64,000 bases of DNA from Bacteriovoracia bacterium (GTDB lineage: Bacteria > Bdellovibrionota > UBA1018 > CAIPTA01), in NCBI GenBank assembly GCA_050246755.1, contig JBFWVL010000001.1, forward strand, positions 800,001-864,000, read 5' to 3'. The translations under genes and the position numbers were made by a program. This document shows, piece by piece, positions 1 to 64,000 of this stretch (positions within the stretch are counted from its first letter, which is position 1; every line of letters begins with the position of its first letter). The notes beneath the pieces are model-generated. The model had not been told where the DNA came from. It did not search any database and worked only from the letters and a program-made list of their open reading frames with translations.

Positions 1-390
1 CTTCACAATCAGAAGAACTTTTGCGCCGGTTTGCTCGCCCAGCTTATCGGCGCGCAGGCTAAAAAGCGCGCGCAGCACATCTAGGTCTACGTTCGCGGAA
101 ATACTCATGGCACCGCTTTTGCCGCCCTCGAGCACTTTATAGCTCTGCACGAAACTCGAAGCGTTCGGCAAAATTTCGTTCTGCAAAATATTGCGGGTTA
201 GCGCGGACGGTTCGTCTTTGAAATATTTTGCTACGGTGATGCGCAGAAGGGAAAGTGTGGCCTCGGCGGCATCGCGCCCCGAGCCCACCGCCACCACCTC
301 GCCCGATTCGGCACGAAGAACGAGCGGAAAAATCGCTAAAAAAAGTGCGATTGACGCTAACAGGTAGTGCTTACGCGAAGCCGAGAACAT
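1..390 (-). CDS. Secreted hypothetical protein, 5' part (runs off window edge)
   Basis: Own translation from ATG at 390: MFSASRKHYLLASIALFLAIFPLVLRAESGEVVAVG..., open to position 1; signal-peptide-like N-terminus; overlaps the dnaE stop by 20 bp. Confidence 0.7.
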   Translation of the reverse strand, partial: MFSASRKHYLLASIALFLAIFPLVLRAESGEVVAVGSGRDAAEATLSLLRITVAKYFKDEPSALTRNILQNEILPNASSFVQSYKVLEGGKSGAMSISANVDLDVLRALFSLRADKLGEQTGAKVLLIVK

Positions 391-3300
391 CGCGACCGAA
401 GATCTCTTTGACCTCTTGGATAAAACCATAATCTGCTGAAAATGTTAAATCATCCGGGAATTGAAAGCGAGCGCGAACCCCATCCGGCGCCACGTATTCA
501 ATCACTCCTTTGCAGCCCCCCTTACTCTTCAGGCAAAGCTTCTTGAGATCCTCTAGTTGGCCGCGAGAAGTATTGTAGGGGTCCAAGCGGAAAATCACGG
601 TTTTTAGGTTTCGGATCTTCTCCTGAGAAGCCACCTCGAGCGATTCGATCTGAGAGGCCAGTACCTTAGCGCCTTGTTCGTTACCTTCTACCTGTCCGCG
701 TACTACCACTACGTTCCCGACGCGAATGGCGTCCTTGAATTTCTCGTAGCTCTTAGGAAAGCAAACCACTTCGATTTTTCCGGCGTAGTCCTCTAGGGTG
801 AGGAAGGCCATGCGGTCACCTTTTTTCGTGGTGATCTCCTTGGCAGCGGTGATGATCCCGCCGAGCTGAGGCTCGTTCGCCTGTGCGGCCTTACGCGCCT
901 TCCAGTCCATATTCTCTTCGCGCTTAGGCAGCTTCCCCTCTTTCGCCATTTCAAAAATTTTACCGATACTAGTGGAGGTTACCTGGCGTAGGAGCGAACG
1001 GTACGGATCCAAAGGATGGCCGCTCACGTAGAAACCAAGAAGCTCACGCTCTGCTTCGAGCCTCTCCATGTGGGGCCAGTCGGCGTGAAAAGTAAGTTCC
1101 GGCTCGGCCGAGCGAAGCTCGGGGCCAGATCCCGCTTTATTAAATACGGTATCGAATAAACCGCCCTGCCCTAATGCCGAGATTTCTTGCTCTTTGGCCG
1201 CCCATGAAACCACGCTCTCCATCGATTTCGCGAGAGTCTGGCGATTCACTTTTTTATCGTTCAGGTAGAGAGAATCGAAAGCCCCGGCCCGAATCAGCGC
1301 CTCGAGAGTTTTTTTGTTCACTTTTTTCTGCGCCATGCGCTTACAGAAATCCGGGAAAGAATGGAAAGGGCCATTCGCTTTTCGCTCTTCCACGATCACG
1401 TTCACGGCCGCGGCACCGCAGCCCTTGATAGCCTCCAGGCCGAAACGAATCGTTTCCGCGCCCGTGGAATCCACCACCACGTTGAACAGGCCTTCGGATT
1501 CGTTTACGTCGGGGCCGAGCACGCTGATGCCGTGATCCTTAGCGTCACCGATATACTTCGAAAGTTTGTCCGTATCGCTCAATTCCGTGGTGAGGAGCGC
1601 GGCGTAGAATTGCGGAGCATAGTGCGCCTTGAGATAAGCCGTCTGGAAGGAAATAAGGGCATACACCATCGCGTGGGATTTGTTGAAGCCGTAGCCCGCG
1701 AATTTTTCGATCAGATCGAAGATCTCAGTGGCCTTCAGGGGATCGATGCCATTCTTCGCGGAGCGCTCCACGAATCCAGCTTTCATCTTGGCCATTTCTT
1801 CCGGTTTCTTTTTTCCCATCGCGCGGCGAAGCAAATCGGCTTCCCCGAGAGAATAACCAGCCAGCTCGCGCGCCGCGCGCATCACCTGCTCCTGGTAGAT
1901 GAATACGCCGAGCGATTCTTTCAGAACTACTTCTAGCTGCGGTACCGGGTACTCGATCTCGATCCGCCCGTGCTTTCGCTCGATGAAGTCGTCCACCATT
2001 CCGCTCTCGAGCGGGCCGGGACGATAGAGCGCGTTGATCCAGGTTAATTCCTCGAGATGGGCCGGCTTAATTTTTTTGCAGAGCTCGGCCATACCAGAGC
2101 TCTCCACCTGGAATACACCGTTATTATCGCCCTTCGAAATCAACGCGTAGGCGGGCGCATCTTCCACCCCGATATCTTCGATGCGGAAGTTGGCCGGCCT
2201 GCCCTCACGCAGGTTTTTAATATTTATCAGATCCACGGCACGCTGGATGTGAGTGAGCGTTTTGAGCCCGAGAAAGTCGAACTTCACGAGGCCCACTTTT
2301 TCGGAGGCGTCCTTATCGTACTGCACCACCACGGCGCCCTCTTCGTCCGTCATGAGAGGCGCGTAGTTGATGAGCGGTAAATCGGTGATGATCACGCCCC
2401 CGGCGTGCTTTCCGTAAGAACGGGTGAGGCCCTCGAGCTTTAGGGCGTGCACGAAGAGCTGGTCCACCGCCGGATTCGCTTCGCGAAGCTCGTCGAACTT
2501 AGGCTCCATCTCGAGCGCTTCATTAAGGGTAATTCCCAGTCTCTCGGGCACCAGCTTGGCGATGGCGTCCACTTCGCCGTAAGGCATTCCGAGCACGCGG
2601 CCTACGTCGCGAATGCAGGCCTTCGTTTGCATGCGGCCGAAAGTGATAATCTGCGATACCTGCTCCTTGCCGTACTTTTGGCGCACGTACTCGATCACTT
2701 CTCCGCGGCGGTCCATGCAAAAGTCCACGTCGAAGTCGGGCATGGAGATACGTTCGGGATTGATGAAGCGCTCGAAGAGCAAATTGTAGGGAAGCGGATC
2801 AATGTCGATAATGTCGAGCGCCCAAGCCACGCTGGAGCCCGCCCCGGATCCCCGGCCCGGCCCCACCGGAATATTTTGGGCTTTAGCCCAGCGGATAAAG
2901 TCCGACACGATCAGAAAGTAACCGGAGAATCCGGTTTTCTGAATCATGCCGATCTCGTCTTCCAGGCGCTTATGGTAAGCCTTTTCCAGTTCCGGCCAAT
3001 CGGATCGCTTCAGGGTGCTTTGGAAGGCCGGGGCCCGAAAGCGCTTTTCTAGTCCGCGGCGCGATTCTACCGCCAGAAATTCTTCCGGAGTTTTCGCGCT
3101 CTCGCCCTCGGGAATTGTAAAGTTCGGCAAATAATAAATCGGCCGGCCCTTATCGTCGGTGAACTTGAATTTTACGTCGCAGCGATCGGCTATCTCGAGC
3201 GTGTTCGCAAGGGCTTCCGGGCAATAGGCGAATTGCTCCACCATCGTGGCTTCGTCTTTGAGCCAAAATTCCGTGCAGAGCGAGCGCTTCTGCTGGTCCG

Positions 3301-3982
3301 AGAGCGTGCGGCCGAGCTGGGTGAGGATGAATACCTCGTGCGACATCGCGTCTTCTTTTTCGAGGTAGTGCACGTCGGAGGTGGCCACGGGCTTCACGCC
3401 GGTCTTTTTGCAGCGCTCGAGCAGCCATTCGTTGATACGGGTTTGCTCGGCGAGGTTATTCTCCTGAAGCTCGGCGTAGAAGCGGTCACCGAAAGTTTTT
3501 CTCAGCCATTCGAATTCGGCTTCGGCGAGGTCGTCGCGGCCGTTCAGCAGATGAAATCCAATTTCACCCTTAAGGCCACCCGAAAGCGCGATTAGGCCCT
3601 CGCTCTTGGCTTCGATCCAGGCCTTCTTCAGTAGCGGCCGTTGTTCTCTGCCCTCGAGGTAAGACTGCGAAACGAGGTAAACGAGATTCTGGAATCCCTC
3701 TTTATTCATCGCGAGCAGCACTAGCCGCGAATAGGGGAACTTCATTTGCTCGGGAGCGCCTTCGAACTTTACGTATACGTCACAGCCGTAGATCGGCTTC
3801 ACGCCAGCTTTTTTGGCTTCGTCCATGAAGTCGATCACGGCGCAGAGATTTCCATGATCCGTCATCGCCACGGCGGGCAGGCCGAATTCTTTCGCTTTCT
3901 TGAAGAGATCTTCAATATGCACCGTACTCGCCAAGGCGGAATACGAAGTATGAACGTGCAAATGAGCAAACTTAGCCGACAT
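371..3982 (-). CDS. dnaE: DNA polymerase III alpha subunit
   Basis: N-terminal PHP (HLHVHT, TDHGN), GPGRGSGAGS, ERISMPDFDVDF, KFDFLGL, FAGYGFNKSHA, internal QGGLF clamp-binding motif, C-terminal OB fold. Confidence 0.98.
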   Translation of the reverse strand: MSAKFAHLHVHTSYSALASTVHIEDLFKKAKEFGLPAVAMTDHGNLCAVIDFMDEAKKAGVKPIYGCDVYVKFEGAPEQMKFPYSRLVLLAMNKEGFQNLVYLVSQSYLEGREQRPLLKKAWIEAKSEGLIALSGGLKGEIGFHLLNGRDDLAEAEFEWLRKTFGDRFYAELQENNLAEQTRINEWLLERCKKTGVKPVATSDVHYLEKEDAMSHEVFILTQLGRTLSDQQKRSLCTEFWLKDEATMVEQFAYCPEALANTLEIADRCDVKFKFTDDKGRPIYYLPNFTIPEGESAKTPEEFLAVESRRGLEKRFRAPAFQSTLKRSDWPELEKAYHKRLEDEIGMIQKTGFSGYFLIVSDFIRWAKAQNIPVGPGRGSGAGSSVAWALDIIDIDPLPYNLLFERFINPERISMPDFDVDFCMDRRGEVIEYVRQKYGKEQVSQIITFGRMQTKACIRDVGRVLGMPYGEVDAIAKLVPERLGITLNEALEMEPKFDELREANPAVDQLFVHALKLEGLTRSYGKHAGGVIITDLPLINYAPLMTDEEGAVVVQYDKDASEKVGLVKFDFLGLKTLTHIQRAVDLINIKNLREGRPANFRIEDIGVEDAPAYALISKGDNNGVFQVESSGMAELCKKIKPAHLEELTWINALYRPGPLESGMVDDFIERKHGRIEIEYPVPQLEVVLKESLGVFIYQEQVMRAARELAGYSLGEADLLRRAMGKKKPEEMAKMKAGFVERSAKNGIDPLKATEIFDLIEKFAGYGFNKSHAMVYALISFQTAYLKAHYAPQFYAALLTTELSDTDKLSKYIGDAKDHGISVLGPDVNESEGLFNVVVDSTGAETIRFGLEAIKGCGAAAVNVIVEERKANGPFHSFPDFCKRMAQKKVNKKTLEALIRAGAFDSLYLNDKKVNRQTLAKSMESVVSWAAKEQEISALGQGGLFDTVFNKAGSGPELRSAEPELTFHADWPHMERLEAERELLGFYVSGHPLDPYRSLLRQVTSTSIGKIFEMAKEGKLPKREENMDWKARKAAQANEPQLGGIITAAKEITTKKGDRMAFLTLEDYAGKIEVVCFPKSYEKFKDAIRVGNVVVVRGQVEGNEQGAKVLASQIESLEVASQEKIRNLKTVIFRLDPYNTSRGQLEDLKKLCLKSKGGCKGVIEYVAPDGVRARFQFPDDLTFSADYGFIQEVKEIFGRDVLGFA

Positions 3983-3990
3983 GTTTCAAC

Positions 3991-5553
3991 TCACTCCCAC
4001 TCGATGGTGGCCGGAGGTTTCGTCGAAATATCATACACTACCCGGTTCACGCCCCTCACCTCGTTCACGATGCGGTTCGAAACATGCCCGAGAAAATCCA
4101 TCGGGAAGCGAAACCAATCGGCGGTCATGCCGTCTTGGCTGGTGACGGCGCGAAGTGCGATGGGGAAATCATAGGTGCGCCCGTCTCCCATCACGCCCAC
4201 GGTTCCTACCGGGATGAGGATGGCACCGGCCTGCCAAATTTTATCGTAGAGGCCATGCGCACGGATTTCCTCGATGTAAATTTTATCGGCGGCCCGGAGC
4301 ACGCGTAGTTTCTCTTCCGTTACCTCCCCGAGGCAACGCACGGCCAAGCCAGGCCCTGGGAACGGGTGGCGGCCAAGCAGCTTTTCCGCAATCCCAAGCT
4401 CACGCCCGAGCTTACGCACTTCATCTTTGAAAAGCTCACGCAGAGGCTCGATTAGTTTCAATTTCATGTTTTCGGGCAAACCGCCCACGTTGTGATGGCT
4501 CTTGATGGTGGAACTGAAGCCGCCACGGCCCGGCGGGGGCATGGATTCTATCACGTCGGGATAGAGCGTGCCCTGCACCAGCCAGTCCATTCCCACTTGC
4601 TTGAATTCGGAAGCGAGGCGTTTTTCTTCCCGCTGAAAAACTTCGATGAAAGCTTTACCGATGATTTTTCTTTTCTTCTCGGGATCATTTTCGCCCGCGA
4701 GGCCGCCCAAAAATTCCTTGCGTGCGTCTACCATGGTCACACGCAGGCCCGAATCTCGGAAATTTTCCATTACCTCTTCCGCTTCGCCTTCCCGCTGAAG
4801 GCCGGAGTCAATATAGAGGCAGTGCAATCTCCCGGGAATCGCCCGCTCCACGAGAGTGGCGGCCACGGTAGAATCTACGCCACCCGAAAGCGCGCAGATA
4901 GCGTGCGCCGAGGGACCCACTAGTTCCGCAATCTCATTTTTTTTGCTTTCGGCAAAATCACCCAAGTTCCACTCACGCTTTACGGCGCAAATTTCCACGA
5001 AGTTCTTAAATAGCTCTTGCCCGTGCTGGGTATGCGTCACTTCGGGGTGAAATTGAACCGCGTAGAAATTGCGCTCGGCATTTTCCATCGCCGCTAAAGA
5101 ATTGGAGTGGCTGCGCGCGGTTTCTACGAATCCTTTTGGCAGCTCGCGCACCTCATCCCCGTGGCTCATCCACGTAATAAATTCCCCGCTCGGGATATTG
5201 GTAAAAAGCGGAGATTTAGGCCGACTGATGCGCACGGGCATAAAACCGTATTCACGGGTTTGCGCAGGTTCCACTTTGCCTTGGCAAGCTTGACCAAGCC
5301 ACTGCATGCCGTAGCAGATTCCAAGCACGGGAACGCCAAGGTCCAAAATTGCCTTCTCGGCTTGCGGAGAACCAGGATCAAAAACGGAATGCGGGCCACC
5401 GGAAAGAATCAGGCCTTTCGGCGCGCGTGCCCTAATCTCGCCGATCGGGGTATTGGCGGGATAAATTTCGGTATAGACGCCGAGCTCTCGGATTCGCCTC
5501 GCGATGAGCTGTGTAAATTGACTTCCGAAATCAAGAATCAGGATATTTTGCAC
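3991..5553 (-). CDS. guaA: GMP synthase (glutamine-hydrolysing)
   Basis: ILDFGSQFTQLIARR, GICYGMQ, QFHPEV, SGGVDS, IKSHHNVGGLP, KPPATIEWE; GTG start. Confidence 0.98.
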   Translation of the reverse strand: MQNILILDFGSQFTQLIARRIRELGVYTEIYPANTPIGEIRARAPKGLILSGGPHSVFDPGSPQAEKAILDLGVPVLGICYGMQWLGQACQGKVEPAQTREYGFMPVRISRPKSPLFTNIPSGEFITWMSHGDEVRELPKGFVETARSHSNSLAAMENAERNFYAVQFHPEVTHTQHGQELFKNFVEICAVKREWNLGDFAESKKNEIAELVGPSAHAICALSGGVDSTVAATLVERAIPGRLHCLYIDSGLQREGEAEEVMENFRDSGLRVTMVDARKEFLGGLAGENDPEKKRKIIGKAFIEVFQREEKRLASEFKQVGMDWLVQGTLYPDVIESMPPPGRGGFSSTIKSHHNVGGLPENMKLKLIEPLRELFKDEVRKLGRELGIAEKLLGRHPFPGPGLAVRCLGEVTEEKLRVLRAADKIYIEEIRAHGLYDKIWQAGAILIPVGTVGVMGDGRTYDFPIALRAVTSQDGMTADWFRFPMDFLGHVSNRIVNEVRGVNRVVYDISTKPPATIEWE

Positions 5554-5587
5554 CCGGGATTCTTACCATAAAGAGAGGGTGAAAGGC

Positions 5588-6004
5588 TCATTTTGCGTCG
5601 GAAGAGCTAAGGCCAAAGTCGGAAGAATTTCCGGGATGCGTCAGATCTAAAGTAGATCCCTTTTGGTAGGGAACCCGGGCTTTAATATCATCGGAAGTTC
5701 CCCGTTTTCCGTCCGGACCAGCTGAAATCCAAAGGTATTCCTTATGACTCTCTCCGGCGAAGACCTCCATGTGAAATTCCTGGCCCCAGATATCGAGGAT
5801 TGGCTCCGTGCGCCCGATCGCTTGCCAAAAAGCGGCGCCCTGCGGCGGATCTTGGCCGTGAAATGTTTCCATCGTTAGGGTAGCTAAACGCTTTACGCTT
5901 TCGCGCGTGGCCACCAGCTGCTCCTCCGCCCGGAAGCGGCGTACCAGCAAGATCACTTGGACTAGAGTGGCCAGCACCACGAAAATTAACAGGAACTTCC
6001 GCAT
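5588..6004 (-). CDS. GspG/pseudopilin-C-terminal-like membrane-anchored protein
   Basis: N-terminal hydrophobic helix; DIWG...SAGPDGKRGTSDDI matches the GspG C-terminal signature; no prepilin G|FxxxE motif. Confidence 0.6.
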   Translation of the reverse strand: MRKFLLIFVVLATLVQVILLVRRFRAEEQLVATRESVKRLATLTMETFHGQDPPQGAAFWQAIGRTEPILDIWGQEFHMEVFAGESHKEYLWISAGPDGKRGTSDDIKARVPYQKGSTLDLTHPGNSSDFGLSSSDAK

Positions 6005-7959
6005 CAGACGAAAAGCTCAGGCTTCTCCACCAGCTTTTCCCAGATGAGATTGTGAAATTCGGAACGCTTCACCGAAAGCAGGCCCGTGCCTTCTTGCGCA
6101 AAGTACCGCGCGTTAAGCCCATTGGCATAGCCGAAACAATCGTCGGCCTGCAGCATGGTATCGGCGGCATCGTCCCCGGTGTCTACGCGCACTTTTCCCG
6201 AATATAATACGCGGAAGGATTCGTCGTTTTCCGGAATCTCTTCACCGGCCGTGATCGTATCGAAGCGAAATGTATCGATGAGCTGCGCTTGGTCCTTTGC
6301 GTTAAGCTTAGAAAATAGCGGATGCCGGCGGAAAAAACTGGTGAGGCGAATCATGGCCTTTACGCGATCCGGCGAACCAAGAGTTTCAGCGAAGTGATCG
6401 AACCCGGCTTTGCTCAGCGAGAGCACGATACAGCCGCCGTCGGAAATAATGGAAGCCGTGCGCGGAACATCGTCGATCAGCGCAATCTCACCGAAAGCAT
6501 CGCCTTCCTGCAAATCTGCCAGGTGATGGGTACGGCCCTGCACGTCGGTGAAGGTAGCGTTTGCCTGGCCTTTAACCAGCACGAAAAACTCATTGCCCAC
6601 TTCACCCTGCCGAACCAAATAACTATTGTGCCCGAAGAAAGCCGGGTTCATCTCATTGATCAGCGCGAGACGCTCCGAATCTTTTAGGTAACTGAAGAGC
6701 GGGATCTTCTCCAGCGCCGCCATTCTTTCTTCGAAACTGAGGCTCTCCTTCACTTCATTGTTCTTAAGCACCACGCGTTTGCGGCGCCCGCTGAACCGGT
6801 CGCGGGCGAAAGCCCCCACGAAAATCACCACCGGCAGGAATAGCATCGAAATCAAGCCGGCCGTCACGAAGCTCGCGCCGATGCGATCGAACACCGCAAT
6901 GGGAGTGAAAAGATCCGATACCACCTGCGACGCAATCACTTCCCAGAAAGAGCGGAGGCAATCGAGCCAAGCCAGCAGCCAAACGAATGTGGCGAGCAGG
7001 CCGTAGAGCATTTCCCGGCTCAGGCTTCCTTTCGCCTGAAAAATATGGCGGAGGCCAATGGCGATTCTCTCTTTCAGCTCATCGCGGAGAAAGAATACGT
7101 GGAGAATATCGGCCAAGTCGAAGGAGAAAAATGGGCAAGCCAGCAGCAGCGTGGCGAGCACGCAGCCCGAAAATCCCCAGAACGCGGCGGGAACGGAAAT
7201 GAGCCCGGTGATCGCCCCGAGCGTAAAAATCGCCGAGAAAGCCAGCGGCGAGAACAATCCCAGAAAATCCATCTGGAGACGCGCTCGGAATCCTTCGAGA
7301 TTTACCGCGCGGCGATCGAGCTCGAGGCCGATGAAAGGAAAATAGATGGAAAAATAAGGCCGCTGCGCTTCCTGCCCCAGACCGCGGACGAAGGCCCCCT
7401 GCGCGAGTGACCGGGCAATAAAACCGCCCGCCACTCCGACATAGCCGAGCCCCAGCCCCCGCCAGTAGGCCATGCCCTCAACCGAGAGCGCCGACTCTAC
7501 CGCCGCGAAGGGAAAAAAAACAAAACTGAGCGTGGCGAGCAAGAAAAAGAAAAGCAGGACTCCCGGGCCGCCGAGCTTTCCGAACGTTTTCTCGCTGATC
7601 CCGAGCAATACGGCCGCCAGCGCACCAAGGCTCGGTACTTCTAATTTGCTTTTTTCCACCACGATCTCGAGGGTGGTGGTATCGGAAGTAGGAGCCTGGC
7701 CCGTAATCGCGAAATGATCGATGATCTGCATCCGCTTCAGCTTCGCGAGCACGCGCATGCAAATCAAGATGTGGTGCTTCTTCGCGATTCCGATATTGGG
7801 AAGCAGAAGCGCGAGCAAGGTTTCGTCTTCATTTTGCTTTAAGAATTTTACGATCTCGAATTGCTCTTCCGAGAAAAGCTCTTGCTTTCCGTTATCCGGA
7901 TTGCAAATCACGATGGTTTCTTCGTCGTAACGACCAGCTTCAAAGGGCTTTAACTGCAT
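6004..7959 (-). CDS. Membrane protein: N-terminal PqqD/wHTH-like region, degenerate M50-like TM region, two cyclic-nucleotide-binding domains
   Basis: cNMP motifs LVRQGEVGNEFFVLVKG and GDAFGEIALIDDVPRTASI; second weaker repeat (VLYSGKVRV...DCFG); multiple TM segments. Confidence 0.75.
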   Translation of the reverse strand: MQLKPFEAGRYDEETIVICNPDNGKQELFSEEQFEIVKFLKQNEDETLLALLLPNIGIAKKHHILICMRVLAKLKRMQIIDHFAITGQAPTSDTTTLEIVVEKSKLEVPSLGALAAVLLGISEKTFGKLGGPGVLLFFFLLATLSFVFFPFAAVESALSVEGMAYWRGLGLGYVGVAGGFIARSLAQGAFVRGLGQEAQRPYFSIYFPFIGLELDRRAVNLEGFRARLQMDFLGLFSPLAFSAIFTLGAITGLISVPAAFWGFSGCVLATLLLACPFFSFDLADILHVFFLRDELKERIAIGLRHIFQAKGSLSREMLYGLLATFVWLLAWLDCLRSFWEVIASQVVSDLFTPIAVFDRIGASFVTAGLISMLFLPVVIFVGAFARDRFSGRRKRVVLKNNEVKESLSFEERMAALEKIPLFSYLKDSERLALINEMNPAFFGHNSYLVRQGEVGNEFFVLVKGQANATFTDVQGRTHHLADLQEGDAFGEIALIDDVPRTASIISDGGCIVLSLSKAGFDHFAETLGSPDRVKAMIRLTSFFRRHPLFSKLNAKDQAQLIDTFRFDTITAGEEIPENDESFRVLYSGKVRVDTGDDAADTMLQADDCFGYANGLNARYFAQEGTGLLSVKRSEFHNLIWEKLVEKPELFV

Positions 7960-8001
7960 GTTTCGCGCTTCCTTGCGTTCAACTTCTATTTTTAAATTCT
8001 A

Positions 8002-9492
<1,491 letters not shown>

Positions 9493-9644
9493 TTACGGTA
9501 GCACAGTACCCCGTCTCGCGGAAGCTGGCTTTACCAGTAAAATCAATGACTCCGCTACCTGACGGCGGTATTCACAAAGCCCCGCTGCAGAGCCCTACGA
9601 GTGGGAATTGCTTACGTTTTTTTTGGAAAATCCGAAAAGAGTGG

Positions 9645-11501
9645 GTGAAGTATCTCTTTGTTATCGCAGCCTATTTTTTGAGTTTTCCGGCGCTTGCCGA
9701 AGATCACCCTTTTCTACAAACCTACCTCGAGCAGTTGAGCCGGATCGACGAGGCGCTGAAAGTTTATCCGCAGTGCAAAGACGACTTCGAAGACCAGCGC
9801 CCCCTCTGCAGCAACTTTTCCGACCAGCTTTGCAGCAATTTATGGAACGCGAAAAATAAGGGCAATATGCCGGTATTCGACGGGAAAATCGTGTCGGGAG
9901 AATCAACCGTAAGCGGCAAGCCGGAAACCGTTCTGGAGAACCACCGCGCGCTGTTGGCCGCCAAGCCCAGGCTTCCTGCCGATTTTGTAAAGCAAGCCGG
10001 GGATCTTTTTGAAAAATGGGGCCAAGCCCTCGCCGAGGAACGGAAATCGAAAGAATGGGATAAACGCCTCCTAAAACTCCAGGCCCAGTACCAAGAAACG
10101 TTCGAAAACACGGTCACTGAGCGCGTCCGTGAAAAATATCCCGACTTGGCGGATAAAAAATTTCAAGACTTTGAAATCGAAGAACAAATAAAATACTACG
10201 AGATTCAAAATCATCTTTCGGAAGAAATCATCGAAGCGAAATACAAAAATCACCCAAACTGGAAGAGAGTGGAGGGTATTTTTTCCGAAGCGAAGAACGA
10301 CGTGATCGCCGCGGTGAAAGAAATGCCGCTTTCCGAAAAATCCCGTGAAGAAATGGTAGCAAAGCTTGAAAAAATCGAGCTTACCCTTCCCTACTGGAAA
10401 ATAGGCGCTTCGGAAAAATGCTCAAACGCTTATGAGAATGCCACCTATTTCCCGGCGGTAAATAAATTTACATTTTGTGCAGGAATGTTTAATTCCATGC
10501 AATCCGCCAGCGCGCTCTACGGGATAGCAGCTCACGAAATCGGCCATTCCATCGATCCGAACAATCGGGCCCTGGAAGATTGGTCAAAGAAGCCGGCTAC
10601 GGTAGCCCTCGCCCCCCTAACGGCGGCGGAAGGCGGCAGGCCGATGAATTGCCCCGATTGGCAAAAAACTAAAGCGGCGATTTTCGGCAGCGAAACGCTT
10701 AAGGACTATGGTCAGCAGCCAAGAGAACTTTCGGATTTCTACGGTTGCTTAAAAAGCACGAAGGATTTAGACCCCATAACGGCCAACGAGATCAGAAGAA
10801 TCGCCAAAAAAAGGACCCGTCGTCAAATCGATGCTACCGCCACCAGGAATAATTTTTTAGATCTAGCCGTGGTGGAGTATGAGAAATTTGGGGAAAAGAA
10901 AATAAACGAAAAATTCCTACGGCCGGATCTGCTTTACGCAGAGAACGCATGGCAGAAAAAGACCAAGGTACTTTATCCCAATGTCGATATAACAGAAATA
11001 TTCGCCCAGGATCTAGCTTGCCAAACTTTGATTTCCGGCGGCAAAGAAATCGGCTACCTGCAAGCCAGTGAAAAAGAAAAAGAGCAGCTATTCGCGGCGG
11101 CGATAGAGCAAACTGAAAAACTGTACCAGATCCAGGATGAAGAATACCTCTCCACCTGTGGCCGCAACTGCGACGCTTTAAGCGGCGAGAATTTGGGCAT
11201 TGCCATAGGTGAAGAGTTCGCCGATTGGATTTCCTTCCGGGCCTTTAGCAAACGCCTGCGCCGCATTCCCACTTTAGCCCAGCGAAGCGAAGCTTCCGCC
11301 CTTTTCGGGGCCTTTTTATGCGAAAAGTCTTCCATTACCAACGCGATGCCCGGCCTTACCAAAATCGAAAAAGATAAGTCCACCGAAGAACACGGTGAAG
11401 GACGCATTCGAAGGACATCCGTATATAGCAAAGAGAACGCCGAAATCCTCGGCTGTCGCCTAGAGCCGGAGATGAAGGGATTTGGGCAATGCGAGCCATA
11501 A
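9645..11501 (+). CDS. Secreted M13 (neprilysin)-like zinc metallopeptidase
   Basis: NATY..N.FTFCAG...YGIAAHEIGHSID, GEEFADW and EEHGEGRIR parallel the M13 motifs; GTG at 9645 gives a clean signal peptide (ORF track start 9546 is probably too long). Confidence 0.65.
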   Translation: MKYLFVIAAYFLSFPALAEDHPFLQTYLEQLSRIDEALKVYPQCKDDFEDQRPLCSNFSDQLCSNLWNAKNKGNMPVFDGKIVSGESTVSGKPETVLENHRALLAAKPRLPADFVKQAGDLFEKWGQALAEERKSKEWDKRLLKLQAQYQETFENTVTERVREKYPDLADKKFQDFEIEEQIKYYEIQNHLSEEIIEAKYKNHPNWKRVEGIFSEAKNDVIAAVKEMPLSEKSREEMVAKLEKIELTLPYWKIGASEKCSNAYENATYFPAVNKFTFCAGMFNSMQSASALYGIAAHEIGHSIDPNNRALEDWSKKPATVALAPLTAAEGGRPMNCPDWQKTKAAIFGSETLKDYGQQPRELSDFYGCLKSTKDLDPITANEIRRIAKKRTRRQIDATATRNNFLDLAVVEYEKFGEKKINEKFLRPDLLYAENAWQKKTKVLYPNVDITEIFAQDLACQTLISGGKEIGYLQASEKEKEQLFAAAIEQTEKLYQIQDEEYLSTCGRNCDALSGENLGIAIGEEFADWISFRAFSKRLRRIPTLAQRSEASALFGAFLCEKSSITNAMPGLTKIEKDKSTEEHGEGRIRRTSVYSKENAEILGCRLEPEMKGFGQCEP

Positions 11502-11845
11502 TTTTATTCTTTCTACTGATAGCACCTGCTTCCACTCTCTGCGCCGAACCGGAAATTATCGTTTCAGAGAAAACGCGGTATTCCGAGATTTGGTCCAAAC
11601 TGACGAAAGAAAATGGCAAATGGAATTGCGAAACAGAAATTCGCGGGAGCCTGCCATTGATTCGCACCTCAAAGTCTCCTGCGGCACTAGCCAAGCTGAA
11701 AGATTCTTCCGCTATAAATGCTCAAACCTGCGGCGGCAAAATCACGATCGTCCTTAAGGGCGGCAAAAAAAAATCCGGCTGTTCCTCCGACCCCGTTTGG
11801 CGGCGTACGATTGATATCTTAGACAATGAATGCGGCCGTAACTAG
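11489..11845 (+). CDS. Small secreted Cys-containing hypothetical protein
   Basis: Signal peptide MRAIILFFLLIAPASTLCA; overlaps the upstream stop; 4 Cys in the mature part. Confidence 0.65.
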   Translation: MRAIILFFLLIAPASTLCAEPEIIVSEKTRYSEIWSKLTKENGKWNCETEIRGSLPLIRTSKSPAALAKLKDSSAINAQTCGGKITIVLKGGKKKSGCSSDPVWRRTIDILDNECGRN

Positions 11846-11846
11846 C

Positions 11847-12590
11847 CTACCAAACCGTGATGACTAGGCGCCTCTTCGCATTCTTCACTCCGCGTTTCTC
11901 CAGCTCCGTAAATACCTGCTCGAAGAACGCTCTCGTGGGGCGATAGTGCCCGCTCGTGGAATTGACCGAGATCAACCTTCCCTGCCGGAACTCGAGCATG
12001 CCGGCCGAGGCCACCGGTAACCCCGACAAGAAACTGGAATGGTGCACGGCTTGCTCCGCGTGCCGGTTCATCGGGCCGGAGTAGAAATAAATTCTTCCTT
12101 CGGCGTCCATTACGAAAATTCCGGGCTCGCAATTTTTGGGAGCGCCCAGAGTGCGCACGCAGCTGTCCAGCAAACTTCCATCGGCACTTCGAAATAGGCC
12201 CTGTTCGTCTACCTTGATTTCCAGCTTTGCTCTCTCCTCCGGGCTGAAATAGCGAACCTTCAGTCTCGGCCCATTCGCCGTTTTTCCCCAGTGCTCACCC
12301 AGGTATTTTTCCCGCATCGTAACGGTGGCGTATCCCTTTTTGAGCTGGGCTCGCTGATTCCATAATTTCGCGATTTGTTTTTGCACCGATGCCAGATCGT
12401 GGCCATAGGCTTCATCGATGAGGAAGGTTTCGTACTGCGACTCTAGTTCCGCGATCTTCGTCTCGAGCTGCGCAATCGGATTGCTTACGAAGTTGCGGTA
12501 AGCGGTCTGGCAACTTTCCAGCCATCCTGCATGCGCGGGGATACCTGGTAGCAGGATCGCGATTAGCAGAATTTGAAGAAAGTGCTTCAC
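11847..12590 (-). CDS. Secreted protein with HHSSF...AG...SGHYRP domain (IQM-like / putative toxin domain)
   Basis: Signal peptide, short coiled coil, C-terminal IFVMD...HHSSFLSGLPVASAGMLEFRQGRLISVNSTSGHYRP. Confidence 0.7.
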   Translation of the reverse strand: MKHFLQILLIAILLPGIPAHAGWLESCQTAYRNFVSNPIAQLETKIAELESQYETFLIDEAYGHDLASVQKQIAKLWNQRAQLKKGYATVTMREKYLGEHWGKTANGPRLKVRYFSPEERAKLEIKVDEQGLFRSADGSLLDSCVRTLGAPKNCEPGIFVMDAEGRIYFYSGPMNRHAEQAVHHSSFLSGLPVASAGMLEFRQGRLISVNSTSGHYRPTRAFFEQVFTELEKRGVKNAKRRLVITVW

Positions 12591-12630
12591 CCGAGGCGTA
12601 TCGGTTTGGAGGAGGGTTTTCTAAAAATTT

Positions 12631-13158
12631 CTACGGATGCTCTTTATAGCTCTTCCGGTACTCGGCCACGTAGGAATGATAATTCCTCCAGCCCTTATCG
12701 ATCATCTCGGCTTGCTCTTCTTTGGTGAGCGCGCGCACCGCTTTCGCGGGAGAACCGAGGATCAAGTGGCCGGGAGGATATTTTTTTCCGGGAGGAAGAA
12801 GTGCGCCGGCGGCCACCACGGATCCCGCGCCCACTTCGGCGTGATCCAGCAAAATCGCGCCCATGCCGATTAGGCAGTCGTCGCCCACGGTACAGCCGTG
12901 CAGCAGGGCTTTGTGGCCGATCGTGACGCGTTTGCCGATCGTGAGCGGAGCGTAGCCGTTCGAAACATGGAGAACGGAACCGTCTTGCACGTTGGTGTAG
13001 TCGCCGATCTTGATGAAGTGCACATCGCCGCGGACCACGGCCTGGAACCAGATGCTCACGTGCTCACCGAGCGTAACGTCGCCCATTACATCGGCGGAGG
13101 GTGCTACCCAGGCGGTAGCGGCAATTTTTGGAGTAAGGCCAAAGCAAGAGGCGATCAT
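12631..13158 (-). CDS. Gamma-class carbonic anhydrase family protein (YrdA/PaaY-like)
   Basis: Hexapeptide repeats; RGDVHFIKIG, NVQDGSVLH, TIGHKALLHGC. Confidence 0.92.
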   Translation of the reverse strand: MIASCFGLTPKIAATAWVAPSADVMGDVTLGEHVSIWFQAVVRGDVHFIKIGDYTNVQDGSVLHVSNGYAPLTIGKRVTIGHKALLHGCTVGDDCLIGMGAILLDHAEVGAGSVVAAGALLPPGKKYPPGHLILGSPAKAVRALTKEEQAEMIDKGWRNYHSYVAEYRKSYKEHP

Positions 13159-14585
13159 TGGAGTACGGGTTCCCCCATGAGAGAAAAAGAATTTGCCGAT
13201 AGAATACGCACCGGCAGCACGCGGCCCACCAGCTGTTCAGGACTAGAAACGCCGCTGGGCAGAGTAAAATTCACTACGCGCGCGCCGGGCGTGCGCCCGA
13301 AGGCCACCTGCGGATCGGTTTTGGAAGGACCTTCGCACAGAATCTTTTCCACCCGGCCTACTTGCGCGAAGTTTTTCGCGCGTTGAATCGCCATTTGCGT
13401 GTCCATCAGGCGGGCGTGGCGTTCTTTCTTGAGTTCTTCGGGCACGGTGTCCCCGTATTTCAGCGCCGAGGTTCCCGGGCGGGGTGAATAGGTATAGCCG
13501 AACACATTGTCGTACTTAAGGCGGATCACGAGGTTCAGCGTGGCCTCGAAATCCTCGTCGGTTTCGCCAGGAAATCCCACGATCAAATCGGTAGTGATGG
13601 CGATGTCGGGAACGCGGCGGCGCAATTCCTCCAAACGCTCCACGTATTTCTCGATCGGCACGTAGCGCTTCATGCGCTTCAGCACGCGCCCCGAGCCGCT
13701 TTGCACGGGAAGATGGAGGTGCGGCGCTAAGCGAGAGAGCGTGGCATGGCACTCGATCATCTCTTCGTCGAAATCTTTAGGATGAGAGGTGGTGTAGCGG
13801 ATGCTATGGAGGCCGGGAGGCAACCCAGGGCGACCGGTAACTCCGCGGGCGTCCATATCATCGGCCATCGCCTGCAAGGCCCGCAGGAGGATGGGAAAAG
13901 TCTGGCCCTTCTTTTTTCCGCCCAAGGATTTCCCGAAGGAATTTACGTTCTGCCCCAACAAAGTAACTTCGGCCACTCCGCCGAGCACGAGACGTTTTAC
14001 ATCCTGCACCACTTCTTCCACCGAACGGCTTTTCTCGCGGCCGCGCGTAAAGGGCACGATGCAATAGGAGCAAAAATTATCGCAGCCCTTCATGATATTC
14101 ACGAGGGCGGTGGCCTTCCCTGGGAGAATTTTAGTCTCGAGGGAATAATCGTTGGCGGGATCAAAACCCACCTGCAAAATTTTCTCTTCGCCGCTTTCCG
14201 CGCGGAATAAAACTTCGGGCAGCTGATCGATCGAATCGGTGCCGATCACGAAATCGAGATGAGGGGCGCCCGTAAAAACTTCTTCTTTATCCTGCTGGGC
14301 CACGCAACCAGCGAACCCGATGCGAAGGTTAGGATTCGCTTTCTTGCCGTCTTTACGCAGAAGGCCCATCGCGGAATAGGCTTTTTGTTCCGCTTTATCG
14401 CGGATCGAACAGGAATTGAAAATCACGAGATCGGCTTGATTGATTTCCGGCGCGGCGGCGTACCCTTGGTCGGAGAGAATTGCCGACATCCTCTCAGTAT
14501 CGTGCATGTTCATCTGGCAGCCGAAGGTCTTGATGAAATATTTGCCCTTGGGAGCAGTTTCGGGGCCTGTGTCGCGCATGGTCAC
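13155..14585 (-). CDS. miaB: tRNA-2-methylthio-N6-dimethylallyladenosine synthase
   Basis: TFGCQMN, NSCSIRDKAE, GCDNFCSYC radical-SAM motif, HLPVQSGS, C-terminal TRAM domain. Confidence 0.95.
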   Translation of the reverse strand: MTMRDTGPETAPKGKYFIKTFGCQMNMHDTERMSAILSDQGYAAAPEINQADLVIFNSCSIRDKAEQKAYSAMGLLRKDGKKANPNLRIGFAGCVAQQDKEEVFTGAPHLDFVIGTDSIDQLPEVLFRAESGEEKILQVGFDPANDYSLETKILPGKATALVNIMKGCDNFCSYCIVPFTRGREKSRSVEEVVQDVKRLVLGGVAEVTLLGQNVNSFGKSLGGKKKGQTFPILLRALQAMADDMDARGVTGRPGLPPGLHSIRYTTSHPKDFDEEMIECHATLSRLAPHLHLPVQSGSGRVLKRMKRYVPIEKYVERLEELRRRVPDIAITTDLIVGFPGETDEDFEATLNLVIRLKYDNVFGYTYSPRPGTSALKYGDTVPEELKKERHARLMDTQMAIQRAKNFAQVGRVEKILCEGPSKTDPQVAFGRTPGARVVNFTLPSGVSSPEQLVGRVLPVRILSANSFSLMGEPVLQ

Positions 14586-14636
14586 CCTTATACAGGGAAA
14601 GGCCTAAGATGGAAACATTGACGCATTGCCCCGCAA

Positions 14637-15824
14637 CTAGTTGCTGGAACGCCACTTGGAGCGAGCGTCTTCCAGTAATTCCTCGGCACTAGACCCGGAA
14701 TCCGGGCCGGTGGTGAGGCTCCACAGGAAATTAAGGCTGGGCAGCGCGGTCCGCAGGGTAGCCAATAAACGAACCGCCACCCTTTCTCCCCCCTCGAGGT
14801 CACAATCGTCCATCAGCACCACGTACTCGCCGGTATCCTGAATCCAGAAAGCAGAATCGCTGGAACGAAAAAGGGCCTTCTGCAGTATCTGAAAGATTTC
14901 CAGCTGCTCATCCATTCCCGCGGAACTTCCCGGCTCTGGACGCAGCAAGAGAAGACTGAGCTTCGCCAGCGCGCCGATCGAAGTGGATAGGCGGTTATTG
15001 ATCACGAGATCCAGCTCATCGAGGCGCGAAAGCAGCGGCAGCGCAAAATGGAAACGCCAGCCTTTAGTGGCCTCTTCGCCCTTATCTGCCCAAATAAAAC
15101 CCTCGTGGGCGAGGAGGATTTCTTTGGCGATCGCGAGTTCCACGCCCAGGCCTTCGCGCACGCGCGTGTCGGCGTCGCGCCAGGGAGAGAAAGGCTCGAA
15201 AAGCTGTTCGAACGATTCGGGGCTTTCGCCGATCGAGGGAAGAGAGCTCTGCACCGTAACTACGAGGTACATTCCCGTTTTTTTATCGCGGGAAGAAAGC
15301 AGCCCGGGAGGAAGATCGCCCACACTCTCGAGGGAAAGGCGAACGTTCACTTCGCCGGACTGTCCCGGCGGCAAAACTCCGTTATTGGAAAATTTGGCGG
15401 CGTTCATTACCAGGCTGTCGAACACGTGCGCCAGCCGGCGAATATCCCCGCATACGTGAGGCACGTCTTCCTCGAGTTCGTACTGGAGCTTAAAGCCCAC
15501 GCGCTCCAGTTGCGCCTGCAGAGAAGATTTGCGGGCGAAGAGAAAATTGCGCAGATCAAATTCACTGAGACGAACGCGCAGAGTGCCGGCGTCTACGCGA
15601 GAAATTTCCAGAAGGTTTTCCACGGTTTTTCGCAAGCGCTCGGCATTGCGACGGATCATGGGAATGAACTCGCTCTCCTTGGGATAACGTTCTTCTAGGA
15701 TCGTTATGGCGTTGATGATGCCCGTGAGCGGAGTATTTAGTTCGTGCGAGACCACCGAGAGCAAATTACTGCGAAACTGTTCCTGATCATCGCCTCCCGA
15801 CGGAGGACTCCCCTTAGTCTCCAT
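14637..15824 (-). CDS. Sensor-less histidine-kinase-like protein with C-terminal degenerate GGDEF-like domain
   Basis: H-box SVVSHELNTPL and N-box SLVMNAAKF; G boxes eroded; tail FRSSDSAFWIQDTGEYVVLM resembles a GGDEF fold; ATG 15824 overlaps the upstream gene end (ORF track start 16001 rejected). Confidence 0.75.
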   Translation of the reverse strand: METKGSPPSGGDDQEQFRSNLLSVVSHELNTPLTGIINAITILEERYPKESEFIPMIRRNAERLRKTVENLLEISRVDAGTLRVRLSEFDLRNFLFARKSSLQAQLERVGFKLQYELEEDVPHVCGDIRRLAHVFDSLVMNAAKFSNNGVLPPGQSGEVNVRLSLESVGDLPPGLLSSRDKKTGMYLVVTVQSSLPSIGESPESFEQLFEPFSPWRDADTRVREGLGVELAIAKEILLAHEGFIWADKGEEATKGWRFHFALPLLSRLDELDLVINNRLSTSIGALAKLSLLLLRPEPGSSAGMDEQLEIFQILQKALFRSSDSAFWIQDTGEYVVLMDDCDLEGGERVAVRLLATLRTALPSLNFLWSLTTGPDSGSSAEELLEDARSKWRSSN

Positions 15825-16140
15825 TGATCCTTTCCACGCGCAGGATCCAGGCGTCGCCGGTAGGATCATCTTCGATGAGGCCGGGCTGCTCGCGAATCTC
15901 CCTATTGCTCTCCACGATACGAAGCGAAAAGGGAGCCGTGATCTCCACGAGGGAATTTTTCCCTTGGATCTCGCCGATCCAATCACCCTCTTCAAATTCA
16001 TCGCCCACGTCGGAGAGATCGAGCGCTTGAATCGTACCGGCCGAATCCAGGGCCTCCTGGGTTACGCCCACCAGGAAAAGTGATTCGCCTTCTTCAATCC
16101 GCCAGAGTAAGCCTTCTTTGAATTCAGTCAGAGGTTTCAC
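15814..16140 (-). CDS. Glycine cleavage H-like (lipoyl-domain) protein
   Basis: LVGVTQEA, VGDEFEEGD, ITAPFS..IVESN, IEDDPTGDAWI follow the GcvH pattern. Confidence 0.8.
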   Translation of the reverse strand: MKPLTEFKEGLLWRIEEGESLFLVGVTQEALDSAGTIQALDLSDVGDEFEEGDWIGEIQGKNSLVEITAPFSLRIVESNREIREQPGLIEDDPTGDAWILRVERINGD

Positions 16141-16400
16141 TTTTTACCCTTTTTCTTTCCGCTACGGCCTTTCGGCACTAAATCTACCTTCGCTTCGATA
16201 CGTAAGGAATATCCCCTGAGCACGTGATCTACCAGCCGCTGAAAATCCACTTTCGAAAGCACCCGCGAAACTTCTTTGGCGAAAATCGCGAGCGCACCCT
16301 CGCGCAAATTCTCTACGTTGGTTACCACTCCGCCGAGCGGAACCTTCCGCAGCACATCGCCGATCATTTCCTGCGCGCTTCGGCGTTCTTTGCGGTTCAT
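16137..16400 (-). CDS. Small hypothetical protein (87 aa)
   Basis: ATG at 16400 overlaps the upstream TGA (ATGA) and its own stop overlaps the next start; basic C-terminal tail. Confidence 0.65.
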   Translation of the reverse strand: MNRKERRSAQEMIGDVLRKVPLGGVVTNVENLREGALAIFAKEVSRVLSKVDFQRLVDHVLRGYSLRIEAKVDLVPKGRSGKKKGKK

Positions 16401-16855
16401 TTCTTTTTGCCGCCTTTCGCGGGCTTCTTCTTCGCGTTCTTTTTCGCTCTTTCTTCGAAAGCCTTCATCATCGCGGGTAACTGCGTGCTGGTGAGGCCGT
16501 TCACGATCGATTTTGGCACCAATAAGGGAAAGCCGACATCCACCGTATAAGTAGCCTTCACTTGGTCGTCGCCCTCGGCTTCGAGATCCCAACCGCCGTC
16601 GTTCGATTTAAAAAATTCTCCCTCGATCATGGTCCATTTCAGGCCTTTTTTCGGGTTCTCGGTATGCTTGAGGGTATAGCGCACTTTCTTGCCGAACATG
16701 CTCACCACGTATTCGGCCCAGGTATTCTTACCCTCTTTTTTGGTAACTTCGATCGATTCCAGCCCCTCCACGAAATCGGGATAGGATTCGTAGTCGGTGA
16801 TTACCTCCCAGAGGGCATCCAGGGAAACGTCCATTACGAAAGTGTGTTTTGACAT
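16397..16855 (-). CDS. SRPBCC / polyketide cyclase (Coq10/RatA-like) protein
   Basis: LWEVITDYESYPDFV, FKSNDGGWDL, C-terminal helix. Confidence 0.85.
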   Translation of the reverse strand: MSKHTFVMDVSLDALWEVITDYESYPDFVEGLESIEVTKKEGKNTWAEYVVSMFGKKVRYTLKHTENPKKGLKWTMIEGEFFKSNDGGWDLEAEGDDQVKATYTVDVGFPLLVPKSIVNGLTSTQLPAMMKAFEERAKKNAKKKPAKGGKKK

Positions 16856-16864
16856 CGCTGTTCC

Positions 16865-17818
16865 TCAATACTTCGGTTTCTTATCAAAGCGGTGCGTGGT
16901 GCGCACTTCGCGCACGGTGCCGGTTTCAGAGCGCATCACGATCGAGTGCGTTTCCGCACCGCCGGGCATGAAGCGCACGCCGCTGAGAAAACTTCCCTGC
17001 GTAACTCCCGTGGCGGAGAACATCACGTTGCCTTTGGCCATTTCCTCGAGCTGCCATACTTTATTGAGATCGCCGATGCCCATCTTCGTGGCACGGGCCT
17101 TCTCGGCTTCATTCCGGAATTTCAGGCGGCCCTGCATATTACCGCCGATGCAGCGAATGGCTGCCGCGGCGATCACGCCCTCGGGTGCGCCACCGGTGCC
17201 CATCAGCACGTCCACGCCGGAGTTTGGCATACAGGCCGAAATGGCGGCCGAAACGTCACCGTCGCCGATCAACCAAATACGCGCGCCCGCCCGGCGCACT
17301 TCCGCGATCAGATCCGCGTGGCGCGGCCGGTCCAGAATCACCACCGTGAGATTCTCCACGAGGGTTTTCTTCGCCTTCGCGATCTCTTTCAGGTTCTGCG
17401 TGGGGGTATTCGAAAGATCGATCGCGTCGGCCGCCTCGGGGCCAACCGCGATTTTCTCCATGTAAGTATCCGGCGCGTGGAGGAAATGACCTTCGTCCGC
17501 GATGGCGATCACCGAAATGGAATTATTTCCGCCATTGGCGCAAATGGTGGTTCCCTCGAGCGGATCCAGCGCGAGATCCAGGCGCGCGCCCTTTCCATTG
17601 CCCACTTTCTCACCGATATAAAGCATGGGAGCTTCGTCGCGCTCCCCTTCCCCGATCACCACGCGCCCATCGAAATCGATGGAGTTGAACATTTTGCGCA
17701 TCGCCGTAACGGCCGCTTGGTCGGCTTGCTTTTCATCGCCGCGCCCCATGAGACGGGCACTTTCGATGGCGGCCATTTCGGTTACTCGCACGAACTCTAG
17801 CGCGTAATTTCTATCCAT
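16865..17818 (-). CDS. glpX: Class II fructose-1,6-bisphosphatase
   Basis: VRVTEMAA, VIGEGERDEAPML, DPLEGT, GDGDVS, GGAPEGV, FSATGVT. Confidence 0.97.
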   Translation of the reverse strand: MDRNYALEFVRVTEMAAIESARLMGRGDEKQADQAAVTAMRKMFNSIDFDGRVVIGEGERDEAPMLYIGEKVGNGKGARLDLALDPLEGTTICANGGNNSISVIAIADEGHFLHAPDTYMEKIAVGPEAADAIDLSNTPTQNLKEIAKAKKTLVENLTVVILDRPRHADLIAEVRRAGARIWLIGDGDVSAAISACMPNSGVDVLMGTGGAPEGVIAAAAIRCIGGNMQGRLKFRNEAEKARATKMGIGDLNKVWQLEEMAKGNVMFSATGVTQGSFLSGVRFMPGGAETHSIVMRSETGTVREVRTTHRFDKKPKY

Positions 17819-17836
17819 TATTCTCTTCCTCGGGGC

Positions 17837-18508
17837 CTACGTTTTATCTTTTAGAAAACTGGCCAAACGGTAGTCCAACACTTCGGCGTGCTCAAGCACT
17901 TTCCGAACCATATCACGAGTCTTGGGATCGGGGGTAACATCGCGACTCAAAGTTACTTTGTCGCCTTCTTCGCGCTGCACCTCACCGGTGGAAACGCTCC
18001 CGCCCGCTTCCCATTCCCAAAACTTTCTTCCCAGGCAAAAGAGGGCGCGACTCAAGCCACCGCGCTGGTCGTTCCAAAGAAATAAATCGGTGGCGGAATC
18101 GCCGTGATACCAAGCCGACATTCCCTGCAAAAAGGCCTCGGGCGCGCCTAGCTTATCCACGATCTTCAGCGAGCGGCCGATATGCAGAGGATCTACGAAA
18201 GATTGAATCAGCTCTTGCTGCTCGGCTGAAAGCTCCTCGAACAAAAAGCCTACCGACCAAGCGCTCGTGCGTTTCACCCTCATCTTTACCTGCATCGACT
18301 CTTGGCCAAGCTTAAGCTCCGCTTGGCATTCCGCCCCCACGGGAAAGAGCAGCGATTCGCTGAACTCCAGCAGGCTGATGCCGAGCCCGCGCAGTGAAAT
18401 ATCACGGACGGCGAAGATCTTTTCGAGGTCTTCGAAGATGAATTTCATTTTCTCTTTTGGAAGAGGAAACCGGGGGACGATACGTTGCTCACTTGATTCG
18501 GGTGCCAT
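17837..18508 (-). CDS. PilZ-domain protein
   Basis: RIVPR (RxxxR) and DISLRG (DxSxxG) c-di-GMP-binding motifs; additional C-terminal domain. Confidence 0.8.
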   Translation of the reverse strand: MAPESSEQRIVPRFPLPKEKMKFIFEDLEKIFAVRDISLRGLGISLLEFSESLLFPVGAECQAELKLGQESMQVKMRVKRTSAWSVGFLFEELSAEQQELIQSFVDPLHIGRSLKIVDKLGAPEAFLQGMSAWYHGDSATDLFLWNDQRGGLSRALFCLGRKFWEWEAGGSVSTGEVQREEGDKVTLSRDVTPDPKTRDMVRKVLEHAEVLDYRLASFLKDKT

Positions 18509-18571
18509 GGTGAAAATTTTAACAGAAAGTAGTCAGCGATCGTAGTATTCTAGCCTTCGACCCACTGAGTT

Positions 18572-19603
18572 ATGATTAGCGCACTTATTAGTCTGGCATT
18601 CTTACTTCTCTTTTCCGAACTTGCTTCGGCCAATTTCAAACGCCTTGCGCCAGTGCTCGAAGCTTGGGAACAAGCGCGCCGCAATCCCACGCTTAGCGGC
18701 ACCGAAGCTAACCCTTTTCCGTGGCTGGGTGGCTGGGAAAAATTAGCCACGTTATTTTGGGCGGTGGGAGTCTCGATTCCTCTCCTGGCATTTGCGAGCG
18801 CTTGCCACCTGTTCCTGAACGATTCGGTGAAAGCCCAAAATCTTATTCTCGGCTCCACCATGGGCACCAATGTAATCGGGCTTAGTTTAGCCTTCGGATT
18901 CATCCTGCTCTCCGGCCCGCTTACTTTCTTCCGCCTCCGCACCGTAACCAGCCCGATCTTTCTCCTCCTGGCCACCGTGATCTTCGCCTACGTGTGCCTC
19001 AACCGCCGGGTCGGGATTTTTGAAGCCACCATCCTGCTTGCGCTCCTCACCGCCTACGCATTTTATTTCCGCCGCTTTTCGAGTGAGTGGAAGCACTACG
19101 AACGCGCCTTCTCCGGCCTTTCCCTGATCGAATCCGCCGAAGGACTCCTTCCCGTAGTGGCCATGCTCTGCATGGGCGTAGGTTTTTTTCTGCTGGCAAT
19201 TTTAGTGGCTTACCCATTCGTGAGCGCACTCGATCGCTTTCCTTTTCCGGAAAGCAGTAATTGGTTCCGCGTGGGCGCCCACTTCGTGGCCTTCGCCCTT
19301 TCCCTCCCCTGGCTCGTACGCTGCCTATATTCCCTAAAGGGCGGGAGTACCTCGAAAGCGGTAACCACCACCAGTATTAGCCATGCCTGCCTCCTGAACG
19401 TGCTCCTCGTGCCCGCCGTGGCTTCTTTCCTGGGGATGCGTGATCTCTCGGAGCTTCTGCTCTCGTTTTATCTGCCCGTGCTGCTGATTTTTACCGGAAT
19501 CTTTGTGTCCGCGCTGCTGATCGAAAAAGAAAAAGGCGGACGCCTCCCCTGGGTTCTGATCCTTGCCTATCTGGTGTACACTGCCTTAGGCATCTTTCAT
19601 TAA
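18572..19603 (+). CDS. Divergent Ca2+/cation antiporter (CaCA/YrbG-like) membrane protein
   Basis: About 10 TM segments with internal duplication; alpha-repeat-like GVSIPLL / GSTMGTN and ALSLPWL. Confidence 0.6.
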   Translation: MISALISLAFLLLFSELASANFKRLAPVLEAWEQARRNPTLSGTEANPFPWLGGWEKLATLFWAVGVSIPLLAFASACHLFLNDSVKAQNLILGSTMGTNVIGLSLAFGFILLSGPLTFFRLRTVTSPIFLLLATVIFAYVCLNRRVGIFEATILLALLTAYAFYFRRFSSEWKHYERAFSGLSLIESAEGLLPVVAMLCMGVGFFLLAILVAYPFVSALDRFPFPESSNWFRVGAHFVAFALSLPWLVRCLYSLKGGSTSKAVTTTSISHACLLNVLLVPAVASFLGMRDLSELLLSFYLPVLLIFTGIFVSALLIEKEKGGRLPWVLILAYLVYTALGIFH

Positions 19604-19616
19604 AATCGGGGAAAAA

Positions 19617-20228
19617 ATGGCGCAACAGCAGACCAGGCAACCCACCGACGCTCTCACCTTCGACACTCCTCCCAACCGACTAACGCTCCTACGAATGCTG
19701 GCCGTGCCCGCCGTAGTTTATTTCCTCTCCTGGCGCACCCCGAACGGCGATATCTACGCTTGCATCACGTTCGCCTTAGCGGCCATCACCGACTGGTTCG
19801 ACGGCTACCTCGCCCGCGCTTATCAATCTGTGACCATCTTCGGAAAATTGATGGACCCCTTGGCCGATAAGTTCTTGGTGGTTTCCACCCTCATCATGCT
19901 CCAGCAGCTCGGGCGCATTCATCCCTACTTGGTAATGGTGCTAATCTGCCGGGAAATGGGAATCACCTCTTTAAGGGCCTTAGCTAGTGCCGAGGGCGTG
20001 ATTATTCCGGCGGGCACCGGAGGCAAATGGAAGGCCGCGCTGCAAATGATCGCCATTCCCTTTTTGATCATTTACGTGCCCCTGTTCAATACGATTTCCA
20101 CGGATCTCGTTGGGACGGTGCTCATGTACGTGTCGGTGGCCCTATCTTTGACCAGCGCGTCAACCTACGTGATCGATTTCTTCCGCGGACTCAAAGAAAA
20201 GCTGAAGGCAAAGCAGCAGAAGTCTTGA
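19617..20228 (+). CDS. pgsA: CDP-diacylglycerol--glycerol-3-phosphate 3-phosphatidyltransferase
   Basis: PNRLTLLR, TDWFDGYLAR...FGKLMDPLADK; followed by tRNA-Gly as in the conserved pgsA-glyW arrangement. Confidence 0.96.
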   Translation: MAQQQTRQPTDALTFDTPPNRLTLLRMLAVPAVVYFLSWRTPNGDIYACITFALAAITDWFDGYLARAYQSVTIFGKLMDPLADKFLVVSTLIMLQQLGRIHPYLVMVLICREMGITSLRALASAEGVIIPAGTGGKWKAALQMIAIPFLIIYVPLFNTISTDLVGTVLMYVSVALSLTSASTYVIDFFRGLKEKLKAKQQKS

Positions 20229-20254
20229 CGAAATACCCCCCAAACCCGTAAAAC
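20225..20254 (+). promoter_or_regulatory. Possible sigma-70 promoter for tRNA-Gly
   Basis: TTGACG-N18-TAAAAC about 40 bp upstream of the tRNA; the -35 overlaps the pgsA stop. Confidence 0.4.
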
Positions 20255-20292
20255 GGTCACTCCTTCGTGGAGCCAAAGCGAGGGTTAGGAGT

Positions 20293-20369
20293 GCGGGATT
20301 AGCTCAGTTGGCTAGAGCGTCTCGTTGCCAACGAGAAGGTCGCCAGTTCGAATCTGGTATCCCGCTCCA
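20293..20369 (+). tRNA. tRNA-Gly (GCC)
   Basis: Cloverleaf GCGGGAT...; anticodon arm TCTCG-TTGCCAA-CGAGA; T loop GTTCGAAT; encoded CCA. Confidence 0.97.
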
Positions 20370-20377
20370 AACAAACG

Positions 20378-20411
20378 ATCCGGCGGACCCACAGGGTTCG
20401 GCGGATTTTTT
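20378..20411 (+). terminator. Probable intrinsic terminator after tRNA-Gly
   Basis: Imperfect hairpin ATCCG-G-CGGACCC-ACA-GGGTTCG-G-CGGAT followed by a T-run. Confidence 0.6.
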
Positions 20412-20883
20412 GTTTTGGGGCTGTGCGCCCGCAGGGTGGGCGGATTTTTTATGATAACGATCCCGAACTCATCGACTTCCCGAGCCCCCCACCAAGACGC
20501 CATCACTTTACGCAAAACCACGTTTGCCGCCCCGAGCAGTTTCAATGCGATGGAAAAAAATCGCTCGACCACAAATCGATATCTACAAGTTTCTTTTTCA
20601 ATGAATCTTTCAGAGAAATATTTAGATTCGGCGCCTTCACTCTAAATCCCCATTTCGGGCCGCTCTGTGCATTGATAGCTTTGTGCTCTCCAAAATTCGG
20701 AATAAATTGAATGTGGACAGCGCTAAAAGAGGCCTGCCAAAGAGGACCTACGTATACACAAGAAAAAATATAGAAAACATAAAGCAGGAAACCAATCCCA
20801 GAAGTAGCCAGCTTTTTCAGGTAAGCTCAGGGCCCCTATAGTTTGTTGAAGGGAGGCTTGTTCGGTACAATGCCACTATCCCA

Positions 20884-22950
20884 ATGTCGCCCTTGCAACC
20901 ATACCTCTCACAACCTAAATACCGCGCAGATATTGACGGGCTTAGGGCGATCGCCGTACTTTCTATCGTTATTTTCCACGCGTTCCCCTCCTTGGTAAAG
21001 GGGGGCTTCATCGGAGTGGACGTCTTTTTCGTCATCTCAGGCTTTCTCATTTCTACGATTATTTTTGAGAATCTGGACAGAGGCACGTTTAGCTTTGTTG
21101 AATTTTACGTGCGTCGGATCAAACGGATTTTTCCGGCCCTTCTCCTGGTCCTAGTCGCATGCTACGTATTTGGCTGGTTTGCCCTGCTGGCAGAAGAATA
21201 CAAACAGCTAGGTAAACACATCGCCGCTGGTGCTGGCTTTTTTTCTAACTTTGGTTTTTGGAGCGAGGCGGGATATTTTGACAATTTAGCAGAAATTAAG
21301 CCGCTACTACACTTATGGAGCCTTGGGATTGAAGAGCAGTTCTATATAGTTTGGCCAGTATTGCTTTGGCTGGCTTGGAAAATGAAGCTTCATCTCTTAA
21401 AAATTACGATCTGTGTAGCGGCCCTATCTCTCTACCTTAATCTAACTGGCATAAAAACGGACCCCGTAGCCACATTCTATTCCCCCCAAACTCGTTTCTG
21501 GGAAATACTTTTCGGCTGCCTATTGGCCTGGGCCATGCTCTATAAAAGGGGGGCGCTTGATGCCGTTCACTCCAGGCTTACTCATCGGCTCACCCCTGAT
21601 GCGCCTCGAGAAAAGCCAGGTGCTGATAGTAAAACGCTAACTAATACTTTCTCACTCCTTGGGCTTTTGCTCTTGTGTTACGGATTTGGGAGAATCAATA
21701 ATGAGCTCGGCTTTCCTGGCATCTGGGCAGTCTTTCCCGTACTTGGCACTACGCTAATCATTCTTGCCGGCCCCAACGCGTGGCTTAATCATCATTTATT
21801 ATCAAATAGGATTTTAGTCTGGTTTGGTTTGATAAGTTTTCCGCTCTACCTGTGGCATTGGCCCATGCTCTCATTTGCTCGCATTATCGAAGGCGATGCT
21901 TTGAATGACAACGTCCGTATAGCCATGGTTGCCCTATCTGTTCTACTTGCTTGGCTTACGTATCTGGTTGTAGAGCGCCCGGTACGGCTGGCAAAGCGTA
22001 GCGGGCGCAAGGCTATTGCCCTCGCTGTGCTGATGGCTGTCGTCGGTGTTGTGGGTCACTACACAGAAAGAAAGAATGGGCTGAGCTTTAGAAATAGAAT
22101 TCTTGAAGATAATCTTAAGAAGTTTTCTTGGCCGGAATCCAAAAATAGAGACCCCGAGTGCATAAAAAAATTTGGCGGATTATTCACCGACTATTGCCTA
22201 ATTAGTAATCCAAAAAAAGATCCAGAAATTATTTTATTGGGCGATTCTAACGCGAACCATTTCTATGAAGGCTTGAAAGCGGTATTTGGTGACAAAAATT
22301 TTCTTATGATCGGGCAAGGCGGCTGCTTACCGTTTGTTGGCCTAACGGTAAAAATGAATCAAATCGAGTTGGAATGTGACCGCGAACTGAATCCCGCATT
22401 GGAGCTAATTAAATCAAATCGGTCTGTGAAGACCGTAATTATTTCTATGCAAGGACAGACCTACGTTAACGGTCAGATAACCTGCAATGGCGACACAGGC
22501 TTCTTAGAGGTGCACGAGGTTGGTAAGAATGAGCCCAGAGATAGACTTACTTTATTTGAAGAGGGCATGCGAAGGACCTTAAAACTATTACTAGATGAAA
22601 GAAAAAAAGTGGTCTTCATCCTGAGTATTCCCCGGCTTAGCTATTCACTCTCCGAATGCATGGGCATTCGCCCTCTTTTGTTTTCGGCAAAGCCAAGCAT
22701 GAGCCAATGCGCAATGCCTAAAGAGGAATATTTAAGCGATAGCAATGCGTATATAGGAATCGTAACCAAAGTTTTGAAGGACTTTCCTACCGTCAAAGTT
22801 TTTGATCCTAGCGCTGTATTGTGTGATGAGAAAAATTGCTATGCAGAGAAAGATGGCCAAGTGCTGTATCGAGATGACCGTCATCTATCCAGCTTTGGCT
22901 CTCTGTATATGGGAAGAGCCATTAAGCAGACAAGACTGGTCTCTGATTAA
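20884..22950 (+). CDS. OafA/YrhL-type O-acyltransferase (acyltransferase-3 + SGNH)
   Basis: YRADIDGLRAIAV, GVDVFFVISGFLI, RRIKRIFPAL, HLWSLGIEEQFY; periplasmic LLGDSNA and YRDDRHLS (GDS...DxxH). Confidence 0.92.
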   Translation: MSPLQPYLSQPKYRADIDGLRAIAVLSIVIFHAFPSLVKGGFIGVDVFFVISGFLISTIIFENLDRGTFSFVEFYVRRIKRIFPALLLVLVACYVFGWFALLAEEYKQLGKHIAAGAGFFSNFGFWSEAGYFDNLAEIKPLLHLWSLGIEEQFYIVWPVLLWLAWKMKLHLLKITICVAALSLYLNLTGIKTDPVATFYSPQTRFWEILFGCLLAWAMLYKRGALDAVHSRLTHRLTPDAPREKPGADSKTLTNTFSLLGLLLLCYGFGRINNELGFPGIWAVFPVLGTTLIILAGPNAWLNHHLLSNRILVWFGLISFPLYLWHWPMLSFARIIEGDALNDNVRIAMVALSVLLAWLTYLVVERPVRLAKRSGRKAIALAVLMAVVGVVGHYTERKNGLSFRNRILEDNLKKFSWPESKNRDPECIKKFGGLFTDYCLISNPKKDPEIILLGDSNANHFYEGLKAVFGDKNFLMIGQGGCLPFVGLTVKMNQIELECDRELNPALELIKSNRSVKTVIISMQGQTYVNGQITCNGDTGFLEVHEVGKNEPRDRLTLFEEGMRRTLKLLLDERKKVVFILSIPRLSYSLSECMGIRPLLFSAKPSMSQCAMPKEEYLSDSNAYIGIVTKVLKDFPTVKVFDPSAVLCDEKNCYAEKDGQVLYRDDRHLSSFGSLYMGRAIKQTRLVSD

Positions 22951-23057
22951 AACTAGATCGGCAACGATTTTTCAAGTGCATCTGAAAATTTCAAAAATGA
23001 CACAATTACGCACCAGAAAATGATCAAAATTTCGATCCATGGATTTGTGCGAATTAT

Positions 23058-23591
23058 TTATTTAATCAGGCACGGCGACGAGAAATCCAAAGATAGCGAA
23101 TTTGCTGCCGAATCAAGCTTGTAATCGATAGCAACCTGACAAGCGCCACTGGCAGGAAGATTGATCTTAACTTCTTTTTCAAGTTTTATTTTGGGCCTAT
23201 TCTTACCCATACCCTCTGGGTAATAGGCCCCTCTGGCAGTTACTGTGACAATTCTTATCTTCGGAGATTTTTGGCCAGCCTTTTGAAAGAAGAGCAATTC
23301 GTATTTACCAAACCTAGCATCTTCCAGATCAAATTTAGCGCTACTCAAAGAGGGCTCGCTTTCCCCCGTAATGCTCCCTAAATAGCTATTATCGTACCCG
23401 ATCTTGCCCGGAAGCTCTTTCCTCGTTAAAGGATCGATTCCACCCTTTACGCCACCCGGCAAAGTAAATTGGAAATCAGCAAATTGGCCATCCGCCCAAA
23501 TCGCGACTATGTTTTCCGACCCCTTGGCCCAGGAGCTATTTGCTCCGAGGAACAGCAGAGATACCAGCAGCAGGTTTTTGGCTAACTTCAT
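23058..23591 (-). CDS. Secreted hypothetical protein resembling the post-peptidase domain of the upstream 1299-aa protein
   Basis: ATG 23591 preceded by GGAG; signal peptide MKLAKNLLLVSLLFLGANSSWA; overlaps the upstream gene by 56 bp. Confidence 0.7.
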   Translation of the reverse strand: MKLAKNLLLVSLLFLGANSSWAKGSENIVAIWADGQFADFQFTLPGGVKGGIDPLTRKELPGKIGYDNSYLGSITGESEPSLSSAKFDLEDARFGKYELLFFQKAGQKSPKIRIVTVTARGAYYPEGMGKNRPKIKLEKEVKINLPASGACQVAIDYKLDSAANSLSLDFSSPCLIK

Positions 23592-26500
23592 TTGTTTCTC
23601 CGTTGATCCGTAGCACCACAGGGCCATCTAGGTCTATTCTGGCCTGATTGATCTGAAAATTCAAAGCCTCAACAAAACCCTCATTGCGCTCAATCTCTGC
23701 CTCAATTTGGGCCCGGCGGGCCTCCGTAAGCTCCTTAGAAAGAAGTTTCCGCAGCTTCTCATTCTCGCGACTATATTTGCTAATGCCACGCGAAAGCTCC
23801 GTCTTTATTTTGCGATCGACCATGTAGGAGTAAACCTCCCAATAACTAGGCCCCTGATTACTTACAGCCGCCTCAGCAGCAAAGAGCCGCTCGGTCTTGT
23901 TTCTGGTCGCAATCTGCCTACCATCGAGGTAAACGTCTACTCCGTATTCGTACTCGCCATTTAGGTCGTTCAAGAGCTCAACTGAGACAACCGAGCGAGC
24001 GCCAATATTTACCGTGGAATTTGTGGTGGCAATTTGAACGAGTTTATTCGTTTTTCGCTCACTCTTTGGCGCTACACCAGCAAATAAATCCCCCCCGACG
24101 AGAAAAGCCATTCCGAGGCTCCTCGTGTAAGGCACTGAGGGCGGAGTCTCAAAATTATGAATCTCAACGTGGATCAGCCCATTTTGATAAAGAACAATCC
24201 GAACAGGTTGATCTCCGTCCTCTTCATAAACGAAGTCGCTGCCACTATGCACGAAAGTTCCAGCAGGAATATTACGTTTCCATGCGCTTCCATTCACAAA
24301 AACCGAGATGTCCTGGGTATCTGGGTAGTAGACGCCGCCACCGCCAGTCAACATTCCCTCAATCAGGATTGAATCCGAGCCAACTTCAAATCTACTAAAC
24401 TGCATCGTACCTTTTAGCACCTGCATATCCGAGTAGCTAAAAGTATAGGAAGAGGGCGCGCTAGGAGAGGAAGTAAATGGGATCTGCAGAAATTTATTCA
24501 GCACTCCGTTTGGCCCCATCATCGAAATTTCAATCACATCGCTAACGGTTTCGCTGCTCGTAATCTCTACGGTGAAGGCATCACCATTGTGGACGGGATG
24601 AACCCATACACTATTACTACCTTCCGAAATATCGTTCCCACCATCCGAGTCATCAAGACGCTCAGAAGTAAAGTTCGAGTTTGGAATATTCTCAAGAACT
24701 TGGCCGTTAGAATTGATCCCGGTCGTTCGGTTGCTCGAATCTTTGAGCCTAAAGGCCGTTGCTGCGCTCATACTCACGTAAACTGAGCTGCTATCACTAG
24801 CTATCTTTGCCTGCGGGGGCGCCGCATGAATGGTTCGGTAGTCCTTAAATTTATTTTCTGTGAACCAGAGATCATTTAACGTTTTGATTCCATTTTTCCC
24901 TGGATCGATGATCGCAAGAGTCTTTACAAAATTTCCATTTTTATCTTTCACCATGGCAATGCCGTTGGCCACGACGAAGTGCGAGGTGCCTTCTCGGCGC
25001 TTTTGTTTATCCCTCCGCCGGTTTTCGACAAATCCCTCTGGAAATCCTTCAATATGCAATATCACTGGCTCGCCAGAGAGAACTAATGTTTCTACTTCAG
25101 CAAACGAAGAACTATCCTTTTTATCATACACGAGCCCAAGTGACCTCATCGCATCTTTAATTTCGTCAGGCTGAGGATCATGCTTGGCATTAAAAAAATT
25201 CGGGATCGAAGAAAACCACGAATTAATACCACCAGGCGTGACCTCTTGAGATTTATCGGAAGTATCATCGAGCGGAATGGCGTCCACACCATTCGCCTTT
25301 ATGAGCATCGCAATCGACGACAAAAAGCAGCCTTTTTTCCCTATGGTGTTCGTGCTCGAATCATAGATATCTTTTTTCCAGGGAGTGTTTTTGTATTTGG
25401 CATCAACAGCCTGCGCGAGCCGATCGACTTTCACCACATGCGCTATCGCTCCAACTTTCACCGAGGCCGTCGCGGTAGACGAAGCGCCAGATGAATCTCT
25501 AACGGTGAGTTTTATCGGGTAGGTATCAGGATCGTCTCCCGTAGGCACATCAACCTCAGCGCCGGAATATGTCCGCGCAGCGCCTTTTTTTGGCTTTACC
25601 GTCCACTCGTAAGTCAGGCCTCCCTGCGGCGTCGAGCTCGCGCCACTTAAATGGAATGAATCATGAATCAATGCATCGATAGGGGCAGTAATTTTTGCCG
25701 TAACGGCATTTGGATCGCCCTCTCGAGAAATCTGCACATTGACGGTGACCTGTCCCGATGCAGGAATGGAGTAATTATCTTGAACATTCACTACAAAACT
25801 ATCGGAAGTAGCAGTTGTATTTGCATCCGCTGTGTAAGTTACGATCCCAGAATGAAGTCCGACGCTCGCCGTGCCATGACTTGACCCGCCGTTGACAACA
25901 GCGTAGGTCATGGTCTGCCCAGCATCAGGGTCATGTGGGCTTATCGTGATTGTCGCCGGCACGCCGGGCCTTACCGTCACGGGATTCGGAGAAGCAGTGG
26001 GCTGCGGTGGATGATTCTGAAAGGCCCCAACTCGCACTAAAAGTTCTGCGGTGTCTGTGGAATTCCCGCAATTGGCCACGCTTAATTGAATTCGATAATT
26101 TCCCGCTTCCGTTGGCGTGAACGCATTCGTCTTCTTATAAGTTGGCCCATCTAGTGGCGCGGGGCTCGAGTCGTCTTCCCGAAATGCCAACCACACGAAG
26201 GCCATGTCGTTATTTTGGTCTTCCGTAGAAGCTCGCCCATCTAGAAAAATGATATCGCCAAGCGTTGCGTCGATTACGGTCTGCAGGGGCCGTTCTCTAT
26301 TTTTTAATTTTTTTGCCCCGGTAATATTCGCATTGATAACGGCATGCACGCTCCCGAAATTTTGCGTGCCCTCTTCCGCGCGATAAATGCCCCGGATTCC
26401 AGTATCGAGACCGGCATAAAACATCACCAAATTGTCTTGAACGATTTTGGGATGAAATTGGATGAAATCAACTGCGGCCCCAGCGATACAGGCGCTCGGA

Positions 26501-27435
26501 GCCACGATTTCGCGAATATCCCCGTCTGTGTAATTCATCGTTTTTAACGTAACGCCGGCGTTTAATTTATATAAAATGCGCCCGCCCTTGGCATCGAAGG
26601 TTTGGCTATTGGGATCGAGGAAGGAGGAGGCCTCGCCAATTATCCCGAGTGCCCCCGTTTCCGGGTCAAGCTGGTAGCGCCCTTCCCGCACAAAGAACTG
26701 ATTTGAATAAATCGCCCCCTCAAAAATAATTTTCCCATTTTCGTCCAGCGCATACGTTCCAGTGCGCGGGCGAGCCTGAAAAATTAGATCCGATTGGGGA
26801 TTCCCACCTTTAAAAAATCCCTGCTCCACCCAAGGAGTATTGGGATTAGACGGCGGATTTAGCCCAGCCAAGAAAACTACGTGGCCGCTTGGAGTAACTA
26901 GGGGCGGGCCAAGCGATTGGAAAGTGCCGGGAGCGCCGCCTTGAGTGGCGGTCGCGAGAAGCTGCCCGTCAAAAAAGATGCGTCCATCCAGCGTTTGAAA
27001 GGCAAGCTGCCCGCCTTCGTTAAGGCTCATGCTAAGAATCGGCGCCGAGAAAGTCCACGGCATCACCTCTTGGAAAGTGCCGGTAGGATTAGCCGCGTTG
27101 ACTCTTGTAATCCCAACCGAGCTATCGGTAAAAGCGGTGTACATCGCGATCCAGCCGGAATGGTCAAAGGCAGCACTAAAGATCACCGAAACTTTTTTTC
27201 CCGTGTTTACGGTTTGCGAAACGCCGGCGGTGATAACTTTTGTGACAACGCCTTGCTCAGTTTTTCGGTAAACCGCCGCTCCATCGCGAAAGAGATAGGA
27301 GCCGTCGGCGAGTTGAGTAACCTCCTCGCCGAGAACACCGTATTCTTCCGTGGTAGCAATGGCACGCAGGCGAACTGCGTGCGCATTGCTGACCAGCAAA
27401 AACAGACCGAAAAGAACCAGGGCAAGGCGTTTCAT
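23536..27435 (-). CDS. Large secreted multidomain protein: NxxGxxAF-type propeller, PKD/cadherin-like domains, C39-like cysteine peptidase, C-terminal shared module
   Basis: Signal peptide; LNEGGQLAF; DGRAS/GNYRIQLSV and YEWTV...IKLTVRD PKD motifs; NHPP...DPD cadherin-like; Q..W..Y..TIGKKGCFLSS / SHFVV / IIDPG triad. Confidence 0.85.
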   Translation of the reverse strand: MKRLALVLFGLFLLVSNAHAVRLRAIATTEEYGVLGEEVTQLADGSYLFRDGAAVYRKTEQGVVTKVITAGVSQTVNTGKKVSVIFSAAFDHSGWIAMYTAFTDSSVGITRVNAANPTGTFQEVMPWTFSAPILSMSLNEGGQLAFQTLDGRIFFDGQLLATATQGGAPGTFQSLGPPLVTPSGHVVFLAGLNPPSNPNTPWVEQGFFKGGNPQSDLIFQARPRTGTYALDENGKIIFEGAIYSNQFFVREGRYQLDPETGALGIIGEASSFLDPNSQTFDAKGGRILYKLNAGVTLKTMNYTDGDIREIVAPSACIAGAAVDFIQFHPKIVQDNLVMFYAGLDTGIRGIYRAEEGTQNFGSVHAVINANITGAKKLKNRERPLQTVIDATLGDIIFLDGRASTEDQNNDMAFVWLAFREDDSSPAPLDGPTYKKTNAFTPTEAGNYRIQLSVANCGNSTDTAELLVRVGAFQNHPPQPTASPNPVTVRPGVPATITISPHDPDAGQTMTYAVVNGGSSHGTASVGLHSGIVTYTADANTTATSDSFVVNVQDNYSIPASGQVTVNVQISREGDPNAVTAKITAPIDALIHDSFHLSGASSTPQGGLTYEWTVKPKKGAARTYSGAEVDVPTGDDPDTYPIKLTVRDSSGASSTATASVKVGAIAHVVKVDRLAQAVDAKYKNTPWKKDIYDSSTNTIGKKGCFLSSIAMLIKANGVDAIPLDDTSDKSQEVTPGGINSWFSSIPNFFNAKHDPQPDEIKDAMRSLGLVYDKKDSSSFAEVETLVLSGEPVILHIEGFPEGFVENRRRDKQKRREGTSHFVVANGIAMVKDKNGNFVKTLAIIDPGKNGIKTLNDLWFTENKFKDYRTIHAAPPQAKIASDSSSVYVSMSAATAFRLKDSSNRTTGINSNGQVLENIPNSNFTSERLDDSDGGNDISEGSNSVWVHPVHNGDAFTVEITSSETVSDVIEISMMGPNGVLNKFLQIPFTSSPSAPSSYTFSYSDMQVLKGTMQFSRFEVGSDSILIEGMLTGGGGVYYPDTQDISVFVNGSAWKRNIPAGTFVHSGSDFVYEEDGDQPVRIVLYQNGLIHVEIHNFETPPSVPYTRSLGMAFLVGGDLFAGVAPKSERKTNKLVQIATTNSTVNIGARSVVSVELLNDLNGEYEYGVDVYLDGRQIATRNKTERLFAAEAAVSNQGPSYWEVYSYMVDRKIKTELSRGISKYSRENEKLRKLLSKELTEARRAQIEAEIERNEGFVEALNFQINQARIDLDGPVVLRINGETNEVSQKPAAGISAVPRSK

Positions 27436-27448
27436 TTTCGACTCCTAG

Positions 27449-30400
27449 TTATCTCGCACTGCAAGCCGGCGCGTAGCCTAAACCGCACGACTTCTCAAAC
27501 AATTTGCTGGCACCAAAGGCATCGCCGTCTTCTTGGTACATTTTCCCAAGGAAGTAGCAAGCCGGGGCGTTCTTCGTGGCGCATGCGCCAGATAGCTGCT
27601 TGCGCTTGGCTTTGCGCGCAGGATCTTCCGAATCCTCTTCACGCTTAACTTTTATTTTGAATTCTTCATTCACGGTTACGGGAACGTAAGCAACATGGAC
27701 GTTACCCTCATCGTCGTGCACTTCCAGGTTGGGAAAGTATACTCCCGGATTGGCGTACGTATGTGAAGCATACTCCGATTCATCCACGCATCCGTCGCTT
27801 GGACAAGCATCGTAGTCTTCGTAGCGCCATTTATAGCTGGTGATGGTTCCACCGGCCACGTCGTAGGAGGCTAGCGCATCTGCATTAAAGGCAAAGGGCA
27901 CAACGCCGCTTACTTCTTGAACGGACGAGACGGCTCTCGGAGAATGACCAGTCGCCACCACGTAGATTTCCCATCCTAAGTATCCCTCTTCTCCGGCACT
28001 CGAAGTAACTAGAAGCGTCGGAAAGTGGTTGAAAGGATATGAATACGTATGCGTTCCAGTCACGCCGCTAAAATTGCAAGGACCGCCTGGATTCGTTAGG
28101 CAATCAAAAAAACCATCGTTGGTCTGCCATTCGTAGGAATCTATAGTTCCTCCCGGATTGGGATTAAAAGAGCCGTAAGCATCAAAGGTCATGGGGGTGC
28201 CTACTAAAATTTCTCGGCCAGGAAGCAGCGCCGCGCTGAAGGTACTTGCCGTACCGGCCGCGGGGGCATTTACGCCGACGTAAATTCTAACGGAAGCCTC
28301 TCCTTCACCACCGTTTGGATCCCGGACACGAAGTCGAACATTGAATTGCCCGGGAGTATTGAACGTATGCGAGCGAATAGGTGAGCTCGTTACTTCCTCC
28401 GCGTTTTCAAACAACCAACGATACTCGGGAGTACCGCCAAGCGAAGTGGTCTCGCTCGCGTCGAAGACAACGGTAAGCGGAAAAGTACCGGTGATCTTGT
28501 TCGGAGAAATTTTCGCTACCGGCACAGCTTTGTCCGTGACTACAACGGTGGTGGTGGTGGAAGTCGTTGCGCCCTTATTGTCTTTGGCCGTGATCGTGGC
28601 CGTATAGCTTCCGGGCAATTGATAATCATGCAGTGCACTGACAAACCAAGCGGTGCCTGGAGTGAAAACACTGCTTGGGAACGTTTCAACAGGTCTTCCA
28701 TCTCCAAAGTCGATGGTCCACTGAACGATCGATCCATCCGAGTCGGTAGCCGGGACGTTGGCAATCCGCATCGTCGTTGGCGAACCTTGGCTGCGAACAA
28801 ACGAGAAACTGGGACCAAGTACAGGCGGGCGATTGGGAATCGTGATTGCAATCGTCACTTCCCCACTCTTTGCGGGCGATCCATTGTCCGTGACACGAAC
28901 TTTTAACGAATCGCTGCCTTCGTAGGTAGTGGCCGCATTAAAAGTAACCAGGCCGGAAGAATTCACCGAGGCCGTTCCATGCAAGGGATTAACCACGATG
29001 GCATAGGTATGAGTTTGCCCCACATCGAGGTCGTTTGCAGCGACCTGAGAAGTTCCAGTATTGCTCGAAACCGTGATGCTTGGTGCCGAGGGAACAGGTG
29101 CCTGATTTTCCGCCGAAACGGTAACTGGAATTATTACGTCGCCGGAAAGACTTGGCGCTCCGCTGTCCGTTACGCGAACGGTAATAGAATCCGATCCGGA
29201 GTATCCGGCGGTTGCATTGTAGTAAACGACGCCCATTAAAGAGACGGAAGCCGTTCCATGGGTAGGAGCAGAAACAACGCTGAAGGTCCAGCTCTGGTTT
29301 CCATCGGCGTCGTTCGGCGCAACCGTAGTGGTACCCTGAATATTCGAAACGGTGGTGACGGGTGGTGCCGAAGGGGCGGGCGCATGGTTAGTAGGACCCA
29401 CTACTTCGATCGTGGTCAGCGAAGGCTCACTCACCAAGTGATCGCTAGTATTTATCTCCCTAACTTTAAGCTCAAAAATATAGTAGCCAGCGGCCGTAAG
29501 CGTTAGGTGCGGCTGAATCTCGGTGGAGATCACCTGGCCAACGGTTAATCCGGAACCCAGCGGAGCATCCACTACTTTCCATTCATAAGAAAGAGTCGTG
29601 CCCGGATTGGGATCATAGGAACCTGTGCCATCCATAGACATATCCGATCCAAGCAGGAACGAATGATGCGGGCCAGCCACCGCGACCGGTTGCACATTAT
29701 TTTCAAGAGAAGAGTTTGTTACAAAATATGCGTTTCTGAGGAAGCTATTGCGCACTTCCGTAGAGCCGCTAAGCGGAGGAAAACGGACTTCGAGATCTTT
29801 AATTCCGGTTAAAGACCCAAAACTAGGGGCAACCGCCGTAATCGTAGTAGCATTTACAAGGGAAGCACTGGCACTAAGCCCGCCAATCCTGACCGTCATT
29901 CCGGGGACAAAATTTTCACCGCTGATGACGATCTGATTACCGCCGCTAGCGGATCCCACCTGCGGGGAAATCGCAGTCAGCCTAGGATAAGCTGCATTGC
30001 TGGCCGCAGGCACTACATTGAAAGTAAACGTCTGGTTTGCAACCGGAGTCTTTAGCTCAGCAAGCTGGCGGATAAGCTCGTTCTTGATCGCGATTTTTTC
30101 ATCACGCTGGGAAGTAAAGGTCGCTTTCTTCACAGGATCAGTTTCAACATCTATTTTCTGCTGAAGCTCAAAAATTTCTTTGGAGAGCCTATCAACAGAG
30201 GTGCGAATCTGATTGGCAAGGTCTTTCCTTTCTATGGCAAGGCCAATGGTGAGATCGTGAGAGCGTTGTTCCGAAAAGCCACTAGAGTGATAAATCCATA
30301 AGTTTGGCGAGCTATGAATCAAGCCAACTGGCGCATTGTCGATTGTGGCGTTTAGCAAAATATTTGAGTCGGTATAGGAATTTAAGGGAGCAATGAAAAT

Positions 30401-30604
30401 AGAAAATTCGGTGCCCTGCTCCACTGAGGCGGAAGGAGACGGCATGAATTTTACGATCGGCGCTTGCTCGAGTTTTCGAACCTTTCTTGTGTGCTTAAAG
30501 CTTTTAATGAGCTTATAGGCGGCATTATTCGTTTTATCTCCGCTAGCAAAGGCCGAAGTTGCAAAAAAAGACAAAGCAAGGGCAGCAAAAAGGTACTTTT
30601 TCAT
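27449..30604 (-). CDS. Large secreted adhesin/scaffold-like protein: shared module, IPT/TIG, PKD and cadherin-like repeats, C-terminal Sel1-like repeat
   Basis: Signal peptide; ISPQVGSASGGNQIVISGENF (IPT); repeated NxAP..D.D.G (cadherin-like); WTIDFGDG and FDAxxS.D (PKD); ACYFLGKMY...KSCGLGYAPAC. Confidence 0.85.
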   Translation of the reverse strand: MKKYLFAALALSFFATSAFASGDKTNNAAYKLIKSFKHTRKVRKLEQAPIVKFMPSPSASVEQGTEFSIFIAPLNSYTDSNILLNATIDNAPVGLIHSSPNLWIYHSSGFSEQRSHDLTIGLAIERKDLANQIRTSVDRLSKEIFELQQKIDVETDPVKKATFTSQRDEKIAIKNELIRQLAELKTPVANQTFTFNVVPAASNAAYPRLTAISPQVGSASGGNQIVISGENFVPGMTVRIGGLSASASLVNATTITAVAPSFGSLTGIKDLEVRFPPLSGSTEVRNSFLRNAYFVTNSSLENNVQPVAVAGPHHSFLLGSDMSMDGTGSYDPNPGTTLSYEWKVVDAPLGSGLTVGQVISTEIQPHLTLTAAGYYIFELKVREINTSDHLVSEPSLTTIEVVGPTNHAPAPSAPPVTTVSNIQGTTTVAPNDADGNQSWTFSVVSAPTHGTASVSLMGVVYYNATAGYSGSDSITVRVTDSGAPSLSGDVIIPVTVSAENQAPVPSAPSITVSSNTGTSQVAANDLDVGQTHTYAIVVNPLHGTASVNSSGLVTFNAATTYEGSDSLKVRVTDNGSPAKSGEVTIAITIPNRPPVLGPSFSFVRSQGSPTTMRIANVPATDSDGSIVQWTIDFGDGRPVETFPSSVFTPGTAWFVSALHDYQLPGSYTATITAKDNKGATTSTTTTVVVTDKAVPVAKISPNKITGTFPLTVVFDASETTSLGGTPEYRWLFENAEEVTSSPIRSHTFNTPGQFNVRLRVRDPNGGEGEASVRIYVGVNAPAAGTASTFSAALLPGREILVGTPMTFDAYGSFNPNPGGTIDSYEWQTNDGFFDCLTNPGGPCNFSGVTGTHTYSYPFNHFPTLLVTSSAGEEGYLGWEIYVVATGHSPRAVSSVQEVSGVVPFAFNADALASYDVAGGTITSYKWRYEDYDACPSDGCVDESEYASHTYANPGVYFPNLEVHDDEGNVHVAYVPVTVNEEFKIKVKREEDSEDPARKAKRKQLSGACATKNAPACYFLGKMYQEDGDAFGASKLFEKSCGLGYAPACSAR

Positions 30605-30628
30605 AATGGTTCCTTCAGTTAGAAAAAC

Positions 30629-31663
30629 TTATAAAACGTTGATGGTTAAACTTTGCGGCGAACCGACTGGCCGCCGACCCGCGGTAAGCTCATTCTCTGC
30701 TCTCTCGATAAGGAGAAGATTGCGCGCTTTCTCTTGTTCGAGGGCCGCGATCGTATCGGGGTCTGTCGTCTCACTTAGAGCCTTTTCTATTCTTTCGTTT
30801 TCGCATTGCAGAAAATCAACGGTCTGATTAAGGCTCTCGGCGAGATGCCGGTCCTGCAAATACACGGAGACGGTCCAGGTTTTTTGCCCGACGGAGTCGA
30901 GTGGCGGGGTAACGGCGACAGCGAAATTTCTCGAAGCGTTTCTAACTGGCAGCGCTTCTCCTTCGAGAGTGGAGGTGGAAAAATATTCGAAGTCAGAGCT
31001 CTCAGGGGCGGCAAGGTAATGTACGACCAAGCTTGCGCTCTGCCCCAACTGATAATTCGCCTGATTTGAGCCGAGCTTAAACAGCGGATTTACCGGAACA
31101 GGCGGCGAAGGAGGATTACGAACGACTTCAATTCCGTTAATTTGCGCATGATCGACGACAGTCGCAAAATCAATCACGATATTGCCAAGGCCATTAGCCT
31201 GAGCGCTTACTTCCCGAACAACCGCAATATTTTTTCCGCCCGCCTCAGCGAAGATATCGAAATTCGTGAGGGAAGGTACGCTGCTCCCATTTACGAAGAC
31301 ATTGAATATGCGGGCTCCAGGAACGCTCCAATAAATTTCCGCCAGATGAAATCGGATCAAATATGACGCGCCCGCGCTAAGCCCGCCCACGACGTAGTTA
31401 AAATTTCCGTAACGAACCGACCTATATACTTCCTCTGGCGCAGGATTCACTACGTTCGCGCGATTAATCGGCAGCGTGCTCTCATAAGTAGCTCCCCCGC
31501 TGAAATCCATATCGGCCGAGAAATTCCCTATAGCCACGGCAGAACCACTATTGATCGCTACCTCGTCAACAGAAAAATTTCTTACTTTTGCTTCGGCGAA
31601 CGCCGAGCCAGAGAGCACAGAGAAAAAACACAGAATAGAAAAATATGCCTTCAACACAATCAT
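30629..31663 (-). CDS. Secreted malectin-domain protein with C-terminal shared module
   Basis: AINSG, VYRSVRYGNFNY, FHLAEIYW..GARIFNVFVNG, FDIFAEAGG, INGIEV; Pro linker PPSPPVPVNP. Confidence 0.88.
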   Translation of the reverse strand: MIVLKAYFSILCFFSVLSGSAFAEAKVRNFSVDEVAINSGSAVAIGNFSADMDFSGGATYESTLPINRANVVNPAPEEVYRSVRYGNFNYVVGGLSAGASYLIRFHLAEIYWSVPGARIFNVFVNGSSVPSLTNFDIFAEAGGKNIAVVREVSAQANGLGNIVIDFATVVDHAQINGIEVVRNPPSPPVPVNPLFKLGSNQANYQLGQSASLVVHYLAAPESSDFEYFSTSTLEGEALPVRNASRNFAVAVTPPLDSVGQKTWTVSVYLQDRHLAESLNQTVDFLQCENERIEKALSETTDPDTIAALEQEKARNLLLIERAENELTAGRRPVGSPQSLTINVL

Positions 31664-32228
31664 CCTTAATCACACCCGCAGCAGAAATTCTCATTCTTAA
31701 GAATCCCCCGACAACCACGTGCACGTTATAAAAAATATAAATCTAGTTTTAAATTTGTTTACTTGCTCCAACTACCGATGAATAAGCTAAGGCCTTGCAC
31801 AAAATGCCGCAAGCAATATTTCTACTGGGCACGAAGCAAATCTTAAAAAGATATATATCGCCCCGCATTGTGCGTAACCAAAGCTAGCTAGATTGTCATT
31901 TGCGAAAACAATGGCAAAATAGACTCGATGCAGATTTATAAGAATATGTATTTTTGTTTATTTTATCTCTCGCACCGTGGAGATAGGGGCCAAAATCCCA
32001 GTCTCGGATCAAAATAAAAAACAAACGCGCCGAGATCAAAAAGGCTCAACCCGATAAAATGAAAAAGGCCGCCCCCAGGTAACAGCCAACCGGAGGGGAG
32101 TAGCCTAAAGGCACAGACATGACTTTTATCGATTATAAAAGACGCCTCAAACAAAGTGGGCTCCCTTAGACAGTCGCGCAGGAGAACGCTTAGAAGCCAT
32201 GAGGCATATGGAATCGGGCAAAAACTAC

Positions 32229-32537
32229 CTACTCTGCCCGCCTTACCTTCTGCGGACCATTTTTTTCGCCTAGCGCCGAAGCTAAAATCTCTCTTTCGGT
32301 AGCGTTAATAATGTCAATCAACTCGCTGGCAGGAATATCATATAGCCTAATCAGCACCTTTAGTTTCTTAACCGGTGGAAGCGCTATCCCTCTCTCGAAA
32401 TTGGAAATAAATTGAGCCGAGGAATACCCTAACAGCCGAGCCACACGCCCTTGGGTAAGATTTTTAGCCGCACGGGCCGCCTGCAAATAAACACCCACTT
32501 CTTCATATTTCCTAGAAATCAAATATTGTTTCGTCAT
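32229..32537 (-). CDS. XRE/Cro-family helix-turn-helix regulator
   Basis: LQAARAAKNLTQGRVARLLGYSSAQFISNFERG. Confidence 0.88.
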   Translation of the reverse strand: MTKQYLISRKYEEVGVYLQAARAAKNLTQGRVARLLGYSSAQFISNFERGIALPPVKKLKVLIRLYDIPASELIDIINATEREILASALGEKNGPQKVRRAE

Positions 32538-32805
32538 CGTCGTTCCAAGGTTAAGAATTTCTTCCCGTCACCCTCACTTAGTTACCGAAATGTGTACCGA
32601 ATATATACTTAATATTAATCAGCCAAAAACTTTTTAAAATGGGCGTTTGCTTTTGCCATCAAATCACCTTTCTGCGCCGAATCAATGCGTTTCTATTTGA
32701 CAGAACATCAATATATTAAAGTTATATATATTCTCCTTAAGAGAGCAACGGGCTTAACCGATAGATCGGAGGCCACGGCACAAACGAAAGCGACATGGGT
32801 ACTCA

Positions 32806-33741
32806 ATGCAAAAGGCCTCTTACTCTCGGATAACGCAACAACTCGACTTTTACCCCAACGCGGGCCCCCTGGTGGCTCACATTACTGGGGATGCATTTAT
32901 TCTAACGGCATTTCTTTTTACCAATCACGGTAAACTCTATGCTGTATCGCAACTATTGCTTCCGCTTCTAATGTTTCGCGCCTTCGCCCTAATGCACGAT
33001 TGCGTGCACGGAAGCGCGACAAAAATAAAGGCACTAGGAGATGGCATCGGCATTGTCACGGGAGCCCTTTGCCTTCTTCCCTATGAGCCTTGGAAAAAAA
33101 TTCATCTGCTGCACCATAAGTGGACAGGCAATCTAGATCAAGACCCGTCCATGGGCCTTATTAAGCAGTTTCCGGCATTCAGTCGCGCGCGGGTGAGTAT
33201 TCTAAATTTCTGCTGGCGGCATAGGCTTCCCGGCCTGGCGATTTCCCAGCATTTTGTCTTCTGGGCGAAGTCTTATAAATTCGTGCTCACTGCCGAAAGT
33301 CGGGCGGAAAAAGTGAAAAACGCGCTTTCGATTCTTGTTCCGATACTTCTGTACGCAGTGTTTAGTTGGACGAAAAACGTTCCGGGCCTACTGCTTTACC
33401 TGGCAATGGTCGAGATCATTAACTTTCCTCACCACCTGCAAATGCCCATGCTAGAAGGAAGAAATTCTTTTCCCGTATATGAGCAACATCAGACGGCGCG
33501 CTCATGCCATTATCCAAGATGGTTTTCCCGGAATGCACTTAATAATTTTAATCTCCACATCGAGCACCATCTCTTTCCGCGCCTGCCCTGGTACCGATTA
33601 GACACCGCTCGCGATCTCGTACGCGCCGAACTCCAGGGCGAATATACGGCAGGCAATGATTGGATGCGGGAGAATCGACAATGGCCCATCGAAAAAGTTC
33701 TCGCTAAGAATCTGACCCCACCAGCAGAAAAGGCGGCATAG
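32806..33741 (+). CDS. Membrane fatty-acid desaturase family protein
   Basis: Three His boxes HDCVH, HLLHH, HIEHH(LFP); hydrophobic segments. Confidence 0.9.
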   Translation: MQKASYSRITQQLDFYPNAGPLVAHITGDAFILTAFLFTNHGKLYAVSQLLLPLLMFRAFALMHDCVHGSATKIKALGDGIGIVTGALCLLPYEPWKKIHLLHHKWTGNLDQDPSMGLIKQFPAFSRARVSILNFCWRHRLPGLAISQHFVFWAKSYKFVLTAESRAEKVKNALSILVPILLYAVFSWTKNVPGLLLYLAMVEIINFPHHLQMPMLEGRNSFPVYEQHQTARSCHYPRWFSRNALNNFNLHIEHHLFPRLPWYRLDTARDLVRAELQGEYTAGNDWMRENRQWPIEKVLAKNLTPPAEKAA

Positions 33742-33745
33742 GAAA

Positions 33746-34444
33746 ATGGAAAAATTATCAAACGTCTCCGCTTACAAACTATTCATATTGCCGGGACGCT
33801 GTCCGGCGGGCTTTGAGCACATATCGTTCCACAACGAGGTTTATGCTTTTTGGAAGCAATTCTGGGCAAGCGTGTTTAAAGAGAACAATACCCCAAGCGC
33901 TCCCGACGCCAATATCTTCTACCGCCAGGATTTCGTGGGTGTAGTGACGAAAGAAGAAAAAATCGTTGGTACGGTGTTCTTCACCGAAAACAATTTAGCG
34001 AGCGATGTAGTGTCCGAGATCGGCTACTTTTCCCGCCCCTATGTGAATGAGTTCAGCCAAAGAATGCGACGAGATAAAATTCATACGTTGTCGACCTTAG
34101 AAATGCTGACGGTGGCGCCTGAATTTCGAAAAAAAGTAGCAGGCATCTCATTTGGTACTGTCCTAATCGGAATCGTAATGGAAGCCTTTAAGGCTAGCGG
34201 CGCCGAGATCATTTTTGGCCCTGTGCGTACGGACAATGGCGCGGACAAGCTCCTGATCGATTTTGGCTGGAAACTAATTTCCGACGTCTACTCCATGCAC
34301 GGCACACCGGTGGCCCTCTCAGCCCTCTTTCGCGATGATCTCAAAGCAAGCGAAAGCTCTCTTCACCAAAAACTGGTCGAAGATCTCTGGCATAACCGCA
34401 TGGATTTGCGCAAATCTGATCTAAGGATGCTGAAGGCAGCCTAG
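33746..34444 (+). CDS. GNAT-fold acyltransferase, possibly LuxI/FeeM-like N-acyl synthase
   Basis: KIVGTVFF strand, motif-A-like LEMLTVAPEFRKKVAG, motif-B-like ADKLLIDFGW; 4 bp downstream of the desaturase. Confidence 0.55.
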   Translation: MEKLSNVSAYKLFILPGRCPAGFEHISFHNEVYAFWKQFWASVFKENNTPSAPDANIFYRQDFVGVVTKEEKIVGTVFFTENNLASDVVSEIGYFSRPYVNEFSQRMRRDKIHTLSTLEMLTVAPEFRKKVAGISFGTVLIGIVMEAFKASGAEIIFGPVRTDNGADKLLIDFGWKLISDVYSMHGTPVALSALFRDDLKASESSLHQKLVEDLWHNRMDLRKSDLRMLKAA

Positions 34445-34449
34445 TTATT

Positions 34450-35160
34450 TTAGATAAAATGAATGCTCTCACCCGTCTGATCGCTGCTAGCAAGCACTTC
34501 TTTAGCAGTGGTGGAGGCTATCCAAGCAATCGCTTGGCCGTCCCGAAGTAGCGGAGCGATATGACCAAATGTTACTTTCACGATTTTTCGGTTTTCAGTC
34601 GCGCGCTCGCGCATATAGTGCTCTGGCCCCTCAAGAGGTAGGCACGTCTTCATTTTGGCAACCTTTTCCACATGATCAAGAATGATATTCGTAACGGATT
34701 TGGATCGCTCATAGAGGTAGTCCCAGCTACGTCCGAAAAAATCATCGATCGTATAGTCGGAAATATCAAAGAAGGTCAGATTACGAAAAAGCTGCGTTCC
34801 CTCGAAATCGAAAATTTCTACGATTTCCTCTCCCGTTAGCTGGTTAATGAACTCTTCTGGGATCGAGACGCGAAACCGGAAGGCAATCGACCGTAATGCC
34901 TGCCGGGGATTACGAAGGGCATCGATGCTTTCTTCTTCGAGGTCCTGGCAGATGAGAAAATAATCTCGAAGCTGCCTAAAATATTTTTCCTTGTCGGCAA
35001 TGGGTAGGAGACGGAAATGCTCTAGGCCACCCGCCGAAAAGGTACGCCTGTTGATCCCGTTACGAAGGAGGAAATGCTGAAATTGATTCACAAGCGCCAG
35101 GTATTGTTGATCAATCTCCCCTGACTGGAGCTCGTGAGCTTTTTTTAGGGAAACCTGCAT
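34450..35160 (-). CDS. Hypothetical protein with probable C-terminal PAS-like domain
   Basis: IVEIFDFEGTQLFRNLTFFDISDYTIDDFFGRSWDYLY fits the PAS N-terminal pattern (D..G.I.f.N..F....GY..ee..G); ends with PLLRDGQAIAWIAS beta-hairpin. Confidence 0.55.
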   Translation of the reverse strand: MQVSLKKAHELQSGEIDQQYLALVNQFQHFLLRNGINRRTFSAGGLEHFRLLPIADKEKYFRQLRDYFLICQDLEEESIDALRNPRQALRSIAFRFRVSIPEEFINQLTGEEIVEIFDFEGTQLFRNLTFFDISDYTIDDFFGRSWDYLYERSKSVTNIILDHVEKVAKMKTCLPLEGPEHYMRERATENRKIVKVTFGHIAPLLRDGQAIAWIASTTAKEVLASSDQTGESIHFI

Positions 35161-35291
35161 TCGATTCCTGTTTTCTTTCTACTAATATATTTATGCTGTT
35201 ATTTACCCAGGCCTGACACATTAAGTCAACAATTTTCTAGGACCCCGTCCTTTCCTATTTTTTGCGGTGACCGTGGCGACAGAGAAAAAAT

Positions 35292-36938
35292 TTAAACTAT
35301 TGCTCGCACAAACTTAGCCGCCTCTTGGGCCGCCGTGAAGCAGCTCTCGAAAGCTGGGCTCATATAATTATCCTGATTCGCAAAAGCAATCCGGCCATGA
35401 GGCGCCGAAATAAACTCAAACGTGCTTCCCGTGAGCATTCCCGGTTGCGCGAGCGGAAGAGAATGTCCCCAGCGGGTTACGCGGATGCCCTCGATGGAAT
35501 CGGCCGGAAGCCCGAGGCTCACGAGAGTTTTGGGAAATTCCTTTTCGATCTCATCTTTGATGCGCTTATGCGCCACCTCGCTCGAAACCAAGCTGCGCGC
35601 ACCCTCGAAGGGGTACGGCTTGTACAAAGTAAGCACGGATTGCCCTTTGCCACGATCGGCCCAGCCGGCGAATACGAAATCGGCCCAAGGACGATCCGTG
35701 CGGGAGCCGAACGTAGGCGAGGCCGGAACTTTTCCTTCGAGGGAGAAAATATCGAAGGCCGGTGCGGAAACGTTCGTCTTCAGCAATACGTTGCAAACCG
35801 CGTAGGCGCGGTAGAGCAATTCTTTCCAAGTATCGTCGCGATCGGAATCGAGCCCTTTCACGATATAACGGGCCACGTACTTGGGAGCGGCCATCACCAC
35901 GGCATTCGCCTTCAGTAAGCGGATTTTTCCCGTATTGTCTTCGTAGAGAATCTCTATCCCGTCGGCCACGTTCTTTACTTCGAGTACCATCGAGTGGGAT
36001 TTGAGATTCTCGGCTGGAAGTTTTTCCATTAAAGACTGATGGAGCGCCACGCCGATGGCGGCATTTCCACCGGGAAATGCGATCACGCCTTGGGTTTCGG
36101 CGCAGATGAAATTCAGGAACTGCGCGGCGGAAAGCTCGTCGAGCGAGCCCCCAAAAGAAGACCAGCAGTAGATCTGGAAAAACTCCTCCACGTGCGGATG
36201 AAGATCGGGGAATTTTTTTCCTAACCAAGCTTTGGCCGTTTGGTTGTCGAGGGCACGGAATTCTTCCTGGGTGAGGTCACTGTTTTGGGTCCAGGGAATT
36301 TCCGGGTAGGCTTCGCGGTAGATGCGGGAGAGCTCGGCGGTAACTTTTGCGACAGCCTCGCGGCGGGCGGGATCGGTTTCGCCCCGCCAGATTTTCTTGA
36401 GGCCGGAGAAGCTTACTTGCACATCTTCGGGATTTTCCCTCCGATAGGATGGGGCGATGCCGATTTCCGCAAATAATTTCTCGATCTCTCCGCCCTCTTC
36501 CGGCACGCCGATATATGCGGCGCCGATGGAAAAAGCCGAGCCACGGTATTCCTCGCCCTTAGAATTTCCCCCAAAGGCCGGCGCCTGCTCGAAAAGAACC
36601 GGAGATTGATCGCGAAGGGCATAGGCACTTAGTAGCCCCGACATTCCTCCCCCCACCACCGCCACCTTCGTGAACTCCGCGGAGGTTGGCCGCCCGCCTT
36701 TTCCGCGCACGTAATTTTCCACGTTCCAGAGGAGATCGTGCGGGCGGGAAATATCGTCGCCATTGAAAGCTCCGCTCCCGAAGGGGCCGGATATTTTCTG
36801 TATCGGGGAGGCAGAAGGGATTTCGAAAGTTTCTCCGGCGTGCGCCAGCGGGAATCGGAGCAAAGGAAATCCGCGGCTGAAGCCGTAGAGGCCCAAGCCC
36901 GCGGTAGCGCATCTTTGGAGGAACTTTCTTCGGTCCAT
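35292..36938 (-). CDS. Tat-exported FAD-dependent oxidoreductase (amine-oxidase/HemY-like)
   Basis: MDRRKFL twin-arginine signal; VVGGGMSGLLSA Rossmann motif, FEQ...GG, RWGHSLP; ATG 36938 overlaps the upstream TAA. Confidence 0.85.
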   Translation of the reverse strand: MDRRKFLQRCATAGLGLYGFSRGFPLLRFPLAHAGETFEIPSASPIQKISGPFGSGAFNGDDISRPHDLLWNVENYVRGKGGRPTSAEFTKVAVVGGGMSGLLSAYALRDQSPVLFEQAPAFGGNSKGEEYRGSAFSIGAAYIGVPEEGGEIEKLFAEIGIAPSYRRENPEDVQVSFSGLKKIWRGETDPARREAVAKVTAELSRIYREAYPEIPWTQNSDLTQEEFRALDNQTAKAWLGKKFPDLHPHVEEFFQIYCWSSFGGSLDELSAAQFLNFICAETQGVIAFPGGNAAIGVALHQSLMEKLPAENLKSHSMVLEVKNVADGIEILYEDNTGKIRLLKANAVVMAAPKYVARYIVKGLDSDRDDTWKELLYRAYAVCNVLLKTNVSAPAFDIFSLEGKVPASPTFGSRTDRPWADFVFAGWADRGKGQSVLTLYKPYPFEGARSLVSSEVAHKRIKDEIEKEFPKTLVSLGLPADSIEGIRVTRWGHSLPLAQPGMLTGSTFEFISAPHGRIAFANQDNYMSPAFESCFTAAQEAAKFVRAIV

Positions 36939-37222
36939 TAGATCGCCGTGCATTCCCAGACTACGGGATTTACCGATTCGTTCTCGCGGCAATCGTATTT
37001 GAGCTGGGTACGGTCTTTGAGAGAAATTTCCACGGCAAAACGCTCGTGGCCAGTCAGGGTTGCACTGATCGAATAGAATTGGCGGCGCACGTCTGGAGTT
37101 TGGCTGCGCTGAAACAATTCGGTGGCGGCGAGAACGGCATCGGACGATTGCTTGGCCACGGAGCCGTGCGCGTGGGCCAGCGTGGGGAGAACAGAGAGAG
37201 CGAGCACGAGGATAGCTTTCAT
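36938..37222 (-). CDS. Small secreted protein (94 aa)
   Basis: MKAILVLALSVLPTLAHA|HGS signal peptide; two C-terminal Cys; TAATG-coupled to the oxidoreductase. Confidence 0.75.
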   Translation of the reverse strand: MKAILVLALSVLPTLAHAHGSVAKQSSDAVLAATELFQRSQTPDVRRQFYSISATLTGHERFAVEISLKDRTQLKYDCRENESVNPVVWECTAI

Positions 37223-37300
37223 GGGGATTTTCCTTATCGATAAAGATTTTTTGGGGTTGCGATCCGTTGTTATCCCGAAGGCCACCAGGAGTGCAATTTA

Positions 37301-37319
37301 TTTGATAATGGTTATCAAA
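37301..37319. promoter_or_regulatory. Fur-family box (7-1-7 palindrome)
   Basis: TTTGATAA-TGG-TTATCAAA; core TGATAATGGTTATCA differs by one base from TGATAATnATTATCA. Confidence 0.7.
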
Positions 37320-37452
37320 ATCGCCAAATGGCCTTTCCGAAGAGACAGCGAAGGAAAGGCCTATTTCGATCCTGCCTTTGCCCCATTATATTGTCGTCAC
37401 TTCCCCCTTCATCGCCCCATTGCTCAAAAAAATACCTATGTATTTCAAATAT

Positions 37453-37467
37453 TTATAACCATAATCA
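37453..37467. promoter_or_regulatory. Second, weaker Fur-like box
   Basis: TTATAACCATAATCA has 2 mismatches to the reverse complement of the 37303-37317 site. Confidence 0.4.
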
Positions 37468-37585
37468 ATATCCGACTATTTTAGTTAACTATGGGCAGCA
37501 TTTCCTGTATACTAATCAGCGAACCCCTCTTTGCGCCCACGCCTCTACCGCCGGACTCAAAGATTTTCGCTACCCAGAGGACGTT

Positions 37586-38575
37586 ATGAAACCAAGCACC
37601 CTGTTTGCCCTAATCACCCTCGTTACCATCTTTGCCCATCCCGCCCACGCCGCAGTGCCCGCGGAACAAGAGCTTACCGAACAAGAGATTCCCGCCACCG
37701 ACGATGACAGCGACGAAGTGGCCGCGAAAGCCAGTACCATCATTAAAGGCGCCATGCAAAACGTGGTGTGCGTGCAGTCCACCACCCTTAACGTCCGCAA
37801 CAGCAATCTCCGCAAAGTTCTCTTCAACGTAAAGCGCTACGAAAAAGTAAAAATGTTTCAAGGCTGGGGTAAAAACTCCCAGGTAAAACGCCTAGGCGGC
37901 AAGCGCCATACGTTCGTAAAAGTTCAATTCCCCGACCGCGACGACAAAATGGGATGGATTGCCAAAGGATTCATTAAACCCGCGTCCCAATGTGGTGGCG
38001 CCGTGAAAGAAGAAAAGAAAATCGTGGAGCAAGCCGAGAGGGAAAATCCTCCTGCCCGCGTTAGCGTGGCCGGTCTTAACGACGAAAAATGCTGTGAGTT
38101 TCCGTTAGCCACCGCCCCGCTTAAACCCATTACCTCTCCCGGGATGTGGAATTTCGGCTGGAGACGCAACGGCGGAAAGCGCACGCACGCCGCATGCGAC
38201 CTATACCACTCCAAAGGCGATGCCGTGGTGGCCGTTGCTCCCGGCGTGGTGGTACGTGATCGCTATTACTTTTACCAAAACACCTACGCCCTCGAAGTGC
38301 GCCACGCCGGCGGCTTCGTGGTTCGCTACGGTGAAATCCTCGGCAAGCAAGCCGCGGGAGTTTCTTCGGGCCGCCGTGTAGAATCTGGCCAAACCGTGGG
38401 TTACATGGGGAAAACCAGCCACCCCGTGCCGATGCTACACTTTGAATTGTATAAAGGCACCGCGCAAGGCTCGCTCAGCGGCCGCGGGAATAAATACCAG
38501 CGTCGATCTGACTTGCTCGACCCCACCCAGTATCTGGTAAAGTGGGAAAGCGCGAAATTCCGCGATCGTAAGTAA
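37586..38575 (+). CDS. Secreted M23-family peptidase with SH3b-like domain
   Basis: Signal peptide from ATG 37586 (GAGG RBS); TLNVR...GWIAKGFI (SH3b-like); THAACDL, VVAVAPGVV, GQTVGYMG, LHFELY, LDPTQYL. Confidence 0.85.
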   Translation: MKPSTLFALITLVTIFAHPAHAAVPAEQELTEQEIPATDDDSDEVAAKASTIIKGAMQNVVCVQSTTLNVRNSNLRKVLFNVKRYEKVKMFQGWGKNSQVKRLGGKRHTFVKVQFPDRDDKMGWIAKGFIKPASQCGGAVKEEKKIVEQAERENPPARVSVAGLNDEKCCEFPLATAPLKPITSPGMWNFGWRRNGGKRTHAACDLYHSKGDAVVAVAPGVVVRDRYYFYQNTYALEVRHAGGFVVRYGEILGKQAAGVSSGRRVESGQTVGYMGKTSHPVPMLHFELYKGTAQGSLSGRGNKYQRRSDLLDPTQYLVKWESAKFRDRK

Positions 38576-38625
38576 GCCGGCCATTGCCGCGCTCCTGCCG
38601 GTCGCCTGACCTGGGAGCCTAAGCA

Positions 38626-39462
38626 ATGAATAAGAAAATAATCTATGTCGCAATCGCATTAGCCGTGGCCATCTCCGCCGCGGCTTTTGTTTTTAGCAAG
38701 AAGAGCTATTCTCCGGGCGAGTCTTCCGCGGTGATGAATTCCGAAACGGAAGGTGGCGCGGCGGGGTCGTCCGCGACCCCGGGCTCTTCCGCTCCTTCTG
38801 CTAGCAGCGAGGATGCTAACCAGGCTTCTTCCTCTTCCACGTCTTCCCCTCCCCCCTCCAGCGGACCCTCTTTGCCGGTCAACGACGCCGCGGGCTCCAA
38901 GGCCAGCAAGTGGGCGGAAGTCCCCCTCTCCGCGAAGGAAATAAAATCGGTACGCGTAATGAGCGCCACGCTCGTAAAATTTCTCGACCCTAAAATGGGA
39001 AATCCCGATCTCCTGGTGAAAGAATTCAATAAGGCTGGCATGCAAGCGGTGATGGCTAAAGACTTCAACCAGTACACCGGGAAAATGATAGTCGTGCGCT
39101 GTAATAACCCTCCGCCGGGAACGCGCTGCTGCCATGCTCAATACTTCGAGGACGAAAACAAAAAATCTTTCCTGCAGCATATGTCGTTCGAGGTAAGGCC
39201 GGGGAAAGGCGCGATGGAGCAAGTTATTAGCTCTCTAGAAGAAGCGCTGAAGCCTCTTAAGCTGGGAAAACTGGAAAAGCCCGTTTCGAAAACCGAAGAC
39301 AAGGTTCACTGGGAACTGCAGGAAGATTATACCGCCACCATCAAAAAGCTTTCTACCGCGGACGACCTAAAGAACGATCCCTTCTGCGCTCACGATCCCG
39401 AAGAAGACAAGGATTCCTATAAAGTAATGGTGGAAATGGCGCCGGACGACGACCATGACTAG
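38626..39462 (+). CDS. Membrane-anchored hypothetical protein with Ser/Pro-rich linker
   Basis: N-terminal TM helix, low-complexity S/P/A linker, Cys-containing globular C-terminus. Confidence 0.75.
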   Translation: MNKKIIYVAIALAVAISAAAFVFSKKSYSPGESSAVMNSETEGGAAGSSATPGSSAPSASSEDANQASSSSTSSPPPSSGPSLPVNDAAGSKASKWAEVPLSAKEIKSVRVMSATLVKFLDPKMGNPDLLVKEFNKAGMQAVMAKDFNQYTGKMIVVRCNNPPPGTRCCHAQYFEDENKKSFLQHMSFEVRPGKGAMEQVISSLEEALKPLKLGKLEKPVSKTEDKVHWELQEDYTATIKKLSTADDLKNDPFCAHDPEEDKDSYKVMVEMAPDDDHD

Positions 39463-39469
39463 GCCCCGC

Positions 39470-40285
39470 TTAAGCCGTGAGTAAGAATAGCAGTAGCCCG
39501 ATCATCAAATCGGCCACCACGTGGGCCAAGAACGGCGCGAGCATTCCTTCCGATCGTTCGCGCAAGTAGCCGAGCATCAATGCGTAAATAAAAGTCATGC
39601 AGTAGCCGAGCTTGCCGTTGGGAAAGCCCGCGCGGTAATGGGCAGCCGCAAAGGCCGAAGCTTGTAGCGTCAGCACCAAAGGTAAGTTTGCAGGAAAGCG
39701 TTTCTTCAGGGCCTCCTGCAAAAAACCCCGGTATACCGCCTCTTCGGCAAACGCATTCACCAAGGCGAAAACGGGGATGTATATCCCAAGCATGAGCCAA
39801 GCCGGCGTGGTCCGCATCCCCTTCATCATCGAGCTGCCAAGCCCAAGATAATCGGCCCACATCGCCCATAATCCCAAGGCAACCACGGAAACCAGGCTCG
39901 TGATCACCACCAGTGCCAAGGTGATTTGGCTAAGCGAGCCTTTCTTGGCCCACGACAATGCCGGCTTCAGCCAGGCGGTCGGAAGCAGGCAAAGATAGGT
40001 AAAAAGAAGCGCGGCCAGAAATCCACCGGCGGGCACCGACCATACAAAATTAGGGAATAGGAATAGCGGCCCTAGATAGAGCAGGAAAAAAAGTAGGGCC
40101 GCGGGTCCGATATCATCCGCTTTAGCGGCGATACTGCAAACAAGAAGAGCGGCGATTGCCAAACAAAGCGCGTAGGCGGCTCCGATCCCGCCGAAGAGCA
40201 CGAAGGTTTCACCCGCGATCACCAGCAGGAAGAGCGTGCTTAAAAATGTCGGACGAACGCGAACCATGTCCTTCGATTGTTCCAC
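39470..40285 (-). CDS. CPBP (CAAX/Abi) intramembrane glutamic endopeptidase
   Basis: AEEAVYRG, AFAAAH, AHVVAD motifs; multiple TM segments. Confidence 0.88.
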   Translation of the reverse strand: MEQSKDMVRVRPTFLSTLFLLVIAGETFVLFGGIGAAYALCLAIAALLVCSIAAKADDIGPAALLFFLLYLGPLFLFPNFVWSVPAGGFLAALLFTYLCLLPTAWLKPALSWAKKGSLSQITLALVVITSLVSVVALGLWAMWADYLGLGSSMMKGMRTTPAWLMLGIYIPVFALVNAFAEEAVYRGFLQEALKKRFPANLPLVLTLQASAFAAAHYRAGFPNGKLGYCMTFIYALMLGYLRERSEGMLAPFLAHVVADLMIGLLLFLLTA

Positions 40286-40457
40286 TTCGTTGCTCCATTA
40301 CTCAAGCCGGGGATCGCGAAAATCTCACTTTGCGCACGTGGCGTGCGCTGAGGTGTGCGGCGCAAGGCGGATATAGGCACTTCTCCATCGAAACGCGTTT
40401 TACCGGGAGCTACAAAGAAGGAGTACGGCTCTGGCCGAAGATTTTTAAGGAGATCCC

Positions 40458-40580
40458 ATGAAAGTGCTTACCCAAATTTTCTTTGTCGCCCTCTTTCACT
40501 TCGTGCTTGTACTCGACGCCGAAGCCACTCCCCAGCATTCGGCTCCGCCCCAAATTTCCACCCGGGCACAGGTTCGCTAG
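40458..40580 (+). CDS. Putative 40-aa secreted peptide precursor (below ORF-track cutoff)
   Basis: TAAGGAG RBS then MKVLTQIFFVALFHFVLVLDAEA|TPQHSAPPQISTRAQVR*. Confidence 0.55.
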   Translation: MKVLTQIFFVALFHFVLVLDAEATPQHSAPPQISTRAQVR

Positions 40581-40730
40581 TCTCTCCTTCACCAAGCCCG
40601 GGTGTCCCTTCTATCCTTCAATTCCCGAGCGGGCCGCTAGCCAAATCATTCTCTTGCAGCGCTCGACCCTCCTTGACCCTCCCCGGCGATGCACTACAAT
40701 TTTCTAATCAACCACCATTAAGGAAATTCG

Positions 40731-41318
40731 ATGAAATATTTGCTCGCGTTAGCCCTAGCCCTTTCTCTCCCCCCTCTCGCCCAAGCGGCCAAAACAGAAA
40801 AGTGGAGCGTGGATCCTTCTTCCTCGAGCGTGAACTGGGACGCCACGAAGATCGGCGGCAGCCATCAAGGCAGCGTGAAAATAAAATCGGGAGCTTTGAC
40901 CACCGACAAGGCGGGACTTGCGGGCGGAGAATTCCTAGTGGACATGAACTCGCTCGCCATCACCGACGGCACCAGCGAAGAGATGAAGAAAAAACTCGAT
41001 GCCCATTTGCGTAGCGATGATTTTTTCTCCGTAGAAAAAAATCCCACCGCCGCGATGAAAATTACCAAAGTGGGGCCGATGAAAGACGGCAAACAAGAAG
41101 TGAGCGGCAATCTCACCATCAAAGGCATCACCAAGCCGATTAGTTTTCCGGCTACCATCACGAATGATGGCAAAGGCCTAAACGCGAAGGCCGAGTTCCA
41201 AGTAGATCGTACGGCCTACGATATTAAGTATCGTTCGCTTAAATTCTTTTCTGACCTTGGCGATAAAGTAATTCACGACAAATTCACCCTGAAAGTGGAC
41301 CTCAACGCCAAGAAGTAG
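40731..41318 (+). CDS. YceI-family lipid/polyisoprenoid-binding protein
   Basis: Signal peptide; WSVDPSSSSV, LDAHLRSDDFF, GNLTIKGITKPI, VDRTAYDI. Confidence 0.92.
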   Translation: MKYLLALALALSLPPLAQAAKTEKWSVDPSSSSVNWDATKIGGSHQGSVKIKSGALTTDKAGLAGGEFLVDMNSLAITDGTSEEMKKKLDAHLRSDDFFSVEKNPTAAMKITKVGPMKDGKQEVSGNLTIKGITKPISFPATITNDGKGLNAKAEFQVDRTAYDIKYRSLKFFSDLGDKVIHDKFTLKVDLNAKK

Positions 41319-41443
41319 CATTTTAAGCGACCTGAAGCCGCAAAGCGTTAGATTTCGCGGGTTTCTAGGTTCAAAGGATTGACCTCAGGCTAAGCCCATG
41401 ATTATATGGAACTTGCTGCGGCGCACTAATCCGGAGTGGGTCT

Positions 41444-42760
41444 TTGATACTTCGAACTTTGACATCCCAAGCTATTTTTCTCGTGGGTGCTTGCCTCTTG
41501 ATGGCGGCCGACCAAGTGCCGAGCTCCGCCCCGATGCCCACCGTCTCCTCCACCCTTCTCGAAAACCGCCTAAGCTGGTGCCACCGCAATTCTTCCCAGG
41601 AAAGAGGCTGCATGGCGGCGCTCCAGTACATGGAAGACGACCTCCCCGAAACCCTTCGTGCCGAAGCCAAAAAGCTCACCGGTGAAACCACCGAGGCTCG
41701 CTTCCAAGGCCTGCGTCGCCTGCTGCAAAGCACCGGCAAACCGGAAAGCGCTTGGGTAACTGGTGCGCTTAACGCCTGGATCGTAACCCTCGATCTCCAC
41801 GCAAAAATTTTGGTGGTGAAAGAAAAAGAAAAGAGCCTCGCCGACGATCGCATCGTTGTTCAGGGCGCTGGCGCTAAGCTCAGGTTCATCGATGGCCGTG
41901 TGCTTGTGGGGTATATCATCGAAGGCTCCGGCGCCGCCAACGCGGGGCTTCGCGCGGGCGATGAACTGCTCACCGTGAACGGCCTCGCAATGAAGGGCCT
42001 CAGCACCACCGTAAAAAGAAATTTCTTTCGCGAGCTCAAAGCTCCCTACCGCCTCGAAGGGCGCCGCAATGACGTTCCCTTTTCAGTTACGGTGGAGGAG
42101 AAACGCTTCGTATTGCCGAACGTGGAGCGCCGCCTCGAGCTCGGGCTGGGCACGATCCGGATCCGTACTTTCGACAAAGACGATAGTTGCGAAGAAGCAC
42201 GCAAAGCCATCGCCTTCCTGGAAAATGCCGGCGCCCAGCGCCTCGAATTGGATTTACGCGATAATCCCGGCGGGCTCGTGAGCGAGGCTCGCTGCGTGGC
42301 TGGCCTCCTCCTCGGCAAAGGCCAACCTTTCGCCAGCCTCAAGAAGCTCGAAAACCCCGAGCTCCAGGGATTTCTCCCCTCCACCATTTCCGGAAACGGA
42401 ATCGGCGGGCAGAGCGACGTAACGCTGAAAACGGAAGAAGAAAAAATCACGAGCCTTCCGCTTAGTGTGCGCATCAACCAAAATACCGCGAGCGCCGCGG
42501 AGATGCTGGCCGCCGCGCTTCAAGACGAAAAGCGAGCGAAAGTACTAGGCTCTCGTTCCTTCGGAAAAGGATCGATGCAGTCGGCCTTTCATCCTTGGGA
42601 CGACCGCGAGCTTTACCTCATGCGCACTACGCACTTAATCATTCGCCCCTCGGGCAAAAAAATTCAGTACGCCGGAATCACGCCGGATCTCATTCTGGAG
42701 AATGCCGAGGGGAAAAATTTCCCCCGCGAGCAAAATCTCACTCCTGACGCAATGAACTAA
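41444..42760 (+). CDS. S41 carboxyl-terminal protease with PDZ domain
   Basis: GSGAANAGLRAGD (PDZ), LDLRDNPGG, TASAAE, SFGKGSMQ, GITPD. Confidence 0.88.
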   Translation: MILRTLTSQAIFLVGACLLMAADQVPSSAPMPTVSSTLLENRLSWCHRNSSQERGCMAALQYMEDDLPETLRAEAKKLTGETTEARFQGLRRLLQSTGKPESAWVTGALNAWIVTLDLHAKILVVKEKEKSLADDRIVVQGAGAKLRFIDGRVLVGYIIEGSGAANAGLRAGDELLTVNGLAMKGLSTTVKRNFFRELKAPYRLEGRRNDVPFSVTVEEKRFVLPNVERRLELGLGTIRIRTFDKDDSCEEARKAIAFLENAGAQRLELDLRDNPGGLVSEARCVAGLLLGKGQPFASLKKLENPELQGFLPSTISGNGIGGQSDVTLKTEEEKITSLPLSVRINQNTASAAEMLAAALQDEKRAKVLGSRSFGKGSMQSAFHPWDDRELYLMRTTHLIIRPSGKKIQYAGITPDLILENAEGKNFPREQNLTPDAMN

Positions 42761-42812
42761 ACTTGCCTTAGTGGCCCAATTCGGGGAAAGTGGAGCCTCT
42801 TTAGGGGGTTCT

Positions 42813-43724
42813 ATGCTTAGTTTAAATCTTCAAGGCAAACTCGCACTCGTGGCCGGCGTGGCCGACGACCAAGGCTACGGCTGGGCAATGGCTAAGGCGC
42901 TGAAAAAAGCGGGGGCTAAAGTGATCATCACTACCTGGCCGCCAGCCCTGAATATTTTGCGCATGTCGCTCGAGCGCGGCAAGCTCGATACCGACCTTGG
43001 AGACGGCGACGGCCAGCTCACCTTCGAAAAAATTTATCCGCTCGATGCGATGTTCGACCAAATGGCCGACGTACCCGAAGATATCCGCACCAACAAACGC
43101 TACCAAGATCTTGGCGACTATACGATCCGCGGCCTCCGCGACCTCATCGAAAAAGATTTCGGCGTCGATCAACTCAACATCGTGATGCACTCTCTCGCCA
43201 ACGGCCCCGAAGTGCAGAAGCCGCTCATCGATACCTCCCGGGCCGGCTATCTCGCCGCTAACTCCGCGAGCGCCTACTCCTTCGTGAGCATGGTCCGCCA
43301 CCTCTCGCCCATCATGCAAAAGGGCGGAAGCTTCCTCGCGCTCTCCTATATGGCCGCCGAAAAAGTAATTCCGGGCTACGGCGGCGGCATGAGCTCCGCG
43401 AAAGCTGCCCTCGAAAGCGATACCCGCCTCCTGGCCTTCGAAGCCGGCCGCCGCCATGGCCACCGCGTGAACACGATCAGCGCCGGCGCCCTCGCTTCCC
43501 GCGCCGCCAAGGCCATTGGCATGATCCAGAACATGATCACCTATGCCGAGCACAACGCTCCTATTCAGTCTCCGCTCCAAGCAGAAGACGTGGGCAATAC
43601 CGCGGCCTTCTTGGCTTCCGATCTCGCCAAGGGAATCACGGGCAGCGTGGTGTACGTGGACAAAGGAATGCACGCCATGGGTATGGCGGTTCCACCTTCG
43701 TATACCGAAACGGGAATGAATTAA
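42813..43724 (+). CDS. fabI: Enoyl-ACP reductase, plant-plastid/Chlamydia-type
   Basis: AGVADDQGYGWA, YPLDA, HSLANGPEV, YGGGMSSAKAALESD, SRAAKAIG. Confidence 0.92.
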   Translation: MLSLNLQGKLALVAGVADDQGYGWAMAKALKKAGAKVIITTWPPALNILRMSLERGKLDTDLGDGDGQLTFEKIYPLDAMFDQMADVPEDIRTNKRYQDLGDYTIRGLRDLIEKDFGVDQLNIVMHSLANGPEVQKPLIDTSRAGYLAANSASAYSFVSMVRHLSPIMQKGGSFLALSYMAAEKVIPGYGGGMSSAKAALESDTRLLAFEAGRRHGHRVNTISAGALASRAAKAIGMIQNMITYAEHNAPIQSPLQAEDVGNTAAFLASDLAKGITGSVVYVDKGMHAMGMAVPPSYTETGMN

Positions 43725-43726
43725 AT

Positions 43727-44035
43727 TTAGTTAGGCTTCGGCAAGCAAGCAGTAGCTTTGCAGCCGTTCGCATCGGTAAAAGAAGATTCGACCTGCTGGC
43801 TCGAGCAAAGACCTTGGTCCGGAGCCGGGCAATACTGATCGAAGGCTTCGTCTACTTTCGTCGAGGCCGTCTTCACGCACGTTGCAACATCGCAGCCGTT
43901 CTCGTCTTTTTCTATATCCAGGCGCTCTCCGCTTCCGCAGGCCTGGTGAGAATATGCCGGGCAAGAAGTTTCCTCCTCTTGCGCAAAGGCGGCTTGAGAA
44001 ATCAGCACCGCAAAAATCGCGATCAGTACTTTCAC
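43727..44035 (-). CDS. Small secreted Cys-rich protein with two antistasin-like repeats
   Basis: Signal peptide; CPAYSHQAC...DENGCDVATC and CPAPDQGLC...DANGCKATAC. Confidence 0.75.
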   Translation of the reverse strand: MKVLIAIFAVLISQAAFAQEEETSCPAYSHQACGSGERLDIEKDENGCDVATCVKTASTKVDEAFDQYCPAPDQGLCSSQQVESSFTDANGCKATACLPKPN

Positions 44036-44230
44036 GAAAATCTCCTCTTTAGCCTTTAGTATGGCTCGCCTCTATGGTTCGTCAAAATCACTCTTCCGCT
44101 AAAGCGCAAAGGGCGCTTACACGCTTCTATGTTTTTCCTAAATCACTGAAATTACGTGAGTTTTCTAAGAGACAGTTAAGCTTTCAGCTCAAAAAGCCGT
44201 TGGTAGTGGGTAACTGACGGAGGAATTTGA

Positions 44231-44527
44231 ATGTCTAAAAAGAAAAACAAGTTCGACCTCACTCATCTTGTAAAGGACGGCTACGTGAAAGAAGGCGAGA
44301 CCCTCTTTTTCGTGAGCGATCCCACAATGGCATGTGTGGTAAAAAAGATGCCAGACCACGAATACAAAGTGGATTGCAAAGGCGAAACGTTGACCGTTCA
44401 CGCCGTTTGCGTAAAGTTTCTCGGAACCGAGCCGCCGGATCATGCCTGCCGCTGGTTAAGAACCGCTAACGGAAAGACACTCTACGAATTGTGGCAGAAC
44501 AGCCTAGACGAACAACTAGCAGCGTAG
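44231..44527 (+). CDS. Small cytoplasmic protein, possibly RAMA/DUF4357-like
   Basis: GGAGG RBS; LTHLVKDGYVKEGETLFF...W...NGKTLYEL resembles the RAMA pattern. Confidence 0.6.
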   Translation: MSKKKNKFDLTHLVKDGYVKEGETLFFVSDPTMACVVKKMPDHEYKVDCKGETLTVHAVCVKFLGTEPPDHACRWLRTANGKTLYELWQNSLDEQLAA

Positions 44528-44547
44528 AAGAGAAGCGATTCGGCTCC

Positions 44548-45183
44548 ATGCATCGACCTTCGGTCTGGGCAGGAGCCGTTTCCATTTTTCTTCTGCTCTC
44601 AATCGTTGCGATTCGCCTTCTGGGAGAAAAGCTCTACGACTTCCCGGTAAATCCCGGGCCAACGGAGATCCCCAAGAACAGCGCCATCGTAGTGCTCGCC
44701 GGTGGAAAATTCCGGATCGAGGCCGGCTTGGCTCTTTTTGAGGCCGGAATCGGCGACGAGCTATTCATCATCGGTGCCGGCAAGAAGGCCACTTCCTATT
44801 CCCTCGTCCGAGTAAATGCCCCCGAGCTATTGGCGAAAATTCCCGAAGAACGCTTCGCGCGCATTCAGGTGGAAACCGAATCTCGCAATACGATCGAAAA
44901 TGCGTTCGCGGTGAAAAAGCTCCTCCAGCAAAAGCCGGAATTGAAGAACTTGATTCTCATCACATCGAGCTATCATATGCGCCGGGCACAATTCATTCTG
45001 GAAAACCAAATCCACAGTGGTGTAAAAGTGATCCCCTTCACCTCTCCCAACGAGGCTATCGAGCGCAGCAATTGGTGGCACAGCTGGCTCGGAATTCAGC
45101 TCACCGTGCGGGAATACATAAAATTCCTGCTGGCCTCGTTCGTGCTGCCGAAGATTGGCGACGTCGATGTTTCTGCTCCTTAG
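44548..45183 (+). CDS. YdcF/DUF218 (ElyC/SanA-like) protein
   Basis: AIVVLAGG, ETESRNTIENA, LITSSYHMRRA, VREYIK. Confidence 0.9.
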   Translation: MHRPSVWAGAVSIFLLLSIVAIRLLGEKLYDFPVNPGPTEIPKNSAIVVLAGGKFRIEAGLALFEAGIGDELFIIGAGKKATSYSLVRVNAPELLAKIPEERFARIQVETESRNTIENAFAVKKLLQQKPELKNLILITSSYHMRRAQFILENQIHSGVKVIPFTSPNEAIERSNWWHSWLGIQLTVREYIKFLLASFVLPKIGDVDVSAP

Positions 45184-46018
45184 CATTTTTCTGCTCACTG
45201 TCGACGGTACGGCCGAGGCCGCCGACTGCCACAAAGAATTCGCAATGCTACAGGAAAACGCTCCGACTGTTTTGGCATTCCCCTCGGACGAGGCCGGTAT
45301 TCAAAAAAATTTCGCATTCTCCTTGGAGAGCTGGGAAAAATCATTCCGGCCAAAAGCATTGAAAAAAAAGTTCATTCGTCTAGAAAAAGACGCTTGGGCC
45401 GCTCAGGAATACGCCGAATCATTCCATGCTCTCGCCGAACGGACTCGTTTGCTCTGCATGGCCCACGAAGCTTTTTCCTCGAGCCATACCGTGCCGTCAG
45501 ACCTGAAAATCTTTCTCAATTCGCTCGAGGACCTCAATCGGGCCATCAATGGCCACCAAAGGAAAGAAATCGCGGATTCTGCGCTCGCGACGGAAAAGGC
45601 TTTGGCTCAACTCGAAGAAAAAACCGAATTCAAGAAATTTGCGGCGGCCGAACCCGAATCAGTCCGGGCGCGCCTGCTGAAGAAGCAGCTCGATTTAAAA
45701 AAATTCCTGCGCACGGACCTACCGACGCCGAAGCATCTCGGCGAAGTTTCGCGCGAAGTTAGGGAGCTACTGTTGTTGAGCTTGAACGAACAAGCGATTA
45801 ACCCCTCTCCCGCCTCACGCGGCAGGTATACTTATCTACACGCCCTGGATAGAGATCTCAGCCGCATTCACGACGATTTCTTGCAGCAGGCCAGAAATCA
45901 CGAGATAGACTACGAGAACCAGCGATTGTTTTTAAACCCCATGGTTCGGGAACGTCTGGAAAAAATTGAGGAAGCGATCCGCAATACGCTCAGCTCTTCT
46001 GGCGCTCCACGGAAATAA
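45167..46018 (+). CDS. Secreted all-helical hypothetical protein (weakly CHAD-like)
   Basis: Signal-like N-terminus; helical; LDRDLSRIHD reminiscent of CHAD LGxxHD. Confidence 0.55.
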   Translation: MFLLLSIFLLTVDGTAEAADCHKEFAMLQENAPTVLAFPSDEAGIQKNFAFSLESWEKSFRPKALKKKFIRLEKDAWAAQEYAESFHALAERTRLLCMAHEAFSSSHTVPSDLKIFLNSLEDLNRAINGHQRKEIADSALATEKALAQLEEKTEFKKFAAAEPESVRARLLKKQLDLKKFLRTDLPTPKHLGEVSREVRELLLLSLNEQAINPSPASRGRYTYLHALDRDLSRIHDDFLQQARNHEIDYENQRLFLNPMVRERLEKIEEAIRNTLSSSGAPRK

Positions 46019-48221
46019 TCCCGTCCTTGGCTTCGAGTGAATTGATCACTTTATTGAGCTGCTCCACTCCGGTTACGAGGATCTCGAACACGCACACGGC
46101 GCGGCGATCCTTCATGGTGCGCACGCTGGCCTGGGAAATATTCACGCCCTGGGAGCTGATGGTCTGGGTCATCGAGGCGAGCATGCCCGGCTGATCCTCG
46201 CAGAACACGCGCACTTTCACCGAGCGGCGCGGGCTGGGCTTGGGCGCGCTTTCCTTGCCCTCTTTGTCCTTGGTGGGGGCGGCCACACCGGTCCAAGCCA
46301 CGTCAATCCGGCGGGCATTATCGCTGTCGAGCGCTTTTTTACAGGAAGCATGGTGCACGGTCACCCCGCGCCCGCGAGTCACGAAACCGAGGATGGGATC
46401 GCCTGGAATAGGATGGCAGCACTTGGCGAAGCGGATGAGCACGTCGCCCAAGCCGGTTACCATCACGGCGTTACGGGCTTCGCTCTTCCGCATGGCGGTG
46501 GAAATGATTTTCTGGAGGAAGCCCTTCTGCTCTTTCTCTTCCCCTTGCTTCTCGAGCAACTCGGGGGCGATCACGGCTTTGGAAATTTCCCGCGCGGTGA
46601 GCTTTCCGTAGCCGAGAGCCACGAGAATTTCTTCGTGGTTACGGTAGCCGAGCCCGCGAATGGCCTGGGCCATTTCGGGGGATTTACTGACCTTTTCCCA
46701 ATTCGTCTTGAAGCGGCGGAACTCGCGGGCGAGAATTTCTTCGCCCATCTGCTTAGCCTTAGTGCGCTCGATATGCTTGAGGAAGGCGCGGATCTTGGCG
46801 ATCGCGCGGCTGGTCTTTACGAGCTTCAGCCAATCTTTGCCGGGATGCTGAGTCGCCGACGTAAGAATTTCCACTACGTCACCCGAACGCAGGCGGTAGC
46901 GCAATGGAACAATTTTCCCGTTGATCTTCGCCCCCACGCAGCGGTGGCCCACGTCGGTGTGCACGGCGTAGGCAAAGTCGAGCGGGGTAGAACCGTGGGG
47001 GAATTCTTTTACTTCTCCCTTGGGAGTGAAAACGAAAACGTCGCCGGGATATAGATCTAGTTTCACGCTCTCGAGGAACTCCGTGGGGTCCGTGAGCGTC
47101 TTCTGGGAATCGAGGAGGCGGGAAAGCCATTCCATCTTGTTCTGGTTGGAAACGTCGGCGCGGCCTTCTTTGTATTTCCAGTGGGCGGCGATCCCGCTCT
47201 GCGCGATCTGATGCATCTCTAGCGTACGGATCTGCACTTCCATGCGCTCGTTATACGGCCCGATCACCGTGGTATGCAGCGACTGGTAATTATTAGGCTT
47301 CGCCATCGCTATATAGTCTTTAAAGCGACCCGGGATTGGTTTGTACACGGAATGGATCACGCCGAGCGCCTTATAGCACTCCGTAATATTATCGAGCACG
47401 ATCCGGAAAGCCACGATGTCGTGAATATCGTCGATATCGTTCGCGTTGCGCGACTCCATTTTTTTATAGATGGAGTAAAAATGCTTGGGCCGCCCGCTCA
47501 CTTGCCCGCGAATCCCATACTCCTTGAGATGATCCTCTACGTTCTTTAGAACTTCCTCGATATACTTTTCGCGCTCGCTCTTCTTCTTGGCCACGAGCTG
47601 CGCGAGCTTGTAGTAAACCTCAGGCTTGAGGTGGCGAAGGCAAAGATCCTCGAGTTCGGCTTTCACCCAATGAATCCCGAGACGGCCCGCCAAGGGCGAA
47701 TAAATATCTAGGGTTTCCTGGGCAATGAGCTTGCGCTTCTTCTCGGGGAGATAATCGAGAGTGCGCATATTGTGGGTGCGGTCGGCCAGCTTCACGAGGA
47801 TCACGCGGAGATCCTTCGCCATGGCCACAACCATCTTGCGGAAGTTCTCCGCTTGCTTCTCTTCGCTGGTACGGAAAGTGATCCGGGAAATTTTCGTTAC
47901 GCCGTCCACGAGCTCGGCCACCGAGCCGCCGAATTTTTGCCTGATCTCCTCGAGGGAGGTATCGGTATCTTCCACCGTATCGTGAAGAATGCCGGTGAGC
48001 ACGGAGTCCAGATCTAGGTGCAGCTCGGCCAGCAAGGCGGCCACGCCGATCGGATGCACGATGTAGGGTTCGCCGGACGAGCGGCGCTGATCGCCGTGCT
48101 TGGCGGTGGCGAACTCCACCGCCTGGCGTACCAGGGGGAGATTCACGTCCGGATAATACTCAAGCAGTTTCGTCTCGAGGTTCTGGACGGCTTCTTTTAC
48201 GGCGGGATCAACCGCTACCAA
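45990..48221 (-). CDS. rel: Bifunctional (p)ppGpp synthetase/hydrolase
   Basis: HD domain LHDTVED, VKLADRTHNMRT, RPKHFYSI, YQSLHT, EVQIRT, TGS (DFAYAVHT), CCHPIPGD, ACT. Confidence 0.96.
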   Translation of the reverse strand: MVAVDPAVKEAVQNLETKLLEYYPDVNLPLVRQAVEFATAKHGDQRRSSGEPYIVHPIGVAALLAELHLDLDSVLTGILHDTVEDTDTSLEEIRQKFGGSVAELVDGVTKISRITFRTSEEKQAENFRKMVVAMAKDLRVILVKLADRTHNMRTLDYLPEKKRKLIAQETLDIYSPLAGRLGIHWVKAELEDLCLRHLKPEVYYKLAQLVAKKKSEREKYIEEVLKNVEDHLKEYGIRGQVSGRPKHFYSIYKKMESRNANDIDDIHDIVAFRIVLDNITECYKALGVIHSVYKPIPGRFKDYIAMAKPNNYQSLHTTVIGPYNERMEVQIRTLEMHQIAQSGIAAHWKYKEGRADVSNQNKMEWLSRLLDSQKTLTDPTEFLESVKLDLYPGDVFVFTPKGEVKEFPHGSTPLDFAYAVHTDVGHRCVGAKINGKIVPLRYRLRSGDVVEILTSATQHPGKDWLKLVKTSRAIAKIRAFLKHIERTKAKQMGEEILAREFRRFKTNWEKVSKSPEMAQAIRGLGYRNHEEILVALGYGKLTAREISKAVIAPELLEKQGEEKEQKGFLQKIISTAMRKSEARNAVMVTGLGDVLIRFAKCCHPIPGDPILGFVTRGRGVTVHHASCKKALDSDNARRIDVAWTGVAAPTKDKEGKESAPKPSPRRSVKVRVFCEDQPGMLASMTQTISSQGVNISQASVRTMKDRRAVCVFEILVTGVEQLNKVINSLEAKDGIISVERQKS

Positions 48222-48789
48222 GACCCACTTCTCTTTCTACGAGCTCGCAGAGCTCGCCAAAACTTTTCTGCAAATCCTTATTCACGATCTGATGGTCAAA
48301 TCGTTTCGCGTGCTCAATCTCATCGCGGGCTGCTTGAAGCCGGGCCTGAACTTTATCTTCCGATTCCGTGTTGCGCGACCGCAGCCTTTGCTCGAGCTCC
48401 TGCATGCTCGGCGGAAGAATAAATACGCTCAAACAGCGCTCACCAAAATACTTCTTGAGGCTGTCTACGCCTTGCACGTCCACATCAAGTAAAACCACCT
48501 TGCCCGCGCTCACCTGAGCCTCCAGGAATGCCTTACTGGTGCCGTAGCATTGCCCGTGCACCTCGGCCCACTCCACTAGTTCTTGCTTGCGCACGAGATC
48601 GTCGAAGCGAGCACGGTCCACGAAATGATATTCTATACCATTTTTTTCATTTCCGCGTGGAGCCCGGGTCGTGAAAGAGATCGAAAGCGCGGTCTCGGGG
48701 TACTTATCGAGAAGCATACGGCAAAGCGTGGTTTTTCCGCCCCCGCTCGGAGCCGCTAGCGCGATGAAATTTTTCTTAAAAGCCTTCAA
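48208..48789 (-). CDS. gmk: Guanylate kinase
   Basis: APSGGGKTT, SISFTTRAPRGNE, EWAEVHG..YGT, FILPPS. Confidence 0.96.
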   Translation of the reverse strand: MKAFKKNFIALAAPSGGGKTTLCRMLLDKYPETALSISFTTRAPRGNEKNGIEYHFVDRARFDDLVRKQELVEWAEVHGQCYGTSKAFLEAQVSAGKVVLLDVDVQGVDSLKKYFGERCLSVFILPPSMQELEQRLRSRNTESEDKVQARLQAARDEIEHAKRFDHQIVNKDLQKSFGELCELVEREVGLGSG

Positions 48790-48794
48790 TTCAC

Positions 48795-49712
48795 CTACTC
48801 CAAGTTCTGCACTTGCTCGCGTACCTTCTCGAGGGTTAGCTTCATTTCCACCACCCGGTTCGAAAGCTCGGCCTGATCGCTCTTAGCTCCGATGGTATTC
48901 ACTTCGCGGCCGATTTCCTGCGACAAAAACTCTAAGCGCTTACCTACTGATTTAGAGCTCTTGCCCGCTAGGGCATCCTCACACTGCTTCAGATGGCTAT
49001 GGAGACGATCCAGTTCCTCGGTAAGGTCGGAACGGTCCAAATAGAAAGCCACTTCCTGGTAGAGCCGGCTATCGTCTACTTTTCCTTCGATGCGCTTTAG
49101 CAGATCCTCGATTTTTCCTTGAAGCCGCTTGAAGTAACGCTCGTTCACGCCTTCTCGCTGCTTCTGGATCCAGGTCGTATGCGAAGCGATTTCGTCCAGC
49201 TCACGCTGTAAAACCAGCCCGAGCTTATTCCCTTCCGCCTCGCGCATCGCTAGCAAATTTTTGAGGGCTCCGTCGAGCGCTCGTAGGCCGAGCGTGGCCA
49301 GCTCTTCATCGGCCTCGTAACCGATCGCCTGTTCCCCGCTCACCACTCCGGGGAGCCGAAGGATGGCGGCGGCCGTTAAGCCCGCGCTGAGATTGAGCTG
49401 CTTCGCGAGCTTTTCGGTCTTGGCGGCATAGGCAGAGGCCAGGAGCTCGTCTACCACGGCCTCCACTTTTCCTTCGAGCGGCTGCACGGTGAGAGAAAGG
49501 TCCACTACGCCTCGTTGAAGTTTTTTCTCCACGGCCTCGCGAAGCTTGGGCTCAAGGAAGGCGAGGGAGCGAGGGACCTTGGGTCTTAAATCAAGAAAGC
49601 GTCCGTTCACCGAACGCAGCTCCACCGTTACGCGGAATCGCGCCCCGGCGGCGCTCTCGCGCCCGTAGCCGGTCATGGAATGCAGGCCCTGCTCTCTGTC
49701 TCGGGAACCCAT
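48795..49712 (-). CDS. yicC: YicC/YloC family endoribonuclease
   Basis: SMTGYGR, ELRSVNGRFLD, EELDRL.SH, GKRLEFL.QE..RE.NTIGAK, REQVQNLE. Confidence 0.92.
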   Translation of the reverse strand: MGSRDREQGLHSMTGYGRESAAGARFRVTVELRSVNGRFLDLRPKVPRSLAFLEPKLREAVEKKLQRGVVDLSLTVQPLEGKVEAVVDELLASAYAAKTEKLAKQLNLSAGLTAAAILRLPGVVSGEQAIGYEADEELATLGLRALDGALKNLLAMREAEGNKLGLVLQRELDEIASHTTWIQKQREGVNERYFKRLQGKIEDLLKRIEGKVDDSRLYQEVAFYLDRSDLTEELDRLHSHLKQCEDALAGKSSKSVGKRLEFLSQEIGREVNTIGAKSDQAELSNRVVEMKLTLEKVREQVQNLE

Positions 49713-49722
49713 TTGACTCCGT

Positions 49723-50697
49723 TCAGGACTGTACGGGGCTGGAGATAATATACTCGAGGCCCATTTTGCGGAATCTCTGTAATCTTCCCTGCATAAGCGC
49801 CTCGCCAGCCTGTGGCAGGAGCTCGCTCAATCGCTCTTCGATGGCATCGGCCAATAGCGTGGCCGCCGCTGCGTGGTCACGGTGCGCGCCGCCTTGGGGC
49901 TCGGGAATAATTCCGTCCACTACACCGAGATCTTTTACTTCCGGCGCGCTGAGCTTCAGAACTTTTGCGGCTTGCTCGCACATCGAGCTGTCGCTCCAGA
50001 GAATGGAAGCGCAGCTTTCGGGCGAAATCACCGAGTACGTGGAAAATTCCTGCATCAGCACTTGATCGGCCACCGCGATCGCGAGCGCGCCGCCAGAGCC
50101 GCCCTCGCCAATCACGGCCGTGATCACGGGTACCGGCAAATTAAACATGCGCATAATACTATCGGCGATCGCTTCACTCTGGCCACGTTCCTCGGCGTCG
50201 ATGCCGGGATAAGCTCCGGGCGTATCTACCAGCGTGATAATCGGGAGCGAAAAACGCGCGGCCATTTCCATCAAACGGATCGCCTTACGGTAGCCTTCCG
50301 GCTTGGCCATCCCGAAATTACGGCGCATTTTTTCTTTGGTGCCCCGGCCCTTCTGCTGGCCAATCACCAACACGGGCTGCCCGCGGAAACGCGCGAGCCC
50401 ACCGATGATCGCGGCATCGTCGCGGAATTTTCTGTCGCCGTGAAGCTCCTGAAAATCGGTAAAAATTAACTGAATATAGTCTTCGGCGTAAGGCCGCTGC
50501 GGGTGCCGCGAGAGCTGCACGCGCTGCCAGGGCGTGAGGTTAGTGTAAATTTCACCGATCAACTGCTCGAGCTTCTTTTCTAGGGCTTTGATCTCGGAGG
50601 AGAAATCCATCTTCTCTTGGATCGACATATCCTTAAGATCGGAGATCTTTTTCTCGAGGCTGGTAATCGGGCGTTCAAACTCGTAATAGGCGTCCAT
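49723..50697 (-). CDS. accA: Acetyl-CoA carboxylase carboxyltransferase alpha subunit
   Basis: ELHGDR, NFGMAKPEGYRKA, DTPGAYPG..AEERGQ, GEGGSGGALA, YSVISPE. Confidence 0.97.
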   Translation of the reverse strand: MDAYYEFERPITSLEKKISDLKDMSIQEKMDFSSEIKALEKKLEQLIGEIYTNLTPWQRVQLSRHPQRPYAEDYIQLIFTDFQELHGDRKFRDDAAIIGGLARFRGQPVLVIGQQKGRGTKEKMRRNFGMAKPEGYRKAIRLMEMAARFSLPIITLVDTPGAYPGIDAEERGQSEAIADSIMRMFNLPVPVITAVIGEGGSGGALAIAVADQVLMQEFSTYSVISPESCASILWSDSSMCEQAAKVLKLSAPEVKDLGVVDGIIPEPQGGAHRDHAAAATLLADAIEERLSELLPQAGEALMQGRLQRFRKMGLEYIISSPVQS

Positions 50698-50758
50698 AAG
50701 GGTCCCTATCCTAGCAAATACACGGTAGCTGAGGGAAGTATTGCCAATCGAGAAAGGG

Positions 50759-51442
50759 CTATTTCGGAGGGTTTTCTAGCAGCTGGGAGATCAAAACACG
50801 CCCTTGGCGCTCCTTGATCTTAAAGAGCATGGCCCCAAACTCGTCCAGAAGTATTTTGCGTCGCGTAATATCTTGGGTTCCTAGACAAGAAGCCAGCTTG
50901 CGAAAGGAAAGTGCCCGAGGGCGCATGGCCCATTTACAGTCCGTGAGAAACTCGCAAGTTTCGCGAGCGCTGAGGGCTTGGCCTTCCGTAGTGGCAATGC
51001 TTTCCACCGACTTTTCTAGCGCACCGTCGATGGCCTTAAATTCTTCATTTGGCTTCAGGGAAACCACGAGACCCGCGGATTCGCTAGGTAGCTGGGCTTT
51101 GGGAAATACTGTATTTTCGCAGCGAAACTCTACGGGATATTTCAGGATCGCGCCAGGCGCAGCTAATACTTTATCGATAGAATGCACGAGCAAGGCTTTA
51201 CAAACGCGGCGCCGCGCAGGCGTTGCGCCCTCACCGTTAAATTTTATACCGTAGCAAAGCTGCAGCGTAAGCAAACGGCGATCAAATTCTTCTTCCTGCT
51301 GGGACGCGAGCGTGCGACCGCCGAGGGAGTTTTTCCCTCCGCGAGGAGCCCGTGCCGGTTCGATCACCGCGAAAAAGAAGATCGTAACCAAGAAAATGGG
51401 CACGACCAGGCGCCATGCCCAATGAATCACTTTTTTTGCCAT
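50759..51442 (-). CDS. Membrane-anchored Cys-containing hypothetical protein
   Basis: N-terminal TM helix, 6 Cys, co-oriented between the lipoprotein gene and accA. Confidence 0.65.
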   Translation of the reverse strand: MAKKVIHWAWRLVVPIFLVTIFFFAVIEPARAPRGGKNSLGGRTLASQQEEEFDRRLLTLQLCYGIKFNGEGATPARRRVCKALLVHSIDKVLAAPGAILKYPVEFRCENTVFPKAQLPSESAGLVVSLKPNEEFKAIDGALEKSVESIATTEGQALSARETCEFLTDCKWAMRPRALSFRKLASCLGTQDITRRKILLDEFGAMLFKIKERQGRVLISQLLENPPK

Positions 51443-51450
51443 ATTTTATC

Positions 51451-51900
51451 TTATCGTCGCCAGCCGGCCACGCGGCCGTTCTCAAAAATTACTACCCGAG
51501 AGCCATTCAAAGAATAACGAGAACCGTAGGTCCACTTTTCGTGACCAGTACGGGTGGTGCCCGCTACTTCACGCTGCTGTGGTTCACCCCAGGAAGACAT
51601 CACCTGCTGGCGTGTCATACCGAGAACTACGTCGCGAGATTCGATAGCACGGGTAGCGCGGCGGTCTTCATGGCCGATCGGGCCATTCAATTCGCCGTCC
51701 ATTGCGGGAGCACGCTTCGCTTCGCAATAAGGACCCACGCAGGGAGAATCGTCATCCTCGGCGGTAGAGCCATACCCGCGGTCGTAGGCTAAGGTATCGT
51801 CTTCGGTACCCTCTTCGAAAAGGGTGGCGCAGCCGGTAAGTTGGGAAAGTGCCAAACAGGCAGTTAGTAGACAGAACAATCTGAAAAATCCGTTTTTCAT
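51451..51900 (-). CDS. Lipoprotein with SmpA/BamE-like domain
   Basis: Lipobox LTGC; LGMTRQQV..SWGEP, EKWTY, VIFENGRV. Confidence 0.75.
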   Translation of the reverse strand: MKNGFFRLFCLLTACLALSQLTGCATLFEEGTEDDTLAYDRGYGSTAEDDDSPCVGPYCEAKRAPAMDGELNGPIGHEDRRATRAIESRDVVLGMTRQQVMSSWGEPQQREVAGTTRTGHEKWTYGSRYSLNGSRVVIFENGRVAGWRR

Positions 51901-52013
51901 GGTCTCACCTCCGGGTGAAATTACTTGTATGTCTATCGTCAGAGATGGGCAGGGAGTTTACCGACTATTTCACTTCTTTGCAGGAACGCGGAAGACGTTT
52001 AAACTGGGGGCTA

Positions 52014-52679
52014 ATGGCAAAACTAGACGCTTTAAAAGAGAAATTGGCCGGCCTGAAGCAAAAGCTTACGGAAAAGATCGATTCGATCCCTTTCCTGAAA
52101 AAATTCTTCGCTAAACCGGCACCCTCGACGAATACGGCAACCACTCCAAGCCGTTCCGGCGATGCTTCTCTCGGGAAAATATATCGGGGCGGTGGAACCT
52201 TCACGCGGCTGCAAGTATTAGGTTTTTTTCTCTTCCTATCGGGCGCGATGCTGGCTTCCGCCTTCGTGGCTAAACGGGTTTTTGTTAAGCTTCGCGATAG
52301 CGGCCACGGAGCTCCCGCCGAGGAAGTTACCCACGGCATCGGCGACATTAAACGCCGCATGGAAGAAAACGCGAGCGTGCTTTCACTCGGAAAATTCACC
52401 GTGAGCACCTTTGTGAGCGAAAAGCGCGAAACGGCCATGGGCATCGACATCTGGTTGCGAGTAAGTGGAGTGGACGCCGCGAACTTCGTTCAGAGCCACG
52501 AGGTGGTACTACACGATAAGACCATGGACGCCATGAACGAGCTCTATATGCAGCACGTAAATCTTCTTACCGAGCAAGGCAAAGAAAACGCAAAAAATAA
52601 AATCCGCGACTTCCTCAACCAAGTGATCCCGAAGGGCAAGGTGGAGGAAGTCTATTTCTACAATATGGTGGTGCAGTAA
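52014..52679 (+). CDS. FliL-like membrane protein
   Basis: Single TM; LGKFTVS..., LLTEQGKENAKNKIRD.LN, VEEVYFYNMVVQ C-terminus typical of FliL. Confidence 0.7.
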   Translation: MAKLDALKEKLAGLKQKLTEKIDSIPFLKKFFAKPAPSTNTATTPSRSGDASLGKIYRGGGTFTRLQVLGFFLFLSGAMLASAFVAKRVFVKLRDSGHGAPAEEVTHGIGDIKRRMEENASVLSLGKFTVSTFVSEKRETAMGIDIWLRVSGVDAANFVQSHEVVLHDKTMDAMNELYMQHVNLLTEQGKENAKNKIRDFLNQVIPKGKVEEVYFYNMVVQ

Positions 52680-52680
52680 A

Positions 52681-54009
52681 TCAGCGGTTTGCCAGCGGCC
52701 CGTCGCGCAGCCCATATTTACGCATTTTTTCGAACAAGGTGGAACGCGCTATCCCAAGCTCCTTCGAGGCGATACTGCGGGACCATCCGTTTCTCTCCAG
52801 CGAAGCCTTGATATAGTCCAGTTCCAGCTCTTTCAGCGTGAATGGCCTCCGCTGCGTTTTCGGCGGGGCAATATTTCCATTTCCCAGGCCCGCAAAATGC
52901 TCCGGTAAAACCCGTACGGCATTCTCGCTCCGGGCGGTGACGCTCGCTCGCTCCAAGCAAGAACGCAGCTCGCGCACATTTCCCGGCCAGCGGTAAGAGA
53001 TCAGCTTACCTTCCGCTTCGTTATCGAGCTCGAGCCCGCGCTCGTCCAAATACTTTTTTGCGATCGCCAGGGTATCCTGCGGACGATCCCGCAACGGAGG
53101 AATCACCACGGTAAATCCCGCGAGCCGGTAGTAAAGATCCAGGCGGAAGCGCCCATCCGCAATTCTACCTTCCAGATCCTGGCTGGTGGCCGATACCAGC
53201 CGAAAATCTGCGCGCTCCGCCTGATCGGAACCAAGCGCCTTCACTTCTCCTGATTCGAGCGCGCGCAGTAGCTTCACTTGCGCCGCGCCCGGGATATCCG
53301 CCACCTCGTCGAGGAAAAGCGTTCCGCCATGAGCCGCCCGCAGCGCCCCGAGCCGTGGCGTCTCCGCGCCGGTAAAGGCTCCCTTTTTATGGCCGAAGAG
53401 CTCGCTCTCCGCTAACGTGCCCCCCGTCAACGCGCCATTCACCGTAATATACGGCCCCTTCAGCCGAGTGCTCCACTGGTGCAGCAGTCTCGCGAAAATT
53501 TCTTTACCCGTGCCGGTTTCTCCCAGCAAAAGCACGGAAGAAGGAGAATGGGCGATCTTACGCAAATTCTTCACGAGCTCCAGCATGAAGGGATCCGCCA
53601 CGATCCAGCCGTTTTCGCAGGTCTCTTCCAGCTCGGAATCATCACTGGTCCAGCTTAAATTAGACCGCCCCAGCCGCAGAATGCCCTGCGCGGGAAGCGG
53701 CGCGCTCTGCACCCGGATGCCGTTGAGAAAAGTTCCGTTGGTAGAACTTAGATCCTCCACGATGTACCCGTCTCCCGCCGGCAGCAAGATGATGCGCGCG
53801 TGCTGGGGAGAAATATAAGGATCGTCGATGGTGATATCGCAATCCTGCGACCTTCCTATCGTGTATTGCGTGCGGAAAAGCCGCAGTCGTCTTTTTGAAC
53901 CATAGTAAGGGCGCAGTACCAGCTCGTGCATGGGCTGCAATCGTTCCGTTTTCTCCGTGAGCGGGCTTTTTAAGCAGGGCGTGGAAATAGTTTCGAATGG
54001 TTGCGACAT
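52681..54009 (-). CDS. FHA-domain sigma-54-dependent transcriptional activator
   Basis: FHA (IGRSQDCD, ISPQHA, STNGT); GETGTGKE, ESELFGHKKGAFTGA, LFLDEV, WPGNVREL; Fis-type HTH; start codon uncertain. Confidence 0.93.
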   Translation of the reverse strand: MSQPFETISTPCLKSPLTEKTERLQPMHELVLRPYYGSKRRLRLFRTQYTIGRSQDCDITIDDPYISPQHARIILLPAGDGYIVEDLSSTNGTFLNGIRVQSAPLPAQGILRLGRSNLSWTSDDSELEETCENGWIVADPFMLELVKNLRKIAHSPSSVLLLGETGTGKEIFARLLHQWSTRLKGPYITVNGALTGGTLAESELFGHKKGAFTGAETPRLGALRAAHGGTLFLDEVADIPGAAQVKLLRALESGEVKALGSDQAERADFRLVSATSQDLEGRIADGRFRLDLYYRLAGFTVVIPPLRDRPQDTLAIAKKYLDERGLELDNEAEGKLISYRWPGNVRELRSCLERASVTARSENAVRVLPEHFAGLGNGNIAPPKTQRRPFTLKELELDYIKASLERNGWSRSIASKELGIARSTLFEKMRKYGLRDGPLANR

Positions 54010-54090
54010 TTCATTTCTCCTGTTGGGATTTCCGGAGAGCAAGTTCCCTGCCACCTTGACTAAGCCTGGAAGCTGTTTCACTCTCTCTCT

Positions 54091-54921
54091 ATGCCGAAGA
54101 CCTTCTTCCTCATGACAGCGGTTCTTTATTGGGGCTGCTTTGTGTTACGCGCTTTTCTGCGCGGTAAGGAAAGCGGAAAATTAGATCGCCTTGCTTCGCT
54201 CGGTGAGCGCCTAAGCTTGCTGGTATTTACGGGCGCGCTCGTGGTTTATATCACCCAGCTGCAGATCATCGATGGCAAGGTACACTCCGAGGCCTACGAC
54301 CGCCCCGTGAGCTTCCTGCTTTTCGCCTGGGCCATCTGCGCCGCCCACCTCGGCACCGAGATTCTTTATGGCAATCGCGCCACCGCCGTATTCGCGAATT
54401 TGTGGACGGCCCTGACCCTCACCATCTCTTCAGCCACCACGGAATTATTCAAAGGCATCTTTACCGACGATCTCGGCTGGCTGAGCTTTCACCGCCTCTG
54501 CTTTCTCGTGGGCTACGCATTTTGCATTCTCGCCTTCCCACTCGTATTTCATTTTATTTGGCTGCAGTTTCGCGCCCCCTCCCTTCCTGCGGAAAAAAAG
54601 GCGGAAACCGAACGCACTCTCTGGAAGCTCGACCGCATGGGCTACCGCATGGTGCTTTGGGCCCTACCCCTGCTCACGGCTGGCATCATCGCGGAGGGGC
54701 TAGTGCTCGCCGACAATCACCAGCTTCCCGGCCCCACCGAGCTTTGGACCCAACAGCGGGAAACCCTGCTCGCACTGGTTACCTGGTTCATCTGCGGGAT
54801 CTATCTGCATACCCGGCTTTTCTTCGGCTGGCGTTACGCGCGTTCGGCGGCACTCTACCTCATTGGCCTCGGTCTCGTATTGATTGGCCACTTCAGCCCT
54901 AGTTTCCCCTTTTTCCTATGA
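54091..54921 (+). CDS. CcsA/HemX-like cytochrome c assembly family membrane protein
   Basis: WLSFH, LDRMGYRMV, ETLLALVTWFICGIYLHTR; WWD motif degenerate. Confidence 0.7.
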   Translation: MPKTFFLMTAVLYWGCFVLRAFLRGKESGKLDRLASLGERLSLLVFTGALVVYITQLQIIDGKVHSEAYDRPVSFLLFAWAICAAHLGTEILYGNRATAVFANLWTALTLTISSATTELFKGIFTDDLGWLSFHRLCFLVGYAFCILAFPLVFHFIWLQFRAPSLPAEKKAETERTLWKLDRMGYRMVLWALPLLTAGIIAEGLVLADNHQLPGPTELWTQQRETLLALVTWFICGIYLHTRLFFGWRYARSAALYLIGLGLVLIGHFSPSFPFFL

Positions 54922-56783
54922 TCGCCAAAGCCCGCACTCCTCTGCTCTTTTTCCTCGCGCTCTTCGTGGGCGCCCTCGCCGACACTCTCTCCGGCCCTCC
55001 ACAGCCCATAAGCGCCACCATCACCCCCAACCTTTGGGCCGCGCTCCTCTTTCAGTTTGTTCTCTGGATCGCTGCCACGCGTGGTTGGGGAGCGCAGATC
55101 GCCACCCTCTTAGGGTCAGATCTTCCCGAAGAAGGAAAGTGGCTGGGCCTCGGTGCCTTCTTTTACGCACTTATCGCCTTCACGCTAAGTGCCCTAGGCT
55201 TGTTGCGCCCCGAACTGCGTTGGGCTCTGATCCTCTTGAACGCCCTCGGAATCGCCCTGAGCCCCTCCATTAAAATCCCACGCCTCCATTTTATTCTCGC
55301 CATCGCCGGCGCGCCCATCGCCGTTTTATTGGCGCTCATCGCGATTGATTCTCTCGTGATCCATCCTTATTGGGATCCCCTGCATCACCATCTGCTCGGA
55401 CCCCGCATTTGGTGGGAGCAAGGCAAAGTCTATTTCCCGCGCGAGCAGATCAGCGCCTATCAAGAAGGTGGATTCGAGCAATTATTCCTCTGGCCTCATT
55501 TTTTCTTCGCCGGCAAGGGTGGGCTCGGGCTTCTGCCCGTGCAAATTTTTGCCCAGCTCACCCACTTTCTGCTCGGCTTCGGCGGCTCCCTGATCCTAGC
55601 GTACTCATTCCTCCGGCGAGAAATCTCCACCCCAAGCGGAAGAATTTTTGCCCTCATGCTTTTCGCCATTCCCGCCTCGCTTCAGTTCGGGATTCCCACC
55701 GCGAAAAATGGCTGGGGCATGGTGCTCTGGATTCTCACCGCCTTTTCTCTCCTCGGTGAAAGATCCTTAAAGGCCACCTTCGTGGCGGCTTTTCTTTTCG
55801 GATTCACGCTCTTAGCGAAGATCAGCTCGGTGTACGCAATCTTGCCGATCCTTTTCCTAAGTCTCTGTTTTTTTTCCACTCTACGCCGCCCTAAGCCACT
55901 ATTCCTACTCGCCGCCGGCATGCTCCTCGGCATGCTCCCTCTCGCGCTCCGGAATTTTATCGGCACCGGCGATCCTTTTTTTCCTCTATTCGCCAAATGG
56001 TTCCCCCATGCGGCGCTCGGTCCCACCTGGCTAGAAGCCATCGCCGCCTACCAAACCGGACACGTCTCGATTCTAACGAGGCTCTTTGAGTGGTCCCGCG
56101 AGTTTCTCTTCGCGCCCGCCCTAGTGGCCTTACCACTACTTTGGCGCAAACAAGAATCCGCCCTCGTACGCATATTGGCTTTCTCTTTTCCTTTAGGTTT
56201 CCTTCTTTTTTACTTCACCGCCGGCGAGCCCACCGAGCTCCGCCTCATCGGCGCTTGCCTTCCGATATCGGGCCTCCTCGCGGGAATCCTTCTCGATCGC
56301 CTGCTGCAACGCCTACCCTACCGCGAATCGATGCCACTCTTCCTGGTAGCGCTTTCGATTCCATTTCTTCCGTTTCGCTGGGATGCGCTTTCCCGGATTA
56401 AAAAAATTCCCCATCCCGAAGAGCAAGCGCGGGCTTATATAGGAAGCGAGGCGCAAGCTTGGTTTCGCAGCCAGTTCGTGGCGGGCCAAAAAGCGGCGCT
56501 GCTAGTGGACACGCGCCTCTACCACTCCATGCCTTATCCCATCGTGCGAATTTGGGATTCCCCTGCCTTGGACGCGAAGGTACGCGAAGCAAGGTCAGCC
56601 CCTGAGTTTTTGGCCATCCTAAAAAAAGAGGGATTTAGCCACCTGATACTCACCCAGGAAAAACTCGATCTTTTCTATCCGCGGGCTTTGGTTTCTGAGG
56701 TGGAAGGTTGGATTCTCGCCAACGACCAGCACGTTGTTTTTCGCACGCCGTATTCCCTAGTGGTGGAACTTAGCTCTTACTAA
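54918..56783 (+). CDS. Polytopic membrane protein, probable GT-C glycosyltransferase
   Basis: WDPLHHHLLGP, TLLAKIS, RNFIGTGDPFFP motifs; many TM segments. Confidence 0.65.
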   Translation: MIAKARTPLLFFLALFVGALADTLSGPPQPISATITPNLWAALLFQFVLWIAATRGWGAQIATLLGSDLPEEGKWLGLGAFFYALIAFTLSALGLLRPELRWALILLNALGIALSPSIKIPRLHFILAIAGAPIAVLLALIAIDSLVIHPYWDPLHHHLLGPRIWWEQGKVYFPREQISAYQEGGFEQLFLWPHFFFAGKGGLGLLPVQIFAQLTHFLLGFGGSLILAYSFLRREISTPSGRIFALMLFAIPASLQFGIPTAKNGWGMVLWILTAFSLLGERSLKATFVAAFLFGFTLLAKISSVYAILPILFLSLCFFSTLRRPKPLFLLAAGMLLGMLPLALRNFIGTGDPFFPLFAKWFPHAALGPTWLEAIAAYQTGHVSILTRLFEWSREFLFAPALVALPLLWRKQESALVRILAFSFPLGFLLFYFTAGEPTELRLIGACLPISGLLAGILLDRLLQRLPYRESMPLFLVALSIPFLPFRWDALSRIKKIPHPEEQARAYIGSEAQAWFRSQFVAGQKAALLVDTRLYHSMPYPIVRIWDSPALDAKVREARSAPEFLAILKKEGFSHLILTQEKLDLFYPRALVSEVEGWILANDQHVVFRTPYSLVVELSSY

Positions 56784-56880
56784 GCCCCGGGCCATCGAGT
56801 AAAAATAGATTTATTCGCCGCAGCAAAACGCGAATATTGATCGCCCGGGGCAAGGGTGCTAGAAAAGGTCCTTGTCGATT

Positions 56881-56967
56881 GGCCCTTTGGCGGAACTGGT
56901 AGACGCACAGGTTTCAAAAACCTGCGCCTTCACGGGCATCCGAGTTCGATTCTCGGAGGGGCCACCA
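56881..56967 (+). tRNA. tRNA-Leu (CAA)
   Basis: Acceptor GGCCCTT/AGGGGCC, anticodon arm CAGGT-TTCAAAA-ACCTG, long variable arm, GTTCGATT, encoded CCA. Confidence 0.95.
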
Positions 56968-56984
56968 ACTAAAGCAATATTCTG

Positions 56985-57010
56985 AGCGCGGTTTGCCGCG
57001 CTTGTTTCTT
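56985..57010 (+). terminator. Intrinsic terminator after tRNA-Leu
   Basis: AGCGCGG-TTTG-CCGCGCT followed by TGTTTCTT. Confidence 0.65.
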
Positions 57011-57058
57011 GCTTCTTCTTCCCTAGCTTCACCAAAAAACTTTCGTTATAAAAAGTAA

Positions 57059-58120
57059 ATGAAATCTATATTTTTCTTGGCACTGCTGGCGCTGGTACAA
57101 ATCCCCTTGAATTCCTTTGCCGCAAAAATGTTCCCAAATTCATTGGGCGACAAAGATTTTTTCGTGACTCAGCTCAAGTTTCCCAAAGCGGCCAAAGCTT
57201 TAGCCGCCGAATCTTGCCGCGAAAATATCGCGAGAACTGTCTGTCTGGTGGATCCCATTCCGGACCACGAGAACCTGGGTGCACGAATCTGCCTCGAAGG
57301 CGGCCAAGCGTATGCGAAATATTTTGAAAATCTCTATGATCGCTATCCTCCTGCTCTTCAGAAAATGTTTTGCTCCCTCCGGCATATCTATATCGAAAAG
57401 AAAATGGCGGGCACGGCTTATGCCGGACTCAACCGGGACACAAATGGAAATCCGGATGGCGCGCTCATGGGCGTACGTAAATCAGTGCTCGACGAAGAGC
57501 TCGACCTAAATACCTGGGCCACCTGGAAAGAGCAGCTTTCCTTCGGGGGCGGCAATAGTTACCGTAATCCTTTGCCGACTCTGCCCACCATCACCTCGTT
57601 CAATTCCGCCGGCACGAGCGATTTTCTCTATTTCGTGATCACCCACGAGTTCGGGCATATTTTCGATTTCGCCAATAACCTTAACCAAACGCAGAACTGC
57701 ACTACTCCCGTAGATAAAACGCAGCAGCCGGAATGCGAAATGGTTCCTGGAAGCTGGGGCAGCATTAGCTGGGCCACCAGCCAAAAAGCCAAGCCTGAGA
57801 ATGAGTTTCCTCTGCGCAAGTATCTTTGTTTCTACTGGTGCAATGGCCAAACCATCGCGCACAACGATGTGCTGAACGTCTATTCCGGTCTTGCGGACAC
57901 CGATTTCATCAGCCTCTACGCTACCAGCCAGGCCTGGGACGATTTCGCCGATAGTCTCGCCTACTACCTGTCCTACAAAAACCTCGGCGCATCGTATAGC
58001 ATCGACACCAAACAGGGCCCATCCTACGACATCATGGAAAAACTGCATGCACCGATCTTTGCCAAGAAACGGGAATACATTGAGCGTTTTCTCGAGCGCA
58101 GCGATATCGTTTATCCCTAG
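57059..58120 (+). CDS. Secreted putative zinc metallopeptidase (HExxH)
   Basis: Signal peptide; ITHEFGHIFD; SLYA....DDFAD; several Cys. Confidence 0.7.
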   Translation: MKSIFFLALLALVQIPLNSFAAKMFPNSLGDKDFFVTQLKFPKAAKALAAESCRENIARTVCLVDPIPDHENLGARICLEGGQAYAKYFENLYDRYPPALQKMFCSLRHIYIEKKMAGTAYAGLNRDTNGNPDGALMGVRKSVLDEELDLNTWATWKEQLSFGGGNSYRNPLPTLPTITSFNSAGTSDFLYFVITHEFGHIFDFANNLNQTQNCTTPVDKTQQPECEMVPGSWGSISWATSQKAKPENEFPLRKYLCFYWCNGQTIAHNDVLNVYSGLADTDFISLYATSQAWDDFADSLAYYLSYKNLGASYSIDTKQGPSYDIMEKLHAPIFAKKREYIERFLERSDIVYP

Positions 58121-58948
58121 ATGCTCACCTTTCGGAGATTCCTTTTCGTCGTTGCCGCCGCCATTATTTTTGGGAGCGGGATAGCGTTCTACGCACGCAC
58201 CATCGTGCCGAAAACTAGCGCGCCCCTTCAGGAATCAAACGAGAACGCAAAGCTAAGTATTTCACCGAGTCTTACATCGCAATCGCCGGAAGCAACTCCG
58301 GCCGAAGGGCAGAGGAATACTGGGAACTCCCCGCACTCTCTCCAAACTACCCCACCACCGACTCAAATTCCCGAAAAGCGCATGGAGCTTCCTCGCTTTA
58401 GCGGACGCTTCACCTTCCCGCTGCCGCAGGGGAAACAAGGCCACGCCCGCACGGTTTTTGATCTTCTCAAGCCCGTTCTCGCCCAATCCCGATTCTGGAC
58501 GGGTAAGGCGGTCTTTCTTTCCCACGGCAAGCAAATTCCCGCCACTCTAATTGCCCGCTTTTACGATACCAACGACAATAGGTCCACCGACCTCCTGCGC
58601 AGCGTGACGAAGCCAGAACACCTAGGCTGGATGGCTCTTGGCTATTTCGAAGTGGACGGGGAGACCCATAAGTGGTCGACGTCATCGAGCCTCGAAACAG
58701 TTCCTAAAAAAGAAAGTAATTATTATTTATTTATTAAATTTGATGCGCATCCCATTCTCGGCAAAGACTTCGAATACTTGGCCTTGCCGATCCCCGGGCA
58801 ATCGGGGTTGCCGCTGGAGCTTTTACCTTCCGGCCCCTCGGCCACGTGGCAAAACATTGCCGGATTCAGCTGGCAGCCAATATCCGAAGGCGGCTATCGG
58901 GAGTTCATCGGCGAAATGGATCATCGCACCCAGTCTGCGGCCAAATAA
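58121..58948 (+). CDS. Membrane-anchored hypothetical protein
   Basis: N-terminal TM helix, P/S/T linker; abuts the upstream stop. Confidence 0.65.
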   Translation: MLTFRRFLFVVAAAIIFGSGIAFYARTIVPKTSAPLQESNENAKLSISPSLTSQSPEATPAEGQRNTGNSPHSLQTTPPPTQIPEKRMELPRFSGRFTFPLPQGKQGHARTVFDLLKPVLAQSRFWTGKAVFLSHGKQIPATLIARFYDTNDNRSTDLLRSVTKPEHLGWMALGYFEVDGETHKWSTSSSLETVPKKESNYYLFIKFDAHPILGKDFEYLALPIPGQSGLPLELLPSGPSATWQNIAGFSWQPISEGGYREFIGEMDHRTQSAAK

Positions 58949-58996
58949 CTCTTTTGCCGCGTCCCCGAACTTCCAATCCCGTGATAAGCTGATGCG

Positions 58997-59536
58997 ATGA
59001 AATTATTTCAATTTTTCTCTCTTATTATCCTCCTCCTCGCAACCGGCTGCTCCTCCACTCCCAGCAAAGAACTCCCTTCGCAGGAAACGGTAGACCATGT
59101 GGACCTCCAGCGCTTCATGGGCAAATGGTACGTTATCGCCTCCATTCCAACTTCCGCTGAAAAGGATGCCGTGAACGCTACCGAAACCTATACCTGGAAT
59201 GCCAAGGAAGAACGGGTGGACATTGATTTCCGCTTTCGCCAAGGAAGCGCGAGTGGGGAAGAGAAAATAATTCCGCAAAAAGGCTTCATCGAAAATAAAG
59301 AAACGAATGCAGAATGGCGCGTGCAACCCTTCTGGCCGCTGAAGTTCGCTTACCTCATCGTAGATCTTGCTCCAGACTATTCCGATACTATAATCGGACG
59401 CCCCGGCCGGGAAAACGTGTGGGTACTTGCACGCGAACCACGCATGAGCGACGTTCGTTACCGGCAGCTAATGCGAAAAATAGAAGCCTGGGGATATGAG
59501 GTGAAGGAGCTGAAAAAAGTTCCGCAAGATTGGTAA
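58997..59536 (+). CDS. blc: Outer-membrane lipoprotein lipocalin
   Basis: Lipobox ATGC; VDLQRFMGKWYVIA, VQPFWPL...Y, VWVLAREP. Confidence 0.9.
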   Translation: MKLFQFFSLIILLLATGCSSTPSKELPSQETVDHVDLQRFMGKWYVIASIPTSAEKDAVNATETYTWNAKEERVDIDFRFRQGSASGEEKIIPQKGFIENKETNAEWRVQPFWPLKFAYLIVDLAPDYSDTIIGRPGRENVWVLAREPRMSDVRYRQLMRKIEAWGYEVKELKKVPQDW

Positions 59537-59538
59537 GG

Positions 59539-60129
59539 CTAAGCCGACTTCTTCTTATGCGGCTCGAAATGCCATTTTTCCCTTAAGGAATCCATGGCGT
59601 AAATTTCTACGAAGAAAGATTGTGAATTGCACGTGTAAGGAACCACGATCGCCTTCGCCTGCACTCCGGCCAACGCATCCTTCAATTTCTTTCCGGAATG
59701 CACGATCGGGAATGAACAGCGGAACGAATATCCTAGCTTGCGGAATTCCGGGTCCATCTGCCCGAACGCAATATTTAAAATTTCACCCGCGAGGTCCTGA
59801 TTTTCTTTCGTGATCTCCGTTTCCGCGGATTGGAACATATTTTCATAGAGCTTCAAAAACAGTTCTTTGGAGAATCCGAGAAAAAGCTCGATCGAAAAAT
59901 CCGCGGCCTCAAACCTGATCAAGCCGGCCACCGCCACCGATTCCGAATGCGCTTCCCCTTGAATATAGGGCTTACCCGCCACTACCGGCGTTTTAGTATA
60001 GGATTTGATCGTCGACGTTAGAGCGGAGGCAATGATTTTAAGCGCAGGTCCCTGCTTAAAAAGGCCCTCCAGAAAATCTTTCGTATTCTGTTCTTTACTC
60101 ACACAAACTCCTGAAAAACTAGCTCCCAA
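59539..60129 (-). CDS. cheX: CheX-family phosphatase-like protein
   Basis: VAGLIRF, YENMF, DLAGEILNIAFG (ExxN); start codon uncertain. Confidence 0.75.
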   Translation of the reverse strand: MGASFSGVCVSKEQNTKDFLEGLFKQGPALKIIASALTSTIKSYTKTPVVAGKPYIQGEAHSESVAVAGLIRFEAADFSIELFLGFSKELFLKLYENMFQSAETEITKENQDLAGEILNIAFGQMDPEFRKLGYSFRCSFPIVHSGKKLKDALAGVQAKAIVVPYTCNSQSFFVEIYAMDSLREKWHFEPHKKKSA

Positions 60130-60144
60130 AAACCACCCGAAGGC

Positions 60145-61092
60145 CTAAGCGGCTTTTTTTAAGGCACCGGCAACGGTACCCGCTTTTTTCATGGCTTTGT
60201 AAATCGTCTCCATTTGAAAAGGCTTCACTACGAAGCCATTTACCCCTTCTTTAATTGCCTCGGTAACTTCGGTGGCATTTTGCTCACCAGTTACCAGGAT
60301 CACGGGCGAGCCCTTCAATTCCTTATCGCGGCGAATTTTTTTTAGTAACTCAATCCCAGACATGTTTGGCATATGCCAGTCAGCTACCAGCAACGCGATC
60401 TGCGGAGAAGAGCCCGCCATCTTTTTGAATGCCGCTTCACCGTCTTCGCACTCATCCACGTTAATGTATCCCGCCAAATTGAGCGCATGGCGGCTGAGTT
60501 TACGTGAAGTGGCCGAATCGTCCACCACCAGCATACGGCTGTTCGTGGCAAAGCCAAACGAATCCACCGATTTCTGCTCATAAAATTTCTTGTCGAAGAG
60601 AGGGAAAACGAAACTGATCTCCTTATCGTTCGCAGTAAAGGTAAGAGTAACCACCTTCTCCACCATCACGCTCGCCCAGCCAAACAGTGCTTTTTGTGGT
60701 ACCGCTAACATCGAGTTCGGCTCGATCTTCACTTGTTTATCTGTGAGTTCTACTTCAGCCGCGTTATAAACGACTTTGCAGAATTCTTTTTCCGCGTCTT
60801 TCTGGATCTCGGCCATTTCGTCCGCGCTTTTTTCGGCGCCAGCTACCCACGCAAAGAATGCCTTTTCCTGCTCCGGGCTTCCGAAACCTACTGGAAACGC
60901 CGTGGTCGTTTTCATCGCGGTAAATCGCATCGCACAGAAGGGGCGCACTTCGGTAACTTGCTTGGCGGCCGTTTCAGTCGCGCCCGTGGGCTTAAGATCC
61001 AGCTTGTACTTAAATTTTACCCAATCAACGATGCCCTTCTGCAGATTAGCCATGGCACGTTTACTATTGGAAAAAACTTCAGCTGGAAACAT
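60145..61092 (-). CDS. Response regulator: N-terminal unknown (CheC/CheX-like?) domain plus C-terminal CheY-like REC
   Basis: LVVDDS, ADWHMPNMSG, ILVTGE, FVVKPF. Confidence 0.85.
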   Translation of the reverse strand: MFPAEVFSNSKRAMANLQKGIVDWVKFKYKLDLKPTGATETAAKQVTEVRPFCAMRFTAMKTTTAFPVGFGSPEQEKAFFAWVAGAEKSADEMAEIQKDAEKEFCKVVYNAAEVELTDKQVKIEPNSMLAVPQKALFGWASVMVEKVVTLTFTANDKEISFVFPLFDKKFYEQKSVDSFGFATNSRMLVVDDSATSRKLSRHALNLAGYINVDECEDGEAAFKKMAGSSPQIALLVADWHMPNMSGIELLKKIRRDKELKGSPVILVTGEQNATEVTEAIKEGVNGFVVKPFQMETIYKAMKKAGTVAGALKKAA

Positions 61093-61407
61093 GGAAACCC
61101 CCTACATTCACAATTACCGGCAACCCTGACCTATCGGTGCGTTTACTTATCGGCTTTATGCTGCTGGCCACTTTTTGAGGGAAGCTGCTGGAATGGCTTT
61201 TAATTAGAGAGGAAAAGCTCTTTTGAGGCAGCTCGCTACCAAAAGTTCAGAATTTTTACCGGAAACAGCCGGTAGCCTGGCACAAAAAATCACTGCCATG
61301 ATTTTGGCGTGTAAAAACCCTCGGATATTGCCTCCTTTCCTAGAGGAACTTAGCCAAAAATTTTTACCTATGCTCTGACAGCATGTATCCTTAAAGAGGG
61401 GGGATTC

Positions 61408-62394
61408 ATGCGCTTACTCACTAAAGTATTCTTATTGGCTCTGGTAGCAAATTCCGGCCTCGCTTTTTCCGCCGAAGTTACCTCCGAAACTTTTTCAAAA
61501 AGAATCGCCTCTACCGGCAAGTGGGACCAACTCCTTACCGGATTCCGTGATTCCCTGAATCCTCTCGTGCTTAAAGAGCTAACCGCCCTAACCCAAGACG
61601 CAGATTTTCCCAAAATGCGCGCGCAAAGGGGCCGCCTGCTGATCAGCAACGAAAATGGCGAGCACCTCACCGTGGTTTTTTTCCAGAAAGACGGCGCAGT
61701 TACTTTCAATGGCAAAGAGTGGAAGATCCAACCGCTCGCCACTCCCGAGGCCGAAGTGAAGCGCATTACCGAAATCCTCACCTCGCGTAATGCGTTGTTC
61801 GATTTCGTGGTGCCGTCTGCTTTCGCGGGCGGAATGAGTATGACCAAAGGCGTGGCCGCGGCGGCCTACGCTAGCGCCGCTGCGTGGAAGGGCTTGAACT
61901 GCGCGATGCCGCAGCTTTCGGATGAGGCGTTGCGGACTTGCCCTTTGATGGCGGTGGGGATGCAGGGTTTGACTCCTCTCGACCCCAAAGCTCCTATAAA
62001 TTCGGATACCGTTTATCCAATAAAACTAAAGTGTCCAGCTGACAACAATGGAATATTGGAACTGACTCTCAAAAGACGTGACGGAAGCGCCGATAAATTA
62101 GAAATTGATTACTCTAACGGCAATACAAATTCAGTAAGTCTTTCAGTCGCCGAGAATTCAAATCCATATAAAGTATTTTTTAAAGTTAAAGCCTCAGAAG
62201 CAGCTCAATCAAAATTTGCAGAAGACGCGCTTTGGGTACTAAAGCAAGGCGACGCGTTTAATCAGCGCGTTTGTACTTCGAATGAAGTACGTAAGAGATT
62301 TAATGAACTAGCCAACGCGAATGCAATTGAATTACAAAAAAGCACTTCGCTGCAATATGACAACGAATATAAAAAATCGTCTTCAGGAATTTAA
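61408..62394 (+). CDS. Secreted hypothetical protein
   Basis: GAGGGGG RBS, signal peptide, long ORF. Confidence 0.75.
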   Translation: MRLLTKVFLLALVANSGLAFSAEVTSETFSKRIASTGKWDQLLTGFRDSLNPLVLKELTALTQDADFPKMRAQRGRLLISNENGEHLTVVFFQKDGAVTFNGKEWKIQPLATPEAEVKRITEILTSRNALFDFVVPSAFAGGMSMTKGVAAAAYASAAAWKGLNCAMPQLSDEALRTCPLMAVGMQGLTPLDPKAPINSDTVYPIKLKCPADNNGILELTLKRRDGSADKLEIDYSNGNTNSVSLSVAENSNPYKVFFKVKASEAAQSKFAEDALWVLKQGDAFNQRVCTSNEVRKRFNELANANAIELQKSTSLQYDNEYKKSSSGI

Positions 62395-62434
62395 ATTTTA
62401 AGAAATTACTTTTTGATAAAATCAGAGTTAAAAA

Positions 62435-63724
62435 ATGAAAAAAAATAGTCTTAAACTTCTTTTTTTATTTAAGAAAAAATTTTTTCTATTTTTTTTGACT
62501 ACCTTTATAGCTTCTCACTCTGCTTTTTTAATAGCAGCTCCCGGGGGCATTCCTTACTCCAGCCCAGATGGTCGCAGAAGGTCGAATATAGGAACCGGGA
62601 TTATTAATAGTATCGAAAGCACTACTTCACCCGCTGGAACACCCAATACTAGCGATTCTAATGCTCCAGATCCAGCCTCACAAAACGGCGCGGTTGCAAA
62701 AGGCAAAGGTGAAGCCGACAAAGGCAAAGAGAAGTCAGAAGCCGAGCTTGCTCAGAAACGCGAACAAGACAGATTCAAGCAATTGCAGCAAGATAAAGAT
62801 TTAGCCGCTGCCGCAAAAAGAGCTCGCGATTTAAATGCTCAAAAGTCTAAAACTCCGCAGCAACAGTCTCAAATCAAAGACGACATAGACCTGATTGAAA
62901 AGGCCAGAGAACAAAAAAAGAAAGATCAGCTCTTTGCCGAGAAAGAAGCAAGGAAAGCGCATGATGATGAAATAAGAAGACGCCTTCTCGCAATTTCTGA
63001 TGCACAGGTAAAACATCAAGAGTTTAAGAAGGAAGAAGCGCGCCTGACAAATCAAATCGCGGAATTTTCAAATCTTGCTGCTCAGATGATGCAAGCAGGA
63101 ACCGTAATGGGTTCCATAAAAAACCCAAACATAGCTCCCCTCCAAACCGCTCCCAAAAGTGGCGTCGACTCCTCTTCTGTCAGTCAACAGCCGGCCACAG
63201 ATAAGGAAGATTCTAGGCTCACCGACGAAACACAAGCGAGGCTTGATGCGCTCGAAAAAAGTATCGCCCTCGATTCAAAAGTGGATTCAACAAAATCCGC
63301 CGCCTCTAAGCCTAAAGACTACTCCCTCAAGAAAGCTCTCCTCGCCAAACTAGCGGCGGGAGAAAAACTTTCTGCGAGCGAAATGAAGAGCCTCGGCAAC
63401 GGTTCGCCCACGGAAGGCGACGCCAGCAATGTGAGCGCGAAACGAGAAGCTCCCGCCACGAATGTCACCGAAGATTTCTTGGAGTCTCCCGTTAACCAGA
63501 ACTCCGGGGGCTCGCCGAAGTTCAGTATGCGCGGTTCGGAAACCGATGCGGAGGTGAAGCGTCTAGTCGACGGAGAAGCCAGCCGCGGCCTTGCCTCCGT
63601 CGATCCCATCCAAGCAGACGGCGTTCTCGAAACTGACTCCCCTTCTCTCTTTGATCGCGTGAAATCTCATATCTCCGCCTGCCTGCGCCAGCGTTGCGTG
63701 GCTTCCGCTTACATCGCGAAGTAA
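62435..63724 (+). CDS. Secreted coiled-coil hypothetical protein
   Basis: Signal-like N-terminus, K/E/Q-rich coiled coil, low-complexity linker, C-terminal SLFDRVK..I..C. Confidence 0.75.
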   Translation: MKKNSLKLLFLFKKKFFLFFLTTFIASHSAFLIAAPGGIPYSSPDGRRRSNIGTGIINSIESTTSPAGTPNTSDSNAPDPASQNGAVAKGKGEADKGKEKSEAELAQKREQDRFKQLQQDKDLAAAAKRARDLNAQKSKTPQQQSQIKDDIDLIEKAREQKKKDQLFAEKEARKAHDDEIRRRLLAISDAQVKHQEFKKEEARLTNQIAEFSNLAAQMMQAGTVMGSIKNPNIAPLQTAPKSGVDSSSVSQQPATDKEDSRLTDETQARLDALEKSIALDSKVDSTKSAASKPKDYSLKKALLAKLAAGEKLSASEMKSLGNGSPTEGDASNVSAKREAPATNVTEDFLESPVNQNSGGSPKFSMRGSETDAEVKRLVDGEASRGLASVDPIQADGVLETDSPSLFDRVKSHISACLRQRCVASAYIAK

Positions 63725-63853
63725 CCTGCACGTCATCGTTTGCTAGTTTACCTGGAACCGGATTAGGGTCGAGCTTTAACCTCAACTCCCCGATCGAAAA
63801 ATATCATAGCCCGGGTTTGCGAGCGTGCATGCGTTCTTAGCGTGCTTTTTCGG

Positions 63854-64000
63854 CTAGTGGAAGTGCTGGTGCGCTTCGTCCATGGCTTTGATGCCTGAAG
63901 CTTTCAAGCTAGCAGTTTTTCCGCATTTCTTGAGGAACTTTTGCCGAGGGGCATCGGCGCGGTAGAAGTCGGAAGCGCGGATATTTTTATGCCAGCGCTT
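63854..64000 (-). CDS. 3' end of a CDS entering from the right edge
   Basis: Open frame KRWHKNIRASDFY...AHQHFH* ending at TAG 63856-63854. Confidence 0.4.
   Translation of the reverse strand, partial: KRWHKNIRASDFYRADAPRQKFLKKCGKTASLKASGIKAMDEAHQHFH

What the first reader, a model, noticed from the sequence alone, without database searches (positions are those of the whole stretch)
23600..31085. Three co-transcribed secreted proteins share an unrecognised Ig-like plus helical-hairpin module: candidate modular extracellular complex
Seen: a module of about 150 aa (beta-rich segment, roughly 60-aa antiparallel amphipathic helix pair, final beta strand) occurs at the C-terminus of the malectin protein (~31085-30629), the N-terminus of the 1051-aa protein (~30457-30011) and the C-terminus of the 1299-aa protein (~24048-23600). 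The cores align without gaps: YLQDRHLAESLNQTVDFLQCENERIEKALSETTDP / AIERKDLANQIRTSVDRLSKEIFELQQKIDVETDP / YMVDRKIKTELSRGISKYSRENEKLRKLLSKELTE, ending in LTINVL / FTFNVV / LRING. Apart from generic PKD/cadherin spacers, each protein carries different cargo: a glycan-binding malectin; an IPT/PKD/cadherin stalk with a Sel1-like cap; a propeller plus cysteine peptidase. Inference: the helical hairpins are a hetero-oligomerisation (docking) device that joins sugar recognition, a spacer/scaffold and a protease into one surface machine, conceptually like cohesin-dockerin. In a probable predator this could act in prey or biofilm attachment and digestion. I do not recognise this module as a named family.
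Basis: partly seen in the sequence, partly recalled or inferred. Interest (0 to 1): 0.85.

Follow-up and report, generated by a model that had tools for sequence, protein, structure and literature searches.

The report
Unnamed domain linking secreted predator proteins
Three neighbouring secreted proteins share a real, uncatalogued protein domain that occurs in complementary versions in gene clusters of Bdellovibrio-type predatory bacteria, probably joining sugar-binding parts, a long stalk and an interchangeable enzyme or toxin into one surface complex, though the binding itself is not established.

Summary
The shared module is real. It is a ~150-aa Ig sandwich with a two-helix hairpin inserted before its last strand. 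It has no Pfam or NCBIfam family, and no listed solved chain covers both parts. It occurs 9 times in this genome and in 413 protein clusters, patchily across one phylum that includes cultured Bdellovibrio.

The modules fall into subtypes A, B, C and D. The window encodes one A, one B and one divergent C. 20 of 34 clusters carry A+B+(C or D), C and D never co-occur, and natural B-A-D fusions exist. The tandem A-D protein is predicted as one rigid unit.

Cargo is variable: C39 or zincin proteases, or neighbouring RHS proteins with unrelated tips, followed by small immunity-like genes.

Best reading (~0.5): a secreted hetero-oligomeric scaffold that presents interchangeable antibacterial effectors. 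Binding, the role of the hairpin and toxicity are inferred, not shown.

The parts
30629..31663 (-). Gene A, 344 aa: signal peptide (by eye), malectin, C-terminal module of subtype A
31136..31555 (-). Malectin domain (aa 37-176), PF11721 E 4e-16
30632..31087 (-). Module A (aa 193-344): Ig sandwich with helix hairpin (H80-106, H110-136) before the last strand
27449..30604 (-). Gene B, 1051 aa stalk: signal peptide, module B, TIG, PKD/Big_9 repeats, Sel1/Hcp-like cap
30011..30457 (-). Module B (aa 50-198)
27452..27640 (-). Cys-rich Sel1/Hcp-like cap; conserved Cys in 23 aligned stalk proteins
23536..27435 (-). Gene C, 1299 aa effector-like protein: signal peptide, unassigned beta-rich N-terminal region (probable propeller), Big_9/PKD, C39-like peptidase, beta domains, module C
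24898..25341 (-). Peptidase_C39_2-like domain (E 1e-7) with Cys703/His819/Asp844 motifs, also kept in the orthologue on L051
23599..24048 (-). Module C (aa 1130-1279), divergent; placed in clade C by the tree but only marginally in the leave-out test (70.1 vs 67.9 bits for A)
23058..23627 (-). Small secreted-type gene (likely start 23588, 176 aa) overlapping the end of gene C; no family, no paralogue, GC 0.46; candidate immunity protein or inhibitor (inference from position)
20293..20369 (+). tRNA-Gly at the edge of the lower-GC stretch (~20.4-35 kb) that holds the operon; no att-type repeat found

Best explanation
The module is the assembly unit of a secreted, multi-subunit effector-presentation complex of Bdellovibrionota. 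Each subunit leaves by Sec (signal peptides) and probably crosses the outer membrane through the type II system (inferred). Complementary modules then associate, minimally one A, one B and one C or D. B carries the conserved TIG/PKD stalk. A carries a lectin or propeller (malectin, RCC1) or nothing. The third slot is either an effector's own C-terminal module (C: C39-like or zincin protease) or the D half of an A-D tandem, in loci where the variable cargo is a neighbouring RHS/YD-shell protein. A small gene after the effector protects the producer. In this window the complex would be malectin-A + stalk-B + C39-peptidase-C, with the 176-aa gene as candidate immunity. The likely targets are the envelopes of prey or competing bacteria. 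Shown here: family, fold model, subtypes, co-occurrence, fusions, cargo variation. Inferred: binding between separate chains, stoichiometry, export route, target, toxicity, immunity.
For: Subtypes: a tree of 265 modules gives clades A 105, B 62, C 31, D 62, R 4, with 1 unplaced (supports 0.81-0.99). They track position: 49 of 62 B are N-terminal on cargo proteins and 59 of 62 D are the second half of tandems. Most modules from loci fetched later were typed with clear margins. Co-occurrence: 20 of 34 clusters have A+B+(C or D), all 17 D clusters have A and B, and none of the 34 has both C and D. Fusions: P0025 and P0050 are B-A-D, P0008 is B-A, and 59 A-D tandems were paired. The A-D tandem folds with pTM 0.85, as high as the single module, which suggests a fixed module-module orientation. 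Hairpin net charge is acidic in A and B (-2.9, -3.6) and near neutral in both C and D (+0.5, +0.3). Cargo swap: P0003 shares only the module region with 15 other C-type proteins, 10 of which carry HExxH. 12 of 17 D clusters have an adjacent RHS protein (9 by Pfam; 3 by a motif rule). Of 14 such large proteins, 77 of 91 pairs are related, while none of the 10 extractable tips match each other. One tip is Tlde1. Arrays of C-module remnants each followed by small secreted genes occur on L002, L049 and L059, and one such gene is TIMP-like. C39-type papain-like peptidases are listed as toxin domains of polymorphic systems (PMC3482391, passages). GspD is present.
Against: Module numbers per cluster vary from 3 to 8, and 8 of the 11 C-containing clusters show only C modules (remnants, contig edges, or a lone effector on L061), so a strict trimer is not forced. 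Kin share operons, so the tallies are not independent, and the two triple fusions are close relatives (one event). Window module C types only marginally, and the L051 orthologue's module scores slightly better as A. The pTM argument has no same-method control and no interface was inspected. Three C-type proteins have lost HExxH, so catalysis is not always needed. Most RHS neighbours carry no module, so their physical link to the scaffold is only positional; one lies on the opposite strand (L044). The window peptidase is internal, unlike a classical C-terminal toxin tip.
Confidence: 0.5

Rival explanations
1. The module is a sorting or anchoring tag. Each protein uses it independently to be recognised by the type II secretion system or a common surface receptor, without modules binding one another.
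For: It sits at either terminus of unrelated cargo, like a portable tag. GspD is present. Lone C-type effectors exist.
Against: 40 of 151 proteins are signal peptide plus module only, and about 35 are two modules only, which a tag would not need. Subtypes keep a fixed order in fusions and a fixed combination in operons.
Confidence: 0.17
2. The modules polymerise head-to-tail into a fibre or ring of variable length, with A, B and D as repeating subunits and cargo-bearing subunits as tips or branches.
For: Module counts of 3-8 per cluster, with extra stand-alone B and A genes and repeated A-D tandems.
Against: Minimal clusters with exactly one A, one B and one C or D recur (window, L040, L041, L044, L055). 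The model shows a complete seven-strand sandwich with no obvious missing strand. No pilus assembly genes were seen next to the clusters.
Confidence: 0.13
3. The complex assembles as proposed but serves adhesion and nutrient scavenging (a cellulosome-like surface digester), not toxin conflict. This is.
For: Lectin (malectin, LamG), PKD and protease cargo. Catalytically degenerate zincins exist. An RHS protein of B. bacteriovorus has a pilus-related rather than toxin role (PMC3818213, passages).
Against: Unrelated RHS tips including Tlde1, small genes after each effector, remnant arrays, a TIMP-like neighbour, low GC and patchy distribution are the pattern of conflict loci.
Confidence: 0.15
4. 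The module is a locally duplicated spacer domain with no joint function.
For: Ig-like spacers are common in these proteins.
Against: Module-only secreted proteins, stable subtypes at 17-22% identity between types, and conserved combinations across families.
Confidence: 0.05

Closest known systems
Polymorphic toxin systems, RHS/YD-shell type with Sec/T2SS export (PMC3482391; abstract and passages seen)
   Same: Related cores with unrelated tips, small downstream genes, remnant arrays; a C39-like peptidase as possible toxin domain.
   Different: Linked to a conserved set of secreted module-bearing subunits not found in the searches made. In C-type loci the constant part is C-terminal and the enzyme internal; remnants keep the module, not the toxin.
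LXG toxin-Lap1-Lap2 tripartite complex of T7SSb (PMC10801868; abstract and opening paragraphs seen)
   Same: Proposed logic: an effector's helical region plus two small partners form a three-part unit.
   Different: All-helical, cytoplasmic export signal of Gram-positive T7SS. Here an Ig+hairpin fold with signal peptides, and no EssC over the cut-off. Analogy only.
GlgE domains N and S (PMC4663749, passages seen)
   Same: A beta-sandwich with a helical insert before its last segment (N 1-122 and 205-220, S 123-204), used in dimer contacts; best Foldseek hits.
   Different: TM 0.43-0.51, rmsd 10-11 A, 12-15% identity. S has four helices against two here, and GlgE is a cytoplasmic GH13 enzyme.
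Cohesin-dockerin (cellulosome); features recalled, no paper read
   Same: Proposed plug-in assembly of secreted binding and catalytic subunits.
   Different: Two unrelated folds and Ca-binding dockerins, against one fold in several subtypes here; no Pfam match.

Membership tests
Polymorphic toxin system | Conserved body with variable C-terminal toxin tip | tested here: met
   For RHS neighbours of related loci: 77 of 91 pairs related, 0 matches among 10 tips.
Polymorphic toxin system | C-terminal toxin tip in the window protein itself | tested here: not met
   Peptidase at aa 699-846 of 1299; the C-terminus is the conserved module.
Polymorphic toxin system | Cognate immunity gene directly downstream | tested here: inconclusive
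   Small secreted-type gene overlaps the effector end but has no family; a TIMP-like gene in another cluster.
Polymorphic toxin system | Orphan toxin-immunity cassettes | tested here: inconclusive
   Remnant-plus-small-gene arrays on L002, L049, L059, but the remnants hold the module.
Polymorphic toxin system | Toxicity and neutralisation | not testable with these tools
   Needs expression assays.
Cohesin-dockerin | Cohesin or dockerin sequence family | tested here: not met
   No Pfam hit over any window module at E<=0.1.
Cohesin-dockerin | Cohesin fold | tested here: inconclusive
   Many beta-sandwiches match the Ig part about equally.
GlgE N/S domain | Beta-sandwich with helical insert before the last strand | tested here: met
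   Topology in the model; loose Foldseek match.
GlgE N/S domain | Four-helix S domain and GH13 catalytic domain | tested here: not met
   Two helices; no GH13 hit in the proteins scanned.
LXG-Lap (T7SSb) | EssC-type T7SS in the genome | tested here: not met
   Best 104.8 bits against cut-off 778 in a 95.7% complete genome.
LXG-Lap (T7SSb) | All-helical partners without signal peptide | tested here: not met
   Ig+hairpin fold; N-terminal signal peptides by eye.
T6SS Rhs effector system | T6SS sheath gene | tested here: not met
   No VipB match in this genome; relatives' genomes not tested.

The most novel reading that the evidence does not exclude
Bdellovibrionota have their own, undescribed toxin-presentation machine: a secreted hetero-oligomer built from paralogous Ig+hairpin modules (A, B, C/D) that couples exchangeable target-recognition heads (malectin, RCC1, LamG) on a PKD stalk to exchangeable effectors (proteases, RHS-caged toxins). 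This would give predators, at least this one lacking T6SS and T7SS markers, a combinatorial weapon for kin competition or prey attack.
Probability: 0.35. Interest if true: 0.88.

Novelty: new variant of a known kind. Interest (0 to 1): 0.72.

Why it matters
The domain family is uncatalogued in the libraries searched and organises otherwise disparate 'hypothetical' secreted genes into one recurrent system. It occurs in named records of B. bacteriovorus and other cultured Bdellovibrio, so it can be tested directly. It offers a candidate answer to how Bdellovibrio RHS proteins and secreted proteases are displayed or delivered, and to what might underlie strain-variable prey range or predator-predator competition. 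If the modules bind by subtype, they would also be a small natural set of heterospecific docking domains.

Tried and rejected
Complex prediction of modules A+B+C with C as partner: verdict 'no answer'; runs 0.43/0.31/0.12, median 0.31 against a mark of 0.32, controls 0.00/0.00/0.10; not used either way. RNA runs: no RNA holder listed. Inter-module covariation on 59 A-D tandems: top inter-module z 4.8, no clearer than intra-module noise; inconclusive. Fold searches: no listed chain covers Ig and hairpin together; matches are to the Ig part (Z up to 12.2, 77-91 residues) or the hairpin alone (59-68 residues); the tandem model's best TM is 0.24; the wide VIA search was not run on the tandem. ESM Atlas for module A: best feature score 0.80, TM about 0.5, leads only. 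P0004 looked like an A-C fusion but reads as a deletion or assembly chimera of A, B and C pieces; not used. The 176-aa gene is not detectably homologous to the post-peptidase domain of P0003. No PDB sequence relative for the peptidase. Promoter and terminator scans at chance level. No att repeat of tRNA-Gly. Weak VirB5/TrbJ/T4SS hits and the 'type IV secretion system protein' label on P0125 read as coiled-coil noise. Nine single weak genome hits (E 4e-7 to 7e-5, mostly hairpin only) were not counted as members. Word-index protein searches were insensitive (3 and 5 hits). Earlier scan notes: nothing relevant. Literature searches that showed no description of the module: (listings), plus term searches in PMC3539863 (no RHS/RCC1/PKD mention) and bioRxiv 2023.11.21.568195 (passages). 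No supplements were read, and most subscription papers are not searched.

Full report
Observation. The three ORFs, their coordinates and the quoted peptides are correct. The genes are 24 and 13 nt apart. A fourth, small secreted-type gene overlaps the end of the largest one. Pfam confirms malectin, TIG/PKD/Big_9 and Peptidase_C39_2 and finds nothing over the module. NCBIfam finds nothing on the window's module A, and only weak or off-module hits among 52 aligned members. Pairwise, A-C (Z 16) and A-B (Z 8) are significant but B-C is not. Profiles built from other genomes link all three far above shuffles.

Fold. AlphaFold2 on a 52-row alignment gives a seven-strand Ig sandwich with a 57-residue helix hairpin between strands 6 and 7 (pLDDT 97.8, pTM 0.85). 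Among 48,161 representative chains, the listed matches cover either the Ig part or the hairpin. Foldseek's best hits are GlgE domains N+S, which share the insertion topology (PMC4663749, passages) but at TM 0.43-0.51 and rmsd 10-11 A.

Distribution. An iterated HMM over 27,614 reading frames of this genome finds 9 modules in three clusters: this one, a four-gene cluster (L001) and an IS-disrupted one (L002). The representative library holds 413 clusters at E<=0.001. 7 of 61 relatives match. In the phylum sample 25 of 401 match, 16 of them strongly; nine single weak hits were set aside. In one other family 15 of 182 match, 11 of 44 in one genus. Named records are B. bacteriovorus, Bdellovibrio spp. 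and a Bdellovibrionales MAG. Other phyla were not searched. The window cluster is lower in GC (0.50 against 0.546) and lies next to tRNA-Gly. It is an accessory, probably mobile, trait.

Architecture. Of 151 proteins (the best 150 library hits plus P0001), a rough length rule gave 40 signal peptide plus one module, 35 two modules, 36 module then cargo, 23 cargo then module, 13 two modules plus cargo, and 4 with three matched stretches. A tree of 265 distinct modules separates A (stand-alone, malectin-fused, first of tandems), B (stalk N-terminus), C (effector C-terminus), D (second of tandems) and a small R group at the N-terminus of large proteins. Identity is 25-30% within and 17-22% between types. 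The window has one A, one B and one C, though its C is divergent and only marginally typed in the leave-out test. Among 34 clusters (duplicates and extensions dropped), 20 have A+B+(C or D), all 17 with D also have A and B, and none has both C and D. The other 14 are C-only (8) or lack a third type, mostly at contig ends. Two related proteins fuse B-A-D, and one fuses B-A. The A-D tandem is predicted with pTM 0.85, which suggests a fixed arrangement; there is no same-method control, and I could not view the interface. These points are the basis for hetero-assembly; they are indirect.

Cargo. The window's C39-like domain keeps Cys703/His819/Asp844, as does an orthologue on L051. Of 16 C-type proteins compared, 10 carry HExxH, three full-length ones have lost it and two are fragments; P0003 shares only the module region with the others. 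D-type clusters instead neighbour RHS/YD-shell proteins in 12 of 17 cases. Their cores are related and their tips are not; one tip is Tlde1. Small secreted genes follow the effectors. L002, L049 and L059 hold repeated C-module remnants, each followed by such genes. One of the four mutually similar L002 genes is TIMP-like by Atlas structure (TM 0.67), fitting a zincin inhibitor. This genome has GspD but no VipB and no EssC over the cut-off.

Mechanism. The most likely reading is Sec/T2SS export, association of A, B and C-or-D modules, target binding by the lectin or propeller head, reach from the PKD stalk, and action by a swappable effector with a downstream protector (about 0.5 overall; module-module assembly of some kind about 0.75, summing the readings that need it). 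Whether the hairpin or the Ig face docks is open: the hairpin's conserved hydrophobic positions mostly form one heptad stripe, and type-specific residues occur in both parts. Rivals are an independent sorting tag, a variable polymer, a non-toxic adhesion and digestion complex, and a functionless spacer.

Comparison. It works like a polymorphic toxin locus joined to a plug-in scaffold, with the three-part logic of LXG-Lap (PMC10801868, abstract and opening paragraphs). It fails membership of LXG-Lap, cohesin-dockerin, GlgE and T6SS systems on the features tested. The related RHS loci meet the variable-tip criterion of polymorphic toxins (PMC3482391, passages), while the window protein itself does not. 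Six literature searches showed no description of the module.

Verdict. A real, unnamed domain family that defines a recurrent secreted system in Bdellovibrionota, testable in cultured strains. Novelty: new variant of a known kind, with a new domain at its core. Interest 0.72.

Noticed in passing
L002:692-9052 (G000:C1 ~28.7-37 kb): IS3-disrupted array of two C-module remnants and four mutually similar small secreted proteins, one TIMP-like by Atlas structure: a possible inhibitor or immunity graveyard for zincin effectors.
   Followed up: partly
P0040, P0067, P0136: Full-length C-type proteins homologous to the zincin effectors but without the HExxH motif: likely pseudo-proteases.
   Followed up: partly
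window 20884-22950: OafA-like acyltransferase-3/SGNH gene (GC 0.45) between tRNA-Gly and the operon, on the opposite strand; possible surface-glycan O-acetylation.
   Followed up: no
window 32229-35160: Low-GC group upstream of the operon: HTH_3 regulator, fatty-acid-desaturase-like gene, and 232-aa and 236-aa genes without Pfam or NCBIfam hits.
   Followed up: no
L052:2-3643: RHS protein with a C-terminal Tlde1 domain in a metagenome contig with the module cluster.
   Followed up: partly
L034:11180-12805, L036:7597-10879, L047:3096-5144: Further cargo on modules: an unassigned helical-looking domain, a vanadium-haloperoxidase/PAP2-like domain and a PQQ-type propeller; large LamG-repeat proteins lie in the same operons (L034, L037).
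   Followed up: no
L046:10346-13504: Large protein with an R-type N-terminal module, a PEGA domain and a C-terminal tip that resembles a zinc peptidase (recalled motif, untested), followed by a small gene.
   Followed up: no
L044:13884-20000: The RHS gene is transcribed divergently from the module operon.
   Followed up: no
L043/L050 region: The cluster sits directly beside the mraY-murD-ftsW-murG-murC cell-wall genes (read by eye from translations).
   Followed up: no
P0004: Appears to be a chimera of A, B and C module pieces (deletion or mis-assembly).
   Followed up: partly
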